Shown one piece after another: positions 1 through 64,000 of a stretch of 64,000 nucleotides of DNA (position 1 is the first letter of the stretch; each line of letters starts with the position of its first letter). A program made the translations under genes and the position numbers. The notes below the pieces were generated by a model, which made no database searches, was not told where the DNA came from, and saw only the letters and a list, made by a program, of their open reading frames with translations. Origin of the DNA: an uncultured virus (IMG/VR IMGVR_UViG_3300008107_006367) (Duplodnaviria; Heunggongvirae; Uroviricota; Caudoviricetes); IMG/VR virus record IMGVR_UViG_3300008107_006367. One strand, written 5' to 3'.

Positions 1-234
1 TATGACCCACAAGAGCACACTATCTTTATATACTATAAGAATATAGACAACGTTAAAGAGTTATTACAAACAATCATACACGAATGGACTCATTCCCTAC
101 AACCCCTTACATCTAAATGGAAGGAGTACAATGAGACCGCATATAGCAGAAACCCCTTCGAAAGAGCAGCATATTCATCGGAGAAGCTATATAGTGATAT
201 GTGGAGGGATATTAAACCAAAATTAAATAAATAA
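1..234 (+). CDS. 5'-truncated HExxH zinc-metallopeptidase-like protein
   Basis: Manual frame-1 translation ...LLQTIIHEWTHSLQ...SRNPFERAAY...KPKLNK*; HExxH plus downstream Glu; not in ORF track. Confidence 0.6.
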   Translation, partial: YDPQEHTIFIYYKNIDNVKELLQTIIHEWTHSLQPLTSKWKEYNETAYSRNPFERAAYSSEKLYSDMWRDIKPKLNK

Positions 235-238
235 GATT

Positions 239-469
239 ATGCAAGAAGCAATTACAGTATTAGAGAAAGCGGAGGCGGTATTAATGAAACGTATCCGTGC
301 TATGAAAGATGGCTCCCCTAAGTGGGCAGCATCAGCTAGGTTAAATGAAATCCGTTCTGCGCTTAAGATGATTAAGATGTATGAGAAGGGAGCGGCTGAG
401 TTCGCAGCAGAGCAAGATGATTTGCTCAAAGAAGCGTTGATGATGAATCCCCCTATTGCACAGGCATAA
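239..469 (+). CDS. hypothetical helical protein (76 aa)
   Basis: ORF directly after upstream stop; no motif. Confidence 0.6.
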   Translation: MQEAITVLEKAEAVLMKRIRAMKDGSPKWAASARLNEIRSALKMIKMYEKGAAEFAAEQDDLLKEALMMNPPIAQA

Positions 470-507
470 TTCGGACACCCTTAATAAAAATAAAATCAGC
501 AAAGCAT

Positions 508-753
508 ATGAATACACATATAGTAGTAGATACATATACAGACGTAGATAAGATACAACAACTATATAAGCAGAGAGAGGATACAATGGCAGACCCACAA
601 TTCCAACGCTGGTATAAGCAATACCATATAGGTAGACTACATACCAATAGAGAGTTAGTACACAATGCTAACAACCTAATGAAGCAGTGGAGTGGAGCGG
701 ATACCAACAACAACATCCTAACTCGCTTCCTCCGCCGATTGCATGCCATGTAA
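508..753 (+). CDS. hypothetical protein (start may be the later ATG, MADPQFQRW...)
   Basis: ORF followed by terminator. Confidence 0.5.
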   Translation: MNTHIVVDTYTDVDKIQQLYKQREDTMADPQFQRWYKQYHIGRLHTNRELVHNANNLMKQWSGADTNNNILTRFLRRLHAM

Positions 754-780
754 GTATAGAGACCCTCACTCACCCCAACT

Positions 781-814
781 AAGCCCGTAGCCCAAAAGCT
801 ATGGGCTTTTTTTA
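781..814 (+). terminator. Rho-independent terminator
   Basis: AAGCCCGTAGC-ccaaaa-GCTATGGGCTT hairpin (one G-U) followed by T run. Confidence 0.8.
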
Positions 815-879
815 TGCTCATTCGCATTTACATTTGTAAATTTACATTTGTATATTCGTATATCCACATATACACATAG

Positions 880-1020
880 ACCCCCCCCCATCTGAATATC
901 ACGTAAAGCGAGAGCATACCCCTTTGCTCACGCCGGGTCGGGTACGCTTAAATACCGAGCCCGGTTTTTTCGCTATGGAAACCCTTTTTGACATGGGGTG
1001 TGATACACCATTAGCGATAC
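880..1020. other. GC-rich structured non-coding element (three adjacent hairpins)
   Basis: C9 tract, then GCG(A)GAGCA/TGCTC(A)CGC, CCGGGTCGGGTA/TACCGAGCCCGG+T6, and TCGCTATGG/CCATTAGCGA. Confidence 0.55.
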
Positions 1021-1060
1021 TGAACCATTCTTAGCCGTTTTCCTTTTATTGAGGATGGGT

Positions 1061-1068
1061 ATATTTAT
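1061..1068 (+). promoter_or_regulatory. putative phage late promoter ATATTTAT
   Basis: Same 8-mer recurs 7-22 nt upstream of starts of structural genes. Confidence 0.5.
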
Positions 1069-1084
1069 ATACAAAGGAAATGGT

Positions 1085-1357
1085 ATGTTAAGGGATACGG
1101 ATTATATGAAGATAGCAGAGGAATATAGTACTTCAATAGGAGTAGCTACGATGATTAACTTTATGGATAGAGTGGATGTGATTAAGAAGAATAGATTATA
1201 CCACGACGATTCAGTTATTAATGAGATAGTAGCAAATTCAATTGATGAGGGTATCTATAAGAAGGTTATTAGAAAGGTTTATGAATTACAAAGGAAACGT
1301 AAAGGGAATATAAAGGATTCTACTATATACAAAAGGGCTTATCAATTATGCAAATAG
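1085..1357 (+). CDS. hypothetical protein
   Basis: ORF 1049..1357; ATG 1085 preferred because it follows ATATTTAT. Confidence 0.6.
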   Translation: MLRDTDYMKIAEEYSTSIGVATMINFMDRVDVIKKNRLYHDDSVINEIVANSIDEGIYKKVIRKVYELQRKRKGNIKDSTIYKRAYQLCK

Positions 1358-2511
1358 AAGTAACACAAAACCCAAATAGATACTCTTATAAGAACGGAGT
1401 ATGGAAAATATCTGCTAAATCGGGTCTTAAACCCGTTGAGATAACCGAAGGGAGTAGAAACGTAGAACTATCCCCTCTTCTATCAGTATCGGGTGTTATT
1501 GTACATATAAAGGGAACGGATTACTATTTAGGTTCAAAGGAATTAGTTCAGAACTTATCGGACTCATTTCAAACAAATCCTCACTTCTCATATAAAGAAC
1601 ATTCAAAGGTATTAGGAGCAAAGATGGGAAAGACTATCCCTATATTGGAGGTTAAGGTAGATACTCTATCGGATATAATAACTAAACAAAAAGAAAAGGG
1701 TAAATTTGCGGGGGTTAAAGAAGTCCGTTGGTCTTTAGAGGATTCTTATAAGGGATTAATAGAGCAGATAAATTGGACACTCTCCCCTACATCCTCTAAA
1801 CCTAAAGATAAGTACATAGTATATGATTTAAATTTGACTGGCGATTATTCAGTCACTTCCATCCCTATTACTCCCTTAGATGAAACTAAAAGGATACCTG
1901 AAGATGTACTGGCTAATAACCTAAAGATACTCAATGATAGAATTGCCGAATTGAGAGGAGATTTCAATATTATAAAGGATATATTCTACTTTGGTAAATC
2001 CGTACCTTCTTCTACTACTACATTCGAAATATTGGCTTCCGCAGAGGGTGAGGAGTTCGAAGTACAAGTGATTACTAAGGAATCCGTTGTGGCATCTAAA
2101 ACGGCTACACCTGCGGTACAACAAGCCGAAGAACAAAAGAAAGCCGTAGAAGCCGTTAAAGCGGAATTAGAAGCACTTAAAAACGAAGCTGCGGCTGCCA
2201 ATGGTGAATCTGCTTCTACCAATAAACCAACTATTGAAAAGTGGAAAGTAAAACCCGTAGGTATTAGAACGCTTTTCGCCGTAGGTGGTATAAACATATT
2301 CCCACCAAAGCCTGATTTTCCTTTAAATGAAAAGGGTTATCCAAAAGAAAAGTCAATAGGTAAGATAAAACTTAATGGAACTTTCTCCGGCTACCTATTT
2401 AAAACCTTACCAAATGGTAATACCTTATGGGCGGTACAAGATTCACCGGATGGTTCTCCAAGCGGATATGTTTACCAAGCCCCTAAAGTACATAAAATAG
2501 TAAAAGCGTAA
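1348..2511 (+). CDS. hypothetical protein with Ala/Glu/Lys-rich coiled-coil linker (387 aa)
   Basis: Long ORF overlapping upstream gene; no recognised motif. Confidence 0.75.
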   Translation: MQIEVTQNPNRYSYKNGVWKISAKSGLKPVEITEGSRNVELSPLLSVSGVIVHIKGTDYYLGSKELVQNLSDSFQTNPHFSYKEHSKVLGAKMGKTIPILEVKVDTLSDIITKQKEKGKFAGVKEVRWSLEDSYKGLIEQINWTLSPTSSKPKDKYIVYDLNLTGDYSVTSIPITPLDETKRIPEDVLANNLKILNDRIAELRGDFNIIKDIFYFGKSVPSSTTTFEILASAEGEEFEVQVITKESVVASKTATPAVQQAEEQKKAVEAVKAELEALKNEAAAANGESASTNKPTIEKWKVKPVGIRTLFAVGGINIFPPKPDFPLNEKGYPKEKSIGKIKLNGTFSGYLFKTLPNGNTLWAVQDSPDGSPSGYVYQAPKVHKIVKA

Positions 2512-2517
2512 TAGGGT

Positions 2518-2673
2518 ATGATTAAAAGATTCGGAGATATCGCTACTATTCTGACATTACTACCATTATTGATTTTATTGAGTATATTGGTGGGTTTATA
2601 TTATATGGTACGTTTTCCCATGTGGTGGATAGAAAGAGTCTGGAGGACGAGAAAAAGAGGGTATAAAAGGTAA
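2518..2673 (+). CDS. small single-TM protein with basic C-tail (51 aa)
   Basis: Manual translation MIKRFGDIATILTLLPLLILLSILVGLYYMVRFPMWWIERVWRTRKRGYKR. Confidence 0.5.
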   Translation: MIKRFGDIATILTLLPLLILLSILVGLYYMVRFPMWWIERVWRTRKRGYKR

Positions 2674-2746
2674 CTATCAATAGAGATACCAAAAAATTTC
2701 TTTTTAAAAAACGACTCGTTTCCCCCAACCCCCACCCCAAAATAAA

Positions 2747-2778
2747 TTTGTAAATATCAATAATTATTAGTATATTGT
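2747..2778 (+). promoter_or_regulatory. Bacteroidota-type sigma70 promoter variant (TTTG-N20-TATATTGT)
   Basis: Same 20-nt spacing as perfect copies; ATG follows after 5 nt. Confidence 0.55.
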
Positions 2779-2783
2779 AGGTT

Positions 2784-3086
2784 ATGAATATTACAGTCTT
2801 AGATAAATTAGAAAAGGGATGGATATCTTTGGAGTGGAAAACATATCTTCCTAAAACTAAATTGTCTAAACAAAACCTTTCAGAATTGGTTGATAAGTTA
2901 GATAACTGGAAATCAAATCGTAGGTGTAGGGAAATAATACTGATTAAGTATAAATCTCTACCGGCATATATAACCTTAAAGAGAGAGGACTTTAAATCTA
3001 TGGGTAAATGGCTGATGGGCAGGTTAACCAAATTAGAAATGTATGAAGATTGTCATAGGTTACATAATTTTTTTGAGAAACTATGA
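2784..3086 (+). CDS. hypothetical protein
   Basis: ORF; C-terminal EMYEDC resembles a UVR-like helix motif. Confidence 0.6.
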   Translation: MNITVLDKLEKGWISLEWKTYLPKTKLSKQNLSELVDKLDNWKSNRRCREIILIKYKSLPAYITLKREDFKSMGKWLMGRLTKLEMYEDCHRLHNFFEKL

Positions 3087-3319
3087 ATAAGCTACAAGAA
3101 ATATTGGTTAGTTGGTGGAGAGCTGAAAATCCTACAAAGGAGCAATCCAAATTGGCTGAGGCTAGGTTTGCCATATGTATGCGATGCGATAGCAAAAAAG
3201 ATTCAGTTGTATTCAATTATATATGTGGCGAATGTGGATGTCCTTTAGGTAAAAAAATATTCACACCTAAGATGGGGAGTTGTGATTTGCATAAATGGGA
3301 TAAAATAGAATCTATATGA
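3083..3319 (+). CDS. small Cys-rich putative Zn-binding protein
   Basis: CxxC...CxxCGC...C-D-L-H-K-W pattern; ATGA overlap coupling. Confidence 0.7.
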   Translation: MNKLQEILVSWWRAENPTKEQSKLAEARFAICMRCDSKKDSVVFNYICGECGCPLGKKIFTPKMGSCDLHKWDKIESI

Positions 3320-3921
3320 TTGATGATATTATTATAATTGATAATTGTTTAGATACCACATCTCTTAAAGTTTTACAAAATTATTTTGTGAAAGAACAAA
3401 ACAAATTAAATTGGTGTTACTTTGAAGGAATAGTAAAAAATGAAAATGGAATAACCAAAAATTTTACAAATCCAAGCCTTATTGATACAAAAATTGGAGA
3501 TGGGTTTGTTATATCAATTCCAGATGAATATATTACAATTGATAAAAATATATTATCTATAATTTATAGTATAAAGTCAAATGTTGAATCCATTCTTAAT
3601 AAAGAATTTACATATGAATTAAGAACAAAGGTAAATTTAAACAAACCTCAAATATTTTCAGAACAACATATCGAAAAGGCGGTTCATATAGATAGGGAAA
3701 CTCCTCACACTTCTTATATATTTTATATTAATACAAATAATGGTTATACACTTTTATATGATGATGATAAAAATGTAATTAAAAAAATAGATTGTATAGA
3801 AAATAGAGTTTTAATATTTGATGGACTAATCCCACACGCTGGAATACCTTCTACTAATGATGATAAATGTGTTATTAATTGTAATATATTAGAAAAAACA
3901 AATAATAGTAAATTAATTTAA
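3316..3921 (+). CDS. 2OG-Fe(II) oxygenase superfamily protein
   Basis: HID (HxD), YIFYINTNNGYT, NRVLIFDG..PH. Confidence 0.8.
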   Translation: MIDDIIIIDNCLDTTSLKVLQNYFVKEQNKLNWCYFEGIVKNENGITKNFTNPSLIDTKIGDGFVISIPDEYITIDKNILSIIYSIKSNVESILNKEFTYELRTKVNLNKPQIFSEQHIEKAVHIDRETPHTSYIFYINTNNGYTLLYDDDKNVIKKIDCIENRVLIFDGLIPHAGIPSTNDDKCVINCNILEKTNNSKLI

Positions 3922-3933
3922 GTTTAGGTATTA

Positions 3934-4554
3934 ATGAAAATTTGTATTATATCAACGGGTAGAGCAGGTTCTACATCTTTATATGAATTATTAAGAGCAC
4001 ACTTACCATCTAATTATTATTTTGGTTTAGAACCATTTAACACTATGAGTAGACCTATCGGATATGATATCAATCAAAAACCTATTATTGAATCCAAAAA
4101 GCATGTTTTAATTAAAACATTAGTAGACCAAACTCAATCAGATATCAATATCAATGATATGCATGTTTGGCTATTTGAACATTTCGATGAAATAATATTA
4201 TTAGATAGATTGGATAAACAATTACAAATTGAAAGTTTTTCATATCAAACTTATACTAATAGTTTTAGGTGGCATGATAAAAGACGTTATAGAATGGAGT
4301 TAGTTCCTAATGAAATAATTCAATTGAATACTAAAAGGGTGGAGTATTCAACCAATAAAATAAATGAGTTATCCAAAAAGTATAATAAAAAAATTTATTA
4401 CTACGAAGATATTTTTTTAGATAATAACCACAAAATATTAGATGAGATTTTTAGTTCTATAAATAGAATACCAAACGAAAAACTTTTGAATTTATGGGTA
4501 ATATCCAATGAAAAAAGAGTTAGATTAAAAGATGAAGAATTAAAAATACTTTAA
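3934..4554 (+). CDS. sulfotransferase-like protein
   Basis: N-terminal GRAGSTSL (5'-PSB loop), EPF, LDR, YYEDIF. Confidence 0.7.
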   Translation: MKICIISTGRAGSTSLYELLRAHLPSNYYFGLEPFNTMSRPIGYDINQKPIIESKKHVLIKTLVDQTQSDININDMHVWLFEHFDEIILLDRLDKQLQIESFSYQTYTNSFRWHDKRRYRMELVPNEIIQLNTKRVEYSTNKINELSKKYNKKIYYYEDIFLDNNHKILDEIFSSINRIPNEKLLNLWVISNEKRVRLKDEELKIL

Positions 4555-4555
4555 T

Positions 4556-5014
4556 ATGCTAAGTAATCTAATTAAAAAATCGTATAGTGATATATTTGAT
4601 AAGTTATATACTATTACAAATGGAAGAGTTATATTAGGCGGTTCTTTATCTTTAAGGTTTCAAAATATAATTCAAAGAGATGTACACGATTTGGATGTAA
4701 ATATTTTAATAGAAGATTGGGAGTTATACAAATCCGAAATAAGTAAACATTTTAGAGTATATCCCAATTTTAAAATAGTATATGATGTACTAAAGTACGA
4801 TGTATATACCTGTTTTGATATAGAAACTAAATTAAACGAATTTCATTTATTTGTAAATCATTCCAATAATATATTTAACGTAATAAACGATATAAGAGTT
4901 TTAAAACCAAATTATCATCTGATTGATAAACAAATGATATATAATAGTGGACAAGATATTGAAAAGCATTTATCTGATATCCTTATGATTAAAACTCGCA
5001 TCAATGAGAAATAA
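4556..5014 (+). CDS. Pol-beta-type nucleotidyltransferase-like protein
   Basis: GGSLSL...RDVHDLDV motif; C-terminal KHLSD. Confidence 0.65.
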   Translation: MLSNLIKKSYSDIFDKLYTITNGRVILGGSLSLRFQNIIQRDVHDLDVNILIEDWELYKSEISKHFRVYPNFKIVYDVLKYDVYTCFDIETKLNEFHLFVNHSNNIFNVINDIRVLKPNYHLIDKQMIYNSGQDIEKHLSDILMIKTRINEK

Positions 5015-5576
5015 AAAAGCTATATTTGTATGCGGAAGTGGTGGAAGTGGTAAATCTACATTTGTTAAAAACAACCTTTCAGGATTTGTACATATAGATG
5101 TTGATATAATCTATGAAGAGTTATTAATTCAGAGTGGATTGGGATTAAAAATAAAGAACTTCACAAATTCAGAATTCGAAGCTTCTATAAAATTATTCGA
5201 ACAATCTAAACTATTAAATGATGAAAAGTTTAAGAATGCGGTAAATGATGGAAAAGATATTGTTATAGATGGTATCGGACGTGATGTAGATATTATTATG
5301 CTACAAAGACGTATCTTAGAAAAAGCAGGATATTTTACTTCTATGATTATGCTATACAGCGACTTAGAAACCTGTATAAATAGAGTCGAAGGTAGAGATA
5401 GGGTATATCCAACTGAAATAACAATAGATAGTTGGTATTTAGCCTATTCTAATTTAGCAGAATATAGAAAACAATTTGGTAATCGCTTTTTATTGATTTA
5501 CAACGATACTTATGATTGGAAAATCAAATTAGAAATATTTATAAACAAAGATAAAGAAATAAAAAAAATAATTTAA
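5004..5576 (+). CDS. P-loop kinase (zeta-toxin/AAA_33-like)
   Basis: GSGGSGKST Walker A, IDVD, IVIDG, RVEGR lid. Confidence 0.75.
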   Translation: MRNKKAIFVCGSGGSGKSTFVKNNLSGFVHIDVDIIYEELLIQSGLGLKIKNFTNSEFEASIKLFEQSKLLNDEKFKNAVNDGKDIVIDGIGRDVDIIMLQRRILEKAGYFTSMIMLYSDLETCINRVEGRDRVYPTEITIDSWYLAYSNLAEYRKQFGNRFLLIYNDTYDWKIKLEIFINKDKEIKKII

Positions 5577-5585
5577 ATACAAAAT

Positions 5586-7439
5586 ATGAGAAGTGTATTG
5601 ATAGGCGCCGATATCCTAAAATTAGAAAATGGATACAAATTATTAGAAATAAATACAGATGCAGATTTATATCTGCCGGATGTACCATATATGGATTTAG
5701 ACCCATTATTTACATATTTGGTAAATAATTCGTACACTAAATTTGTAATGATATATAAAAAGAAGCACGTTGTTGATGCGGTATTAAATTTGTTTGAAGC
5801 CAAATGTAATGAATTTTCAATAGAATTTTCAACTATTTGGGTAAATAATAATAGTGTGGTTGCACCATCTATAACAGATGAACCTAATACATTTTATTTA
5901 AGGTGTTCATATGATGCAACAGCTATTATAGATGATACATATTGTAGAGATAAATCGGCTGTTGCAAAATTGTTGTTTGATTCGAATAATGAAAATATAC
6001 TACCAAAGACATATGTTAAATATACAGACGATGATTCAATTTTAGATAATCTAACTAATTTAGTTGATAATGGATTATCACCAAATGTAATAGTAAAGAA
6101 GTCTTTGCCAGATTTTGATAGAATTGACTATCCAGCTTTTTATAATATTACATCATCAACGCAATTGGATACTTTAAAATCCGAATTAGCGGATGATTAT
6201 ATGATACAAGAATTTGAAATAAATACAAATTTAAATGCTGCTGGTAAAATTAGTAATATAATACGATTAAATGTTATTTTATTATCAGATGTTGAAACTA
6301 TGATACCAATTGGTATTAGTATCACCAACAATCAATTACCATTAGATACATCTATTATAACCTATACAAACAATAGACTTGATAATAAATGGAGAGCTAT
6401 GTACTTCTCTAACCCAAATTATTTATCATTTGGTGTACCCGGCAGCTATGAAGTTGTTAAAATAGTCAATGGTATTGAAGAAGTGGTTAACATAGAAACG
6501 CTATCAATGGGAGATACTATAAAATCGGTTCGATTCCCTAATTTAAGTTTGACAGCTTCAGCGGAAGAAACATTGGATTGGTATATATCATCATCTGAAT
6601 TGAATACTATCACATACGAAACATCTTCGGTAAATTTTATTACTAACAAAGCTTATGAGGGTTGGTTAGTTAATATAGTATATGGTAATGATACAATTAG
6701 TGGTTCTAGTATATTATCTAATAGTGAATTATTAGTAATAAGTAGTTCGGTTGATAATAATATACGATTCGTAAGTGCGGCTGATGTTAACTTAAATGAT
6801 TATATAGTAACTACAAATCAAATTGCTCTACCAATAATATCTAAAGAAAATGTATGGTATTCCGGTAGTATTACTATTTTAGACATAGAGCCTGATGATG
6901 TATTTGTTGCCGGTACAACGCATAATGATATTACCAAAAATAATGTTGGTAATATATTATTACACAATAAATGTCACACATACCCTTATTGTTGTTTTTC
7001 GGAAGATACACTAATATCAATGGATGGAATTGAGAAAGAGATAAAAGATGTAGTAGTGGGTGATTTAGTTTGGTCTTTCAATTTCAATACAAACCAAAAA
7101 GAATTAAATAAAGTATTAGAAATAGTTTCTCCAATACAAAATGATATTATAGAAATTAAATTCAAAAATGGTACATCCATTTTAAACACATTTGACCATC
7201 CATATTATAATATAGATGGTACATTAATATCATATAGTCCAGAAAAAACAAAAGAATGGTATAATGGTGAAATCCTTAAAATGGATATTAGTAGTGTATG
7301 TATTGATATTAATGGTAACAAAGTTGAAATTGAATCTATAACAGAAATAGTATCACCTATTCAAACATATAACTTATTTGTAGAAAATAATCATAATTTT
7401 TATGCTAATGGTATTTTAGTATATGATGAACAAAAATAA
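5586..7439 (+). CDS. circularly permuted ATP-grasp ligase fused to two tandem Hint domains
   Basis: N-terminal GAD...LLEINT, then DK, LPKTY, VIVKK, IQEF; Hint-1 ~6432-6968 ending ILLHN; Hint-2 6993-7439 CFSEDTLI...VGDLVWS...TFDHP...YNLFVENNHNFYANGILVYD. Confidence 0.75.
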   Translation: MRSVLIGADILKLENGYKLLEINTDADLYLPDVPYMDLDPLFTYLVNNSYTKFVMIYKKKHVVDAVLNLFEAKCNEFSIEFSTIWVNNNSVVAPSITDEPNTFYLRCSYDATAIIDDTYCRDKSAVAKLLFDSNNENILPKTYVKYTDDDSILDNLTNLVDNGLSPNVIVKKSLPDFDRIDYPAFYNITSSTQLDTLKSELADDYMIQEFEINTNLNAAGKISNIIRLNVILLSDVETMIPIGISITNNQLPLDTSIITYTNNRLDNKWRAMYFSNPNYLSFGVPGSYEVVKIVNGIEEVVNIETLSMGDTIKSVRFPNLSLTASAEETLDWYISSSELNTITYETSSVNFITNKAYEGWLVNIVYGNDTISGSSILSNSELLVISSSVDNNIRFVSAADVNLNDYIVTTNQIALPIISKENVWYSGSITILDIEPDDVFVAGTTHNDITKNNVGNILLHNKCHTYPYCCFSEDTLISMDGIEKEIKDVVVGDLVWSFNFNTNQKELNKVLEIVSPIQNDIIEIKFKNGTSILNTFDHPYYNIDGTLISYSPEKTKEWYNGEILKMDISSVCIDINGNKVEIESITEIVSPIQTYNLFVENNHNFYANGILVYDEQK

Positions 7440-7450
7440 ATTTAAATAAA

Positions 7451-7546
7451 ATGAGCACAAAAACATCAGCTACTCCTTCCGATAAAGCGGCTTCTTTATC
7501 ATTATTACAAATCTTATTCGCAGCCATTAAGGCAAAGCATTCTTAA
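7451..7546 (+). CDS. small peptide (31 aa)
   Basis: MSTKTSATPSDKAASLSLLQILFAAIKAKHS; fills the gap, A-rich leader, more GC-rich than neighbours. Confidence 0.55.
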   Translation: MSTKTSATPSDKAASLSLLQILFAAIKAKHS

Positions 7547-7556
7547 TTATATTTGA

Positions 7557-8234
7557 ATGAATAAGTTATGGGTATTTGGCGATTCCTTCTCTGCAACAAA
7601 TAAATTAAATAATTTAGAAAGTTGGAGATTAAAGTATAAAAATTGGAAAGGATATACCCCACTTGTTTGGGGAGATTTTTTAAGTTTAAAAATCCAACAT
7701 AGGTTAATTAATTGTGCAATAGGTGGTATCGATAATTATACTATATTTGAAACAATATTGGATGTTATAGATAGTATAAAAGAAAATGATATTGTAATTA
7801 TTGGTTGGTCATCTACCCTTAGATTTCGATTAGTTGGTAAAAACAATTCTTTTGTAACAATTAGACCAAATAATTTCAATTTGGATACCGTATCGTTCTC
7901 CCAAAGTACACTAACAAATACAGAAGAATTTGAAAATATATCATTAAAAACTATAACCGAATTACTGATTAATAGGGATAATGCGTTATTTCAATATGAA
8001 GTAAATAGATTTATCAAAATAATAAATCTTTATTTAAATAATAAATGTAAGGTAATTCATTGGTCTCCATTTCAATTTATTAATAATAATATGAATATTA
8101 TTAAAATTGAATGTATAAAAGATTTAGAAAAGATATCAGATGAAACTAATGGATATATAAACGATGGACATTATAGTGAGAACGGCCACAAAATATTATC
8201 TGAATATTTTTATGATTTAATATCTAAAAAATAA
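7557..8234 (+). CDS. SGNH/GDSL hydrolase-like protein
   Basis: VFGDSF block I, GGIDN, DGHYSENGH (DxH). Confidence 0.75.
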   Translation: MNKLWVFGDSFSATNKLNNLESWRLKYKNWKGYTPLVWGDFLSLKIQHRLINCAIGGIDNYTIFETILDVIDSIKENDIVIIGWSSTLRFRLVGKNNSFVTIRPNNFNLDTVSFSQSTLTNTEEFENISLKTITELLINRDNALFQYEVNRFIKIINLYLNNKCKVIHWSPFQFINNNMNIIKIECIKDLEKISDETNGYINDGHYSENGHKILSEYFYDLISKK

Positions 8235-8237
8235 TTT

Positions 8238-8737
8238 ATGAATAAGTTATGGGTATTTGGTGATAACAATTCAGCTATCTTTGGTAAAACTAAAGAAAGA
8301 AGATTTAAGTATTACAAAGAATATAGGGGTGGTACTTTCCCAAAAAGCTGGTCACGAATGGATTTGTTACAATAAGGCCCAATCAATTTAAACCGGAACA
8401 CATTGATAATCCTGTTTTATTAAATGGTATAAATATAGATGTTGTTAATTCAATTCTGTATAATAGAACTAACACTCAATGGATTAATGAAGTTTATAAT
8501 TGGGAGGTAATTATAAATTTATTATCTAAATTAATTGGATTTAAATTAATCTATTGGACATTTGATAAAAAATTAAACAAACCCCATTATTTATCAACAA
8601 ATAATTTTAGGGAAGATTTGATAAGGCTGGGCGCAGAAGATATAACTACAGAGACAGGGGGTAAATTAATCGATAGTCATTTTGGTGAAAAAGGACAATT
8701 TATTCAATCAGATTATTTTTATAAATTTTTAATATGA
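8238..8737 (+). pseudogene. SGNH paralogue broken by internal deletion/frameshift near 8354
   Basis: MNKLWVFGDNN...KSWS in one frame; FVTIRPN...ETGGKLIDSHFGEKGQ...KFLI* in another; middle segment of the 7557 paralogue is missing. Confidence 0.7.
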
Positions 8738-9594
8738 GTAAACTTTGGACATTTGGGGATAGCTTTACTGCAGGACATGGATGTAAATATTTTGATAATC
8801 CGGCTCATAACTATCTTAGTCCTTTTAAAAACTATATAGTAGCTGGTAAAAAAATTTGGAATGAGATTGTCGCAGACTCGTTATCATTAGAGTTAGTGGA
8901 TTTATCCAAAAATGGTATTACTACTGATACTATTTTTGATACATTATTGGAACATACATCAACTATCACTCCATCCGACATTGTTATAATACAAACATCT
9001 ACCATTGGTAGATTTGATTTTCCTTTTTTAAAACAAAATACTTTAATGGGAACTAATATGTTTGATTCTCCTTATTTTCTTAAACCTATATTTGTTACTA
9101 GTTTACTAAAAGAGTATCGTAAAGAATCTGAAAATATATTAAAATATGTAAACAGTCAAGAGGATTTAAAAAATAATAATTTAAAGTTAAATAAAACCAA
9201 ATACGATACAATTCGCAATTTTTTTTCAGAATTTATTATGACTGAAAAATATTATGAACGTAGTATTTGGAGAATTGTAGAATTTACAAAGATTTTAAAA
9301 TCAATGGGAATAACTACATATATTATAAATGAAGATATTTGGCCAAAATATTTATCGAAACCAACTAATCTAATGGAAATACATCCGAGAGGGATGTACG
9401 GATTTGTGGACGAATTAAACCTAACAATATATGCGGATACTAATGGTTGGATAAACGATTGGCATCCTAGTTATGATGGGCATATTAATATAGCAAATTT
9501 TATTATAAATTTTATTAAAAATGAAACTACTAATATACACAACTCACAGAACGGGTTCAACATCGTTAGCTCAACTGTTGATGACCCATTATAA
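8734..9594 (+). CDS. SGNH/GDSL hydrolase-like protein
   Basis: TFGDSFTAG, DWHPSYDGH. Confidence 0.75.
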   Translation: MSKLWTFGDSFTAGHGCKYFDNPAHNYLSPFKNYIVAGKKIWNEIVADSLSLELVDLSKNGITTDTIFDTLLEHTSTITPSDIVIIQTSTIGRFDFPFLKQNTLMGTNMFDSPYFLKPIFVTSLLKEYRKESENILKYVNSQEDLKNNNLKLNKTKYDTIRNFFSEFIMTEKYYERSIWRIVEFTKILKSMGITTYIINEDIWPKYLSKPTNLMEIHPRGMYGFVDELNLTIYADTNGWINDWHPSYDGHINIANFIINFIKNETTNIHNSQNGFNIVSSTVDDPL

Positions 9595-10048
9595 ATGTGA
9601 TTATCAAAGAGAAGGGTTTTATAACAATAAAAATTTTTCAAAAATAATAAATGATGTAGAAAATATTATAATAAAATTAACTCCATCGGAAGCTAAATAT
9701 GATTTAGTTAGAAATAGTTTTGATAAGTGTATTGTTCTTGTCAGAAATAATCTAAAAGAGCAAGCTGAAAGTAGGTTATACGCAGAACATGTTAAAAAAT
9801 ATTTTTCTCCATATACAATAGATGATTCATTCTTAAAAGAAAATACCAATGAATTAAATCGTATGGAGCAAATTATAAAAGAAGAAAATCAGATACTAAG
9901 TAAGTGTGAAAATTGCTTACACATTACATATGAGGATTTATATTATGGTAATGGTTTAAAATCAGTAGAAGATTATTTAAAAATATCGACTGTTTTAAAA
10001 TTAGATAATTCTAAGAAGTATAGAAATGGTAAACGTAATATGATTTAA
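9521..10048 (+). CDS. sulfotransferase-like protein
   Basis: HRTGSTSL, LVR..L..QAES, ITYEDL. Confidence 0.7.
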   Translation: MKLLIYTTHRTGSTSLAQLLMTHYKCDYQREGFYNNKNFSKIINDVENIIIKLTPSEAKYDLVRNSFDKCIVLVRNNLKEQAESRLYAEHVKKYFSPYTIDDSFLKENTNELNRMEQIIKEENQILSKCENCLHITYEDLYYGNGLKSVEDYLKISTVLKLDNSKKYRNGKRNMI

Positions 10049-10049
10049 T

Positions 10050-10628
10050 ATGAGAATATTATTAATTGCCGCAGGCAGAGTTGGTGGTACTAGAATTGGT
10101 GAATGGATTGGATATGAAACCAATATAGAATATATGCACGAACCATTTTCAGAATGGAGAAATGATGTTAATATATTTTTAAATAAATTGAGAAAAGAAA
10201 ATGACCCGATGGTTGTTAAAGTATTTCCGGGTGAAGAGTGGAATAGAGTAAAACATTTTCATTGGGATAAAATTATAGGAATAACTCGTACAAACGTAAG
10301 AGAATGTGCAGAAAGTAATGCCATTGCATTAGAAACAAATGTTTGGCATAGTAATTATTTGGTAGACTTAAATTGGGTTATTGAAAATGAAGATAAAATA
10401 AAATCAATTGAATCAGATATCAATGTAATGCAAAATGATATTTTAAATAACCCACATATAGAATTATTTATAACGTATGAGGGTATTTTCGAAACCGGCA
10501 TAGATAGAATTAAGTTGATGAATTATTTGAATATAAGTAATCCAAAATGCGATGCTATGTTAAATTCAAAATACAGATATAAAAAAACAAATATATTAGA
10601 AATACCCATATCTAAAAAATTAGTATAA
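10050..10628 (+). CDS. sulfotransferase-like protein
   Basis: GRVGGT, HEPF, ITR..ECAES, ITYE. Confidence 0.65.
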   Translation: MRILLIAAGRVGGTRIGEWIGYETNIEYMHEPFSEWRNDVNIFLNKLRKENDPMVVKVFPGEEWNRVKHFHWDKIIGITRTNVRECAESNAIALETNVWHSNYLVDLNWVIENEDKIKSIESDINVMQNDILNNPHIELFITYEGIFETGIDRIKLMNYLNISNPKCDAMLNSKYRYKKTNILEIPISKKLV

Positions 10629-10630
10629 TA

Positions 10631-10662
10631 TTTGGTTTAATCAAATATTATTCTTATATTTG
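10631..10662 (+). promoter_or_regulatory. Bacteroidota sigma70-type promoter TTTG-N20-TATATTTG
   Basis: Matches known -33 TTTG / -7 TAnnTTTG consensus. Confidence 0.75.
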
Positions 10663-10667
10663 CGGTT

Positions 10668-10991
10668 ATGATAGTTGTACCAGAAACTCCGATAACAGAC
10701 GTTAGTTTTACTAAATGGAATCCATGCATCAAATTAGAGGTGAAGGATGAAAATTTAGAAGATACTTACCATTACTACATCATACCACTTATTGATGTAA
10801 CACAACAAGAGTTAGAAAATAATTTAGAATCAATCCCATCATTGTGGTCATCCGAATCAACAGAGTTTGAATCCGAAGAAGGGGTTACCTTATATACCAT
10901 GCGATTATTCGATGAGGACCTGCCAGAATTAACCACAGAAGAGGAAGTGGAAATACTTTACAAAATTTTGACAAAAAAAGACCTGTATTAA
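10668..10991 (+). CDS. acidic hypothetical protein
   Basis: ORF immediately after promoter. Confidence 0.65.
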   Translation: MIVVPETPITDVSFTKWNPCIKLEVKDENLEDTYHYYIIPLIDVTQQELENNLESIPSLWSSESTEFESEEGVTLYTMRLFDEDLPELTTEEEVEILYKILTKKDLY

Positions 10992-11023
10992 TTTGGAAAT
11001 TTGAAAAAATTTTTGTATATTTG
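10992..11023 (+). promoter_or_regulatory. Bacteroidota sigma70-type promoter TTTG-N20-TATATTTG
   Basis: Exact consensus and spacing. Confidence 0.75.
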
Positions 11024-11084
11024 AGGTATCTTTTTATAATACTTAAACAGAAAGCAGACAGCACTAGAAAATTAAAACTTAAAT

Positions 11085-11732
11085 ATGAAACAAAAGACAG
11101 AAAAAGAATTGAAAGAAAACTACGATAAGTTCATAGCAGTAGTTAAGAAGTATTTTACAGGTGAAAGATTAGAGAGGCTTTTACATATGTATTCTGAAGG
11201 TGAGTTAGGGCAAAATCTTGCAATTGCGCCAGCAAGTGGTAATGCAGGATACCATAATTGTTATACAGGTGGTTACATTGACCACATTTTCAATGTTTGT
11301 AAAAACGCACTTAAAGTTAAAGAATTATTTGTTCAGTTGGGCGGTAAAGTAGATTTTACAGACGAAGAATTAATATTTGTCGCATTACATCACGACTTAG
11401 GTAAATTGGGTTTAAAAAATAAACCATACTACATCCCAAATCCTTCGGATTGGCATATTAAGAACCAAGGTAAAGTATATACAGCTAACCCAGAATTACA
11501 CCATATGACTCATACGGATAGAACTATATTCGTATTACAACAATATGGTATTACTTTTTCAGAGGCCGAATATTTTGGTATGAAACTTACTGATGGATTA
11601 TATGATGAAGATAATATGAAGTACTTAAAGGTATTTGATATTAGTAAGAGAATGAAATATAAGATTCCATATATAATGCATTGGGCGGACCATATATCCA
11701 CAGTAATAGAATCACAAAGTAACGAAATTTAA
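11085..11732 (+). CDS. HD-domain phosphohydrolase
   Basis: YHNCYTGGYIDH, HHDLGK, HWAD. Confidence 0.85.
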   Translation: MKQKTEKELKENYDKFIAVVKKYFTGERLERLLHMYSEGELGQNLAIAPASGNAGYHNCYTGGYIDHIFNVCKNALKVKELFVQLGGKVDFTDEELIFVALHHDLGKLGLKNKPYYIPNPSDWHIKNQGKVYTANPELHHMTHTDRTIFVLQQYGITFSEAEYFGMKLTDGLYDEDNMKYLKVFDISKRMKYKIPYIMHWADHISTVIESQSNEI

Positions 11733-11800
11733 TCTGACTAATTTTCCGATTTGTAACAAAGTTAATGTAATTTTGTCAGTAAATTGTTACAAAAAGAGGG

Positions 11801-11816
11801 TTGGTATAAAAGTTGA
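11801..11816 (+). promoter_or_regulatory. sigma54-like -24/-12 element upstream of hsp20
   Basis: TTGGTATAAAAGTTGA vs TGGCAC-N5-TTGC (GG-N10-GA); inverted repeats at 11734-11793. Confidence 0.4.
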
Positions 11817-11856
11817 ACATATAGGGTATATTGTTTAACTTAAAAATTATTTAATT

Positions 11857-12255
11857 ATGTTTTATTCAGATTTTGACAAATTCGTTGAGAAATTATTAGT
11901 GGCTGATAACAAACCACTTTGGGAAACACATTCGAGAACATTTGTTCCTTCTAAATTTGCAGTTGATGTAAAGGATGAAAAAGCCTACATAGCTCTATCG
12001 GTATTAGGACACGAACCTAAAAACATTGATATCAATTGCTATGAGGATAAGATTGAAATCAAAGCAAAAAAAGAAAGTAAGGAAGAAAAAACGCCGTTTG
12101 ATGAATTAGTAGCTAATATCGATGAAAGAATTACTTTAGGTAAAGATTTAGATGGTAGAAGCGCTAAAGCAGAATTTAAAAATGGTATTCTTACATTGGT
12201 TATAGAAAGAAAAGAAGAATCTAAGCCAAAGAAAGTTTCAATAAAAGTTGGTTAA
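11857..12255 (+). CDS. small heat shock protein Hsp20/alpha-crystallin
   Basis: AEFKNGILTL motif, C-terminal V-S-I (IxI) motif. Confidence 0.9.
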   Translation: MFYSDFDKFVEKLLVADNKPLWETHSRTFVPSKFAVDVKDEKAYIALSVLGHEPKNIDINCYEDKIEIKAKKESKEEKTPFDELVANIDERITLGKDLDGRSAKAEFKNGILTLVIERKEESKPKKVSIKVG

Positions 12256-12279
12256 TTCATTTTTTTATTGTATATTTAT

Positions 12280-12310
12280 AGGGTGGTAGCGAAAGTTACC
12301 ACCTTTTTTA
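12280..12310 (+). terminator. Rho-independent terminator after hsp20
   Basis: GGGTGGTAGC-GAAA-GTTACCACCT stem with GNRA loop plus T run. Confidence 0.85.
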
Positions 12311-12329
12311 TTTAATAATACTTATTATT

Positions 12330-12506
12330 ATGAATTATACAGAAAAAATACAAACATTGTTAGAATCATTAGATGGTAAACTACGCATCATACAAAACGT
12401 AGCAAATGGTGCCCAACAACTATCACCATCAGATATTAATAAAACAATTGAAGATGCTCGAAAAATAGTAGAGCGTACTTCTGAATTAGTATCAATTATC
12501 AGATAA
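12330..12506 (+). CDS. small helical hypothetical protein (58 aa)
   Basis: MNYTEKIQTLLESLDGKLRII...VSIIR; preceded by ATACTTAT; abuts next ATG. Confidence 0.6.
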   Translation: MNYTEKIQTLLESLDGKLRIIQNVANGAQQLSPSDINKTIEDARKIVERTSELVSIIR

Positions 12507-12507
12507 T

Positions 12508-13620
12508 ATGAATTGGCTTAAGATTTTAGTGGGTCTATCCGCACTAATTATCGCAGGATGTGCGGCTTACTTCTCCGTAACGGGACTAGGTGTATTATTC
12601 GCTGGTGCTTCACTATCGGTAATGATAATGGCTTCCGCATTAGAACTGGCAAAGTTAGTTGCGGCTACTTATTTGAAGCAAAAATGGGATGAAATTAGTG
12701 GATTTAATAAATGGTACATAACGATTTCCGTTGGTGTATTGATGTTAATCACTTCTGCCGGTATTTTTGGTTACCTTTCAAACGCATTCCAACAACAAAA
12801 CATTCAGTTGATGCAGATTGAAAGAGAAATTTCCGTTTTTGATACAAAAATTAAGCAAAATGAGAGTGAAATTGCTCGTTATACCACTCAATTAACCAAT
12901 CAACAAAACATTCGTAACTCACAAGAGCAAAATATTTCAAAAGTTGTTGAAAGAAATGGTTCAACATCACGTCTTTCTCAAATGGTTCGTAATGCTGATA
13001 AGGAAATTACTCAAATTTCAGCAAAAATTAATACTTTAACTGAAGAAAATAACAAAAATTACGAAGAAATCAATAAAATTAAAAACGCAAACATTGATAT
13101 AGAGAAAGAAGTGGGTGGATTCCGATTTGTAGCCGAAGCATTCAATGTAGAATTGGCTCAAGTAGTGAAATTTTTCATATTTTTGATAGTTTTGGTGTTT
13201 GACCCACTCGCAGTTGCTTTAATTATCGCTTTTAACGGATTAATTTCTGATAAAAAGCGTAAACAAAGAGAAGCTCTGATAGAAATGATGGAAAATGATG
13301 AAAAATTGGGGTTATATGAGGTATATGGTGATAAAAAAGAGGATATAGTGGAAAATAATTCACAAAATATCGAAGATAGTGGAAAAAAATCAACATTAGA
13401 GGAAGAAAATGTACTTAATGTGGAAAATAACCAACAAACCACAACAGAAATGCCAGATTTAAAATGGGAAGAATATATGCATCCCGAATTTCCATGGAAT
13501 AATCGTAGTTTGTGGATAAATAACCCAAAAGCGGTTAACTATTGGTTAAATAACAAAAAAGGTACAGTTAGAGAGTTAGCTAGAATCCGAAGCGAACAAG
13601 AAAACGTAAAAACATATTAA
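12508..13620 (+). CDS. multi-TM membrane protein with central coiled coil
   Basis: Three N-terminal TM helices, LELAKLV, coiled coil, VFDPLAV TM helix. Confidence 0.75.
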   Translation: MNWLKILVGLSALIIAGCAAYFSVTGLGVLFAGASLSVMIMASALELAKLVAATYLKQKWDEISGFNKWYITISVGVLMLITSAGIFGYLSNAFQQQNIQLMQIEREISVFDTKIKQNESEIARYTTQLTNQQNIRNSQEQNISKVVERNGSTSRLSQMVRNADKEITQISAKINTLTEENNKNYEEINKIKNANIDIEKEVGGFRFVAEAFNVELAQVVKFFIFLIVLVFDPLAVALIIAFNGLISDKKRKQREALIEMMENDEKLGLYEVYGDKKEDIVENNSQNIEDSGKKSTLEEENVLNVENNQQTTTEMPDLKWEEYMHPEFPWNNRSLWINNPKAVNYWLNNKKGTVRELARIRSEQENVKTY

Positions 13621-13624
13621 TTTA

Positions 13625-13656
13625 TTTGGTTTTCTCATATTTTTTGTTTATATTTG
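13625..13656 (+). promoter_or_regulatory. Bacteroidota sigma70-type promoter TTTG-N20-TATATTTG
   Basis: Exact consensus and spacing. Confidence 0.75.
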
Positions 13657-13679
13657 AATATAACTAATAAACTTTAAAT

Positions 13680-14624
13680 ATGAATTTAGGATACGCTTGT
13701 ATTAATATGACGATGGGTAAGAAAGTATCTACTAATCGTACAATGGTTAAAAGAACCTTTGAATCTAAAGGGTTAGATTATGTATCCGAACTGGCATTAG
13801 CTAATGCAAGTGATATTATCAAAATATTAGAATGGAATAGATTAAATGGTATCAACTTTTTCCGTTTATCTTCAGCAATAATTCCGTGGGGCGACCATAT
13901 CGATTTAACCCAACTCAAAGACTACAAACAAATCAAATCAGAACTCAAAAAAGCAGGTGATTTCGCTAAGTTTTGGGAAATGCGTATAAATTCACACCCT
14001 GGCCCATTTTGTGTACTTACTTCGCCAAATGAAACTGTTGTAACTAACGCAATTGCAGATTTAGAACTACATGGTAAGATATTTGATATGATGGGTTTAT
14101 CTAAAACCACATACAATAACATTAATATTCATTGTAATGGTGTCTATGGAGATAAACAATCCGCTATGGATAGATTTATCACTAACTTCAAAAGACTCTC
14201 TAAATCGGTTCAAAATAGGCTCACAATTGAGAATGATGATAAGGCTTCAATGTATTCAGTTAAAGACCTTATGTATATTCATAATCATACAGGCATTCCA
14301 ATTGTATTTGATTACCATCATCACCAATTTTGTACAGGTGATTTATCAGAAGAACAAGCTCTTAAACTTGCAGCAACCACTTGGCCATTAGATATCAGAC
14401 AAGAGGTTCATTATTCAGAATCAAAAGCATTGCACGAAAATAATCCAAAAGAAAAACCACAAGCTCACTCATTATATATCAACTCACTACCAAATACATA
14501 CGGATTAGATATTGATGTTATGGTAGAAGCTAAAGGTAAGGAGTTAGCCATATTACCTTATTTAAAAAAAAGTATAAATGAAAAAGTACGCATTGTTCAT
14601 AGGCCGATGGCAGAATTGGCATAA
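13680..14624 (+). CDS. uvsE: UV DNA damage endonuclease
   Basis: LGYACIN, FFRLSS, HPGPF, IENDDK, FDYHHH, HYSES, MVEAKGKELA. Confidence 0.92.
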   Translation: MNLGYACINMTMGKKVSTNRTMVKRTFESKGLDYVSELALANASDIIKILEWNRLNGINFFRLSSAIIPWGDHIDLTQLKDYKQIKSELKKAGDFAKFWEMRINSHPGPFCVLTSPNETVVTNAIADLELHGKIFDMMGLSKTTYNNINIHCNGVYGDKQSAMDRFITNFKRLSKSVQNRLTIENDDKASMYSVKDLMYIHNHTGIPIVFDYHHHQFCTGDLSEEQALKLAATTWPLDIRQEVHYSESKALHENNPKEKPQAHSLYINSLPNTYGLDIDVMVEAKGKELAILPYLKKSINEKVRIVHRPMAELA

Positions 14625-14946
14625 AGGACATGAATGGTTAATCCGCCAGCAAATGGATAAAGGAAAAAATGTATGGGTTGCAATTAGAGATGTTCCAAAA
14701 GATGAGAACAATCCTAAATCAGCTCAAGAAGTTTTAACTATGTTACAAAACGAACCATTTTTTCAAAACAATTGGGATAAATTATTTGTATCAATTATCC
14801 CTGATATTGAATCAGTAAACTATGGTAGAGGCGTTGGATACGATGTTATTTTCCACGAACCACCAACCGAAATTGCGGAAATAAGTGGTACTAAAATTAG
14901 AAAAGGAGTTATTGATTCCAATGGTAATGAAACTACCACAAAATAA
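14578..14946 (+). CDS. HxGH-family nucleotidyltransferase (cytidylyltransferase-like)
   Basis: FIGRWQNWHKGH, YGRGVGY, ISGTKIR. Confidence 0.8.
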   Translation: MKKYALFIGRWQNWHKGHEWLIRQQMDKGKNVWVAIRDVPKDENNPKSAQEVLTMLQNEPFFQNNWDKLFVSIIPDIESVNYGRGVGYDVIFHEPPTEIAEISGTKIRKGVIDSNGNETTTK

Positions 14947-14955
14947 CTTATTTTT

Positions 14956-15489
14956 ATGTTTATACAAAAAGAAATATTTACAAAAAGCGAATGTTCTAAA
15001 ATATTAGAAATAGTAACAACTGCTCCAAAATTAGATGGATTTCTTTTGTATAATAAAAATGGTGTAAAAGCTTCATTTGATGAATATAAAGTATTAGATA
15101 ACGAAGATAATAGTTGGTTCTTAGATATTATAAAAAAATTCATATACGAATCAATTTATATAGAAACAACAAAGCTTAATTTAGATTCTAATATTTTAAC
15201 ATATAAAGCTGGTGATAAATTTTCAAAACATATAGATTTATCTCCAAATGATACAAATCCAAGAATATATACTTTAGGTGTTTTACTAAGTGATGAGTTT
15301 GAAGGCGGCGATTTAAAAGTATATGATACTATGAACAATAAAGTATTAACACTAAATAAAGTTGTAGGAAATTGTTATATATTTGAATCTACAATAGAAC
15401 ATGAAGTTGAAGAAATAACCAAAGGTATTAGAAACTCATTGATAATTCACATAAAAAACACAGAAGTAATTAAAAAAAATATATTATAA
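14956..15489 (+). CDS. 2OG-Fe(II) oxygenase (prolyl-hydroxylase-like)
   Basis: FSKHID, EFEGGDL, HEVEEITKGIRNSL. Confidence 0.85.
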   Translation: MFIQKEIFTKSECSKILEIVTTAPKLDGFLLYNKNGVKASFDEYKVLDNEDNSWFLDIIKKFIYESIYIETTKLNLDSNILTYKAGDKFSKHIDLSPNDTNPRIYTLGVLLSDEFEGGDLKVYDTMNNKVLTLNKVVGNCYIFESTIEHEVEEITKGIRNSLIIHIKNTEVIKKNIL

Positions 15490-15702
15490 ATGCCATTAGT
15501 AAAAAGACACATAGCTAAGAGTATAAGTTATAGATTCGTTGGAACAATAACAACTATATTACTAACATTAGCCGCAGGATTACCATTAAAGTGGGCAGGA
15601 ATGGTTGGAATGGGTGAATTATTGTTTAAACCTATTATTTATTTTTTACATGAAAGAGTTTGGTATCAATATATAAAATACGGATTAAAAAAACAAAAAT
15701 AA
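15490..15702 (+). CDS. DUF2061-like small membrane protein
   Basis: RHIAKSISYRFVGT...YFLHERVW. Confidence 0.8.
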   Translation: MPLVKRHIAKSISYRFVGTITTILLTLAAGLPLKWAGMVGMGELLFKPIIYFLHERVWYQYIKYGLKKQK

Positions 15703-15703
15703 A

Positions 15704-15814
15704 ATGGAAAATCAAGGCAAAAGACCAGAACAAATTAAATTCTCACAAGATGTATCCTTTTATGCTATTATTGGATTAATAATAACATTAGGAATTATTT
15801 TAATAACAAATTAA
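15704..15814 (+). CDS. small C-terminally anchored membrane peptide (36 aa)
   Basis: MENQGKRPEQIKFSQDVSFYAIIGLIITLGIILITN; fills gap exactly. Confidence 0.55.
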   Translation: MENQGKRPEQIKFSQDVSFYAIIGLIITLGIILITN

Positions 15815-15819
15815 ATATT

Positions 15820-16455
15820 ATGAAATTAATAGTTGATAAAAAACAAACCGGAATGCCAAATTCGGATTTTGCAAAATTCTTAAAAAACCCAGTTCCTAAA
15901 TCCGAACTGACTCAATTTGAAGCAGATGTATTAAAAGATACATTATTTGCAGCACTCAAAGGATTAGGCGGAGTTGGATTATCTGCAAACCAAATTGGTG
16001 TAAATAAAAGAGCATGTGTTATTAAATTTAACGATGTTGAACTATTTCTATTAAACCCTGTTATTAAAGAACGTTCTAATGATGGGTTTATTTTCTATGA
16101 AGGTTGTTTATCTATTCCAGATACAATAAAAAAGCCTGTAAGAACTATTCGTGCTACATACGTTGTTGTACAAACTGATAATTTGGGTGAATTACGATTT
16201 GAAATAAATCCAGAAGAAGATAGAAAGGGAGAAAAAGTATCGGATGATACTATGAAAACAGTAGTGGTTCAGCATGAAATAGACCACCTAGATGGTATTA
16301 CAATTAAAGATAGAGTATATTCTACAACTGTTGTTAAAAAGCAAACATATGGTAGAAATGATAAGATTGTTATGAAAGCACCGGATGGTGAATTAGTGGA
16401 AGTAAAGTATAAAAAAGCAAACGATTATTTTTTAAAAGGATATGAAGTAGTATAA
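15820..16455 (+). CDS. def: peptide deformylase
   Basis: GVGLSANQIG, EGCLS, QHEIDHLDG. Confidence 0.92.
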   Translation: MKLIVDKKQTGMPNSDFAKFLKNPVPKSELTQFEADVLKDTLFAALKGLGGVGLSANQIGVNKRACVIKFNDVELFLLNPVIKERSNDGFIFYEGCLSIPDTIKKPVRTIRATYVVVQTDNLGELRFEINPEEDRKGEKVSDDTMKTVVVQHEIDHLDGITIKDRVYSTTVVKKQTYGRNDKIVMKAPDGELVEVKYKKANDYFLKGYEVV

Positions 16456-16456
16456 T

Positions 16457-16696
16457 ATGGAAATAGTAATAATATTTTTAGTTGTATGCTTAGCAGTTGC
16501 TGGATATACAATTTATAATCTTCTAAGTAAATTAGAGAGATATGAAGAATTTATAGAACAACAAGAACAATATAATATAACATTACTGGAGACATTGCGT
16601 GAAATTGATTCTAAGCAAATGTTTGAGAAGGATGATGAAGTAGGTTCTTTATTTACACAAGTAAAGGATACAATCGAACTTTTCAAACAATTTTAA
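16457..16696 (+). CDS. N-terminal TM plus coiled-coil hypothetical protein
   Basis: Hydrophobic N-terminus. Confidence 0.65.
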   Translation: MEIVIIFLVVCLAVAGYTIYNLLSKLERYEEFIEQQEQYNITLLETLREIDSKQMFEKDDEVGSLFTQVKDTIELFKQF

Positions 16697-16698
16697 AA

Positions 16699-17388
16699 AT
16701 GCCTAGAAAAAGAGTACCCAGAATATATTTTACAAAAGATACAGAAGATGCTATCATCGAATATAATAAAACCGATGACCAGCGTATAAAAAATAGATTA
16801 TACAAAGATAGAATTCAGCATTCATTTGAAAAGCTGGCTGAAATTGTTTATAACAAATGGAAGTTCACATACTTCGATGATGACCCACAAGATGTAATGG
16901 CAGAAGTAGTTGCCTTTATGATTGAGAAGATTCATATGTACCAAGAGGGTAAGGGAAAAGCATTCTCTTACTTTACTATTGTTGCCAGAAACTATCTTAT
17001 TCTAAACAATAATTCCAACTACAAAAGATATAAAGATACAGATGTAATGTCCTCTCTGCCGGATAATTGGGATACGGAAAATAATTGGGCAGAAGAAGTT
17101 CGTAATGCAGAACATAGAACTTTTAATGAACGAATGTTAGAATATTGGGATACTCACTTAGAAAACTTCTTTCAGAAAAAAAGAGATATCCAAATTGCAG
17201 ATGCAGTATTAGAGCTCTTTAGAAGAGCAAATTACATTGAAAGCTTCAATAAAAAATCATTGTATCTACTTATTAGAGAAATGACCGGCTATCCTACACA
17301 CTATATAACTAAAGTTGTCAACAAAATGAAAGAAAGACAGATGGAGTTATATAATGAGTTTGATAGAGATGGTGATATAAAAATTTAA
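16699..17388 (+). CDS. phage sigma factor (gp55-like, probable late transcription)
   Basis: Region-2-like KGKAFSYFTIVARNYLI and C-terminal HTH-like segment. Confidence 0.65.
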   Translation: MPRKRVPRIYFTKDTEDAIIEYNKTDDQRIKNRLYKDRIQHSFEKLAEIVYNKWKFTYFDDDPQDVMAEVVAFMIEKIHMYQEGKGKAFSYFTIVARNYLILNNNSNYKRYKDTDVMSSLPDNWDTENNWAEEVRNAEHRTFNERMLEYWDTHLENFFQKKRDIQIADAVLELFRRANYIESFNKKSLYLLIREMTGYPTHYITKVVNKMKERQMELYNEFDRDGDIKI

Positions 17389-17392
17389 TAAT

Positions 17393-19096
17393 ATGGTTTC
17401 ATTAGGTATATCGGCATTCTATCACGATTCTGCCGCTTGTTTATTTGAGAACGGAAAAGTAATAGCAGCAATAGAGGAAGAAAAATTATCAGGCATTAAG
17501 CACGATAATTCATTTCCAATTAAAGCAATAAAATGGTTATTACAATATTCCAACAAAACAATATCTGATATAGATACGATATGTTGGTATGAAAACCCGA
17601 ATTTAAAATATGATAGAGTAAAAAACACTTTAGGAAAATACTGGTGGAAAAACAGAAAGACTTGGAAAGCTTTTAAAAAAGAATTTGAAGAAGCAGAGGG
17701 AAATCTTTCAATGTATTTGGCTAAAAGATTAAATTATGTAAAAGATATTCAATACATAAAACACCATCATTCACATTTAGCTTTTTCATATTATACTTCA
17801 CCATTTGATAAGGCAGTTGGTATTTCAATAGATGGGGTAGGAGAATGGGAAACTGCATTAGTTACAAAATGTAGTGAAAATACATTTGAAGATATTCATT
17901 CACTAACATTTCCAAATTCATTAGGGTTGGTCTATTCAACAATAACTTCATACTTAGGGTTCAAACCAAATAATGGAGAATACAAAGTAATGGGTTTAGC
18001 ACCATATGGTGATTCAACAAAATTTAAAGATATCTTTGATAAAATATCTAATTTTGATATAGGTGGAAATATAAAAATAAATCAAAAATATTTTACTTGG
18101 AAATATTCGAATACCGATATGTACACATACAAATTAGTTAAACTAATTGGATTCGAACCAAGAGAACCTGAATCAAAAATAGAACAACATCATATGGATT
18201 TGGCAGCCGCTTTACAAAAGTGGTACGAAAGCTGCTTTTATTATTTTATAAATCACTCAATGCAGCAATACGATACTGGTAATTTAGTATTAGGAGGAGG
18301 TTCTGCCTACAATGGAACAGCCAATGGAAAAATACAAAAGCATACATCAGTTAAACAAATATGGATTCCATTTGCCCCATCCGATGCGGGTTCATCAATT
18401 GGAGCATGTTTATATCATTGGCATAACATATTAGGTAATGCAAAAGTAAAAGGTGGGGATAACCAATCACCATACTTAGGACCTGAATGGAATAATGACC
18501 AATTTTTAAATACATTATTAAGAGAAGATGTACCAACAAAAAATATAAAATTTTACGATACTCAAAAAGAGTTATGTAAAGAAGTTGCTAAACTTATAAA
18601 TGAAGGTTCTGTAATCGGTTGGTTTCAAGGAAGGACTGAATTTGGTGCAAGAGCATTGGGCAATCGTTCTATATTGGCTAACCCACACTTATCAGATGTA
18701 AGAGATAGGATAAATAGAGTAGTTAAAAAGAGAGAATTGTTTAGACCATTTGCGCCATCGGTAGTTTTTGAAGAATATGAAAAATACTTTACTTCCGAAG
18801 GAGAAGTTCCATATATGAATCAGGTTGTTAAAGTAACCGATTATAAATCAATACCATCTGTAACCCACGTTGATAAATCAGCGAGAATACAAACAGTTAC
18901 GAAAAAGCAAAACCCACTTTACCATATGCTACTTAAAGAATTTAAAAAGGTTAGTGGTACACCAATACTATTAAACACATCTTTTAATTTAAGAGGGCAT
19001 ACAATGACTAATGACCCACAAAAAGCAATTTGGACATTCTTAAATTCAGATATGGATTATTTAGTATTGGGTAATTATTTAATTGATAAGAAATGA
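17393..19096 (+). CDS. carbamoyltransferase (NodU/CmcH family)
   Basis: HDSAA, EEEK, HHHSH, DGVGE, GEYKVMGLAPYG, EFGARALGNRSIL, FRPFAP, LLNTSFN. Confidence 0.92.
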   Translation: MVSLGISAFYHDSAACLFENGKVIAAIEEEKLSGIKHDNSFPIKAIKWLLQYSNKTISDIDTICWYENPNLKYDRVKNTLGKYWWKNRKTWKAFKKEFEEAEGNLSMYLAKRLNYVKDIQYIKHHHSHLAFSYYTSPFDKAVGISIDGVGEWETALVTKCSENTFEDIHSLTFPNSLGLVYSTITSYLGFKPNNGEYKVMGLAPYGDSTKFKDIFDKISNFDIGGNIKINQKYFTWKYSNTDMYTYKLVKLIGFEPREPESKIEQHHMDLAAALQKWYESCFYYFINHSMQQYDTGNLVLGGGSAYNGTANGKIQKHTSVKQIWIPFAPSDAGSSIGACLYHWHNILGNAKVKGGDNQSPYLGPEWNNDQFLNTLLREDVPTKNIKFYDTQKELCKEVAKLINEGSVIGWFQGRTEFGARALGNRSILANPHLSDVRDRINRVVKKRELFRPFAPSVVFEEYEKYFTSEGEVPYMNQVVKVTDYKSIPSVTHVDKSARIQTVTKKQNPLYHMLLKEFKKVSGTPILLNTSFNLRGHTMTNDPQKAIWTFLNSDMDYLVLGNYLIDKK

Positions 19097-19866
19097 AATT
19101 ATACGCATACGGAGATAGTTGGACAGAAGGTCAAGGCTGTAGATTGGATGAAGAAAATTCTATAAAAGATAGAATGTATCTTAAAGATTTTCGAAACAAA
19201 TATTCTTGGCCAATAAAATTAGCTAGTAAATTAAGATGTGACCACGAAAATAATGGATGGAGTGGTAGAGCGAATAACTTAATTTTTAACGATGTAATTG
19301 CAGATTTAAGAAATGGGAAAATACACAAAGGAGATTTGGTTATTATAATGTGGAGTTCATCATTAAGAGACCACGTACATTTTTTACCAAAGGGTGAATG
19401 GATTAGTTGGTCTGTAAAAGAACTAGCACTATTACCACATAAGTTTTTTGAATCTTACAAATATGGTGATGATAAGTACAACGGATTTTTAGAACAATAT
19501 AAAAAGTTTTTTTTAGAAAATATGTTTAATCAAAACTATTATAATATAATAAATCAAAATTATATTGTTTTCTTACAAAAGATGTTAGAAGAATATGGCG
19601 TTAAATATCTAATGCTAGATGCTTTTGATATGATGGTGCAAGATTTAAATAGAGAAGATGATATTACACATTTGATAAATAAAAAAAATTATTGGGGATT
19701 CGCTAAACAAACCATTAGGGATTTCTTAGTTAAAACATCAGATGAATCAGCTTGGGAATACCCCAATTCATTTGAAGAAATACCATCAAAACACCCCAAT
19801 GAAAATGGTTATAATCTAATAAGTGAAGAACTTTATAATTATATAGTAGATAACAACATAATATAA
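19093..19866 (+). CDS. SGNH hydrolase-like protein
   Basis: YGDSWTEG, SGRAN, KHPNENGY. Confidence 0.75.
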   Translation: MKLYAYGDSWTEGQGCRLDEENSIKDRMYLKDFRNKYSWPIKLASKLRCDHENNGWSGRANNLIFNDVIADLRNGKIHKGDLVIIMWSSSLRDHVHFLPKGEWISWSVKELALLPHKFFESYKYGDDKYNGFLEQYKKFFLENMFNQNYYNIINQNYIVFLQKMLEEYGVKYLMLDAFDMMVQDLNREDDITHLINKKNYWGFAKQTIRDFLVKTSDESAWEYPNSFEEIPSKHPNENGYNLISEELYNYIVDNNII

Positions 19867-20177
19867 TGGCATCAGAATTTCAACTATTTGATGGTAAAAA
19901 TTTATCATCATTATTTAAAGATATATACGAAAACCAACAAAACAAAAAGAAAAACATTTCNNNNNNNNNNNNNNNNNNNNNNNNNNNNGCAACAATTGCA
20001 CAAAGATTAGCAGCAGCAGAGGCAAAGGGTATTGGTGAAGATGGTTGGTTAAGTGAGCATGAAAAAAATCAATTACTTACTGAATTAGAAGATACAGTAA
20101 ACGAAATTGAAAAGAAAAATGAAGAAAAATTGGTTGATATTCAAATAGAATTAGATGATATTAAATCAAAAATTTAA
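19866..20177 (+). CDS. hypothetical protein interrupted by assembly gap
   Basis: 28 N at 19961-19988; TAATG-coupled on both sides. Confidence 0.55.
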   Translation: MASEFQLFDGKNLSSLFKDIYENQQNKKKNIXXXXXXXXXXATIAQRLAAAEAKGIGEDGWLSEHEKNQLLTELEDTVNEIEKKNEEKLVDIQIELDDIKSKI

Positions 20178-21285
20178 TGGCTAGTATTGAATCATATTTA
20201 GCAACGGTAGATAAAGTATTTCCTATTGATGTGGATTTAACTCCATATGAAAAGGGTGAAGATGCAGATTTTGTGTCTGTATATAATAAAAACAAAGATT
20301 TTTCTGATAAAGATGCAAGAATGTATGGGGCTATAACTTTTATATACCCAGATATGACTACCGAATATTATGCTTATCCATTCGATAAGAATAATTTCAC
20401 AATACCAATTAAGGGAGAAACTGTATTGATAATCGAAATAGATAAATCTAATATATTTTGGCTACCATATTCAGTAACACCATATTCTAATTATAGAAGA
20501 GATTATGTTACATATAAAGCATTAGAACCAACCAGCAACAATAAACCAAAAGAATCAAGCGGTAATGGTCAGAGTTTAAGAGAAACAAAAGATTCGGGTG
20601 GTCAAACTAATTCTGAAAATAAAAAAAGTTCTACGGAAGAATATAAAGTAAACGAAAAAATTAAATTCTTAAAACCAAAGCAAGGCGATACTATCATAAG
20701 TGGTAGAGTTGGCAATACGATTCGCTTTAGTGAATTTCATTTAACCGAAGATGGTAAAACATCATCACCTGGTATATTCATTCGTAATAAACAAAACCCA
20801 GAGTTAGATTCTAAAAAGATTGGTGAATTGATTGATGAGGATATTAATAAAGATGGTACATCTATTTACATCACATCTAATAAAATAAAAGTTCCATTTA
20901 AAGAAGAAATAAAAAAAGAAAAGAAAGGATTTAAAGATTATCCCAATTCTAAAGATTTAAGTGGAGACCAGTTATTTGTAAATTCAGATAGAATTATATT
21001 ATCAGCTAAAGCAAAAGAATTTATTATATTTGGTAAAGGTAATACGGGTGTTATTACCGATGGTAATTATTCTATTGATGCTGAAAAAGAAATATACTTT
21101 CATAATAAGAAAAATATAACAATTCATTCAGAAGGTTCTAACAATATCTTTTTAAATTCAGATAATGGTAAAATATATTTGGGTAAAGATAAAGGTGAAG
21201 GAGCAGCTGGTGCAGCTGTTCAAAAGCGATAAAAGGAAAATTAAATACTTTATTATCTGCCAAGAACTTTTTAAGTAAATCATAA
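20177..21285 (+). CDS. baseplate hub/spike (gp5/gpV-like) protein, C-terminus shifted at ~21226
   Basis: PIKGETVLI OB-like motif, GDTIISGRVGNTIRF, SDRIILSAK beta-repeats; out-of-frame tail AIKGKLNTLLSAKNFLSKS* ends in TAATG with next gene. Confidence 0.6.
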
Positions 21286-22517
21286 TGTCTTGGACACTAT
21301 TTAAAATAAATGTTTTAAAATCTATGGTATCTTTTCAATTCGCAAAAGATACAGATGCATTTGCTGATTTTTATGCTAAAGAATATGACCAATGTATAAA
21401 AAGAGGTGGTGATATGTTATATGGTGTTCCTGTTATAAATGGTAACGTTAGCGGAATGGCTGATGTTATTAAAAGAGCATTAAAAAAAGGACAAGATAGT
21501 GATGGTGAAAATTTTAATATACTACAAGAAATATACCCATCCGCATTCGATGCATATTGGCAAGGCGCTGAAATGGCACCAATACCAAACCCATTACTAA
21601 AGCCTGCCGGATGGCAATCAACTCCACCAGCACCAGGAACAATTATGAATATTGGTCCAAACCCAATAATGTTAGCAGCCTCAGCTGCGCTACATAAAGC
21701 TGAAGTAGAAGCTACAAAAGCATTAGAAGATAAATTAAAAGAACAAACTATTAATATACCACCAATTGGTGAAGTAAATGTATATGAAGTAATTCAAAAA
21801 ATATTAAAAAAAGAACCAGTTGATTCTAAAATATCCAATCATCCTGCGATAAAAGCAGGAAAAAATATAATACAAAAAGCAAAACAGGCTAAAAAGAAAA
21901 AACCATCAATAGGTTCTCAATTAAAAAAAGCAATTAAATTTCCATTTCCACCATTACCAAAAAGAAAAGAAATTATAGAAAAAGCTAAGAATAAATTATT
22001 AGAAGCTGCAGTTGAACAATTAAAAGCTCAATTAATTATACCAATAGAAGCAACTATATTAGCACCAATAATATCAGCCATACAAACCGCAGTTGAAATA
22101 TCTAACAATATTCCAAACCCAAAACCAACTCCACAACAAATTAAAAAATTTGTAAAGGATACAATAGATGGTGTAGTTCCCGAAATACAACTGCCGGGCA
22201 TCAATATACCAAAAGTACCAACAAAGGAAGAGTTAAAGAAAATGGTAGAAGAAAAAATACCAACCAAAGAGGAATTATTGGCAATGGCTTATGATTTGAT
22301 TAAAGATAAAATACCACAAATTCCTAATATATTTTTTATACCACCAACCATTAAATTTAGTTTTCAAACAAATATAATGATTAACCCATTTGTTAATGTG
22401 GCTAAAACCCATTTAATGGGAGTTAGTGGAATTATGTCCGTTATGGCACAATATCCACCACCCGCTCCACCCGCTCCGGCAATACTCAATTGGAGTGGTT
22501 ATAAAATCATAGGTTAA
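21285..22517 (+). CDS. Pro/Lys-rich hypothetical virion protein
   Basis: Long ORF in baseplate module; PTKEEL repeats. Confidence 0.65.
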   Translation: MSWTLFKINVLKSMVSFQFAKDTDAFADFYAKEYDQCIKRGGDMLYGVPVINGNVSGMADVIKRALKKGQDSDGENFNILQEIYPSAFDAYWQGAEMAPIPNPLLKPAGWQSTPPAPGTIMNIGPNPIMLAASAALHKAEVEATKALEDKLKEQTINIPPIGEVNVYEVIQKILKKEPVDSKISNHPAIKAGKNIIQKAKQAKKKKPSIGSQLKKAIKFPFPPLPKRKEIIEKAKNKLLEAAVEQLKAQLIIPIEATILAPIISAIQTAVEISNNIPNPKPTPQQIKKFVKDTIDGVVPEIQLPGINIPKVPTKEELKKMVEEKIPTKEELLAMAYDLIKDKIPQIPNIFFIPPTIKFSFQTNIMINPFVNVAKTHLMGVSGIMSVMAQYPPPAPPAPAILNWSGYKIIG

Positions 22518-22544
22518 TACAATCGTATTAAATTTATTCTTTCA

Positions 22545-22552
22545 ATATTTAT
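22545..22552 (+). promoter_or_regulatory. putative late promoter ATATTTAT
   Basis: Intergenic, 22 nt before ATG. Confidence 0.5.
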
Positions 22553-22574
22553 TATTAAACATATACAAATTATT

Positions 22575-23081
22575 ATGGATTCAAAATTATTAGTCGGATT
22601 AATTAAGGAGGTTGTTAAGAGTGAAGTTAAACAACAAGTTAAAGAAGAATTAGCAAAGCTAATCAAATCCGGTGCAGTTACATTAAATTCACAAAAGAAA
22701 ACATCTACTCCAACATTGAGAGAGATGACAGAAGTTGCTCCTAAAAATATTAAAAAACAGCAACCAATTGTACAACAAAAACCTCAACAAGTAAAAGAAT
22801 TTACAAAAAACCCAATACTAAATGAGGTATTGAGTCAAACAACACCATTCACTGCCGCACAAAGAGCAGAAAGTGGTGTGCCTGGAGCAGGTGGTAGTGT
22901 GTTAGATATGCTACAACCACAACAAAGTATGGAAGATGAGTGGGAAACTATGGATTACAGAATGATACATGATATTCCACAAAACACACCAAACTTTGAA
23001 TCAACAGGAGATGCATTGCAAGATGCAACTGTTAAAGCATTGACAAGAGATTATTCAGAATTAGTAAAGAGATTTAAATAA
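22575..23081 (+). CDS. hypothetical protein
   Basis: IKEVVKSEVK N-terminus, KNPILNEVL, ALTRDYSELVKRF. Confidence 0.7.
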   Translation: MDSKLLVGLIKEVVKSEVKQQVKEELAKLIKSGAVTLNSQKKTSTPTLREMTEVAPKNIKKQQPIVQQKPQQVKEFTKNPILNEVLSQTTPFTAAQRAESGVPGAGGSVLDMLQPQQSMEDEWETMDYRMIHDIPQNTPNFESTGDALQDATVKALTRDYSELVKRFK

Positions 23082-23512
23082 TGGCAATAGAGCTTGGTAA
23101 AGTAAAAGTAGATGATTTAGTTGAAAATGACTATAAAGTTTTAGGTATTGGTATAAACCAATCATCTAATTCTAATGGGGTTTTTTCAACTAATTTCACA
23201 ACATTACAACAAGCTAAAAATAATTTAAAAAGTCTGATTCTTACAAAAAAAGGAGAAAGATTAATGCAACCTGATTTTGGTTGTGATGTTTGGAAAGTAT
23301 TATTTGAACCAATTGATAATATAGAAGTATCAATAGAAAATTCTATAATAAATGCGGTTTCAATATGGTTGCCTTATTTAAATATAAACGAAATAATATT
23401 CGATTATGATGAAAATGATATAGATACAAACAAAGTATCTTTGGATATAAAGTTTTCATTACAATCAAACCCATCACTATCAGACTCAGTACAAATAAAT
23501 GTAGAAAAGTAA
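23081..23512 (+). CDS. baseplate wedge subunit gp25-like (GPW/gp25)
   Basis: NLKSLILTKKGERLMQPDFGC...LFEP...WLPYL. Confidence 0.88.
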   Translation: MAIELGKVKVDDLVENDYKVLGIGINQSSNSNGVFSTNFTTLQQAKNNLKSLILTKKGERLMQPDFGCDVWKVLFEPIDNIEVSIENSIINAVSIWLPYLNINEIIFDYDENDIDTNKVSLDIKFSLQSNPSLSDSVQINVEK

Positions 23513-23513
23513 A

Positions 23514-25541
23514 ATGGCAATAAATCCTATTAAAAAAACCTTTGGAGAAAAAAAGACTTTGAATTATTTAGGAAAGGATTTCGATTCTTTCAAGCAGAAT
23601 CTTATTGATTATACAAAAACATATTTTCCAAATTCATATTCAGATTTTAATGAGGCATCTCCAGGTATGGTATTTATCGAACAAGCCGCAGCAATTGGAG
23701 ATATACTATCCTTTTATCAGGACACTCAATTAAAAGAATCTATGTTAGCACATGCTACAGAACGTAAGAACGTTTTAGCATTAGCACAATCTATGGGGTA
23801 TAAACCAAAAGTTACATCACCGGCAATCACTACAATAACTGTATATCAATTAGTTCCATCTAAAGGAGCACCTAATTATGAACCAAATGAAGCATACTAT
23901 TTAAAGATAAAAGATGGTATGGAAATAGAATCGGCTACAAATAATTCGGTTGTATTTAGAACGGTAGATACGGTAGATTTTTCAAATTCAACTGATAGAG
24001 AAATTGATGTTTATGAAAGAGATGGTAATGGTGTACCACTACAATACTTAATTACAAAAAAAGTAAAAGCAATTTCTGCTAGAGAAGTATCGACTACAAT
24101 TAGTTTTGGCTCATATGAAGAATATCCAAATGCCGTATTAACCGATACGGATATCATTTCAATAACAAATGTTACCGATGGTTCTGGAACAAAATACTAT
24201 GAAGTTCCTTATTTAGCACAAGAAAGTATATTTGTAGAGCAACCAAATACTGAAGCTAATGGTGGAACTCTAAGTGAATCATCATCGATTGTACCATACA
24301 TTTTAGAAGTACAAAAAGTTCCACATAGATTTTCTGCAAAAGTTAATTCTGATAATACAATAACTTTACAATTTGGTAGTGGAAATAATTCAGCCGGATA
24401 CGAAGATGAAAAATTATTACCAAATACAAAAAATGTGGGATTAGGATTAGCTAATTCAGTTCAAAGATTGAATCAAGGAATAGACCCATCTAATTTTTTA
24501 AAAACAAATACATTTGGAGTAGTGCCTGTAAATACCACTCTAACTGTTAAGTATTTAGTTGGTGGTGGTATAGCATCAAATATAAACCAAGGTGATTTAA
24601 CATCTATCCGTAGAATTGAATTTGAAGAAGATTTATTATCTTTTAATACAAATGATGAATTAAATTCATATAATGCCGCAAAAGGAACTGTTGCTGTTGA
24701 AAATTTAGAAGCAGCAGTCGGTGGTAGAGGGGCTGAATCAATAGAAGAAATCAGACAAAACGCATTAGCAATGTTTGGTTCTCAAAATAGAGCAGTAACT
24801 AGACAAGATTATGTAGTTAGAGCATTATCAATGCCGGAAAGATATGGTAGTGTTGCAAAAGTTTATGTAAGTCCAGATGGAGAAGTTGATAATAACTCAC
24901 CGGCATCAATACTTGCAAACCCACAAAATATAGCAGAGTTTGTTGGTTTAGTTGAGGGGTTAAAAGATAAATCAAAGCAAGACATACAAAAAGAATTAGT
25001 TAAATATCTTACACAAAAGAAAACAAATATAGCAGAAGTAAATAATCCATTTGCTATAAATATGTACGTTTTAGGATACGATGTTAATAAGAAACTAACT
25101 CAAATAAACCAAGCCGTTAAGCAAAACCTAAAAACATACATAGGAGAATATAGAATGATTACCGATGCGGTAAACATTATAGATGGATTCATTGTAAACA
25201 TAGGAGTTGATTTTGAAGTTGTAGTATATTCAAATTATAACAAAAGAGAGGTTGTAGCAAATTGTTTAACAGAAATTCAAAATTATTTTAACATAGATAA
25301 TTGGACATTTAACAAACCAATAAACATTTCAGAAATAGAATTGATACTCGCAAATGTTGAAGGTGTAATGAGTGTACCATCTGTTAAGATATATAACTTA
25401 TGTGGAGGAGATGGAAACTATTCTCCAAATAAATACAATATAGATGAAGCAACTAAAGGTAAGATAATTTATCCATCTTTAGACCCTTGCATCTTCGAAG
25501 TAAAATACCCTAACAAAGATATAAAAGGAAGAGCTTTATAA
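23514..25541 (+). CDS. baseplate wedge subunit gp6/J-like
   Basis: DFDSFKQNL, DFNEASPG, GGRGAESIEEIR, QNRAVTRQDY. Confidence 0.85.
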   Translation: MAINPIKKTFGEKKTLNYLGKDFDSFKQNLIDYTKTYFPNSYSDFNEASPGMVFIEQAAAIGDILSFYQDTQLKESMLAHATERKNVLALAQSMGYKPKVTSPAITTITVYQLVPSKGAPNYEPNEAYYLKIKDGMEIESATNNSVVFRTVDTVDFSNSTDREIDVYERDGNGVPLQYLITKKVKAISAREVSTTISFGSYEEYPNAVLTDTDIISITNVTDGSGTKYYEVPYLAQESIFVEQPNTEANGGTLSESSSIVPYILEVQKVPHRFSAKVNSDNTITLQFGSGNNSAGYEDEKLLPNTKNVGLGLANSVQRLNQGIDPSNFLKTNTFGVVPVNTTLTVKYLVGGGIASNINQGDLTSIRRIEFEEDLLSFNTNDELNSYNAAKGTVAVENLEAAVGGRGAESIEEIRQNALAMFGSQNRAVTRQDYVVRALSMPERYGSVAKVYVSPDGEVDNNSPASILANPQNIAEFVGLVEGLKDKSKQDIQKELVKYLTQKKTNIAEVNNPFAINMYVLGYDVNKKLTQINQAVKQNLKTYIGEYRMITDAVNIIDGFIVNIGVDFEVVVYSNYNKREVVANCLTEIQNYFNIDNWTFNKPINISEIELILANVEGVMSVPSVKIYNLCGGDGNYSPNKYNIDEATKGKIIYPSLDPCIFEVKYPNKDIKGRAL

Positions 25542-25542
25542 T

Positions 25543-26616
25543 ATGCATAAATTTTTCACATCATCATACGATGCCAGTATCTACCTACAACAACCTGAAC
25601 AAAACGCAGGTAGAGATGAGATATTAGAGGTTGGTAAACTATATTATGGTTCTATAAAAGATATTGCAAGAACCTTAATAAAATTTGATGTTTCCAATAT
25701 GGGAATACCAAGCGGTTCGACTGTGTATTTAAATTTAAAATCAGCACAAGCCGAAGAAATTCCATTGGAATATACAATATATGCCAACGCCGTTTCTCAA
25801 AGTTGGACAATGGGAACGGGTACTAAATTTGATAATATAACTTCAGATGGTGTTAGTTGGAAATATAGAAATGGAAGTAATAAATGGGTTTCATATGATA
25901 CAACAGCGGGCGGAGCGGTTTATGTTACATCCGGAAACACAACAACAGGTTCAGCAAACGCTGAAGGTGGGGTGTGGTATTTAAGCGGCTCAGCATCTCA
26001 ATCTTATAATTATGAAGAAGCTGATATAAGAATGGATGTTACAAACATTGTTAATATATGGTTAAGTGGCTCAGTATCAAATAATGGATTTATACTTCAT
26101 CATAGCTTAGAGGCTGAAAACGATACATCCGATTATGGACTACTTAAATTCTTTTCAAAAGAAACTAATACAATTTATCAACCAAAATTAGAAGTAGTTT
26201 GGAATGATATATCATTTGTAACAGCTAGTTTAACACCAACAACAGGTTCAGCAGAAGAGGGGTATAAAGTAGTACTTACTAATTTAAAAAATGAGTATCC
26301 TGCTAATGAAACTATAAAAATTAGAGTTAAAGGTAGAGATATCTATCCACTAAAATCATTTAGTACAACTTTTGAATATGACCAAGTTAAATACTTACCG
26401 ACTAGTTCATATTATCAATTAGAAGATTATAAAACAGGAGAAGTAATTTATCCATTTGGAGATTATACTAAAATAAGTTGTGATTCTACATCCAACTATT
26501 TTAATATGAGTTTAAATACATTACCAATTAATAGAACTTATAAATTAAAAATTAAAATAGTTGAAAGCGGTATATCTACAATTATCGATGATAAATTAAT
26601 TTTTGAAATAGTATAA
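25543..26616 (+). CDS. DNRLRE/CBM96-like beta-domain virion protein
   Basis: DASIY..N.G.DEILEV, RTLIKFD, WTMGTG, NNGFIL, FFSKET, PKLEV. Confidence 0.6.
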   Translation: MHKFFTSSYDASIYLQQPEQNAGRDEILEVGKLYYGSIKDIARTLIKFDVSNMGIPSGSTVYLNLKSAQAEEIPLEYTIYANAVSQSWTMGTGTKFDNITSDGVSWKYRNGSNKWVSYDTTAGGAVYVTSGNTTTGSANAEGGVWYLSGSASQSYNYEEADIRMDVTNIVNIWLSGSVSNNGFILHHSLEAENDTSDYGLLKFFSKETNTIYQPKLEVVWNDISFVTASLTPTTGSAEEGYKVVLTNLKNEYPANETIKIRVKGRDIYPLKSFSTTFEYDQVKYLPTSSYYQLEDYKTGEVIYPFGDYTKISCDSTSNYFNMSLNTLPINRTYKLKIKIVESGISTIIDDKLIFEIV

Positions 26617-26617
26617 A

Positions 26618-27520
26618 ATGACAGGATTAGAAGCGATAGCACAAAAATTAGAAGAAAAAAGACAATCGGATTTAGAATCTATTCTAACTATTTCCGGTTC
26701 TCAAGCTATTGCCAAAAATGAATATGGTGTTACAATAGTAAACGAAAAAAACATAGCATCATCTTTAATATTTAAAGAATTAAGTAAACCAAAGTATGAT
26801 GAGGTTGAATTAGTAAAAGCTATTGATTTAAATATCAAAGAGCTTAAACCTGATATTCCAAAACCGAATTTGGATTTAATACCAAAATCATTATATGATG
26901 ATGAAGTATTACAAAATGAAGATTTAAGAAAGCAGGTATCCGATTTAACATCTGAAGTTAGTAATTTAAACACAAGAATAACAGACTTAGAATCGCAAGT
27001 ACAATCTGAAATAAACGAAAGACTAGCGATTGAACAATCTAATGATGCATTAGTTAATCAATTAAATACATTAACACAAACTGTTGATGATTTTGCTTTA
27101 CAAATTCAAAATTCATTACAAAAATCAGTAGAAGAAGGTATTCTTAGAGCATCACTTCAATCACAAAATACGGGCTTTAAAGCTCAGATTCAGGCATTGA
27201 TTAAACAAATTGATTCATTGAACTCTATTATTGAAGGTTTACAATCTCAATTGGGAGCAGTACAAAATCAACAAGCTATTATACAAGGTACACAAGCACA
27301 AGCACAAGCGGCTGGAGCAGATGTTATCAACGATATAGCAATTGTTAAATTACAACCTAAAGAAGATGCAAATGCACCTAATATATGGGCTAGATTTAGC
27401 GCAACGGGCGGTAATCAATGGAAAAATGGTAAATCAATATCCATAACAAATAACGATAAACAACCAATAACTGTAACGTTAACAGCTAATAATCCTGTAA
27501 AGATATGGAATTTACTTTAA
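26618..27520 (+). CDS. long coiled-coil virion-associated protein (C-terminus probably continues in 27505..27699)
   Basis: Heptad-rich Q/L/E segment. Confidence 0.65.
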   Translation: MTGLEAIAQKLEEKRQSDLESILTISGSQAIAKNEYGVTIVNEKNIASSLIFKELSKPKYDEVELVKAIDLNIKELKPDIPKPNLDLIPKSLYDDEVLQNEDLRKQVSDLTSEVSNLNTRITDLESQVQSEINERLAIEQSNDALVNQLNTLTQTVDDFALQIQNSLQKSVEEGILRASLQSQNTGFKAQIQALIKQIDSLNSIIEGLQSQLGAVQNQQAIIQGTQAQAQAAGADVINDIAIVKLQPKEDANAPNIWARFSATGGNQWKNGKSISITNNDKQPITVTLTANNPVKIWNLL

Positions 27521-27699
27521 ATTTTGATGCTGTTGGAGATTTGGATTCTCGTAAAAAAGGAGGGTGGTTTAATGGTAAATCCCATTCAAAAGAATATAAA
27601 GGTGGAACTTTAAAAGTATCTATAACTCGTTCAGATGGTACTGCTAAAGATAAAACATATGAAACAGGTTTTGGTAAATATCATCCGAGTTCGTTTTAA
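27505..27699 (+). CDS. probable frameshifted C-terminal fragment of upstream gene, or small protein
   Basis: Overlapping ORF; beta-rich like the end of the upstream ORF. Confidence 0.4.
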   Translation: MEFTLNFDAVGDLDSRKKGGWFNGKSHSKEYKGGTLKVSITRSDGTAKDKTYETGFGKYHPSSF

Positions 27700-27709
27700 T
27701 ATATAAACC

Positions 27710-29080
27710 ATGAGTATTAAAAAATATACAAACTTTGAATTAATTGATGCTAATACATCAAATAAGGGGGAGTTTTTGCAAGAAAACGACAGATTTATAA
27801 TCAATCAAAATCAAATAGAGGATACCGATTTTGGAGATTGTAAGTATGATGTTATGGAGGTGTCGGTTTATGATATCAATACAAATTTATTGCCAAATAA
27901 AAATGGAAAAAATGTTGCCTATATAAAAACGGGTGATATTAAAAACTATCTTTATAATTTAAAAAATAATGCAGGACAAAAAGAATTAGCTATTGATATT
28001 GAAAAATTATTAAACGATTTAGGATTTACAAATGGTATCCTTAAAGTAAACATAAATTTTGTTAGAAATAAAATTGGTTCTGAAAACGAATTAACCAAAG
28101 TATGGATTCAGGAAATAGCACCATCTAGAGAAGAAATTAGAATACTACCATTATCTACTACCGATATAAATGTAAATGAAAAAACAAAAAAAGAATTTAT
28201 AAACGTAAATAATTTAAGTAAAGATTTTAAATATTATAAAAAAAATATATTAGATTCATTGGATTCATTAGAATCCACTTATTTAGATTCAATTGGTAAT
28301 TTAATGATTAATAGATTTGGTAAAGATTTTGAATCTATTTTGCGTAAAGATTTTGGATTATCCAATTTTAATGGATTTAAAAAAAGAATATTTTCCGATT
28401 TTAAAACAAGTATAATTTACTGGCTAAATAATAGAGAATACGATATATCTCAATCTAATTTTGGACAAAAATCATTTATAAGATTTGAAGATTGTGAACA
28501 ATATGATTTTCAAATGTTAATTAATGAAATTCAAAGCATATTAAGAAAAACTATTGAATATCATACTAAAACATTAAAAAGAAGAGATATTGCTATTAAA
28601 GTACTTCCAAAAGAATTTGAAATTACCGAACTTAAAAAAGAAATTAAAGATTTAGTTGGTGATATACAAATTGCCGAAAATAAAGTAAGAAATGTTTATA
28701 ACCCGGAAAAAGTAGAATTGAATATTAAAGGTACTAGAACATTCGAAATAAAAACAGAGCAACCAATAAAAATAGAACCAGAACCTAAACCAATTCTTCC
28801 AATATTTGATTTACCTCCAAACCCACCGGTTAAGGAAGAGCCAATTAAAATAGAACCTATAAAGGAAGAACCGATTAAGATAATAAAGCCAGACCCTATT
28901 ATTAAAATAGAACCTGTAAAAGAAATAATTCCAACTCCATCTGAAGGTGGCGGGGGTGGTGGTCCTCGTGGCGGAGGCGGTGGCGGTGGATACTATTCTG
29001 GTGGTAGAGATTTTGGAACTGGCGGAGGTAGAGAAAATGTATATGTAGATGATGTTAGACAAAGAGAAAATATACAATAG
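27710..29080 (+). CDS. hypothetical structural protein with EPIKI repeats and Gly-rich tail
   Basis: IQEIAPSREEIRI motif; PIKIEP repeats; poly-Gly. Confidence 0.7.
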   Translation: MSIKKYTNFELIDANTSNKGEFLQENDRFIINQNQIEDTDFGDCKYDVMEVSVYDINTNLLPNKNGKNVAYIKTGDIKNYLYNLKNNAGQKELAIDIEKLLNDLGFTNGILKVNINFVRNKIGSENELTKVWIQEIAPSREEIRILPLSTTDINVNEKTKKEFINVNNLSKDFKYYKKNILDSLDSLESTYLDSIGNLMINRFGKDFESILRKDFGLSNFNGFKKRIFSDFKTSIIYWLNNREYDISQSNFGQKSFIRFEDCEQYDFQMLINEIQSILRKTIEYHTKTLKRRDIAIKVLPKEFEITELKKEIKDLVGDIQIAENKVRNVYNPEKVELNIKGTRTFEIKTEQPIKIEPEPKPILPIFDLPPNPPVKEEPIKIEPIKEEPIKIIKPDPIIKIEPVKEIIPTPSEGGGGGGPRGGGGGGGYYSGGRDFGTGGGRENVYVDDVRQRENIQ

Positions 29081-29081
29081 G

Positions 29082-29089
29082 ATATTTAT
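29082..29089 (+). promoter_or_regulatory. putative late promoter ATATTTAT
   Basis: Intergenic, 15 nt before GTG start. Confidence 0.5.
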
Positions 29090-29104
29090 AATAAAGAATA
29101 AAGA

Positions 29105-32100
29105 GTGGTAAAAGCATTAGAAAATATATTTGGAGGAGAACCAACTCTAAACTCATACGAAGGTACTGGTCAATACTCTGCTTTCATTGATGGTGTAGGC
29201 GGCGGAGGAGGTGGTGGTGGATATGTACCACCCGTAGAACCAAACCCACTATTTATTCCACCATCATATTCAAATGAAATAATAGGTAAATCTATTAAAG
29301 TAAATTTGATTTCAAATTCAGGCGAAGTAGAATTTTTAGAAAATGGAGCATCGAAGGGATATGGTGTAAGTACCATCATCAATTACTCACCATCATCTAC
29401 ATTTAATGGCCCTAAAAAATATGAAGTAGTTAAAAACGGACAAAAAGCTACTAAATATTATGAAGTTTCTATTAAGAAAAGTTATCAAACCGATAATCAA
29501 TCTAATCCTATACAAGAAACTGAAATCACACCACTAACACCGAAAAGACGTGGATTTTTTGGCAGATTAAGAGATGGATTGGATGTTAGAGTAACAAATG
29601 AATCATTCGGTATCCGTAACCTATTTAAAGGTTCTAAAAAATTTAAAGTTAAAAGACCATTAAACGTAAAGCCGGTTGTCAACGCAATAGAATATAACTA
29701 TTCCGAAACACTTTCTGTGCAAGAGTTTGATTTACAATCAGATGGTACATATGTAGCAAATGATATAAAAACATTCGATTTAGGTTCTGTAACTTTAAAT
29801 TTTGAATTAAAATCAGTTAAAGCATCCGATGATATTATTAATACGATTACAACCGTAGAATACGAAGTAGCATTTTCATCTAACTTCAAACAAGAGTTAG
29901 GAAATAATGTAGTATTGAATTATACAATATTTCAAAACGATGGTACAATATCGGATAGTGGAAAAGTATCTCTTTCCGATAGTAATATTATCAGACAACT
30001 AAATTCAGATGCCTTAAAAGGAAGAGTAGATTTTAGAATAGAATATGTAGATAAACCATCCGAATATATTTTAACTAATATATACCAAACTACAAACACT
30101 TCTAAATTAGAAACTGCATATAAAACTGAGTTTGATTTTAGTAAGTGGAATACACAAAATTCATCATTTAGCTTACCAGCCGAACAACTTAAATCAGGTA
30201 TATCGGTGGTTGTTATGTTTGAAAAAGAAATAAAAGCAGATAGGCCTATTATTTCTTTAGATACCACTCAATATGGAGTGTACGTTAAAGATTCTGATTT
30301 AGAAAAAGAAGTACAAATTCCATTCAAAACATCGAATACTGATAACGTAAGAGTGTATATTGATGGTAGAGCAGATACTATGTTAGTTCCTGCTATCGAT
30401 GGAGTTGTTAAATTATATTTCCAAAAAGATTTTTCTGAAGTATATGGTACTAAAAAAATAGTTTTAGTAGCAGAGAGTAAACAATATGGAACTGGTGATT
30501 CGGTAACGGCTTTAGTTACATTTACGGCTGTAAACGATTTTCCATCAATTACACAAATAACATATACCGATTCGATTGATATACCATCTTTTTCAGATTT
30601 TAGTATAGATTTAAAATATGAATATGCATCATTTGCTTGTTCTACAATAGATGTGGATTTAAAAGCAAAAGATGGTAGTAGAATTACTTTATTTAAAAAT
30701 TTAACACCAAATGGAAACATTTCTTTAAATTTAAAAGATTTAAGAGATAAGTTTTCTAACTGGGCAGGAAGTGATAATGTTACATTAATATTTAAACCAT
30801 TTAATAGAAGCGGTGCTGAAGAGTTGGTTGGTAATGAATATGAAGTAAAAACATTTTTATCAATACCAACAATACAATTAGATGAGAATATCTTTTCATC
30901 TGCTATTTTTGATGCATTTTCTAATATATTAAAAGTAATTGAACCTGATAAAGAAAGTAAGTATCTAACACATCTTGCTAACTTTGATAATAATGAACAA
31001 ATATTAATTTCTACTTGGGAAAATGATAATTGGACTTTATCCGATAAAACAACGGATAATTTAGGAAATATTCAATTAGGTAGTAATGTAGTTGATTCTA
31101 TTATATTAAAATTATATTCACCACTACCAGCTAACGTTTCAACAAATTCAACTTTTTGGATTACTAAGTTAATGGCAAACCCATTAATTGAAACCATTGT
31201 ATTAAGTGAACAATCTGAAATTAGTTGCCCACCAATAAAAGGACCTAATTTCAGTTTAGATATTGATTATGTAAAAGGGCAATCTACTAATTTTGAATCA
31301 TTAGATAATTTAATATTGAGTGGTTCAACATCATCTACACAATTAGTTACAACCTATTTAAGTTCATCTTTAATCAATATGGATGAGTTAAATATTGATT
31401 ATGTAAGTGGTTCAACTTATTTGTGGGAAAATTTTACACATTTCAGTTCAGCAAAAGAACGAGTAGATAATTTTGTATATAAAGTACAATTAATAGAAGC
31501 ATATGAAAATAGTATAAGTGGTTCAAACGCATCGCCATCAGCATCTTTATTAAGCGAAATACAAGAAAGAGAAAGACAATTAATAAAGAAAAACGAATTG
31601 TTATCTGGATTTGATGGATTTGAAAATTTCTTATATACATCATCATCTTTATATACAACAAATGGTAGTAACTCGATAACTTGGCCATATAACGCTGGTC
31701 AAAGAATATTATCTACAAACTCAACTGTTGTAAATTGGTATTCAAATTTAATAACTTTAGCAGAAGATTTTGATATTGAAAATCCTAATTGGGTTCAAAA
31801 TAATATACCACAATTTATTGTAACAAATACTGAAAATGAAAGTTTACTATTGTTTTTATCAATGATTGGACATCATTTTGATAATATATACTTTCATACA
31901 AAAGCAATAGAGAAGAGTAGAGGATTGGGGTACAATAGAAAGGATATATCGGATAAATTATTATTTGATATTTTAAAATCCTTTAATTGGGATGCTAAAA
32001 ATTTATCTGCTGATACAAAATTATGGGAATATACATTTGGTAAAGATTCAGAGGGTAATATAAAAAATACCAAAACAGGCAAAGCTAGAACATACGAAGT

Positions 32101-34351
32101 TTGGAGAAGAATAGCAAATAATTTACCTTATTTATTAAAACACAAAGGAACTCGTAGAGGAATTTATGCATTACTATCTTGCTATGGTATTCCTTCATCA
32201 AACCTTTCAATTTTAGAATTTGGTGGTCCAGAAGTAACCAACACAACTAAGAGTAAATTAGTATATGATAATGTTACCACTGCTCTTAAATTTAATAATG
32301 GAGCAGCAATAGAATTTGAATGGAAAAACACAAATAAAAACAGAAAGCCAAATACTATTGAATTATTTGTAAAACCTTCTCAAAACACAAATTATACTGT
32401 AATTAGTGGTAGCGGATGGAATGTTGGATTACAAGCATCTACAACATCATCATATGGAAATGTTGTATTTAACTATAATACTACAAATGCAATATCATCA
32501 TCATTATTACCAATATACAATGGTAAATTCTTTGGTATTTCAGTAAGTAGTGGTTCTGATGGATTAAAATTAGATGTAAGACAATCTGAAAAGGAAAGAA
32601 CTATATTTGCAGAATCTATTTCATCTTCAGCAGCAACTGATTGGAATAATGGTTCTAAAATTAAATTAGGTGGTTCTTATGTAGGAAGCGTTGATGAGTT
32701 TCGTTTGTGGTCTGAAGTATTAAATACTGATAGATTTTACGAACACGTTTCATTCCCAGAAATGATTAATGGTAATCATATTTCATCTTCAACCGATGAT
32801 TTATATTTCCGTTTAGATTTTGAATATCCTAAAAATTTATCAGTATCATCATCTTTAATTAATGTTGATACTAACATATATTACAGTTCTTCTGTAACTA
32901 GAAATAAATTAGAAGATGGCTTAGTAGGAATTACGGGAAGTGTAACAATATTATCAGAAAATGTATCGGCATCGTTTTCAGCATCTGCTAGCGGATTTAC
33001 ACCTATAACAACATATCCATATCAATTTGAAGCAATAGATAGAAGTGTTGTATTGGAGGTTCCTGATATGGGAATATCTCGTTATTCTACAAATAAAGTT
33101 AGATTTGAATCGCAAGAATTAGTATCAGATTTATCTTCAAAAAGTAGAGCAACTAAAAAAGCATACGACCAATCTCCAACCGATTCAAACAGAGTTGGTT
33201 TATTCTTCTCTCCTACAAAAGAGTTGAACATTGATATCGCTAAATCATTTGGTGGAATTAATTTGGATAATTATATAGGAGACCCATCAGATGATTACAA
33301 ATCAAACTACTCTCAATTAGATAATTTAAGAAATTATTACTTTAAAAGATTTGATGGTAGAGATATTTATTCATACATAAACTTAATCAAACTATATGAG
33401 AAATCAATGTTTGAAGATATTAAGAATATGTTGCCGGCTAGAGTTAAAGCTACTACTGGTTTATTAATAGAACCACACATCTTAGAAAGAAGTAAAATTG
33501 CTCAAAAGAAACCAACGGGCGATGAATATCAACAAGATGTAAACATAAAATATTCAGATACAACATTATTAAATGCTAGTAGTAATCAATACGATGTTGT
33601 TGTTGACGCAAATTTAACAGATAATCTAATAGGTGAAAATTCTCAATATTATGCTACAATTTATACAGCATCTTTAGAAAATACGATAGCTGAAAGTTAT
33701 CAAAAGGAAGCGGAATATAACTATTATAACGATACAAATTTTATATCAGAGTATTATCAAAAAGAAGTTGTAATAGATGCTGATTTAGGAAACGCTAGTA
33801 TATTATCTGAAATAGATATAAACAATACAAATACAATAGTTGGACAAACTGAATTAGAAACTATTGGATTTGGTATTTATGCACAAAGTGGTTCAGCAAT
33901 CAGAACATATTTTGATGTTGATGGTAGACGAGTTAAAGAAAGAGTTAGAGTACAATTAGTTACCGAACAAAAAGAAAGAGTTGTAACTAAATTTGCTATA
34001 ACCGCTTCGGCAAATGGATTGGGTGACCCTCGTGGTGGATACGTTTCAGATATACAAACTTATACTGAAACCAAATTAAATATTCAACCATTTAGTGGCT
34101 CATTTGTTCCTACTGTTGGTGGTAATATAATAAGTGTTAAAAATGTGAGCGGATACTTACCAACGCATTATAGAAATACAAACGATTTAACGAGAGGATT
34201 ACAAAATTCTTTCTATAAAGGTTCAAAAAATACTGCAGCAACTACATTAGATGGAACATCCCCAATAGAAACATTTACATCTAATCCTAATACATTAAGA
34301 GTTAATAAGGCAGGTAGAGATGCAAGTGAACCAATATTGGAAGTAGAATAA
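29105..34351 (+). CDS. large baseplate/tail protein (gp7/tail-protein-I-like segment, LamG-like domain)
   Basis: MIGHHFDNI, LLKHKGTRRGIYALLSCYGIP, GSVDEFRLW, MLPARVK; position after gp6. Confidence 0.7.
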   Translation: MVKALENIFGGEPTLNSYEGTGQYSAFIDGVGGGGGGGGYVPPVEPNPLFIPPSYSNEIIGKSIKVNLISNSGEVEFLENGASKGYGVSTIINYSPSSTFNGPKKYEVVKNGQKATKYYEVSIKKSYQTDNQSNPIQETEITPLTPKRRGFFGRLRDGLDVRVTNESFGIRNLFKGSKKFKVKRPLNVKPVVNAIEYNYSETLSVQEFDLQSDGTYVANDIKTFDLGSVTLNFELKSVKASDDIINTITTVEYEVAFSSNFKQELGNNVVLNYTIFQNDGTISDSGKVSLSDSNIIRQLNSDALKGRVDFRIEYVDKPSEYILTNIYQTTNTSKLETAYKTEFDFSKWNTQNSSFSLPAEQLKSGISVVVMFEKEIKADRPIISLDTTQYGVYVKDSDLEKEVQIPFKTSNTDNVRVYIDGRADTMLVPAIDGVVKLYFQKDFSEVYGTKKIVLVAESKQYGTGDSVTALVTFTAVNDFPSITQITYTDSIDIPSFSDFSIDLKYEYASFACSTIDVDLKAKDGSRITLFKNLTPNGNISLNLKDLRDKFSNWAGSDNVTLIFKPFNRSGAEELVGNEYEVKTFLSIPTIQLDENIFSSAIFDAFSNILKVIEPDKESKYLTHLANFDNNEQILISTWENDNWTLSDKTTDNLGNIQLGSNVVDSIILKLYSPLPANVSTNSTFWITKLMANPLIETIVLSEQSEISCPPIKGPNFSLDIDYVKGQSTNFESLDNLILSGSTSSTQLVTTYLSSSLINMDELNIDYVSGSTYLWENFTHFSSAKERVDNFVYKVQLIEAYENSISGSNASPSASLLSEIQERERQLIKKNELLSGFDGFENFLYTSSSLYTTNGSNSITWPYNAGQRILSTNSTVVNWYSNLITLAEDFDIENPNWVQNNIPQFIVTNTENESLLLFLSMIGHHFDNIYFHTKAIEKSRGLGYNRKDISDKLLFDILKSFNWDAKNLSADTKLWEYTFGKDSEGNIKNTKTGKARTYEVWRRIANNLPYLLKHKGTRRGIYALLSCYGIPSSNLSILEFGGPEVTNTTKSKLVYDNVTTALKFNNGAAIEFEWKNTNKNRKPNTIELFVKPSQNTNYTVISGSGWNVGLQASTTSSYGNVVFNYNTTNAISSSLLPIYNGKFFGISVSSGSDGLKLDVRQSEKERTIFAESISSSAATDWNNGSKIKLGGSYVGSVDEFRLWSEVLNTDRFYEHVSFPEMINGNHISSSTDDLYFRLDFEYPKNLSVSSSLINVDTNIYYSSSVTRNKLEDGLVGITGSVTILSENVSASFSASASGFTPITTYPYQFEAIDRSVVLEVPDMGISRYSTNKVRFESQELVSDLSSKSRATKKAYDQSPTDSNRVGLFFSPTKELNIDIAKSFGGINLDNYIGDPSDDYKSNYSQLDNLRNYYFKRFDGRDIYSYINLIKLYEKSMFEDIKNMLPARVKATTGLLIEPHILERSKIAQKKPTGDEYQQDVNIKYSDTTLLNASSNQYDVVVDANLTDNLIGENSQYYATIYTASLENTIAESYQKEAEYNYYNDTNFISEYYQKEVVIDADLGNASILSEIDINNTNTIVGQTELETIGFGIYAQSGSAIRTYFDVDGRRVKERVRVQLVTEQKERVVTKFAITASANGLGDPRGGYVSDIQTYTETKLNIQPFSGSFVPTVGGNIISVKNVSGYLPTHYRNTNDLTRGLQNSFYKGSKNTAATTLDGTSPIETFTSNPNTLRVNKAGRDASEPILEVE

Positions 34352-34363
34352 CGGAATTTTAAA

Positions 34364-34377
34364 ATATTTATATTTAT
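34364..34377 (+). promoter_or_regulatory. tandem putative late promoter ATATTTATATTTAT
   Basis: Two overlapping copies before 34400. Confidence 0.55.
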
Positions 34378-34399
34378 AAACAAAGATAATTAAAAAACT

Positions 34400-35023
34400 A
34401 TGGGATATTTAAGTAATACTGAATTGACAGTTGATGCAATTCTTACTAAAAAAGGTAGAGAAAAATTAGCAGCTGGACAAGGATTAAACATCACTCAATT
34501 TGCTTTAGCAGATGATGAGATTGATTACACACTTTATGAACCAGCACATCCACTTGGAAGCGCTTACTACGATGCGGCAATTAGAAATATGCCTGTATTG
34601 GAAGCAAACCCAGATGAGACTCAAGTAATGAAGTATAAGTTAGTAACTCTTCCTAAGAATACAACTCGTATTCCGGTGGTTGAATTTGGTGTTCCTAACA
34701 TTTCAGTAAACCAAAGAAGTGGTGAAGTATCACTTTCTCCAACAACATCTCCAGCAGGAAATAGAAGAATGGGCTATACTATTATATTAGCTAACAAAAA
34801 TGCAGGTGATATTGTAGGTGAAGGAGTAACTGCTGATGTAGGCTCAGTACCTGTATTTATTGGTGATGATGTATCAGCAACCGCAGCAGTATCGAAAGGT
34901 TTAACTTTCAAATTTATTCCAAACCCATCATTAACTTCGACTATCAGAACAACTATAACTGTTTATGGTAACGAAACGGGTGGTTCACAAACAATTCCAG
35001 TAACCGTAACATACGTTCAATAA
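34400..35023 (+). CDS. virion structural protein (tail/baseplate)
   Basis: DAILTKKGRE.LA, FALADDEIDY; resembles tail-collar N-terminal motif. Confidence 0.65.
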   Translation: MGYLSNTELTVDAILTKKGREKLAAGQGLNITQFALADDEIDYTLYEPAHPLGSAYYDAAIRNMPVLEANPDETQVMKYKLVTLPKNTTRIPVVEFGVPNISVNQRSGEVSLSPTTSPAGNRRMGYTIILANKNAGDIVGEGVTADVGSVPVFIGDDVSATAAVSKGLTFKFIPNPSLTSTIRTTITVYGNETGGSQTIPVTVTYVQ

Positions 35024-35031
35024 TATAAACT

Positions 35032-36264
35032 ATGGCATTAATTAGAGATAATAGAGGACAGCTTTTAGCAAGTAACTTATCCCAGTACTTAGCAGGCGCA
35101 GCAAATACCGCAGGAACTCCTGTTGATACCAATGAATTGGTTAGAATTGTAAACCAATTTTTAGGAGAAGGTGAGCAGATTAGTTCCGATTTAACAACAG
35201 TAACAAATGGTATTTATAAAAAATTTGGTGCTATCGATAAAGTAACTAATAGAACCGAAATCGTAACTTCAGGAATTTGGAGTGGTGATACGGGTTCATT
35301 AACTACTTTTTATACATCATCTTTACAACACAATAGTTCTACTGGTAAATATTATTTAGATGTTTACAACGCAGTAACATCATCCGACACCGCAGAGGTT
35401 CAGTTTTCAATTGCATATGGCGATGTAAACGGATATGGTGCACCTACGTTAACACAAGATGATTCATCTACATTATCTACTAAAGCTGTATATAATCAAT
35501 TTAAAAATATATTATTAGAATCATCCGATGCATACTTTAGTGTGTATAGTGGTTCTACCGCTGCGGCACATGATTTGACATCATTCTACGCAATCAACGT
35601 AAATAGAGCAAGATACAAAGAAAGATTAGACCCAGGTAACGTTTCAATCAACCTTTCTGGTTCGGTTGGATTAGTAACTCTTATTGATGATAGTGGTGGA
35701 ACTGATGAAAATGTAACAACCGCAGGTAGAGTTTATAACTTAGTTAGTGGTTCATTGAATATTGGTTCTGCATTAACTGCATCAATCAATACTTATACTG
35801 CATCAAACGGACAAGGATTTGGATTATTCTACCCTGATATGGGTATCATCTTATTGAATCCAAACGCATTATCAGCATCAGTAGGTGGTAATTTAATGGC
35901 AGCAGCTGGTTCAACAACAAATCAGTATCACCAATCGGGTTCAGTATCAGGTTCATTAAAATTATTTGATGCATTGAAAAAGGGCGCCGACTTCCAAGCT
36001 CGTAGAACTGAAAACGTTTCTACTTCACATTATTTTGTGAGAGCAAACAATAGAGAATTTAACTTTTCAAATAACCCAACATTCGTAAGTGGTTCGGTTG
36101 GAGCATTCGCAAATTCATCTTTCGAAAGAGACCCTAAAGTATATATTACTTCAGTAGGTCTTTATGATGATGCAAATGAATTATTAGCAGTTGCAAAAAC
36201 TTCTCAACCGATTGCAAAATCATTTGATAAGGAAATCGCTATTAAAGTTAAATTAGATTTCTAA
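35032..36264 (+). CDS. virion structural protein
   Basis: C-terminal VYITSVGLYDDANELLAVAKTSQPIAK...IKVKLDF. Confidence 0.7.
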   Translation: MALIRDNRGQLLASNLSQYLAGAANTAGTPVDTNELVRIVNQFLGEGEQISSDLTTVTNGIYKKFGAIDKVTNRTEIVTSGIWSGDTGSLTTFYTSSLQHNSSTGKYYLDVYNAVTSSDTAEVQFSIAYGDVNGYGAPTLTQDDSSTLSTKAVYNQFKNILLESSDAYFSVYSGSTAAAHDLTSFYAINVNRARYKERLDPGNVSINLSGSVGLVTLIDDSGGTDENVTTAGRVYNLVSGSLNIGSALTASINTYTASNGQGFGLFYPDMGIILLNPNALSASVGGNLMAAAGSTTNQYHQSGSVSGSLKLFDALKKGADFQARRTENVSTSHYFVRANNREFNFSNNPTFVSGSVGAFANSSFERDPKVYITSVGLYDDANELLAVAKTSQPIAKSFDKEIAIKVKLDF

Positions 36265-36292
36265 TCAGAGAGTAACTTATATCGAACTATTT

Positions 36293-36320
36293 AACCCAAC
36301 CATAAAAAGTTGGGTTTTTA
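36293..36320 (+). terminator. Rho-independent terminator
   Basis: AACCCAAC-cataaaaa-GTTGGGTT followed by T run. Confidence 0.75.
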
Positions 36321-36329
36321 GTTTATAAG

Positions 36330-36337
36330 ATATTTAT
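36330..36337 (+). promoter_or_regulatory. putative late promoter ATATTTAT
   Basis: Directly after terminator, before 36345. Confidence 0.55.
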
Positions 36338-36344
36338 AGATGAT

Positions 36345-37520
36345 ATGTTAAAAAGGATACCAAAATCAGATATTAATATTCGCCCATTTAAGGCGTATAA
36401 GGAGTGGAGTTTTAATGATACTTCTACCGATATATCATTATATGAGGCTAATATAAGCTCTAGTGAATTATCAAATGGAATTCCAAAAAATTCAATATAT
36501 GGACAATTAAGAGCTCAATTTTATAATGGAAATGAAGATAATCCATTTTTAAGATATGGTTCTAAATCTAATGAATATAATATACAAGCATCTACCAGAG
36601 ATAGATTTTTAAGTGGTAGTGCAAAAGTAATATCTATTCCACAAATATATGTTGGAGAGGGTATAAAAAAAGGTTCTATTTTATTAACTGATAAAAATGG
36701 AAACGATACATCTTTTATAGATGATGGATACGGAAATTTAATAGGTGCAGATGGTGATAGTGTTATTGTTGGTAAAATTGATTCAAATAATAATAGTTGG
36801 GATTTTGAAGATGTAGCTACTAATCCATATTCCGGTTCTTTTCAAATAATTGGTATTGATGTTACTTTAAATGAATTAAATTTAGTTTATAATGGTGTTA
36901 GTTATGATTTAAAGATAGTTAGTTTCAATGCGAACACTGGAGTAATGATTGTTGAAAATATTCCATTCTTAGAAGGAGCGGCTGGTAGTGATAGAATTGG
37001 TAATGTGTTCTATGCAAATGGATTATTAGTTTTAACTAGAGAAGCTGATTCTTTATTAAATGCGGATTGGGAATTATCATATAAATCTACTAAAACAATT
37101 TACGAACACGAATATTTACTAATTGTGAATGAAGATGAATTCAATGTATCACAAAACCCATCAGCAATAGTTGAGGTTGGTAGAGTAGATGAATACATAA
37201 CAGGTTCAGATGGTAAGATATATAAAACAACAACAAAACCTGGTGTAAAATATATTCGTAAAAAATCTATTTTAGAAAATGGAAATACTTTGGATTATCG
37301 TTATACATCATCCGTAAGTTCTTCTACCCATTTTGCCGGATTTGAACATTACGATTTAAGTGGTTCTATGGATTCAACAGGCTCTTTCTTAGCACCATTT
37401 ATCACAACAATTGGTTTATATGATGATAATTGTGATTTAGTGGCGGTAGCAAAATTACCACAACCAATTAAATCTGAATCAGAAATGCCTGTAAACTTTA
37501 TTATTCGTTTTGATACTTAA
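36345..37520 (+). CDS. virion structural protein, paralogous C-terminus to 35032 ORF
   Basis: FITTIGLYDDNCDLVAVAKLPQPIK...IRFD; EFNVSQNP vs EFNFSNNP. Confidence 0.7.
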   Translation: MLKRIPKSDINIRPFKAYKEWSFNDTSTDISLYEANISSSELSNGIPKNSIYGQLRAQFYNGNEDNPFLRYGSKSNEYNIQASTRDRFLSGSAKVISIPQIYVGEGIKKGSILLTDKNGNDTSFIDDGYGNLIGADGDSVIVGKIDSNNNSWDFEDVATNPYSGSFQIIGIDVTLNELNLVYNGVSYDLKIVSFNANTGVMIVENIPFLEGAAGSDRIGNVFYANGLLVLTREADSLLNADWELSYKSTKTIYEHEYLLIVNEDEFNVSQNPSAIVEVGRVDEYITGSDGKIYKTTTKPGVKYIRKKSILENGNTLDYRYTSSVSSSTHFAGFEHYDLSGSMDSTGSFLAPFITTIGLYDDNCDLVAVAKLPQPIKSESEMPVNFIIRFDT

Positions 37521-37548
37521 TTTATATTTATATTAAACAATAAACATT

Positions 37549-37758
37549 ATGTCAAAGATTTTAGATTTATACGATGGGCAAAAAGCAGCATTGGGAGTTG
37601 ATAAAATTTCATTTGAAGCTGGAGTAAATGCAAAAACGCCATACACTACAAACGATTTGAAAAAAGCAGATGAGCAAGTTTTAACTGCAGCTAAATTCAA
37701 AACAGGTAGAGGTGGTGAAATTTCTGCAACTAAGTACTCCGATATGAAGAAAAAATAA
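37549..37758 (+). CDS. small hypothetical protein
   Basis: ORF preceded by ATATTTAT at 37524. Confidence 0.65.
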   Translation: MSKILDLYDGQKAALGVDKISFEAGVNAKTPYTTNDLKKADEQVLTAAKFKTGRGGEISATKYSDMKKK

Positions 37759-37763
37759 ATTTA

Positions 37764-38183
37764 ATGGCCAAAAAAGTTACAAAAAAGAAAGTAAACTCTA
37801 AATGGGTTGCTAGAAAATATGGATTTAAATCCGGTCTTGAAGAAAATATTTCACAACAAATTGAAGGTAAAGGGATTGTTGTACAATATGAGTCTGAAAA
37901 GATTCCTTACATTGTACCTGCTTCTCAACATACTTACAATCCTGATTTTCGTTTACCTAATGGAATCATAGTAGAAACAAAAGGTAGATTTGTTGCAGCA
38001 GACCGTAGAAAGCATCAATTAGTAAAACAGCAGCATCCAAATTTGGATATTCGCTTTGTATTTTCAAACTCAAAAAACAAAATCAGTAAGAATTCTAAGA
38101 CCACATATGGTATGTGGTGTGAAAAGAATGGTTACAAATACGCAGATAAGGAAATACCAGAAGAGTGGTTTTTAGAACCATAA
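37764..38183 (+). CDS. T7 gp3-type endonuclease I / Holliday junction resolvase
   Basis: FKSGLE, YNPDFRLPNGIIVETKGRF, DRRKH, LDIRFVFSN, TYGMWCEKNG. Confidence 0.9.
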   Translation: MAKKVTKKKVNSKWVARKYGFKSGLEENISQQIEGKGIVVQYESEKIPYIVPASQHTYNPDFRLPNGIIVETKGRFVAADRRKHQLVKQQHPNLDIRFVFSNSKNKISKNSKTTYGMWCEKNGYKYADKEIPEEWFLEP

Positions 38184-38186
38184 AAA

Positions 38187-38218
38187 TTTGGTAATTTCAA
38201 ATATTTGTTGTATATTTG
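38187..38218 (+). promoter_or_regulatory. Bacteroidota sigma70-type promoter TTTG-N20-TATATTTG
   Basis: Exact consensus; implies primase starts at GTG 38223. Confidence 0.75.
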
Positions 38219-38222
38219 GTTT

Positions 38223-39164
38223 GTGTTAAGTAGCAATGATAAAAATAAGGTAATTACTGCCCTTACTAATGTATTGGGTAGCGGTGTATCCCTAAAAGGG
38301 AACGAATTAGCATTTTACTGCCCATTTTGTAATCACCATAAACCAAAACTACAAGTTAATACCGAAACCCAAAAGTGGCATTGTTGGACTTGTAATAGTG
38401 GTGGTAAAAAATTGACATCCCTACTTCGTAAATTAGATGTAGATAGAAAAACAATATCTTTAATTAGAGAGATATATGGGGATAGTAATTGGACTCCACA
38501 ACAAGAAGATGCCGAAACAAAGGTATTCATTTCACTTCCAAAAGAATTTATTAGTTTAGCAGAAGAACCAAAAGGATTTAATCCTGAATATAAACATGCG
38601 ATACATTACCTTACACAAAGAGGTATTGGTATAAAAGATATTATTAAGCATAATATTGGATATTGTAAAGAAGGATTATATGCTCGTAGAGTGATAATTC
38701 CATCATACAATTCTGATGGTTCACTTAATTATTTTGTTTCTCGTTCTTATTATTCGGAAGAGAAGATGAAATACAAAAACCCACCAATCAGTAAGAATAT
38801 AATTTGTTTTGAATCACAGGTAAATTGGAATGAACCAATTATACTTTGTGAGGGGGTATTTGATGCTATAACAATTAAAAGAAATGCAATTCCACTTTTA
38901 GGTAAGTTTCCTTCCAAGCAATTGGTTGAAAAAATCTTTATGAGTGGAGTAAACAATATCATTATTTCATTAGATAACGATGCAATCAACGAAGCTCTTA
39001 AAGCAGCTGATTATTTCAGAAAAAATGGAATCAATGTAAAGATGATGTATCTAAAAGATAAAGATGCATCTGATATGGGCTATGAAAAATTTTATGAAGA
39101 ATTAAGTAAAACTAAAGAATTCTCTTCTGAAGATTTACTGTTAAACAAAATAAATTCATTATGA
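38223..39164 (+). CDS. DNA primase (Zn finger + TOPRIM)
   Basis: CPFCNH...WHCWTC, KYKNP, LCEGVFDA, LDNDA, KDASD. Confidence 0.9.
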   Translation: MLSSNDKNKVITALTNVLGSGVSLKGNELAFYCPFCNHHKPKLQVNTETQKWHCWTCNSGGKKLTSLLRKLDVDRKTISLIREIYGDSNWTPQQEDAETKVFISLPKEFISLAEEPKGFNPEYKHAIHYLTQRGIGIKDIIKHNIGYCKEGLYARRVIIPSYNSDGSLNYFVSRSYYSEEKMKYKNPPISKNIICFESQVNWNEPIILCEGVFDAITIKRNAIPLLGKFPSKQLVEKIFMSGVNNIIISLDNDAINEALKAADYFRKNGINVKMMYLKDKDASDMGYEKFYEELSKTKEFSSEDLLLNKINSL

Positions 39165-42100
39165 GTTTAAAAAGAATTTACCATATTGCGGATATTCATA
39201 TTCGTAATGTACAAAGACACAAAGAGTATAGAGCGGTTTTTGAAAAAATGTTTGAAGAAATCCGTAATAGAGGAACGGAGGATTCAATCATTTATTTAGC
39301 AGGTGATATTGCACATGCTAAATTGGAAATGTCACCTGAATTGGTGAAAGAGATTAGTTGGTTATTTACCGAATGTTCTAAACATTGTGAAACAATCCTA
39401 ATCGCAGGTAATCACGATTGTAATATGAACAATTCGGATAGGTTAGATGTATTATCACCTATTGTAGAGGCTTTAAACCTACCAAATTTTCATTATCTTA
39501 GAGATACACAAGTGTATTCAGTTGGTGGTGTAGATTTCGCTGTATTTTCAATCTTTGATAAGAAAGATAATTGGCCTAAAGCAGAAACACTATTTGGAAA
39601 CAAAAAGATTGCACTATTCCACGGACCTGTTGATAATTCACAAACCGATGTGGGGTATGTAGTAAGTAGTAGACATTTCACAACCGACATGTTTGATGGA
39701 TATGATTTAGCCTTATTGGGTGATATCCACAAAAGGCAAACTATGATTTCACCAAGCGGTTGTAAAGTAGTTTATGCCGGTTCATTAGTACAACAAAACT
39801 TTGGTGAGAGTTTAAATGGACACGGATTCTTAGTTTGGGATGTTGCATCTTTAAAATACGAAGCAATTGATATTCCAAATGAGTATGGATATTATACATT
39901 GGATGTAGATAATGGCGTAGTGCCGGTTGTAACCGATATGCCAAAAAATCCACGTTTGAGAGTTCGCTTATCTAATACCGATACCGCTGATACAAAGAAA
40001 GTAATCACCGAAATTAAAATGAGATATGGTGTTGATGATTTCACAATTATTAGAACCGATTCATTCAATAAACAAAAAACAGGTAATAGATTAAACAAAT
40101 TAGATTTTGAAGATATATCCGATATCAACTATCAAAACACATTGATAAAAGATTATGTTCAAAGAATGATGCCATTTACAACTACTGCGGATTTAGATGG
40201 TTTAGAAGCAATTAATAGAGATATCAATAGTAGAATAACGCAAGAAGAAGTACATAGAAATATACATTGGAAGCCCATAAAGTTTACATTCAGTAATATG
40301 TTCTCTTATGGTGAAAACAACAAAATCGATTTCGCCAAAGTAGGAGGATTGATGGGATTATTCGCACCAAACGCTAGTGGTAAATCATCCCTATTTGATG
40401 CAATCTCCTTTTGTTTGTTTGATAAATGTAGTAGAGCATTTAAGGCTACTCACATTATGAACAATCGTAAAAAGGATTTCGAATGCCACCTACATTTCCA
40501 AGTTAATGGAATGGATTTCCATATTAGTAGAACTGCTAAAACAATCAACAAAGGAAAGAACGTTAAAGTGGATGTACAATTTTGGAAAGATGAGGGAGGT
40601 ACAATCACATCTTTAAATGGAACGGAGAGAAGGGATACAAATGTAGTAATTGAACAATACGTTGGTAAGTACGAAGATTTCGTCCTAACTGCTTTATCTC
40701 TACAAGGTAACAATGCTTTATTCATTGATAAATCACAATCGGAGAGAAAGGATTTGTTAGCACAATTTATGGGATTGGATATATTCGATAAATTGTATGA
40801 AACGGCAAGTGAAGATATAAAGGAAGTTGCAGTACTTATCAAAAATTTTAAGAAAACCGACTTTACGACAGAGTTGGCTGAAAAAGGTTTAGAAAAGCAA
40901 ACAAAGAAATCGGAACTAAGAGCAAAGGAAAAGGAATTAGGAACAAAAACAAATGATGTAGAAGATTTATCTAATAGAATATTGGGATTAACAAAAGAGT
41001 TAGTGCCAGTAGATGCAAATTTAGATTTAGAGAAGCTAGAAAAGAAAAAGAATCAAATTGGATTTGATATTCTACACGTTCTTTCTGAAGAAAAAAGTAA
41101 GAAAGCAAAATTAGATGAATATACTCAAAGTATTTCTGAAATATCACAATCGATTGAAGAACACAAAACTATTAATGGTAAACCAATCGAAGATGCTAAG
41201 AAGGAATGGGATGAATATAAAAGTGAGATAAATGAAACCGAACATCAAATTCAGTTATTAGAACAATCCTTAGAATCTAATAGAGAAAAACTTTCACATT
41301 TGGAACAACACGAATATGACCCAAATTGTAAGTTTTGTATGAACAACGTATTCGTAAAAGATGCGTTAGAAACAAAATCTAAAGTTGAAGAGCAAGAAGA
41401 TAAGTTAACCGAATTAGGTAACAAACATCAATCTTTAATTCAACAGGCATCTTATATTGCAGATGTGGAAGAACAATGGGATTCTTTAGTTGAGTTAAAA
41501 TCTAAGTATCAAAAAGCAATTGTAATTAAAGAAAAAACAATCGCAGAATTGAATGGATTTGAAACCCAAAAACAATTATACGATACTCAGTTGGAGCAAG
41601 TAAACGCAGATATTCAAAGATACCACGATAATGAAGATACTATTAAACGTAATAAACAAATAGAATCGGTTATCGATGGACTAAATAGAACAAAGAGCGA
41701 AATAGAATCGGAAGTAAAAACGCTTAACAAACAAATATCTGATTTGAATAGCTCTATTACTCAAATACAATCGTTTATAGACAATGTAAAGGATAAGATG
41801 GATGAAGTTAAGGACTTAGAAGAAAAGAGTCGCCTATACACCTATTATATCGATTCTGTAAAGAGAGATGGTGTACCATACGAACTTATTTCGAAAGCAA
41901 TGCCTGTTATTGAAAATGAAATCAATAATATACTTGCGCAGGTTGTAGATTTTAGTATCGTAATGGATATCGATGGTAAATCTATTAATGCAAAGATTGT
42001 TTATGAGGACCAAGAATGGCCATTAGAAATGTGTAGTGGTATGGAGAAGTTCGTAAGTGGTTTGGCTATTAGAGTAGCTCTGATTAATATTTGTAATCTA

Positions 42101-42304
42101 CCACGTCCTAATTTCTTAGTTATTGATGAAGGATTTGGTACATTAGATGCTAATAACTTATCATCATTATTTATGATGATGCAATATTTAAAAACTCAAT
42201 TCGATTTCATTTGGATGATTTCTCACTTAGAACAAATGAGAGATATCGTAGATGGATTGATAGAGATAAAAAAGATAGATGGGTTTAGTAAGATTGATTT
42301 TTAA
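39161..42304 (+). CDS. fused SbcD/Mre11 nuclease - SbcC/Rad50 ATPase (gp47-gp46-like)
   Basis: ADIH, GD, GNHD, GDIH phosphoesterase motifs; NASGKSS Walker A; CKFC zinc hook; CSGMEK, IDEGFGTLD, ISH. Confidence 0.9.
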   Translation: MSLKRIYHIADIHIRNVQRHKEYRAVFEKMFEEIRNRGTEDSIIYLAGDIAHAKLEMSPELVKEISWLFTECSKHCETILIAGNHDCNMNNSDRLDVLSPIVEALNLPNFHYLRDTQVYSVGGVDFAVFSIFDKKDNWPKAETLFGNKKIALFHGPVDNSQTDVGYVVSSRHFTTDMFDGYDLALLGDIHKRQTMISPSGCKVVYAGSLVQQNFGESLNGHGFLVWDVASLKYEAIDIPNEYGYYTLDVDNGVVPVVTDMPKNPRLRVRLSNTDTADTKKVITEIKMRYGVDDFTIIRTDSFNKQKTGNRLNKLDFEDISDINYQNTLIKDYVQRMMPFTTTADLDGLEAINRDINSRITQEEVHRNIHWKPIKFTFSNMFSYGENNKIDFAKVGGLMGLFAPNASGKSSLFDAISFCLFDKCSRAFKATHIMNNRKKDFECHLHFQVNGMDFHISRTAKTINKGKNVKVDVQFWKDEGGTITSLNGTERRDTNVVIEQYVGKYEDFVLTALSLQGNNALFIDKSQSERKDLLAQFMGLDIFDKLYETASEDIKEVAVLIKNFKKTDFTTELAEKGLEKQTKKSELRAKEKELGTKTNDVEDLSNRILGLTKELVPVDANLDLEKLEKKKNQIGFDILHVLSEEKSKKAKLDEYTQSISEISQSIEEHKTINGKPIEDAKKEWDEYKSEINETEHQIQLLEQSLESNREKLSHLEQHEYDPNCKFCMNNVFVKDALETKSKVEEQEDKLTELGNKHQSLIQQASYIADVEEQWDSLVELKSKYQKAIVIKEKTIAELNGFETQKQLYDTQLEQVNADIQRYHDNEDTIKRNKQIESVIDGLNRTKSEIESEVKTLNKQISDLNSSITQIQSFIDNVKDKMDEVKDLEEKSRLYTYYIDSVKRDGVPYELISKAMPVIENEINNILAQVVDFSIVMDIDGKSINAKIVYEDQEWPLEMCSGMEKFVSGLAIRVALINICNLPRPNFLVIDEGFGTLDANNLSSLFMMMQYLKTQFDFIWMISHLEQMRDIVDGLIEIKKIDGFSKIDF

Positions 42305-42464
42305 CCTTATCAGCTCTTAACACACCCGCTTGAGGTTTAGTAACACCAACGTGTTTCTTAATTAAATTTTCAACTAAACTTCCCATCTTAAACCCATGTT
42401 CTTCACAATATTGTTTGAGAAGTTCGTGGGTTTCTTTTTTTATTTGCAACATAGCGTATTTCAT
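42285..42464 (-). CDS. small ribbon-helix-helix DNA-binding protein (59 aa)
   Basis: Manual translation MKYAMLQIKKETHELLKQYCEEHGFKMGSLVENLIKKHVG...; strand-helix-G-helix pattern; only credible minus-strand gene. Confidence 0.7.
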   Translation of the reverse strand: MKYAMLQIKKETHELLKQYCEEHGFKMGSLVENLIKKHVGVTKPQAGVLRADKVKNQSY

Positions 42465-42469
42465 AACTT

Positions 42470-42509
42470 TAGTTTTCTTTAGTTTTATATAGAATCTTAT
42501 AGTTTTCTT
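42470..42509. repeat. four 10-bp phased direct repeats (TAGTTTTCTT consensus)
   Basis: 42470 tagttttctt, 42480 tagttttata, 42490 tagaatctta, 42500 tagttttctt. Confidence 0.7.
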
Positions 42510-42512
42510 TAT

Positions 42513-42549
42513 ATAAATATGAACATAATATTTTTTTGTGAATATTTAT
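42513..42549. promoter_or_regulatory. divergent ATATTTAT motifs (minus 42513-42520, plus 42542-42549)
   Basis: One copy points at the RHH gene, the other at the tail fibre. Confidence 0.55.
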
Positions 42550-42568
42550 AGAAAAGATATTTTAAATA

Positions 42569-45500
42569 ATGGCTGTAATCCAAAAAACTCTATTCGCTGA
42601 AAATTTAGAAAGGTATAACACATTTGTTAGAGATACAAATCCTACAAGTACCTATTTTAATATTACAGAATTACCCGATACATTTACCGGCGGTAAAAAC
42701 GCATTTTTAATAGCAGGCTCTGGTGAATTGATGCCGGATACTTTGATTAAAATAGAAATAAAAGATGCAGCGGGGAATGTTATATATCACGAACCAGGTG
42801 AAGGTAATTTAGTAACTACAATCAATGGTGAACAATTTACAAACGAATATTTTGAGGGTGTTTCCAAAGTTGTAGCAGTTTATGTGTATCCAGATGATAC
42901 TGCTTATGGTCCATGTACAATAACAATATTAGGTGAATTAAGTTCATATTATGATGATAATGGATTATTAACTCCTATACCAATTGATTGGCAAGGAACT
43001 TATAATGTAAAGTGGCAAAAAACAATAAATGTAAACCCAACATTAGCCAATACAACAAAAATTCGTTTTTATCGTAGACCTACCGCTACAATAACCGAAT
43101 TAATTTCTCCAATTTATAGAATAGATTCTAATACAGGTTTAAAAATAAATAGTGGTATAAATCAATCTTTTGCAAATATAAAAATTTCAAATTTAGAAAC
43201 ATTTGCAGGAGATGTAAAAAGAATAAAAGTATTTAGAACATCTTTGGGCGATATATCCGATTATGATATGATTCAGGATATATTGGTGGAATCAAAAGAA
43301 TTACTTACTACATATAATTTATCGGGTAGTGTTGTTGGAAATACAGGTATTTTCACATCAGAAACTTTAAAAAATTATTGGATATCCGGTTCTTTAGGAA
43401 CTGAATTAACATCAAGTAGAGTTGAAAGTGGATTGAAATTAAGTGGTAGTGGTTATTTTAGATATAGTTCATCATTAGAATTAAATTCAGCAAATACATA
43501 CGAACTTAATTTAGATGCTTTTTATTCAGCATCAACCGATAGCAATTTGGGAATATATGTTAGTGGTTCTGATGGTGGTGATATTTTAATTGGTACATTA
43601 AGTGGTATTTCCCCAACAAAAAATTTATTAGATACAACTATTCCATTTAAATTAGATTCCAATTTTGCAAGCGCATCTTTATATTTTTCACAATCACGAG
43701 GTGAATGGCACGTTGGTAATATAAGTTTAAAATTATCAGAAGATACAGCGTTTTCGCCAGATGAAGTTTCGTTTGTAACAACAATGCCAACTGTTGTAGG
43801 AAATGAAGATTTTAATTTCAAATTTGAATTTTATGATGTAAATAATAACTACGTTCCTGTTTCGGTAACTGGTAGTGCAAATTTTACAGGTGGTTCAAAT
43901 GCAATTACAAAGTTATTAACATTTGAATCAGATAGAACCGCATTTAGATTTTCATCAGGTTCGGTAGGTAATCCACCATCACAATTTGTTAAATTTAAAA
44001 CAACAAAAACTAATTATACAGGCTCAATTACATATTCTAGTGCATCATTTGATAAAGATGGAAACTATATCGTTCCATCATCATACGCTGGAGAATATCC
44101 AGGAGCACTTACCAACGTTAGTGATTCCGGTGCATTATTGAGTATTGCTAAATTTAGTGGAAGTGTTAGTAGTGTAATAGTAGGTTCAATTACATACACC
44201 GCATCGTGTGAGGGGTTTGAAGAATATGAAACAATTTATAGATTTGAAGATGGTGATAATGCACCTGGTGTTTTTGTAACATCAAACGCAAATCAGTTTA
44301 TATATAAAGCAACCGATTTGTCGCTCAATCCAACGGGACAAGTTATTACAATAGAAGCTAAACGTAAAAATTTAGCATCAGCTACAACACCATTAACTGT
44401 AAATTCGGGAAGTGGTACACCACCATTAACTTTTGTATCTACAAACGCAACAAATGGTGTGGATACATTTACATTGGCTGGTTCAACATATTCATATTCA
44501 ATAGGTGAAAGAAGTTATTTTATTTCTGGCTCTGACCAATTTGGAAATGAATTTTCCGATGCAATTAAAATAACTCCTGTAAAAATATTAGATGGTTTAT
44601 CTGTAACACTTACAAATGATAACGCATCACTTCCTGCTCTTTCGAATGGATTTGTAGCAAGTGGGTCATTCATATTAACATCTGGTTCGGTAAACGTAAA
44701 GGTTGGTAATGAAACAATTACATTTGATGATGATAATGATAGTAGTAGAGCAAATAATACATTCGCTATAACAAGTCTAAGTGGTACGGGGTGTACACCA
44801 AATTCATCAAACCCATCTATAAATGAGTATGGGATAACAAATTTATCAGCCGATTCTGGTTCATTGGATATAACAATAAGTTATAAGGATGGCGCCGGTG
44901 ATACAACGTCTGTTACAAAAACTGCAACGTACACAAAGAATAAAAAAGCAGCTCCTGTATTAACGTTTGTAATTGGAAATAATAATCAATCTACTGATGC
45001 CAAATCAACAGGTGAGCAAGTAACATCATTTAGCGATTCTACATTAAGTGTAAAAGAGCAATATAATGGAACTAATAGTAATCTAACATTATCATCTGCC
45101 CCAACTATTAATAGTAGTTCTGCTTTTCCTGGCATAACTAAAACTACTACTAATTTATCTTATCCAACATTGGCAACTGCAACAGATTCCGTTGAATTAT
45201 CTATTACGGGTTCGGTTACCGATTCGGAAGGAATAAGTAGACAAGTATTTGGTAACGTTTCTTTAACAAAAGTTAAAAAAGCAGCACCAGTATTATCCAT
45301 ATCGACAACAAATAAAGCACAATCAGTTTCAGCAAAATCAATTGGAACACAAATTGATGCTTTTTCAAATTCAACTGTAACTGTTTCACAAACATATAAT
45401 GGTTCTACTACCAATTTAACAATAACATCATTAACCGCAACATCTTCTGATATCGCAAGTATATCAACAACAGCTGCAAGTGGTTTAGTAACATTAAATG

Positions 45501-48481
45501 GTAAAACTTTAGCAGATGGTACGAATTCTACAATTGTAACTATTTCTGCTACAGTTACTGATTCTGAAGGAAGTAGTAGAACTTTAACCGATACAATAAC
45601 ATTATCTAAAGTTAAAAAAGCACCACCTACAATCACATTTGCAATTACTCCATCTTCACAAACAGTTGCTGCAAATAGTGCTGGAACATTAACTGGTACA
45701 ATTGTGGACCCGGTGTTAACTGCATTTGAAGGTTCTTCTGCTTTAACATATAATCAGGGAACACTAAGTACATCTCAATTTAAAATCACAAATGTAACGG
45801 GAGTAACGGTAGGAAGTACAACACCATCTACATCAACGATAGATGTTACCGCAATATCATCAACAGATAATACGGGCGTTGTAACAATTGCATATGTAGA
45901 TTCTGAAGGTACATCGGGAACTTCAACTATTAGATTTACAATATCAAAAGCAATAGCAGGTGCACAGGGTGACCCTGGAAACTCTGGAGCAGATGGTAAA
46001 CGTACCGCAACGGGAATGATTCACTATCAAGTAGCTGCAACATCTGCACCATCTGCACCAACTGCAACATCATATACATTTAGTACGGGTACATTTAGTG
46101 GATTAACAGCAAATTGGGGATTGGGCGCACCAACTTATGCTAGTGGTAACACTAACAAATATTGGTACTCAACTTATAGTGTTGTTGAAACAACCGCTGG
46201 AGGTGGTACAGGTACTCCATCTTTCGGAACTCCTACTCAGGCAATAGGATTTAGTGGATTGGTATCATTCACCGCAGCTAATAATGTTAGTGATGGTTCA
46301 AACGCTTTATCATTTGGTGTAGCAGGAACTACATTAATTAATGGTAGTAATATATCAACCGGTAAAATAACATCTACAAACTATTCAGCAGGTACACCAT
46401 TTACAACGGCTGGTAGTATTATAGATTTAGATAATGGTAGAATCGCAACTAAAACGTTTTATGTAGATGCAAATGGAGATGCTGTTTTTAAAGGACAAAT
46501 ACAGGTTGGTGGAAGTAATTATAATACATCCGATGTATTGAATGCAAACACAACAAAAGCACAAGTTGGATTAGGAAGTGTATCGAACTTAGGACCACAA
46601 GCTCAAGCCGAAACTGGTCTTATTGCGGGTACTACTATAACAGGTGGTGGTATAACTTTAAGTGGCGGTGGTAATATTAAAGGTGGACAAACCGATTATA
46701 ATACAGGTACTGGTTTCTTTTTAGGATATCATGATAGTAAATATAAATTTTCAATAGGCAACGCAGCATCTAAAGGAATAACTTGGGATGGTAATACTTT
46801 ATCGATTGGCGGTGATGTTAATATTGGTGCCAATTTGGCATCTTCATTGACAACATCTACCGCATTAAGTGATGGATTAGCAACTAAAATAACAACAGGA
46901 AATGCGGCATCTGATGTGAATTCAAATTCCACAACAATTAGTGGTAATAAAATTAGAACAGGTGTAATACAATCAACGAACCATACGGGTACTGCAGATG
47001 GTAGTGGATTTTCTGATACAGGAATGTCAATAGATTTAGCTGTTGGTGGAATATCTGCTAAAAATTTTAGAATAACACAAAATGGTGATGCATATTTTAA
47101 AGGAGATATAAGCGGTGCTAGTGGTACATTTAGCGGTAATCTTAGTGGTGCCACAATTAGCGGTGGAACTATTTCGATTGGTAGTGGAACTACTAGTATT
47201 TTTATAGCTAATTCAAGCGGAATTTCTTTAGGAAATATAACATTTGCTAACGCACCATTTAGTGTAACTCCAACGGGTGTTTTAAAATCAACATCGGGAA
47301 CTATTGGTGGTTGGACGATTGGTTCTTCAACACTTACATCAACTAATGGAGCAACTATACTTAATACGAATGGTAATATCACATTAAATAACGCTGGAGT
47401 TGAGAAAATTAAAATTACACAAGATAGTTTAGCAACAAATAGTACATCTACAACTATTACAATTCCAAGCACATCGAATACAACCGCGAATCCCATATTT
47501 TCTACGTTTAACTATTCGCAAACGGTAAGTAACACAGCGAGCACAACCCCAGCAATATCTGCAAATTTTACAGCAGGAGGAAGTGCAATTATATTAAATA
47601 TACCATTTAATGGTGGATTTGGGGGTACATCGCAATGGAATCAAACTTTACCAAATTTTAATAGTATTCAAAACTTAACACAACAATCAATTACGGTTGA
47701 AATATATACATCGGGTGGTAGTTTGGTTCAATCAAAAACAGTTATTACTTTTTCTCAACGTGACTATTCATATAACGCAACAGCACTTTATCAACACGCA
47801 GTTATTCCATCCGGAACAACCTCAGTTCCATTTTCTGGATTAACAACAGGTGGAACTTACTATGCTAGAATATATATATCGAGAACAATATCATCTCAAT
47901 ATACTGCCTTCACATTTGGTCCAGTAACACTTTCCGGTACGTTCACAACTAGTGGTATCACCGGTGGAAGTCCTACAATCGATATAACATCCGCCGAAGA
48001 AAAAACTTCGATTGGTGTAAATGGTATGATTGTATCTTCTGCGGGGGGATTTGCACAAATCGGACCAGTTGCTACCATTGGTGGAACTAATTATAGTGCT
48101 GCATTTTTAGGAGATGTTAGAATAAATGGTGCTTTATACGCTTCAGCGGTTTTATCAACTTCGGATGAAAGATTAAAAACTAATATAGCAAATTTAGAAT
48201 CTCCATTAGTAAAAATTGAAAGATTAAATCCAAAATCATTTTTATGGAACGATATTACAGCTCCTTTATCGGAAAAAAAGGATTCTTATGGATTTATAGC
48301 ACAAGAAGTTCAAAATGAGTTTCCATTTTTAATAAAAAACATAGGAAATGTAAATAATTTAGATAATATCTTATCATTAGATTATAACTCAATAATAGCA
48401 TTAAATACAGCTGCTATAAAAGAATTACTTATAAAAATAGAACAATTAGAGGAAAGAATTTTAGAATTAGAAAATCAATAA
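42569..48481 (+). CDS. long tail fibre with C-terminal peptidase S74 intramolecular chaperone
   Basis: Ser/Thr/Gly-rich repeats (KKAAPVL x2, KKAPPTI), short GXY collagen-like stretch, TSDERLKTNI...GFIAQEV...coiled coil. Confidence 0.85.
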   Translation: MAVIQKTLFAENLERYNTFVRDTNPTSTYFNITELPDTFTGGKNAFLIAGSGELMPDTLIKIEIKDAAGNVIYHEPGEGNLVTTINGEQFTNEYFEGVSKVVAVYVYPDDTAYGPCTITILGELSSYYDDNGLLTPIPIDWQGTYNVKWQKTINVNPTLANTTKIRFYRRPTATITELISPIYRIDSNTGLKINSGINQSFANIKISNLETFAGDVKRIKVFRTSLGDISDYDMIQDILVESKELLTTYNLSGSVVGNTGIFTSETLKNYWISGSLGTELTSSRVESGLKLSGSGYFRYSSSLELNSANTYELNLDAFYSASTDSNLGIYVSGSDGGDILIGTLSGISPTKNLLDTTIPFKLDSNFASASLYFSQSRGEWHVGNISLKLSEDTAFSPDEVSFVTTMPTVVGNEDFNFKFEFYDVNNNYVPVSVTGSANFTGGSNAITKLLTFESDRTAFRFSSGSVGNPPSQFVKFKTTKTNYTGSITYSSASFDKDGNYIVPSSYAGEYPGALTNVSDSGALLSIAKFSGSVSSVIVGSITYTASCEGFEEYETIYRFEDGDNAPGVFVTSNANQFIYKATDLSLNPTGQVITIEAKRKNLASATTPLTVNSGSGTPPLTFVSTNATNGVDTFTLAGSTYSYSIGERSYFISGSDQFGNEFSDAIKITPVKILDGLSVTLTNDNASLPALSNGFVASGSFILTSGSVNVKVGNETITFDDDNDSSRANNTFAITSLSGTGCTPNSSNPSINEYGITNLSADSGSLDITISYKDGAGDTTSVTKTATYTKNKKAAPVLTFVIGNNNQSTDAKSTGEQVTSFSDSTLSVKEQYNGTNSNLTLSSAPTINSSSAFPGITKTTTNLSYPTLATATDSVELSITGSVTDSEGISRQVFGNVSLTKVKKAAPVLSISTTNKAQSVSAKSIGTQIDAFSNSTVTVSQTYNGSTTNLTITSLTATSSDIASISTTAASGLVTLNGKTLADGTNSTIVTISATVTDSEGSSRTLTDTITLSKVKKAPPTITFAITPSSQTVAANSAGTLTGTIVDPVLTAFEGSSALTYNQGTLSTSQFKITNVTGVTVGSTTPSTSTIDVTAISSTDNTGVVTIAYVDSEGTSGTSTIRFTISKAIAGAQGDPGNSGADGKRTATGMIHYQVAATSAPSAPTATSYTFSTGTFSGLTANWGLGAPTYASGNTNKYWYSTYSVVETTAGGGTGTPSFGTPTQAIGFSGLVSFTAANNVSDGSNALSFGVAGTTLINGSNISTGKITSTNYSAGTPFTTAGSIIDLDNGRIATKTFYVDANGDAVFKGQIQVGGSNYNTSDVLNANTTKAQVGLGSVSNLGPQAQAETGLIAGTTITGGGITLSGGGNIKGGQTDYNTGTGFFLGYHDSKYKFSIGNAASKGITWDGNTLSIGGDVNIGANLASSLTTSTALSDGLATKITTGNAASDVNSNSTTISGNKIRTGVIQSTNHTGTADGSGFSDTGMSIDLAVGGISAKNFRITQNGDAYFKGDISGASGTFSGNLSGATISGGTISIGSGTTSIFIANSSGISLGNITFANAPFSVTPTGVLKSTSGTIGGWTIGSSTLTSTNGATILNTNGNITLNNAGVEKIKITQDSLATNSTSTTITIPSTSNTTANPIFSTFNYSQTVSNTASTTPAISANFTAGGSAIILNIPFNGGFGGTSQWNQTLPNFNSIQNLTQQSITVEIYTSGGSLVQSKTVITFSQRDYSYNATALYQHAVIPSGTTSVPFSGLTTGGTYYARIYISRTISSQYTAFTFGPVTLSGTFTTSGITGGSPTIDITSAEEKTSIGVNGMIVSSAGGFAQIGPVATIGGTNYSAAFLGDVRINGALYASAVLSTSDERLKTNIANLESPLVKIERLNPKSFLWNDITAPLSEKKDSYGFIAQEVQNEFPFLIKNIGNVNNLDNILSLDYNSIIALNTAAIKELLIKIEQLEERILELENQ

Positions 48482-48482
48482 T

Positions 48483-49202
48483 ATGATTACAACACCGCAA
48501 AATACGAGAGATATTAAATTTGTTAGAGCAGTTTGGGGAAATATGGATTTATCATTAATTCCAAATACACCACAATATGATGAAATTGTATATGTATGGG
48601 GTATTGAAAATAAATTACAATTAGATTCAATGGGATATACTACTATTCTATGTGATAGAAATAAATTAAATTTTAAATACACATCAATTCTGTATCAATT
48701 TATTCATAAATTAATTGCAATAGAAAAAGCATCTAAAAACTTTTCAAAAATACTTTTTTTAGATTGGGATTATAATTTATATAAAAATTTAGATGATGAT
48801 TTTTTTGATTACATCAATACAAAAACATTTTTAGCACCCATATATGAGTATAATGTAGATGATTTTAATAATTCTTATAATGATTCGGAATCATTTGAAT
48901 ATAATAAATCCGAATCAATAAAAAAATATTCTTGGTCAAAAGATGAAAATTACATAATACCAAATGCTGGATTTATCTATATATCAGATTCGGTTATAGC
49001 TACTGAAATATTACAAATTGCAAAAAATCAAAATTTAAAAACTTTAATTGAAGAATTTGCAATACAAATTTGGTCAAATTGTAACTTAGAAAGTTATATA
49101 GAAAATTTCCATCCAAAAGTTTGTTTTGGCAGAAATGACTCAAATATAAATGAATATGTAAGTTCATTGATACAAACAAATATTTACTTTAGAACTTTAT
49201 GA
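48483..49202 (+). CDS. putative GT-A fold glycosyltransferase-like protein
   Basis: ILFLDWD (DxD), PNAGFIY. Confidence 0.5.
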   Translation: MITTPQNTRDIKFVRAVWGNMDLSLIPNTPQYDEIVYVWGIENKLQLDSMGYTTILCDRNKLNFKYTSILYQFIHKLIAIEKASKNFSKILFLDWDYNLYKNLDDDFFDYINTKTFLAPIYEYNVDDFNNSYNDSESFEYNKSESIKKYSWSKDENYIIPNAGFIYISDSVIATEILQIAKNQNLKTLIEEFAIQIWSNCNLESYIENFHPKVCFGRNDSNINEYVSSLIQTNIYFRTL

Positions 49203-50179
49203 TAGTATTCATAACAACAGGTTACGGAAAAAACATAGTAGGAGGTTCGGATATATGGTGTAATAGCTTCGTAGAGAACGTTTTACCATTGGTTACTGAA
49301 GATTACAAAATTGTAATTGATGGTAGACCTTTGTTGCCAGAAGAAGGAGCAATTTACACTTACCAAAATGATGATGAAATAGATAGGATATTAAATGAAT
49401 GTGATAAGATTGTATTCTTACATCATTCTTACAAACCAAATCCTATAATCAAAAAATATCTACATAAAACTCACACAACCTTTGTTCATGCTTTCATTCC
49501 TGATATGTTGGGATTGAACGATGAGTATGAAAACCTAATGACTAAAATTGATTGGGAATGGCAAAAGGAAATATTGGATAATTCGGATAATATAATTTGG
49601 ATTGGATATGAAAACGATACTATACATAAAAGTTATCCACACGTTATTAACATTACAAATTATTATGAATGGAAAGAAAGTAAACCATTTTTAGGAATTA
49701 TTTCAAATAAGATTGGATATGCTGCGAGATGCGAAACTCGTAAAAATGCACATTACTTAGATAATATTCCTTCTATTATATTTTCTAACAAATATGATTA
49801 TAAGAGAATGTTAGAAGGTAGTAAAATAAATTCCGATTACCATAGATTTATTGAATTCGATTACCGATTTCATCAGAAATTTTTTGATGGTAATTTTCAA
49901 ATATTTCACGGATGTTATACAAAAGAACCTTTTGGGTATTCAATATTTGATGCGGTAGATAATGGTAAAATTCCAATTATACATACGAATTGGATGAAAC
50001 ATATTGATTACAAATATAGAGCAAATACAAAAGAAGAATTTAATCACATATATTTAGAAATATTAGAGGATTCATTTGATAAAGTAAATTTTGAATTTAA
50101 TAAATTAAGAAATGGATTAAATGAATATAATAATAAACAAAAGTGGGTTACCGAAATATGCAAAGTCTTATCAATTTAA
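49199..50179 (+). CDS. putative GT-B (GT4-like) glycosyltransferase
   Basis: GGSDIW, RKN, EPFGYSIFDAVDNGKIPI. Confidence 0.7.
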   Translation: MIVFITTGYGKNIVGGSDIWCNSFVENVLPLVTEDYKIVIDGRPLLPEEGAIYTYQNDDEIDRILNECDKIVFLHHSYKPNPIIKKYLHKTHTTFVHAFIPDMLGLNDEYENLMTKIDWEWQKEILDNSDNIIWIGYENDTIHKSYPHVINITNYYEWKESKPFLGIISNKIGYAARCETRKNAHYLDNIPSIIFSNKYDYKRMLEGSKINSDYHRFIEFDYRFHQKFFDGNFQIFHGCYTKEPFGYSIFDAVDNGKIPIIHTNWMKHIDYKYRANTKEEFNHIYLEILEDSFDKVNFEFNKLRNGLNEYNNKQKWVTEICKVLSI

Positions 50180-50922
50180 ATTTAGTAAAAAATTTTATTA
50201 CTAATAATCATACAACAAATGAAGAGGGTGATGTATCATATCAGCCCGTTAAATATCGTTGGTCACATGGTGCAACTGATTTACATTTAGGAGATGGGTT
50301 ATTAGTGTATTCTCTCATACAATTTATTAGAGCAAAGGTATGTGTATGTATTGGAACAGGTGGTGGATTCATACCCCGTTTGATGACACAATCTCGCCAC
50401 GATTTATGGGAGCAAGGAATATTCGAAGGAAATCCATCCAACGAATGGGGTGATATTGGAACTACAATAGTAATAGATGCTGCAAATGGCGTTGGTGGGT
50501 TTACTGATTGGACTGAAGAGAATAGTTTTTTAAGACAACATTTTGCACCACAAGTTATAATCGAAACATCAGAAAGAGCATACTATGATTATTTCGTAAG
50601 ACAGGATATAAAAATCGATTATCTACACATAGATGGCGACCATTCATATGAGGGAGTTAAAAAGGATTTTGAATTGTATTCTCAAATAATGTCAGAAAAT
50701 GGAATTATCACAATTCACGATACAGACCAAAACTATCATAATACGTTTTTAGTTCCAGATACACAAAAAACAGATTTCGCAGAATTTGATGGGCCTGCAA
50801 AATTTATTGAAGAATTAAAAAATAACTCTCAATATAATTTGGTAAATTTAAAAAATTTTATTAACTTTACACACAAAAGTACATCTACTGGGTTAACCAT
50901 AGTTACTAAAAATAAAATATGA
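50158..50922 (+). CDS. class I SAM methyltransferase (Methyltransf_24-like)
   Basis: CIGTGGG, IDYLHIDGDHSYEGVKKDF, GIITIHD. Confidence 0.8.
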   Translation: MQSLINLNLVKNFITNNHTTNEEGDVSYQPVKYRWSHGATDLHLGDGLLVYSLIQFIRAKVCVCIGTGGGFIPRLMTQSRHDLWEQGIFEGNPSNEWGDIGTTIVIDAANGVGGFTDWTEENSFLRQHFAPQVIIETSERAYYDYFVRQDIKIDYLHIDGDHSYEGVKKDFELYSQIMSENGIITIHDTDQNYHNTFLVPDTQKTDFAEFDGPAKFIEELKNNSQYNLVNLKNFINFTHKSTSTGLTIVTKNKI

Positions 50923-51773
50923 TAAGATTAGTTACTGTAACGGGAGCAAGAACCACAACTTTGCCATATATGTTACAACACTATATTGATTTAGTCGATG
51001 AAATATATGTTGTAGCATACGATACCAAAAATAATCAATATGAGAATGTAAAGAAAGTATGTGATTTATTTGGAAGTAAAGTAAAATTATATAAGCATTT
51101 AGATGAGCAAGAGTATAATTGGGAAACAGTTACATTACTTTATAATGTAATAAAAAATTTATATCCAGAAGATTGGTGGATAGTTTCTGATGATGATGAA
51201 TTTCACATTTATTCAAAACCATTAAATCAAATTATACAAGATTGTGATACAAATGGTTGGGATATTGTAAGGGGTGGGTTTATAGACAGAATAGGTGAAG
51301 ATGGTAAATTTAATGAAATAAAACCATTCAGTTCTAATCAAAACCTATTTAGTCAATTTCCAATGGCTGGCTTTTTTAGATATCCTATGAGTGGAGCTTG
51401 CCCAAATAAAATATGTATAGTTAGGGGAAATGTTGAAATTACAAATGGACAGCATTATGCAAAAATTGGTAATAAAACATTGTGGGGGCCGCAATTAGAT
51501 AATAAAAGAATAGCGCCAATAGATGAATACAATGTACAGGTTCATCATTTTAAATGGGATTCTACATCTATTGATAGGATTAAAGCTGTAGCAGATATTA
51601 AAAAAGATTATGCATATTCCGATGAATATCTAAAAATGTATCAATCACTACGTTCAAATGGATTTAAATTAAATATCGAAAATCCTTTATACAAATTCGA
51701 ATTTTGCCCAACAGCAAACTACGAAAATTACAAAAATTGGAGTGTTTTATTAAAAGAAATTATATCTATATAA
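50919..51773 (+). CDS. GT2-like glycosyltransferase
   Basis: LQHY, WWIVSDDDEF, GQH, VHHFKW. Confidence 0.7.
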   Translation: MIRLVTVTGARTTTLPYMLQHYIDLVDEIYVVAYDTKNNQYENVKKVCDLFGSKVKLYKHLDEQEYNWETVTLLYNVIKNLYPEDWWIVSDDDEFHIYSKPLNQIIQDCDTNGWDIVRGGFIDRIGEDGKFNEIKPFSSNQNLFSQFPMAGFFRYPMSGACPNKICIVRGNVEITNGQHYAKIGNKTLWGPQLDNKRIAPIDEYNVQVHHFKWDSTSIDRIKAVADIKKDYAYSDEYLKMYQSLRSNGFKLNIENPLYKFEFCPTANYENYKNWSVLLKEIISI

Positions 51774-51789
51774 AAGGTTATATTTGGTT

Positions 51790-53262
51790 ATGTCAAAGAA
51801 AAAGTTAGGTATTATTGTACCGATACGAGATAGAAACGAAGAACTATACAAATTCTCTGCACACATGCAGTGGTTCTTAGCTGATAAGATGGATTATACA
51901 ATCTATTTTATAGAGCAACATTCTCCCGATTTATTTAATTATGGTAGTTTGTGTAATGTTGGCTACAAACTTCTAAAAGATGAATGTGATTATTTCATAT
52001 TTCACGATGTGAACTTAATTCCGATAACCGATAATTGCGATTATTCAGACCAATTCTTAAATCCGATACATATGGCTTCTAATATTTCAGATATTAAAAA
52101 TGGAAAGCCATATCCACATTATATTGGTGGAGTATTTAAAATATCAAAAGAAGATTTTGAAAAAATAAATGGATTTAGTAATGATTATTGGGATGGTGGG
52201 TTTGAATATATGGATTTGTTATGGAGAATGAATAAATACAATGTATTTCTTCCTACTATAAAATTCTTCGATAAAGACATATACAAACCACATAGATTAA
52301 TTGATGTTACTGAAAATGAATACGAAGTTACAAAAAAATTAACATCATTTGAATTTTCAGATGGAGATTCTTTAATGATAAAATCCAATCCAATAGTAGA
52401 TAATTTATTTCAAGATTCTTTTACATTATCATTTGATGCTTTCATTAATGGAGATTTAACACAAGATGGAACATTAATAGCAAAAGAAGGATATGATGTT
52501 GGATTATTCATTAAAAATAATGAAGCAATGGTTTTTCAACATTGGTTTGAAGATGGTGAATTGATACAAATATGGTGGAATCATTCGGATATTAAAGATA
52601 AATGGGCACATATAACTTTAAGATTTGATACAGTTCAGGGAATAGTATCATTATTTGTAAATGGTAGTTTAGTAGATGAAGTATTTTTTGATACATCTAA
52701 ATTACTTATGGATTTTTCTCAAAAAGATATTTGGCTAGGCTCTCTTTTCTTTAAAAATAAATTAAATGGTAAAATTTCAAATTTATTATGTTTCGATTAT
52801 GCATTAAGCGATACTGAAATCGATTTAGTATTCAAAGAAAACTATGATAAGGGGCTTACTACATTTGAACCAATCATTGATATATCTTTTAATAAAATGG
52901 TTGGACAATTTTATATTGATACCGCTAGCTTAAAAAACCACGCTAGACAGATTTTAATATCAAATCATAAAAAAATAGTAGAAGAAGATTTTCAATATTC
53001 TTATAAATTTAATATGCCAGAATCCGATATTGGTAAATTTAAAGTTTTGGAAAATTCAGAAAAATTCACTATATTAGACAATTATAATTATGAAACTCCA
53101 AACCCAAATTTTATAGAGAATGAAAACATATTCTTTTATGAATCAGTAAAATCAAAAAACAAAGATATTCCTAAATTTGGATTATCAAGTGTAAGTTATA
53201 AAATTATGGGTGAAACAAAAATAGATAAAAACATAAAAAAAATTTCAGTTAAACTAAACTAA
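51790..53262 (+). CDS. GT7 galactosyltransferase-like with LamG insertion (degenerate motifs)
   Basis: IIVPIRDR, FHDVN, INGFSNDYWDGGFEYMD, LamG core. Confidence 0.75.
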   Translation: MSKKKLGIIVPIRDRNEELYKFSAHMQWFLADKMDYTIYFIEQHSPDLFNYGSLCNVGYKLLKDECDYFIFHDVNLIPITDNCDYSDQFLNPIHMASNISDIKNGKPYPHYIGGVFKISKEDFEKINGFSNDYWDGGFEYMDLLWRMNKYNVFLPTIKFFDKDIYKPHRLIDVTENEYEVTKKLTSFEFSDGDSLMIKSNPIVDNLFQDSFTLSFDAFINGDLTQDGTLIAKEGYDVGLFIKNNEAMVFQHWFEDGELIQIWWNHSDIKDKWAHITLRFDTVQGIVSLFVNGSLVDEVFFDTSKLLMDFSQKDIWLGSLFFKNKLNGKISNLLCFDYALSDTEIDLVFKENYDKGLTTFEPIIDISFNKMVGQFYIDTASLKNHARQILISNHKKIVEEDFQYSYKFNMPESDIGKFKVLENSEKFTILDNYNYETPNPNFIENENIFFYESVKSKNKDIPKFGLSSVSYKIMGETKIDKNIKKISVKLN

Positions 53263-53267
53263 CAAAT

Positions 53268-53549
53268 ATGGCAGGTACAAAAAAAGTTGTTACACAACAA
53301 GTAGAATCAGCAGAAGCTGTTGAAAATTTAATCTTAGAACAAAGAAAAGTTAAAGCATTAGAAAAAATTGCAAACTCTTTAGATGCATTAACTGTTTGGT
53401 TCGAAGAAATTGAAAAGCAAGATTGGAGTGATAGAATTCAATACTATTTGTATGAATTACATAATAATGTTACCAGAATGGCTGATGCAGCTGAGGGAAC
53501 ATCATCACAACCATCTACTGGCAGACCTAAAAAAGATTCTGAAAAATAA
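53268..53549 (+). CDS. helical hypothetical protein
   Basis: ORF coupled to neighbours. Confidence 0.65.
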   Translation: MAGTKKVVTQQVESAEAVENLILEQRKVKALEKIANSLDALTVWFEEIEKQDWSDRIQYYLYELHNNVTRMADAAEGTSSQPSTGRPKKDSEK

Positions 53550-55009
53550 TGAAATTAGGTATAATTGTTCCATATAGAAATAGAGAAGCTCATCTAAAGA
53601 TGTTTAGAGAAAGTGTTGATGCTGCTCTAAAAAAACAATCAATTCAATATGAACTTATTATAGTAGAACAATTAGATGAGAAACCTTTTAATAGAGGTAA
53701 GTTATTAAATATAGGATTTGAAAGAGCCAAAAAATTAGGTTGTAAATATGTTGCGTTTCACGATGTGGATATGATACCAATTAAGGTGGATTACTCATAT
53801 TCAGAAACACCAATACATTTAGCAACTGGTTTTGAAGATAACCCAAATATCAAAAGAATAGTATTTGATGAATACTTTGGAGGTATAACTATTTTTCCAA
53901 TGCAAGCGTTTGAACAAATAAATGGTTATTCAAACGATTATTGGGGATGGGGATTTGAAGATGATGACCTTCTATATAGATGTAAGCAAGCCGGATTATC
54001 TTTAGATAAAAAAATAATAAAATCCGATGCTAAAGTAAAAGGATTATATTTTAATGGTAAAAATTCTTATATTGAAATTGATAAACTGCATGATATTTTT
54101 GATTTTAAAAATTCAAGAAGTGTAGTAGTAAAATTTAAAGCAGATAGCATAGTTTGTAGTCCGAATAAAGAATGGGATGATTATACAGTTTTTTCTATTC
54201 CTGGTTATGATACAAATATAAGTTTTAATTCATTCAAAAGATATAAAGTAGAAACTTGGGATACAAATAATAATGCGTATGCTATAAACTCTGAAATATC
54301 AATTAATTCATATGTAAATATTGTATTTAATTTAGATTTCTTAAATGGAAAAATATCAATGTATAAGGATGGTGAGTTTATAGGAGAAACAACTATATCA
54401 CGCACTTATAACAGAGATGGTAAAGAAGTGAAAGAATTTGCTAAAATAAAAAATTATAAAGATGAAGCATCTTTCTTTTTAGGCTGTGGAGACCCGTATA
54501 GAAATGAAGATGGTAATTGGTTTAAAGGCGTAATTAAAGAATTTGCGGTATATGATGGAATACTTTCACCATCGGAAATAAAAGCAATATCAGAAAACAG
54601 AATGTATCCACTTACTGAAAATTTTAAACAATATAAATCTTCAGAAAAACTATTATGTTATTATGATACTTGTATAACAAGGAATAGAACTTTGATAGAT
54701 TTAAGTGGTAATGGTAATGATGCATCTACACACCAAACTCATTTAGTTGAAATCGATGTTTCAGATGAATTTGATGTATATGTTCCAAAAAGAAGAAAAT
54801 CTTTGATAAAACTATTATCTCATAGAGAAAATGGATATACTGGTGGTAAATGGAAAACTAGAAATACTCGCCAAAATCAAATAAGATTTTTTAACAATAT
54901 TTCCAGAAACTTAACAAATGTAGAATCTGATGGATTATCAAATTGTACATATAAATTATTAAACGAGGCAACGATTAAAAACTATCATTTTTTGTCTGTA
55001 CTTTTATAA
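53549..55009 (+). CDS. GT7 galactosyltransferase-like with LamG insertion
   Basis: VPYRNR, FNRGKLLN, HDVD, NGYSNDYWGWGFEDDD, LamG, DGL. Confidence 0.85.
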   Translation: MKLGIIVPYRNREAHLKMFRESVDAALKKQSIQYELIIVEQLDEKPFNRGKLLNIGFERAKKLGCKYVAFHDVDMIPIKVDYSYSETPIHLATGFEDNPNIKRIVFDEYFGGITIFPMQAFEQINGYSNDYWGWGFEDDDLLYRCKQAGLSLDKKIIKSDAKVKGLYFNGKNSYIEIDKLHDIFDFKNSRSVVVKFKADSIVCSPNKEWDDYTVFSIPGYDTNISFNSFKRYKVETWDTNNNAYAINSEISINSYVNIVFNLDFLNGKISMYKDGEFIGETTISRTYNRDGKEVKEFAKIKNYKDEASFFLGCGDPYRNEDGNWFKGVIKEFAVYDGILSPSEIKAISENRMYPLTENFKQYKSSEKLLCYYDTCITRNRTLIDLSGNGNDASTHQTHLVEIDVSDEFDVYVPKRRKSLIKLLSHRENGYTGGKWKTRNTRQNQIRFFNNISRNLTNVESDGLSNCTYKLLNEATIKNYHFLSVLL

Positions 55010-55010
55010 T

Positions 55011-56477
55011 ATGAAATTAGGTGTATGTGTACCATATAGAAATAGAGAAGAGCACTTAAAAAGATTTGTTCCCCATATTCATAAATTTTTAAATGAAAGG
55101 GGAATTGAGCATGCTATATACTTAGGACATCAAAATGATGATGAATTATTCAATCGAGGATTGATGAAAAATGTAGCAGCAATTGTTGCATTTGAAGATG
55201 GGTGTGATTATATAGTTTGGCACGATATTGATATGGTGCCAGAAGATGAGAGTTGTGATTATTCATTTCCAACCGATAATCCACAACACATAGCAGTTCG
55301 TATATCTCAATCTGATTACAATTTAAAGTATGAAGAATACTTTGGAGGAGCAGTTTTATTTAGTAAAGAGCAAGCATATAAAACCAATGGTTATTCAAAT
55401 GATTATTGGGATTGGGGTATGGAAGATGATGACCTTTTTTGGAGATGTGTTTTGGAGGGAATGGTTGATAAAAAAATTCATCAAACAATAGAAAACCAAT
55501 CATATGGTAAGTTTAATGGTATAAACTCATTATTAGAAATATTACCATCTAATAATTTAAGAAACGCAATTTCTGATTCACATACCATTTCAGTTTTGGT
55601 AAAGGCTGACCAGCAAATAGAAAAAGTTCCGATTTGGTTAATTGGCGATACAAAAAGACAATTTGTAGAATACCCGATATTCAGAAAACCTGGTTACGAT
55701 TGGGGACTATCTTTTAATAATAGTAGAGCATATACTGCTATGCTATGGGATTCCAAAAAGAATCACATATATCAATGGATGAAACGTTATGAAAATCAAT
55801 GGAGTTGGGTAACGATGGTATTAGATGCAAAAAATAAAAAGATGCATCTTTATATGAATGGAAATGAAAGCGATGCCAGAAATGGTACAGGCACAAATTC
55901 ACCTATGTATTTCGAATCACCATTAAAGAGATATGGAGTTGAACCATTTTTTGTTGGACACACGCCATCACCGGGAACTCAAAAATATGCTAAATGGTTT
56001 AAAGGAGATATTGCTAAAATTAAAGTTTGGAATAAAGCATTTAATAATGATGAAGTTAAAAATAGTATTTTTGAAAATGCTTTTGAAAAAACAGCTATTT
56101 TAAATCTATCATTTAATGGTATGGCAAAAGATGATTCTTATTTAAAACATAGATTAGTAAATCAAAATGTAGAAATAGAATCAAAAAATATAGAAGTACC
56201 ATCTACAATATTACCATATAGAAGAGATGGTAAATTTGAATGCTTACCACATCAAACGGAAGGTATTATTGAAGTCGGAGGAATTCAGAAATGGGCAAAA
56301 GGTGAAACTACTGCTGCAAACGAAAGGAGATATGTATTAAATATGCAGCAAGGTAGTATCAATTATAAAAGCGATGGATTATCAAATGCAAAAGAAAGAT
56401 ATGAATTTATCAGTAAAGAGCAGATAATGGATATTCCAAACGCATTTATGGTAAATGTAAAAACCATAAAGAAATGA
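55011..56477 (+). CDS. GT7 galactosyltransferase-like with LamG insertion
   Basis: VPYRNR, FNRG, HDID, YWDWGMEDDD, LamG, DGL. Confidence 0.85.
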   Translation: MKLGVCVPYRNREEHLKRFVPHIHKFLNERGIEHAIYLGHQNDDELFNRGLMKNVAAIVAFEDGCDYIVWHDIDMVPEDESCDYSFPTDNPQHIAVRISQSDYNLKYEEYFGGAVLFSKEQAYKTNGYSNDYWDWGMEDDDLFWRCVLEGMVDKKIHQTIENQSYGKFNGINSLLEILPSNNLRNAISDSHTISVLVKADQQIEKVPIWLIGDTKRQFVEYPIFRKPGYDWGLSFNNSRAYTAMLWDSKKNHIYQWMKRYENQWSWVTMVLDAKNKKMHLYMNGNESDARNGTGTNSPMYFESPLKRYGVEPFFVGHTPSPGTQKYAKWFKGDIAKIKVWNKAFNNDEVKNSIFENAFEKTAILNLSFNGMAKDDSYLKHRLVNQNVEIESKNIEVPSTILPYRRDGKFECLPHQTEGIIEVGGIQKWAKGETTAANERRYVLNMQQGSINYKSDGLSNAKERYEFISKEQIMDIPNAFMVNVKTIKK

Positions 56478-56716
56478 GTGATATACTGATGCCAAGAATG
56501 ACTGATACAATGGAAACGGGGTTATTGGTAACTTGGTTTGTTAAAGTAGGAGATTATGTAAAGTCGGGTGATATAATTGCTGAAATAGAAACTGATAAAG
56601 CCGTTATGGATTTAGAAGTTTGGGAAAGTGGATATATAACCTATATAGGAATAGAAGAAGGTAAAAGAATACCAATTAATAGTATAATAGCTAAAATAGA
56701 AAATAATGTCAGATAA
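56474..56716 (+). CDS. stand-alone lipoyl-carrier domain
   Basis: MPRMTDTMETG...GDIIAEIETDKAVMDLE (PDH E2-type lipoyl Lys). Confidence 0.85.
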   Translation: MSDILMPRMTDTMETGLLVTWFVKVGDYVKSGDIIAEIETDKAVMDLEVWESGYITYIGIEEGKRIPINSIIAKIENNVR

Positions 56717-58130
56717 ATTTAAAGTTGATTTAGAACAACAAAACCCTTTGTATGTAAATACGAAGAAAACATTAGATGCAGTTGGACCGGGTATGTGTTT
56801 GGCAAAATGGACACAAGTAACGTTATCGTTGCAAGTTGGACATAACCACTCATGTCACCACCCACGCACTCACGCAATTTCACCGCAAGAGATTGCACGA
56901 AACCCATCTGCACTTCATAATACGAGATATAAAAAACTTCGTAGAAAAGAAATGTTAAGTGGTGCAAGACCAACGGAGTGTGATTATTGTTGGGGTGTAG
57001 AAGATAATTCAAACATATTTTCTGATAGAATATTTAAATCTTCAGAAAGCTGGTCTTTACCATTTATGGAACAAATTAAAAGTTCTGATTGGAGAGATGA
57101 TTTTAATCCAAAATATGTTGAGGTTGCATTTAGTAATGCTTGTAATTTCAAATGTTCATATTGTGGACCTGCATACAGCTCTCAATGGGTAGAAGAAATT
57201 GAACAATATGGTGCCTATCCTACAACCGATAGATTTAATGATACTCAATATTTGATTGAAGAACACAAAATGCCAATCGCTCAAAAAGACTACAATCCAT
57301 ACGTTGAAGCATTTTGGAAATGGTGGCCTGATTTGTATAGAGATTTACATACTTTTAGAATAACAGGTGGTGAACCATTATTAGCAAAAGATACTTGGAA
57401 AGTATTGGATTATATAATTGAACAAAAAAATCCAAATAAACAACTTAAATTGGCATTTAATTCTAACTTAGGTGCACCGGATGTACTTATCGATAAGTTT
57501 ATTGAAAAAATAAAACGAATTGAAGATGAAGATAGAGCAAGCGAAATTGTAATCTTTACATCGGTAGATACCTGGGGAGAGCAAGCTGATTATATTAGAA
57601 CGGGATTAGAATTTAATAGATTTTGGGATAACGTAAATAAAATTTTAACAAAATGCCCGAGAGTTATTATTACGTTCATGTCTACCTACAATGCACTAAG
57701 TTTATTTAATTATAATAAATTAATTAAAGAAGTATATAACCTAAAAGACATATATGGTAGTTATGATAGATATTGGAATTCAGCAGTATTCTTAGATTCA
57801 TCTTATTTAAGATATCCTTTACATCAAACTGTACAAGTATTACCTTATGATTTTTCTAAAAAAATATTAGAACAAACTAAGTTGATTACATACTACGCAA
57901 TTCCTGTATTTGAACCAAAATATATTGGATTCTCTGATATAGAGGTACAAAAATTAAAAAGAATATATGATTGGATGATATCACCACAAGATGCCGGTAA
58001 GCAACTTAGAAACCGATACAACTTCCACAAATACTTTACGGAGCATGATAAGAGAAGGGGAACTAATTTTGTAAAAACATTCCCTGAATTGGAAGAATTT
58101 TATAATTTTTGTGGAACTATTCAAATTTAA
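56706..58130 (+). CDS. radical SAM protein with N-terminal Cys-rich (twitch-like) domain
   Basis: CNFKCSYC, TGGEPL; N-terminal C...CHH...CDYC. Confidence 0.88.
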   Translation: MSDKFKVDLEQQNPLYVNTKKTLDAVGPGMCLAKWTQVTLSLQVGHNHSCHHPRTHAISPQEIARNPSALHNTRYKKLRRKEMLSGARPTECDYCWGVEDNSNIFSDRIFKSSESWSLPFMEQIKSSDWRDDFNPKYVEVAFSNACNFKCSYCGPAYSSQWVEEIEQYGAYPTTDRFNDTQYLIEEHKMPIAQKDYNPYVEAFWKWWPDLYRDLHTFRITGGEPLLAKDTWKVLDYIIEQKNPNKQLKLAFNSNLGAPDVLIDKFIEKIKRIEDEDRASEIVIFTSVDTWGEQADYIRTGLEFNRFWDNVNKILTKCPRVIITFMSTYNALSLFNYNKLIKEVYNLKDIYGSYDRYWNSAVFLDSSYLRYPLHQTVQVLPYDFSKKILEQTKLITYYAIPVFEPKYIGFSDIEVQKLKRIYDWMISPQDAGKQLRNRYNFHKYFTEHDKRRGTNFVKTFPELEEFYNFCGTIQI

Positions 58131-58134
58131 AAAT

Positions 58135-58902
58135 ATGAGTTTATTAGTAAAAAAAGAAGAGCCTTGGGTTATCCTACCTGAAAGTAGATATGATATTACG
58201 GATAGAAAAATCGATACCTTTATGGATGATGATTTTTCATTATACCTAAAAGTAAAAATATTTCCAGAAACAATGGAATATGGGCAAGAAGGATTTGCAT
58301 TTGGTAGAAGTGGTAAACATTCTGGATTATCTTTTTATAAAGTAAAAAGTAACGATGGTTTTGATATCACTACATTAATGTGGACTTATTGGTTCACCGA
58401 TGATACTTTTGTACAATTTCATCACACACTAAATGAATCAGAAGTAAATGATTTTATTGAAGTAGTTGTATTAAATGATGATACTAATTCAAAAACGTTT
58501 ACAGTATATGTGAATTCAAAATTAGTAGATACAAAAGAATATGTTGAAAAAGATAAACAATCTTATAAATTTGGTGAAATGGGTGGCGGAGGATTTTATC
58601 AGTTTGGTAATGGTAATTTTCAAGTGCCGGATATAGCAATGTATTTAGAGTGTGAATTTGATATGTGTTTCTTAATAAAAGGTTTACGTTCATTAAATGA
58701 AATGCAATCGATGGCATATGGATATGAAAAAGACTTAGTTGAGTTTTTAGAAGATTTAAGAGTGTTTAGAGATGAAACCCCTTATAAAAAAGATTTAGCA
58801 TTTTTCTTAGATTTTAAACAACAAAATAGATATAAAGTGTGGGAATTGACTCACAATGGAAATTATTTATCAAAAGCAACTTTAGAAAACATTTATTTTT
58901 AA
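58135..58902 (+). CDS. LamG/ConA-like beta-sandwich hypothetical protein
   Basis: Resembles the LamG inserts of GT7 paralogues (FTVYVN, ELTHNGN). Confidence 0.45.
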   Translation: MSLLVKKEEPWVILPESRYDITDRKIDTFMDDDFSLYLKVKIFPETMEYGQEGFAFGRSGKHSGLSFYKVKSNDGFDITTLMWTYWFTDDTFVQFHHTLNESEVNDFIEVVVLNDDTNSKTFTVYVNSKLVDTKEYVEKDKQSYKFGEMGGGGFYQFGNGNFQVPDIAMYLECEFDMCFLIKGLRSLNEMQSMAYGYEKDLVEFLEDLRVFRDETPYKKDLAFFLDFKQQNRYKVWELTHNGNYLSKATLENIYF

Positions 58903-58903
58903 A

Positions 58904-59869
58904 ATGAAAATATTAATTACAGGCGGAGCAGGCTATTTAGGTTCAGTTATGGTTGAACGATTCCTACATGTAGGATATGAAGTTACAGTATTAGATAAAC
59001 TATTATTTAATCAAACTTCTCTTTTACAATATACATCATATCCTAAATTTAAATTCATATATGGAGATGTTCGTAACGAATCATTATTAGAGCAGTTATG
59101 TAAAGAAGCTGATGTGATTATACCATTAGCGGCAATAGTTGGATTTCCTGCTTGTGCAGCAGACCCTAAATTAGCAAAGGAAATTAATTTTGACCAAATC
59201 TTTAATATTGTAAGATTTGCTAAAGATAAAAAGATTTTATATCCAAATACAAATAGTGGATATGGAATTGGTATTGGACAAACCGAATGTACCGAAGAAT
59301 CGCCTCTTACACCGATATCAGTTTATGGACAAACTAAATGTGATGCAGAAAATTTCCTAAGAGCAAACACATCTGCAATTACTTTTAGATTAGCTACTGT
59401 ATTTGGCGTATCACCAAGAATGAGAACCGACTTGTTAGTAAACGATTTTGTTTACAAAGCAATTACTGATAAATACATTGTGGTGTTTGAAAAGACATTT
59501 AAAAGAAATTTTATTCATATTGAAGATGTAGCATCTGCATTTCTTTTTATGATAAATCACTACGATGAATATAAAGGTGAAGTATTTAATGTAGGATTAA
59601 GCTCTGCAAACCTTTCAAAGCAGGAACTATTGGAAAAGATACAATCCCATGTAAAGGATTTTGCGGTATCATACAACGATTTTTATGAGGACCCCGATAA
59701 AAGAGATTACATCGTATCAAACGCTAAAATAGAAGCGACTGGTTGGTTACCACAATGGGATTTAGATAGAGGTATTAAACAATTGATTCAAGGGTATCAA
59801 ATGATAGTTCCAAAAATGGGTGCAGAATTCAGAAATGGATTTCCATTAGGATACGCAAATAAAGCATAA
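58904..59869 (+). CDS. NAD-dependent nucleotide-sugar epimerase/dehydratase
   Basis: GGAGYLG, LAAIVG, YGQTK (YxxxK), FRLATVFG. Confidence 0.9.
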   Translation: MKILITGGAGYLGSVMVERFLHVGYEVTVLDKLLFNQTSLLQYTSYPKFKFIYGDVRNESLLEQLCKEADVIIPLAAIVGFPACAADPKLAKEINFDQIFNIVRFAKDKKILYPNTNSGYGIGIGQTECTEESPLTPISVYGQTKCDAENFLRANTSAITFRLATVFGVSPRMRTDLLVNDFVYKAITDKYIVVFEKTFKRNFIHIEDVASAFLFMINHYDEYKGEVFNVGLSSANLSKQELLEKIQSHVKDFAVSYNDFYEDPDKRDYIVSNAKIEATGWLPQWDLDRGIKQLIQGYQMIVPKMGAEFRNGFPLGYANKA

Positions 59870-59870
59870 T

Positions 59871-60416
59871 ATGAGTAACAAGTGGGATGAGTTCCAAATT
59901 ACTCCATCTAAAAAATTTGGTTATGATGTTCCGATATTTCAACCATCGGTTTATAGAGAATATAGAGGTGAGATATTCACAACATACCATTCGGAAGAAC
60001 ATCCTGTAATGAATCATATACACTATGATAAGAATGAACTTTCTATTCACGGAAGATTTTCTCGTTCTTATAAGGGTGTATTAAGAGGATTGCATTGGGA
60101 TAAAAAGACATGGAAGTTAGTTCAAGCAGCTGTAGGTGATATTTATTTGGTTGTTTTGGATATGAGAGAGAATTCACCAACTTATGGAGATTGGGAATCA
60201 TTTATTATAACCGAAAGATTAAGGAATCAGATATTAGTTCCACCGGGGTTTGCAAACGGACACTACGCATTAACTGATTGTATGTTTCATTATAACCTAT
60301 TTTACAAAGATGGTTATGTGGATGCGGATGAACAATATGTAGTTAAGTGGAATGACCCGGAATTTCAAATGGAATGGCCTACAAATAATCCAATATTACA
60401 AAAAAGAGATAGATGA
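59871..60416 (+). CDS. rmlC: dTDP-4-dehydrorhamnose 3,5-epimerase family
   Basis: SYKGVLRGLH, KLV, VVLDMRENSPTYG, VPPGFANG, WNDP. Confidence 0.85.
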   Translation: MSNKWDEFQITPSKKFGYDVPIFQPSVYREYRGEIFTTYHSEEHPVMNHIHYDKNELSIHGRFSRSYKGVLRGLHWDKKTWKLVQAAVGDIYLVVLDMRENSPTYGDWESFIITERLRNQILVPPGFANGHYALTDCMFHYNLFYKDGYVDADEQYVVKWNDPEFQMEWPTNNPILQKRDR

Positions 60417-61420
60417 AAAATATAGTGGATATATTTGATAATTTTATTGTAATAAAAAGACCTATTTTTGTTTCTTACAATAGAGAGGAAATAATAGATT
60501 TTTTTAATCAAATATTACCATATTTTAATAATGGATATAAATGTTTTTACGCAGAAAACGGAGAACCAATTAATAATGATTATATAAAAAATTTACAAAT
60601 TATATCCGATATACTTACTTCTAATAATATAAATCCTAATAAATTTGTAATTTTATACGAAAATAATTCAGAATCACATAAAAAATTATTAAAAAATTTA
60701 GGATTTGAATATGCACTACATATTCGATGGATTACAGATGCTACTCCAAAAGAATTTTTAGATAATCAATTTTTATCAAATAATTTAGACAAAAAGTTTT
60801 TATTCTTAAATAGAAAGTTTAAACATCATAGAGTAGAATTATATCAATATTTAAAAAATGAAAATATACTAAATAATACATATTATTCTGCTAAATGGTT
60901 GAATGATAGTAATTTTGAAGAAGATTATGAATCTGAAAAAGTTAGATTACGTGTAGATGTTCACGACCATTTGTTTGAACTATATAATCAATCGTATATC
61001 CACATTATAACAGAAACAAAATGTGAAGATGTAATTGAAAATATTGATGTATCTTTTTTTAGTGAAAAAACATTTAGACATTTGGCATTCAATAGACCAT
61101 TTATAATGGTAGCTGAAAAAAATCATATAAAAACCTTACAATCATTAGGGTTTAAAACATTTCATCCATATATTGATGAGAGTTATGACGGATTGGATTA
61201 CAATGAGCGAATGAAAAAAATAAAACAAATAATAATTGATTTGAATAAAAAATCAAAAGAAGAATTATTTGAATTATGTAAAAATTGTGAAAATATATTT
61301 GAGCATAATAGATTACATTTAATTGAAATTAGTAAATCAATACAAAGTAATATAAAAGAAAGATATCCATATGCTTTACAAGCGATAAATAAATTAATTA
61401 CAAACTATAAATTTATATGA
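60413..61420 (+). CDS. putative glycosyltransferase-like phage protein
   Basis: FLNR..HR, IITET, FSEKTF, RPFI, LGFKTF, DESYD. Confidence 0.55.
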   Translation: MKNIVDIFDNFIVIKRPIFVSYNREEIIDFFNQILPYFNNGYKCFYAENGEPINNDYIKNLQIISDILTSNNINPNKFVILYENNSESHKKLLKNLGFEYALHIRWITDATPKEFLDNQFLSNNLDKKFLFLNRKFKHHRVELYQYLKNENILNNTYYSAKWLNDSNFEEDYESEKVRLRVDVHDHLFELYNQSYIHIITETKCEDVIENIDVSFFSEKTFRHLAFNRPFIMVAEKNHIKTLQSLGFKTFHPYIDESYDGLDYNERMKKIKQIIIDLNKKSKEELFELCKNCENIFEHNRLHLIEISKSIQSNIKERYPYALQAINKLITNYKFI

Positions 61421-62046
61421 TAAAAAATTTAGAGAAATACCCGATAGTAAGAAATATTGAGCAAACGTCAGAAACCCTAATTGATTTTGAAAACCTAATA
61501 GTAAAGCATTGGGAGGAAGGCAAAATCAGAGGACCAATACATTTATCAAATGGAAATGAAGAGCAATTAATTGAAGTATTTAAACGTATCAATCAAAACG
61601 ATTGGGTATTTAGTACATGGCGTTCTCATTATCATTGTTTACTTAAAGATATTTGTCCTGTTTGGATTGAAGAAGAAATATTGAAAGGTAAATCAATTAC
61701 ATTATGTAACGTTGATGAAAAGTTTTATTCATCAGCTATCGTAGGTGGAACTCTTTCAATAGCATTGGGAGCGGCTATGGGAATTAAGCAAAGTGGAAGC
61801 GATGAAAAGGTTTGGGCCTTTATTGGTGATATGAGTTTTGAGAGTGGCATATTTTATGAGGTTCACAAATATGCAAGAAACTTCGATTTACCACTATACT
61901 TTGTTGTTGAAGATAATGATGTTTCTACTTACACTCCAACTGAAGCAACTTGGAATAAAAAAAGAGAAGTACCGGAAGATGTAATTTACTATAAATACAA
62001 ATCAAAATTTCCACATTACGGAACGGGTAAGTGGATTGCATTTTAA
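61417..62046 (+). CDS. TPP-dependent dehydrogenase E1 alpha-like subunit
   Basis: HLSNGNE, STWRSHYH, SAIVGG, GD...EDN TPP motif. Confidence 0.85.
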   Translation: MIKNLEKYPIVRNIEQTSETLIDFENLIVKHWEEGKIRGPIHLSNGNEEQLIEVFKRINQNDWVFSTWRSHYHCLLKDICPVWIEEEILKGKSITLCNVDEKFYSSAIVGGTLSIALGAAMGIKQSGSDEKVWAFIGDMSFESGIFYEVHKYARNFDLPLYFVVEDNDVSTYTPTEATWNKKREVPEDVIYYKYKSKFPHYGTGKWIAF

Positions 62047-62047
62047 T

Positions 62048-63406
62048 ATGTTAAAATTTATATACGATAGATACGATTTTAAAAGAAGAAAACCATATCC
62101 AAATTTATTTGATAAGGCTATAATCTCATATTATAATCAGCATTCTGAAGATTATAATTATGATATAAATACGCAGAAATTTTTATTAACAACATGCCAT
62201 TCTGAATTATATGGTAATTTAGTTCACAAAACAAACAATTATATAATTGCACAGGATGGTGTTCCAAATAAAGATGAAAAATATTTTTATCCAATAGAAA
62301 TATTTGGAAATCATAGAAGAATTTTATTAGGAAATGATTGGAAAACAAAAGATGGTATTAAATATTCAAGTTCATTTAAAACAGGCATATCACAAAAAGT
62401 TATAGATTTAGCTAAAGCTGGTAGAATTCAATTTATTATAAATTATTCACACGAACCATTTTCAGATGAATGGTTTATAGAAGAATTTGAAAAAATGGTC
62501 AATGAAATGGAACTTAATATGAATATGTTTCATTTTTTTGTGGGTACATCTAATTTATATGAGTTAGTACCAAAAGCAAAGGAATATAATTTTTATTTTG
62601 AAGATTCAATAATACAAAGTACTGCAATTAAAATTAAAAATTTAAAATCACAACCAAATTTTACTTTAGGATATAAAACTGAATGGATTGATGATTCTGA
62701 AATAGATTTAAATCGTAGTAAATATTTTGTTTGTTTAAATAGAAATTCACAAAAATCATTTAGATATACTTTTGGTTGTTTTTTGGAATCAAAAAATATG
62801 TGGGATAAAGTGTATGCCAGTTTTCTAAAAAAATCGGACAATAAAGCATTATATTTAACAGGCGATGAATTATTTGATTTATCTATAAAAAATTCAGAAG
62901 AATCTTTCTCTAATAAAATACCAATAGAAGTTGATACACATAGTTCTGAAGATAAGGAATCATTTGAAGTAGCAAAAGCATTTAAAAAAGAAATATATTT
63001 AGATTCTTACATATACATAGTTACTGAAACAAATTTTGAAGATGATATTTTTATAACCGAAAAAATTTGCAATCCAATGGCTGTGCTACAACCATTTATT
63101 ATTTTTGGAGCATATGGTTATTTAAAATATTTACAATCATTAGGATTTAAAACGTTTGATGGGTTTATAGATGAAACGTATGATGATATAAAAGATAATC
63201 AAAAAAGATATTTGAAAGTATGTTCAGAAATAGAGAGAATTTCAAACTTGCCAATAGAACAATTACATAGTTGGTACAATTCTATAACTGATATTATGAT
63301 TCATAATAGAAATCATTTAATATCATTTGCAGATAAAACAATGTTTAGAGATAATTTAGAAAAAATAGAAAAAAAATGGATAAGAAGTACAATAAAATTG
63401 TTATAA
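62048..63406 (+). CDS. putative glycosyltransferase-like phage protein, paralogue of 60413
   Basis: CLNR, IVTET, ITEK, QPFI, LGFKTF, DETYD. Confidence 0.55.
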   Translation: MLKFIYDRYDFKRRKPYPNLFDKAIISYYNQHSEDYNYDINTQKFLLTTCHSELYGNLVHKTNNYIIAQDGVPNKDEKYFYPIEIFGNHRRILLGNDWKTKDGIKYSSSFKTGISQKVIDLAKAGRIQFIINYSHEPFSDEWFIEEFEKMVNEMELNMNMFHFFVGTSNLYELVPKAKEYNFYFEDSIIQSTAIKIKNLKSQPNFTLGYKTEWIDDSEIDLNRSKYFVCLNRNSQKSFRYTFGCFLESKNMWDKVYASFLKKSDNKALYLTGDELFDLSIKNSEESFSNKIPIEVDTHSSEDKESFEVAKAFKKEIYLDSYIYIVTETNFEDDIFITEKICNPMAVLQPFIIFGAYGYLKYLQSLGFKTFDGFIDETYDDIKDNQKRYLKVCSEIERISNLPIEQLHSWYNSITDIMIHNRNHLISFADKTMFRDNLEKIEKKWIRSTIKLL

Positions 63407-64000
63407 CAGGCTGTAGCGGCTTAGTTGGAATACATTTAGTAAAAAAATGTTTAAATAAAGGATATGACGTAATTGGTGTAGATTTAAAATATTCTGATAA
63501 TTTACCAATATCAGATAACTTTACTTTCTATGAATTAGATTTAACAAATGAAGAAAACATAAAAAATTTATTTTTTTATGAAACACCAGATGTAGTATTT
63601 AATTGTTTTGGTATTAAAGGTTCACCACTAAGAGCAAAAACTAAGCCAGTAGATTTTTTATATCCATCGTTTAAGGCTAATACTGAAATAATTAATCAAT
63701 GTGCTAAGCACAATATTTGGTTAGTATTCGTAAGTTCAGTTGGCGTTTATGCACCTGCTGAAAAGTTTGTAGAAGATAGTGTTTGGAAAACACTTCCATC
63801 GGAAGCAGATTGGTTTCCATCGTGGAGTAAAAGGATGGGTGAAATTCTTTTAGAATCGTATAAGGTTCAATATAATTACGATAATTGGGCTATTATTAGA
63901 CCAGCAAATATCTTTGGTGAATATGATGATTTTAGTGGTAATGGTACTGTAATTGGAACTCAATGTAAAAAAATATTTGAAGCAACAAATGAGATTGAAG
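63376..64000 (+). CDS. NAD-dependent epimerase/reductase (3'-truncated)
   Basis: Manual translation MDKKYNKIVITGCSGLVG...FVSSVGVY...SWSKRMGE...IRPANIFG. Confidence 0.85.
   Translation, partial: MDKKYNKIVITGCSGLVGIHLVKKCLNKGYDVIGVDLKYSDNLPISDNFTFYELDLTNEENIKNLFFYETPDVVFNCFGIKGSPLRAKTKPVDFLYPSFKANTEIINQCAKHNIWLVFVSSVGVYAPAEKFVEDSVWKTLPSEADWFPSWSKRMGEILLESYKVQYNYDNWAIIRPANIFGEYDDFSGNGTVIGTQCKKIFEATNEIE

Follow-up and report, generated by a model that had tools for sequence, protein, structure and literature searches.

A 64,000-nucleotide stretch of phage DNA (hereafter, the window) encodes a 617-residue protein in which an ATP-grasp ligase domain is followed by a Hint domain that keeps the residues of C-terminal cleavage alone (Hint-1), an eight-residue linker and a second, BIL-type Hint domain (Hint-2), and next to it lies a conserved gene for a 31-residue peptide with a predicted docking site on the ATP-grasp domain. 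Taking folds, residue conservation, gene linkage and predicted docking together, we tentatively read the family as phage-only, self-processing amide ligases whose processing and ligation we infer, a reading in which our confidence stops just short of even. The architecture points to an undescribed viral way to cut and join peptides. In the literature we found no description of an ATP-grasp/Hint fusion system, the portion of a jumbo-phage paper that was available makes no mention of one (PMC7824862), and every source that names the family calls it hypothetical.

Domain architecture and genomic setting

An earlier reading, made from the letters of the sequence only, had proposed an ATP-grasp ligase fused to two complementary, half-active Hint domains around the octapeptide KCHTYPYC. 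The open reading frame is present as described, and the proposed boundaries fall on the expected residues, with position 6432 corresponding to G283, 6968 to N461, 6969–6992 to K462–C469 and 6993 to C470 (Table 1). All three folds were borne out by structure models, profile comparison and conservation; the AF2 model of the full-length protein reached a pLDDT of 88.4 and a pTM of 0.71, and that of residues 1–470 reached 89.2 and 0.84.

A word index returned 219 homologues of the 617-residue protein, and conservation was assessed in 73 diverse relatives (22–85% identity, mean column identity 21%); family counts and statistics given here ignore kinship and are not phylogenetically independent. Residues 1–460 had no match in Pfam or PHROGs, Hint-2 was the sole region matched in profile searches of PDB sequences with the whole protein, and tblastn against 50,697 phage records matched the Hint-2 region alone, in seven Vibrio phage helicase genes at about 30% identity. 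This sizeable family has its core in 218 of 268 collected proteins, and its protein-atlas clusters are 96–100% viral. Among one genome each of 185,579 bacterial and archaeal species, searched at pattern sensitivity, 87 stretches carried the pattern and none encoded a relative. Phage-only is our best reading of this distribution. The ligase gene is absent from G001, the record nearest to the window.

Several neighbouring genes recur across 13 loci, the window's own and 12 related viral ones. Paralogues bearing FGDS at the N terminus (BLAST cluster 1) are found at all 13, in 34 copies in total; they have no Pfam match, and by their motif they are putatively SGNH-like. Upstream, clusters 2, 3 and 6 occur at 10, 8 and 6 of the 13 loci, respectively. 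The 64-kb window contains no tRNA genes, and its ORFs show no C-terminal tag common to neighbouring enzymes.

Table 1 Features of the ligase locus and its surroundings, in window coordinates.
Feature	Positions	Strand	Basis or remark
Cluster-2 protein	3934-4554	+	Conserved upstream neighbour
Cluster-3 protein, 152 aa	4556-5014	+	Conserved upstream neighbour
P-loop kinase	5004-5576	+	AAA_33 2.5e-7, Zeta_toxin 4.8e-7
Whole ORF, 617 aa: ATP-grasp, Hint-1, 8-aa linker, Hint-2	5586..7439	+	AF2 model
ATP-grasp ligase domain, GS/GspS/YgiC type, residues 1-279	5586..6422	+	VIA, Foldseek, conserved residues
D9...E21-x-N23 motif ADILKLENGYKLLEIN, putative Mg/ATP site	5610..5654	+	Invariant in 73/73
Hint-1, residues 283-461: Gly at intein residue 1, without TxxH, His460-Asn461 end	6432..6968	+	VIA, hhalign, conservation
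His460-Asn461 codons, predicted Asn-cyclisation (C-terminal cleavage) site, N461/K462	6963..6968	+	Conservation
Linker/tail K462-C469, KCHTYPYC	6969..6992	+	K1, C2 and C8 conserved in near relatives
Hint-2, BIL-type, residues 470-617: Cys470, T535-H538, Y613-D614, end EQK	6993..7439	+	VIA, profile
31-aa partner peptide gene MSTKTSATPSDKAASLSLLQILFAAIKAKHS	7451..7546	+	Directly 3' of ligase gene
Three tandem paralogues, N-terminal FGDS	7557-8234; 8238-8737 (broken); 8734-9594	+	BLAST cluster 1

An ATP-grasp fold of the GS/GspS/YgiC type

In VIA-align comparisons, residues 1–279 were closest to YgiC (7uka; Z 9.1, rmsd 4.3, 205 residues aligned), with GSS22 (5oeu, Z 9.0) and GspS (2io7, Z 8.8) next, and Foldseek agreed (7uk8, E 2.4e-6); the domain has an ATP-grasp fold with the strand order of this clade. 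Canonical ATP-grasps (RimK, LysX/ArgX, TTLL and DcsG) scored Z 5.5–6.5 and aligned across residues ~50–279 only, consistent with the motif order reported from the sequence, in which the GxD...LEIN element comes first. That order stands as seen, but it is not a new permutation, as both the fold and hhalign identify it as the native order of the GS/GspS/YgiC clade. In the hhalign comparison, which is weak (E 0.026), residues 8–52 align with YgiC residues 101–146 over 45 columns that include the motif D..KLLE.N.DT.

Five residues (D9, E21, N23, R106 and D116) are invariant in the 73 relatives, and K171 and R227 are kept in 71 and 72 of them; these residues would serve in metal and ATP binding. 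The assignment rests on the fold (Z about 9) and the short motif, and its sequence support is weak: no ATP-grasp family in Pfam matched the 617-residue protein, which misses the threshold of the curated models (GSP_synth or similar), GSP_synth matched two of the 73 relatives (best E 0.011), and PDB sequence profiles gave no significant similarity between the domain and GS/GspS/YgiC enzymes.

Two Hint domains with reciprocal losses

Residues 280–463 superimpose on the NpuDnaB intein (Z 16.4, rmsd 1.9, 135 residues aligned), on Hedgehog (1at0, Z 16.0) and on a BIL domain (2lwy, Z 15.9), with residue 283 at intein position 1 and residue 461 at the last position. Local hhalign also aligned the columns of Hint-1 with those of Hint-2 (probability 98.1%, E 8.9e-14, 134 columns), so that this segment is a member of the Hint superfamily by fold and by profile homology. 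As had been proposed, its catalytic set is halved. G283 occupies the place of the nucleophile, a Cys being found in the junction window of only one of the 73 relatives, and TxxH is missing, the block-B column holding Glu, Ser, Thr or Lys and never His. Hint-1 thus lacks what an intein needs at its N-terminal end and retains the terminal His-Asn, with H460 kept in 71 and N461 in 72 of the 73 relatives, alongside E435 (71/73) and D438 (70/73). By analogy with intein chemistry, a cut at N461/K462 is to be expected. The residue that follows, K462, lies in a column of Ala (19), Lys (13), Pro (9) and others among the 73 relatives, and is not a C-extein nucleophile.

The closest structure to Hint-2 is Tetrahymena BUBL1 BIL2 (Z 25.1, rmsd 1.4, 145 residues aligned), with residues 470 and 614 aligned to its first and last positions; it is also the best sequence match (E 8.7e-25, profile against PDB sequences). 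Pfam places Hint-2 near Intein_splicing (E 1.2e-7, under the gathering score) and PT-HINT (E 0.0022; 51 of 73 members matched), and domains of the Hint-2 type in 49 of 73 members also match its AXH family. Cys1 and the TFDH motif are both there, as the sequence had suggested: among 53 relatives with Hint-2, C470 is kept in all and T535 and H538 in 52 each. The terminal pair in these 53 is His-Asn in 44 and Tyr/Phe-Asp in nine, and in the window's protein Y613-D614 takes the last intein positions in place of His-Asn. Across 168 Hint-2 domains of the family, Cys1 is present in 168, and the ends are HN in 84 and [YF]DE in 79. The reciprocity of the losses holds in the near relatives that carry Hint-2, where TxxH and a [YF]DE end occur together in 78 of 78. 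Position +1 after D614 is E615. Because each Hint lacks a full catalytic set and the residues that come next, K462 and E615, are not Cys, Ser or Thr, no splicing is expected.

A separate peptide gene adjoins the ligase gene

A gene for a peptide of 31–53 residues lies directly downstream of the ligase gene in the window and at 12 of 12 related viral loci. The protein collection contains 48 clusters of such partner peptides, 41 of which end in H[ST]; the MAIYK group, five of the 48, has no His-Ser/Thr end. For 11 further pairs of peptide and ligase clusters, the longest contigs are of equal size. Compared with L001, the peptide gene shows ten codons with synonymous differences only and six with non-synonymous ones, and its last 17 codons show seven and one; on this codon comparison, the partner peptide is under purifying selection.

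Predictions of the core in complex with ATP, two Mg and the peptide gave ipSAE values of 0.85, 0.85 and 0.84, against 0.00 for the best of three controls; the runs shared at least 97% of contacts, and the partner had a pLDDT of 91. Calibration put 116 of 157 solved complexes at or above the mark, as well as 2 of 215 mismatched pairs; these figures are only roughly valid here, because our own alignments were used and ligands were included. The peptide helix is predicted to contact even-numbered residues of strands 3–13, 16–23 and 225–233, and since the invariant D9, E21, N23 and R227 are odd-numbered, its likely position is on the side of the sheet that faces away from the active site. On the strength of this predicted binding to the ATP-grasp domain, the peptide is a likelier partner or substrate of the ligase than the octapeptide. 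The original idea that a single polypeptide holds precursor, proteases and ligase does not accommodate a separate, conserved peptide gene whose product is predicted to bind the ligase.

Lys12 of the partner peptide, considered as an acyl acceptor, is disfavoured, since at least 4 of the 48 clusters have Arg or Gln there or lack the residue. Partner peptides fused to longer proteins were represented by one match, of 133 residues on a 500-base contig, which lends no support to such fusions.

Proposed mechanism

We propose a constant module that would comprise the ATP-grasp domain, the cleavage-only Hint-1, a Lys-containing tail (often with several Cys) and the separate 31-residue peptide. The ATP-grasp domain would share the habit of its clade, which activates peptide C-terminal carboxylates (glutathione synthetase, glutathionylspermidine synthetase and YgiC/YjfC), and the peptide would dock on it through its C-terminal amphipathic helix. 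Hint-1, with its N-terminal half-reaction lost, would use His-Asn to cut after Asn461 via a succinimide. In the near clade, the KCHTYPYC tail would additionally be capped by the optional Hint-2, which, being limited to an N–S acyl shift at Cys469/Cys470, would remove itself and so leave, or transiently activate, the tail C-terminus. The expected products are a 461-residue ligase–Hint-1, a 148-residue Hint-2 and the octapeptide. Ligation would most likely join the conserved C-terminal His-Ser carboxylate of the partner peptide to a tail amine, either the Lys462 side chain or the alpha-amine freed by Hint-1 cleavage, so that the products of two genes would be linked and released.

A more specific version, which we consider doubtful though well worth weighing, is a phage peptide-joining machine in which a variable, enzyme-encoded tail is ligated to the constant 31-residue peptide and then freed by Hint-1. 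One polypeptide would here combine two carboxylate activations, an acyl-phosphate made by the ATP-grasp domain and a thioester made by Hint-2, and diversifiable hybrid peptides would be assembled post-translationally from two genes. Tails as short as K or KW would be poor products, which counts against our proposal.

Tails, caps and competing explanations

The C-terminal cap varies across the family. On a tree of 73 proteins, in which Hint-2 was scored by HMM and P0122 (YN for HN) was left unscored, Hint-2 was gained or lost at least nine times, and sister proteins differ in its presence. Another self-cleaving domain, Peptidase_S74, takes its place in some relatives, following HNKW in P0084 (E 0.0017; at 19 bits, short of the 22-bit gathering score) and exceeding that score in P0236 (E 8.5e-5, 23.2 bits); the chain of P0090, a sister, stops at HNKW. 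Whichever domain comes last, Lys is found within the final four residues of 66 of 73 diverse members, where composition would give about 20%, and is present in 19 of 19 members without Hint-2. These near-terminal lysines, the two unrelated kinds of self-removing cap, the His-Ser/Thr ends of most partner peptides and their predicted docking as a helix would all suit a tagging system resembling Pup and PafA, in which the C-terminal carboxylate of the 31-residue modifier is ligated to lysines of phage or host proteins, and the Lys tail is a pseudo-substrate or inhibitor in cis whose removal by Hint-1 and by Hint-2 or S74 switches the ligase on. We judge such tagging unlikely: it has no known target and no supported peptide fusion, and the Cys-rich tails of 25–65 residues in many relatives resemble cargo, not inhibitors.

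The sequence-only reading made KCHTYPYC both precursor and product, excised by Asn cyclisation in Hint-1 and thioester formation in Hint-2 and then closed as a thiolactone, head to tail or as a Lys lariat, or transferred, with the cis ATP-grasp domain adding an amide or ester. Cleavage at both ends of the octapeptide is chemically plausible, the reciprocal losses are conserved as this scheme has them, and the BUBL loci, in which BIL domains surround a ubiquitin-like cargo and BIL2 makes an isopeptide without ATP, are a precedent according to the accessible part of the report on them (PMC8616854). Within the near family (121 proteins, three of them unclassified, having been missed by the block-F regex), the HN/peptide/C pattern is kept in the 78 proteins with Hint-2, all with linkers of six to eight residues; the 65 near relatives with eight-residue linkers all have K1, C2 and C8 and differ at the inner positions, with nine residue types at position 3. 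Tandem Hint arrays of distant relatives repeat HN/linker/C, and distant relatives also carry Cys-rich peptides of 30–36 residues bracketed by Hints.

This eight-residue linker is not exceptionally variable, since the entropy of its inner part (1.31 bits) is similar to that of the Hint-2 start (1.16 bits). Across relatives, linkers range from 0 to 36 residues, those of 0–2 residues (none, A, AP, SP) being common in a large all-Hint-2 clade, and sister proteins without Hint-2 stop 1–7 residues past HN. Because of these short linkers and chain ends, and because Hint-2 is optional, the system probably does not revolve around the octapeptide; with the ATP-grasp domain also predicted to be occupied by a separate conserved peptide, we now regard the octapeptide scheme, including its cyclisation or transfer, as distinctly unlikely. 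What endures of the initial interpretation is its folds, reciprocal losses and HN/peptide/C pattern, whereas the role given to the octapeptide, the one-polypeptide system and the permuted order of the ATP-grasp motifs do not find support in their original form.

Near-identical Hint-2 domains are found on distant cores (the P0135 and P0150 pair, SH-aLRT 86), as would be the case for a mobile element, and binding-only Hint folds exist, the AXH matches to Hint-2-type domains being a case in point. With half of the catalytic apparatus of Hint-1 gone, the protein could then be an intact ligase that never cleaves itself, Hint-1 being structural or binding with HN kept for folding or a ligand, and Hint-2 a neutral, hitch-hiking BIL. 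That would be very improbable given the retention of HN in 71–72 of 73 relatives at such low mean column identity while other Hint catalytic positions drifted, the presence of Cys1 in every family Hint-2, and the near-clade Hint-2 domains being monophyletic (SH-aLRT 100), conserved and without decay. Hardly credible, finally, is a toxin- or bacteriocin-like release of the kind performed by pretoxin-HINT, with the Cys-containing tail as effector and the ATP-grasp domain unrelated, which the PT-HINT match and the conserved pattern of 6-Cys tails in some relatives would fit, but which has against it that there is no secretion or trafficking domain, that tails are just 1–7 residues long in many members, and that conservation extends over the ATP-grasp residues, the partner peptide and the tail module alike.

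Comparison with known systems

In graspetide (microviridin-type) RiPP systems, an ATP-grasp enzyme acts with a precursor peptide that has a docking helix, and the phage loci resemble them in having a small adjacent peptide gene (13/13) whose conserved helix is predicted to sit on the ATP-grasp domain away from the active site. In the phage peptide, however, this helix is C-terminal and not an N-terminal leader, the ATP-grasp domain is of another clade (RimK-like folds, Z about 6), and we know of no Hint domain in graspetide systems. Should the hybrid-peptide version of our proposal be true, it would constitute a new class of ribosomal peptide biosynthesis, in viruses.

The best fold matches of residues 1–279 are GspS, E. 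coli YgiC/YjfC and eukaryotic glutathione synthetase (Z 9.1–8.3), with which the phage domain shares the motif order, with D..LLE.N.DT near the start. These enzymes link the C-terminal carboxylate of a peptide to an amine; YgiC bears the annotation peptide–spermidine ligase, a function for which PMC12568646 also cites it. Unlike YgiC, the phage protein has no counterpart of some 90 N-terminal residues, the alignment starting at YgiC residue 94, and its ATP-grasp domain carries a fused Hint. If the processing is real, this would be the first natural enzyme fused to a Hint domain capable of C-terminal cleavage only.

With inteins, the phage Hints share the fold, the block F/G motifs and terminal His-Asn (Hint-1) or Cys1 and TxxH (Hint-2), but neither carries the full catalytic set or precedes Cys, Ser or Thr. 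They resemble BIL and pretoxin-HINT domains in having no homing endonuclease and no +1 nucleophile and in a chemistry of cleavage, not splicing; the C. thermocellum BIL (2lwy) scored Z 15.9 against Hint-1 and 20.4 against Hint-2. In contrast to those domains, Hint-1 has lost Cys1 and TxxH entirely, and the phage Hints follow an enzyme and precede very short tails, outside secreted or toxin proteins. The family may open a new way of making ligated or cyclised peptides, and may offer compact ligase parts for protein engineering whose self-cleavage we infer.

A further likeness is to the BUBL loci of ciliates (Tetrahymena BUBL1 BIL2, PDB 6tmm/6y75), where two Hint-type domains likewise surround a cargo and the downstream Hint forms a thioester at the cargo C-terminus that is passed to an amine without ATP, as described in the accessible part of PMC8616854. 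The phage cargo differs in being eight residues long, with a pLDDT below 50 at residues 464–467 of the full-length model, and not a ubiquitin fold; of the phage Hints, the first is devoid of Cys1 and the second of a terminal Asn, a fused ATP-grasp ligase precedes them in the chain, and the host of the system is a phage. If its processing is real, the phage protein would be the second known case, after ciliate BUBL, in which Hint domains frame a cargo that is to be released or transferred, here in bacteriophages.

A putative self-processing ligase family and its domain architecture

P0001, the product of the ligase gene, belongs to a hitherto undescribed ligase family that is restricted to phages and predicted to be self-processing. 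Pfam recognised only its C-terminal Hint domain, through PT-HINT and through an Intein_splicing match (E 1.2e-7) that fell short of the gathering score. We built models of residues 1–470 (89-sequence alignment; pLDDT 89.2, pTM 0.84) and of the full-length protein (73 sequences; pLDDT 88.4, pTM 0.71), the latter falling below a pLDDT of 50 only in loop 445–455 and linker 464–467. Exhaustive structural comparison divided the core into two domains, residues 1–279 and 280–463.

The first domain is an ATP-grasp whose nearest structures are YgiC (Z 9.1), the glutathione-synthetase-like GSS22 (9.0) and GspS (8.8), followed by the trypanosome (8.5) and plant (8.3) glutathione synthetases and the E-64 ligase Cp1B (7.8); it falls in the clade that activates peptide C-terminal carboxylates. 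The canonical ATP-grasps RimK, LysX/ArgX, TTLL and DcsG gave Z scores of 5.5–6.5 with alignments starting only at about residue 50, and hhalign placed P0001 8–52 weakly (E 0.026) onto YgiC 101–146 via D..KLLE.N.DT. Eukaryotic glutathione synthetase has a circularly permuted fold; the permuted motif order pointed out in the sequence-only reading is real but not new, being, by structural comparison, native to the GS/GspS clade. Residues D9, E21, N23, R106 and D116 are invariant in our conservation set, which comprises 73 diverse proteins of the family with a mean column identity of 21%.

The second domain, Hint-1, has the fold of Hint domains (Z 16.4 to the NpuDnaB intein, with 135 residues aligned at rmsd 1.9; Z 16.0 to Hedgehog; Z 15.9 to BIL), and superposition pairs G283 with the first intein residue and N461 with the final one. 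In the same set, E435 (71/73), D438 (70/73), H460 (71/73) and N461 (72/73) are conserved, while a Cys at the ATP-grasp/Hint-1 junction occurs in a single member and the block-B column lacks His, and therefore only the machinery for cleavage after the last Asn is retained. Hint-1 is homologous to the C-terminal Hint-2 in profile-profile comparison (98.1%, E 8.9e-14). Folds, profile comparison and conservation thus confirm the earlier observation of an ATP-grasp joined to two reciprocally impaired Hint domains.

Variable C-terminal extensions

A word-index search returned 219 homologues, and an exhaustive search gave 2534 matches at E ≤ 0.001 and 50 at ≤ 1e-30, many of the weaker ones covering Hint-2 only. 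The core was present in 218 of 268 collected proteins and complete, ending in HN, in 206, with Hint-2 absent from 70 of these, single in 105, double in 30 and triple in one. What follows HN is a short tail of 1–7 residues (K, KW, KN, TKSAW, RKNWW, FFK and others), a six-Cys tail of 23–67 residues with the common pattern CxxC...CGxxxCxxxCxxC, or a linker of 0–36 residues leading into one to three Hint-2-type domains. Within tandem arrays, every non-terminal Hint-2 closes with HN, and a linker then leads to the Cys1 of the next domain. In the distant relatives P0134 and P0138, two tandem Hint-2 domains enclose Cys-rich peptides, 30 and 36 residues long, and the enclosed segment looks like a true mini-protein.

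In some members, Hint-2 is replaced by Peptidase_S74, a self-cleaving endosialidase chaperone unrelated to Hint, which immediately follows HN-KW or comes behind a Cys-rich tail; the match stays below threshold in P0084 (E 0.0017) and exceeds it in P0236 (E 8.5e-5). The 545-aa relatives with this match read HNKW and then SDxRLKEN..., and their sister P0090 terminates at HNKW. We take the C-terminal add-ons to be removable caps, whose departure would leave a short tail with a free C-terminus. Independently of the last domain type (HNK, YDEQK, KW and others), 66 of the 73 diverse proteins have a Lys among their four C-terminal residues, compared to ~20% expected from composition; this would fit a role as amine acceptor.

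The nearest structure to Hint-2 is BIL2 from the BUBL1 locus in Tetrahymena (Z 25.1, rmsd 1.4, 28% identity), with C470 on residue 1 and D614 at the position of the terminal Asn. Each of the 168 Hint-2-type domains has Cys as its first residue; the closing residues are HN in 84 and [YF]DE in 79, the latter constituting the window's clade. A terminal Asp can cyclise in some inteins and, by analogy, the Hint-2 C-terminus may keep some reactivity.

Hint-2 presence, labelled by HMM, requires 9 changes on a tree built from the core alone (73 rows, IQ-TREE quick mode, support by SH-aLRT only), and strongly supported sister pairs such as P0160 and P0247 are discordant for it. The Hint-2 copies of the window's clade are monophyletic (SH-aLRT 100), which fits a single acquisition followed by losses. 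P0135 and P0150 carry near-identical Hint-2 domains (SH-aLRT 86; branch lengths 0.12 and 0.17) on cores from different deep clades, suggesting exchange between genes. Judged by this distribution, Hint-2 is not essential to the family.

In the near family, Hint-2 occurs in 78 of 121 proteins, all 78 having TxxH and a 6–8-residue linker. Among the 65 proteins with an 8-residue linker, K1, C2 and C8 never vary; nine residue types occur at position 3 and three to five at positions 4–7. Excision of this linker, KCHTYPYC in P0001, as an octapeptide from between the Hints, as first proposed, may occur but is not the reading we favour.

A linked partner-peptide gene

A 31-aa ORF lies 3' of the ligase gene in the window and in 12/12 related viral loci, whose ligases are 22–100% identical; in two of these loci, a 69-aa ORF with hydrophobic stretches intervenes. 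Its GC content is 0.38 vs 0.28 and 0.24 in the flanking genes, and compared to locus L001, 10 codons differ synonymously only and 6 non-synonymously (7 vs 1 in the last 17 codons). The protein collection held 48 clusters of this peptide, all unnamed or 'hypothetical', 41 with a His-Ser/Thr end; 11 match a ligase cluster in the size of the longest contig, and these pairs probably derive from the same contigs. The GC content, the preponderance of synonymous differences, the clusters and the matching contig sizes are evidence that the ORF is a genuine gene, linked with that of the ligase.

Complex prediction with the core, ATP, two Mg and the peptide gave ipSAE values of 0.85, 0.85 and 0.84 (best control 0.00), where the calibration mark was reached by 116/157 solved complexes and 2/215 mismatched pairs, counts that apply only approximately to this prediction, which used our own alignments and included ligands. 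With a partner pLDDT of 91 and at least 97% of contacts agreeing between runs, the prediction supports peptide binding to the ATP-grasp domain, at residues 6–35, 114–138 and 217–248. The contacted strand residues are even-numbered and D9, E21, N23 and R227 odd-numbered, so the peptide helix would dock behind the active-site sheet, outside the active site, resembling a leader or docking helix.

Genomic setting

The window is AT-rich (GC 0.26–0.37) and carries nearly all ORFs ≥ 100 aa on the + strand. Its gene products include endonuclease V, a fused SbcD/SbcC-like nuclease, a Nol-like carbamoyltransferase, and proteins of the baseplate wedge and tail fibres, which assigns it to a large tailed phage that is uncultured. 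The ligase gene is identical in IMG/VR contig L003. The FGDS-motif family had no match in a Pfam search; its motif makes it a candidate SGNH-like family. The middle of three tandem paralogues is broken in the window by a 172-base deletion relative to L003, which has it intact (223 aa) and is otherwise identical. The Nol-like and Hsp20 genes share an accessory region.

Features of the window and of related loci
Feature	Position	Strand	Product or match	Loci
Ligase gene	5586–7439	+	617 aa	
Partner-peptide gene	7451–7546	+	31 aa	
69-aa ORF, locus L001	7107–7316			
69-aa ORF, locus L002	7860–8069			
FGDS-motif family			N-terminal FGDS; 34 copies in total	13/13
FGDS-motif middle paralogue	8238–8737		broken	
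Cluster 2			P-loop family	10/13
152-aa family				8/13
P-loop kinase	directly 5' of ligase gene			6/13
Hsp20 family protein	11857–12255		Pfam E 1e-10	
Nol-like carbamoyltransferase	17393–19096		PHROG E 4e-122	
Fused SbcD/SbcC-like nuclease	39161–42304		one 1047-aa ORF matching both subunits; top phage match Microcystis phage, 41% identity	

Proposed mechanism and comparison with known systems

Uncoupled C-terminal cleavage is known in inteins without Cys1. For the ligase, the folds, residues, gene linkage and docking prediction suggest a scheme in which cyclisation of Asn461 would cut at N461|K462. Cys470 and Cys469 would give a thioester, from which Hint-2 would depart by hydrolysis or by passing of the acyl group to a nucleophile; PMC8616854 describes acyl transfer to lysine by BUBL BIL2. 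The ATP-grasp would activate the His-Ser carboxylate of the partner peptide for bond formation with a tail amine.

Among the papers searched, none combined Hint or intein-like domains with an ATP-grasp in such a phage protein. The system is neither an intein nor a BUBL locus nor a pretoxin-HINT toxin, and is probably not a graspetide system, though its workings would resemble parts of all four.
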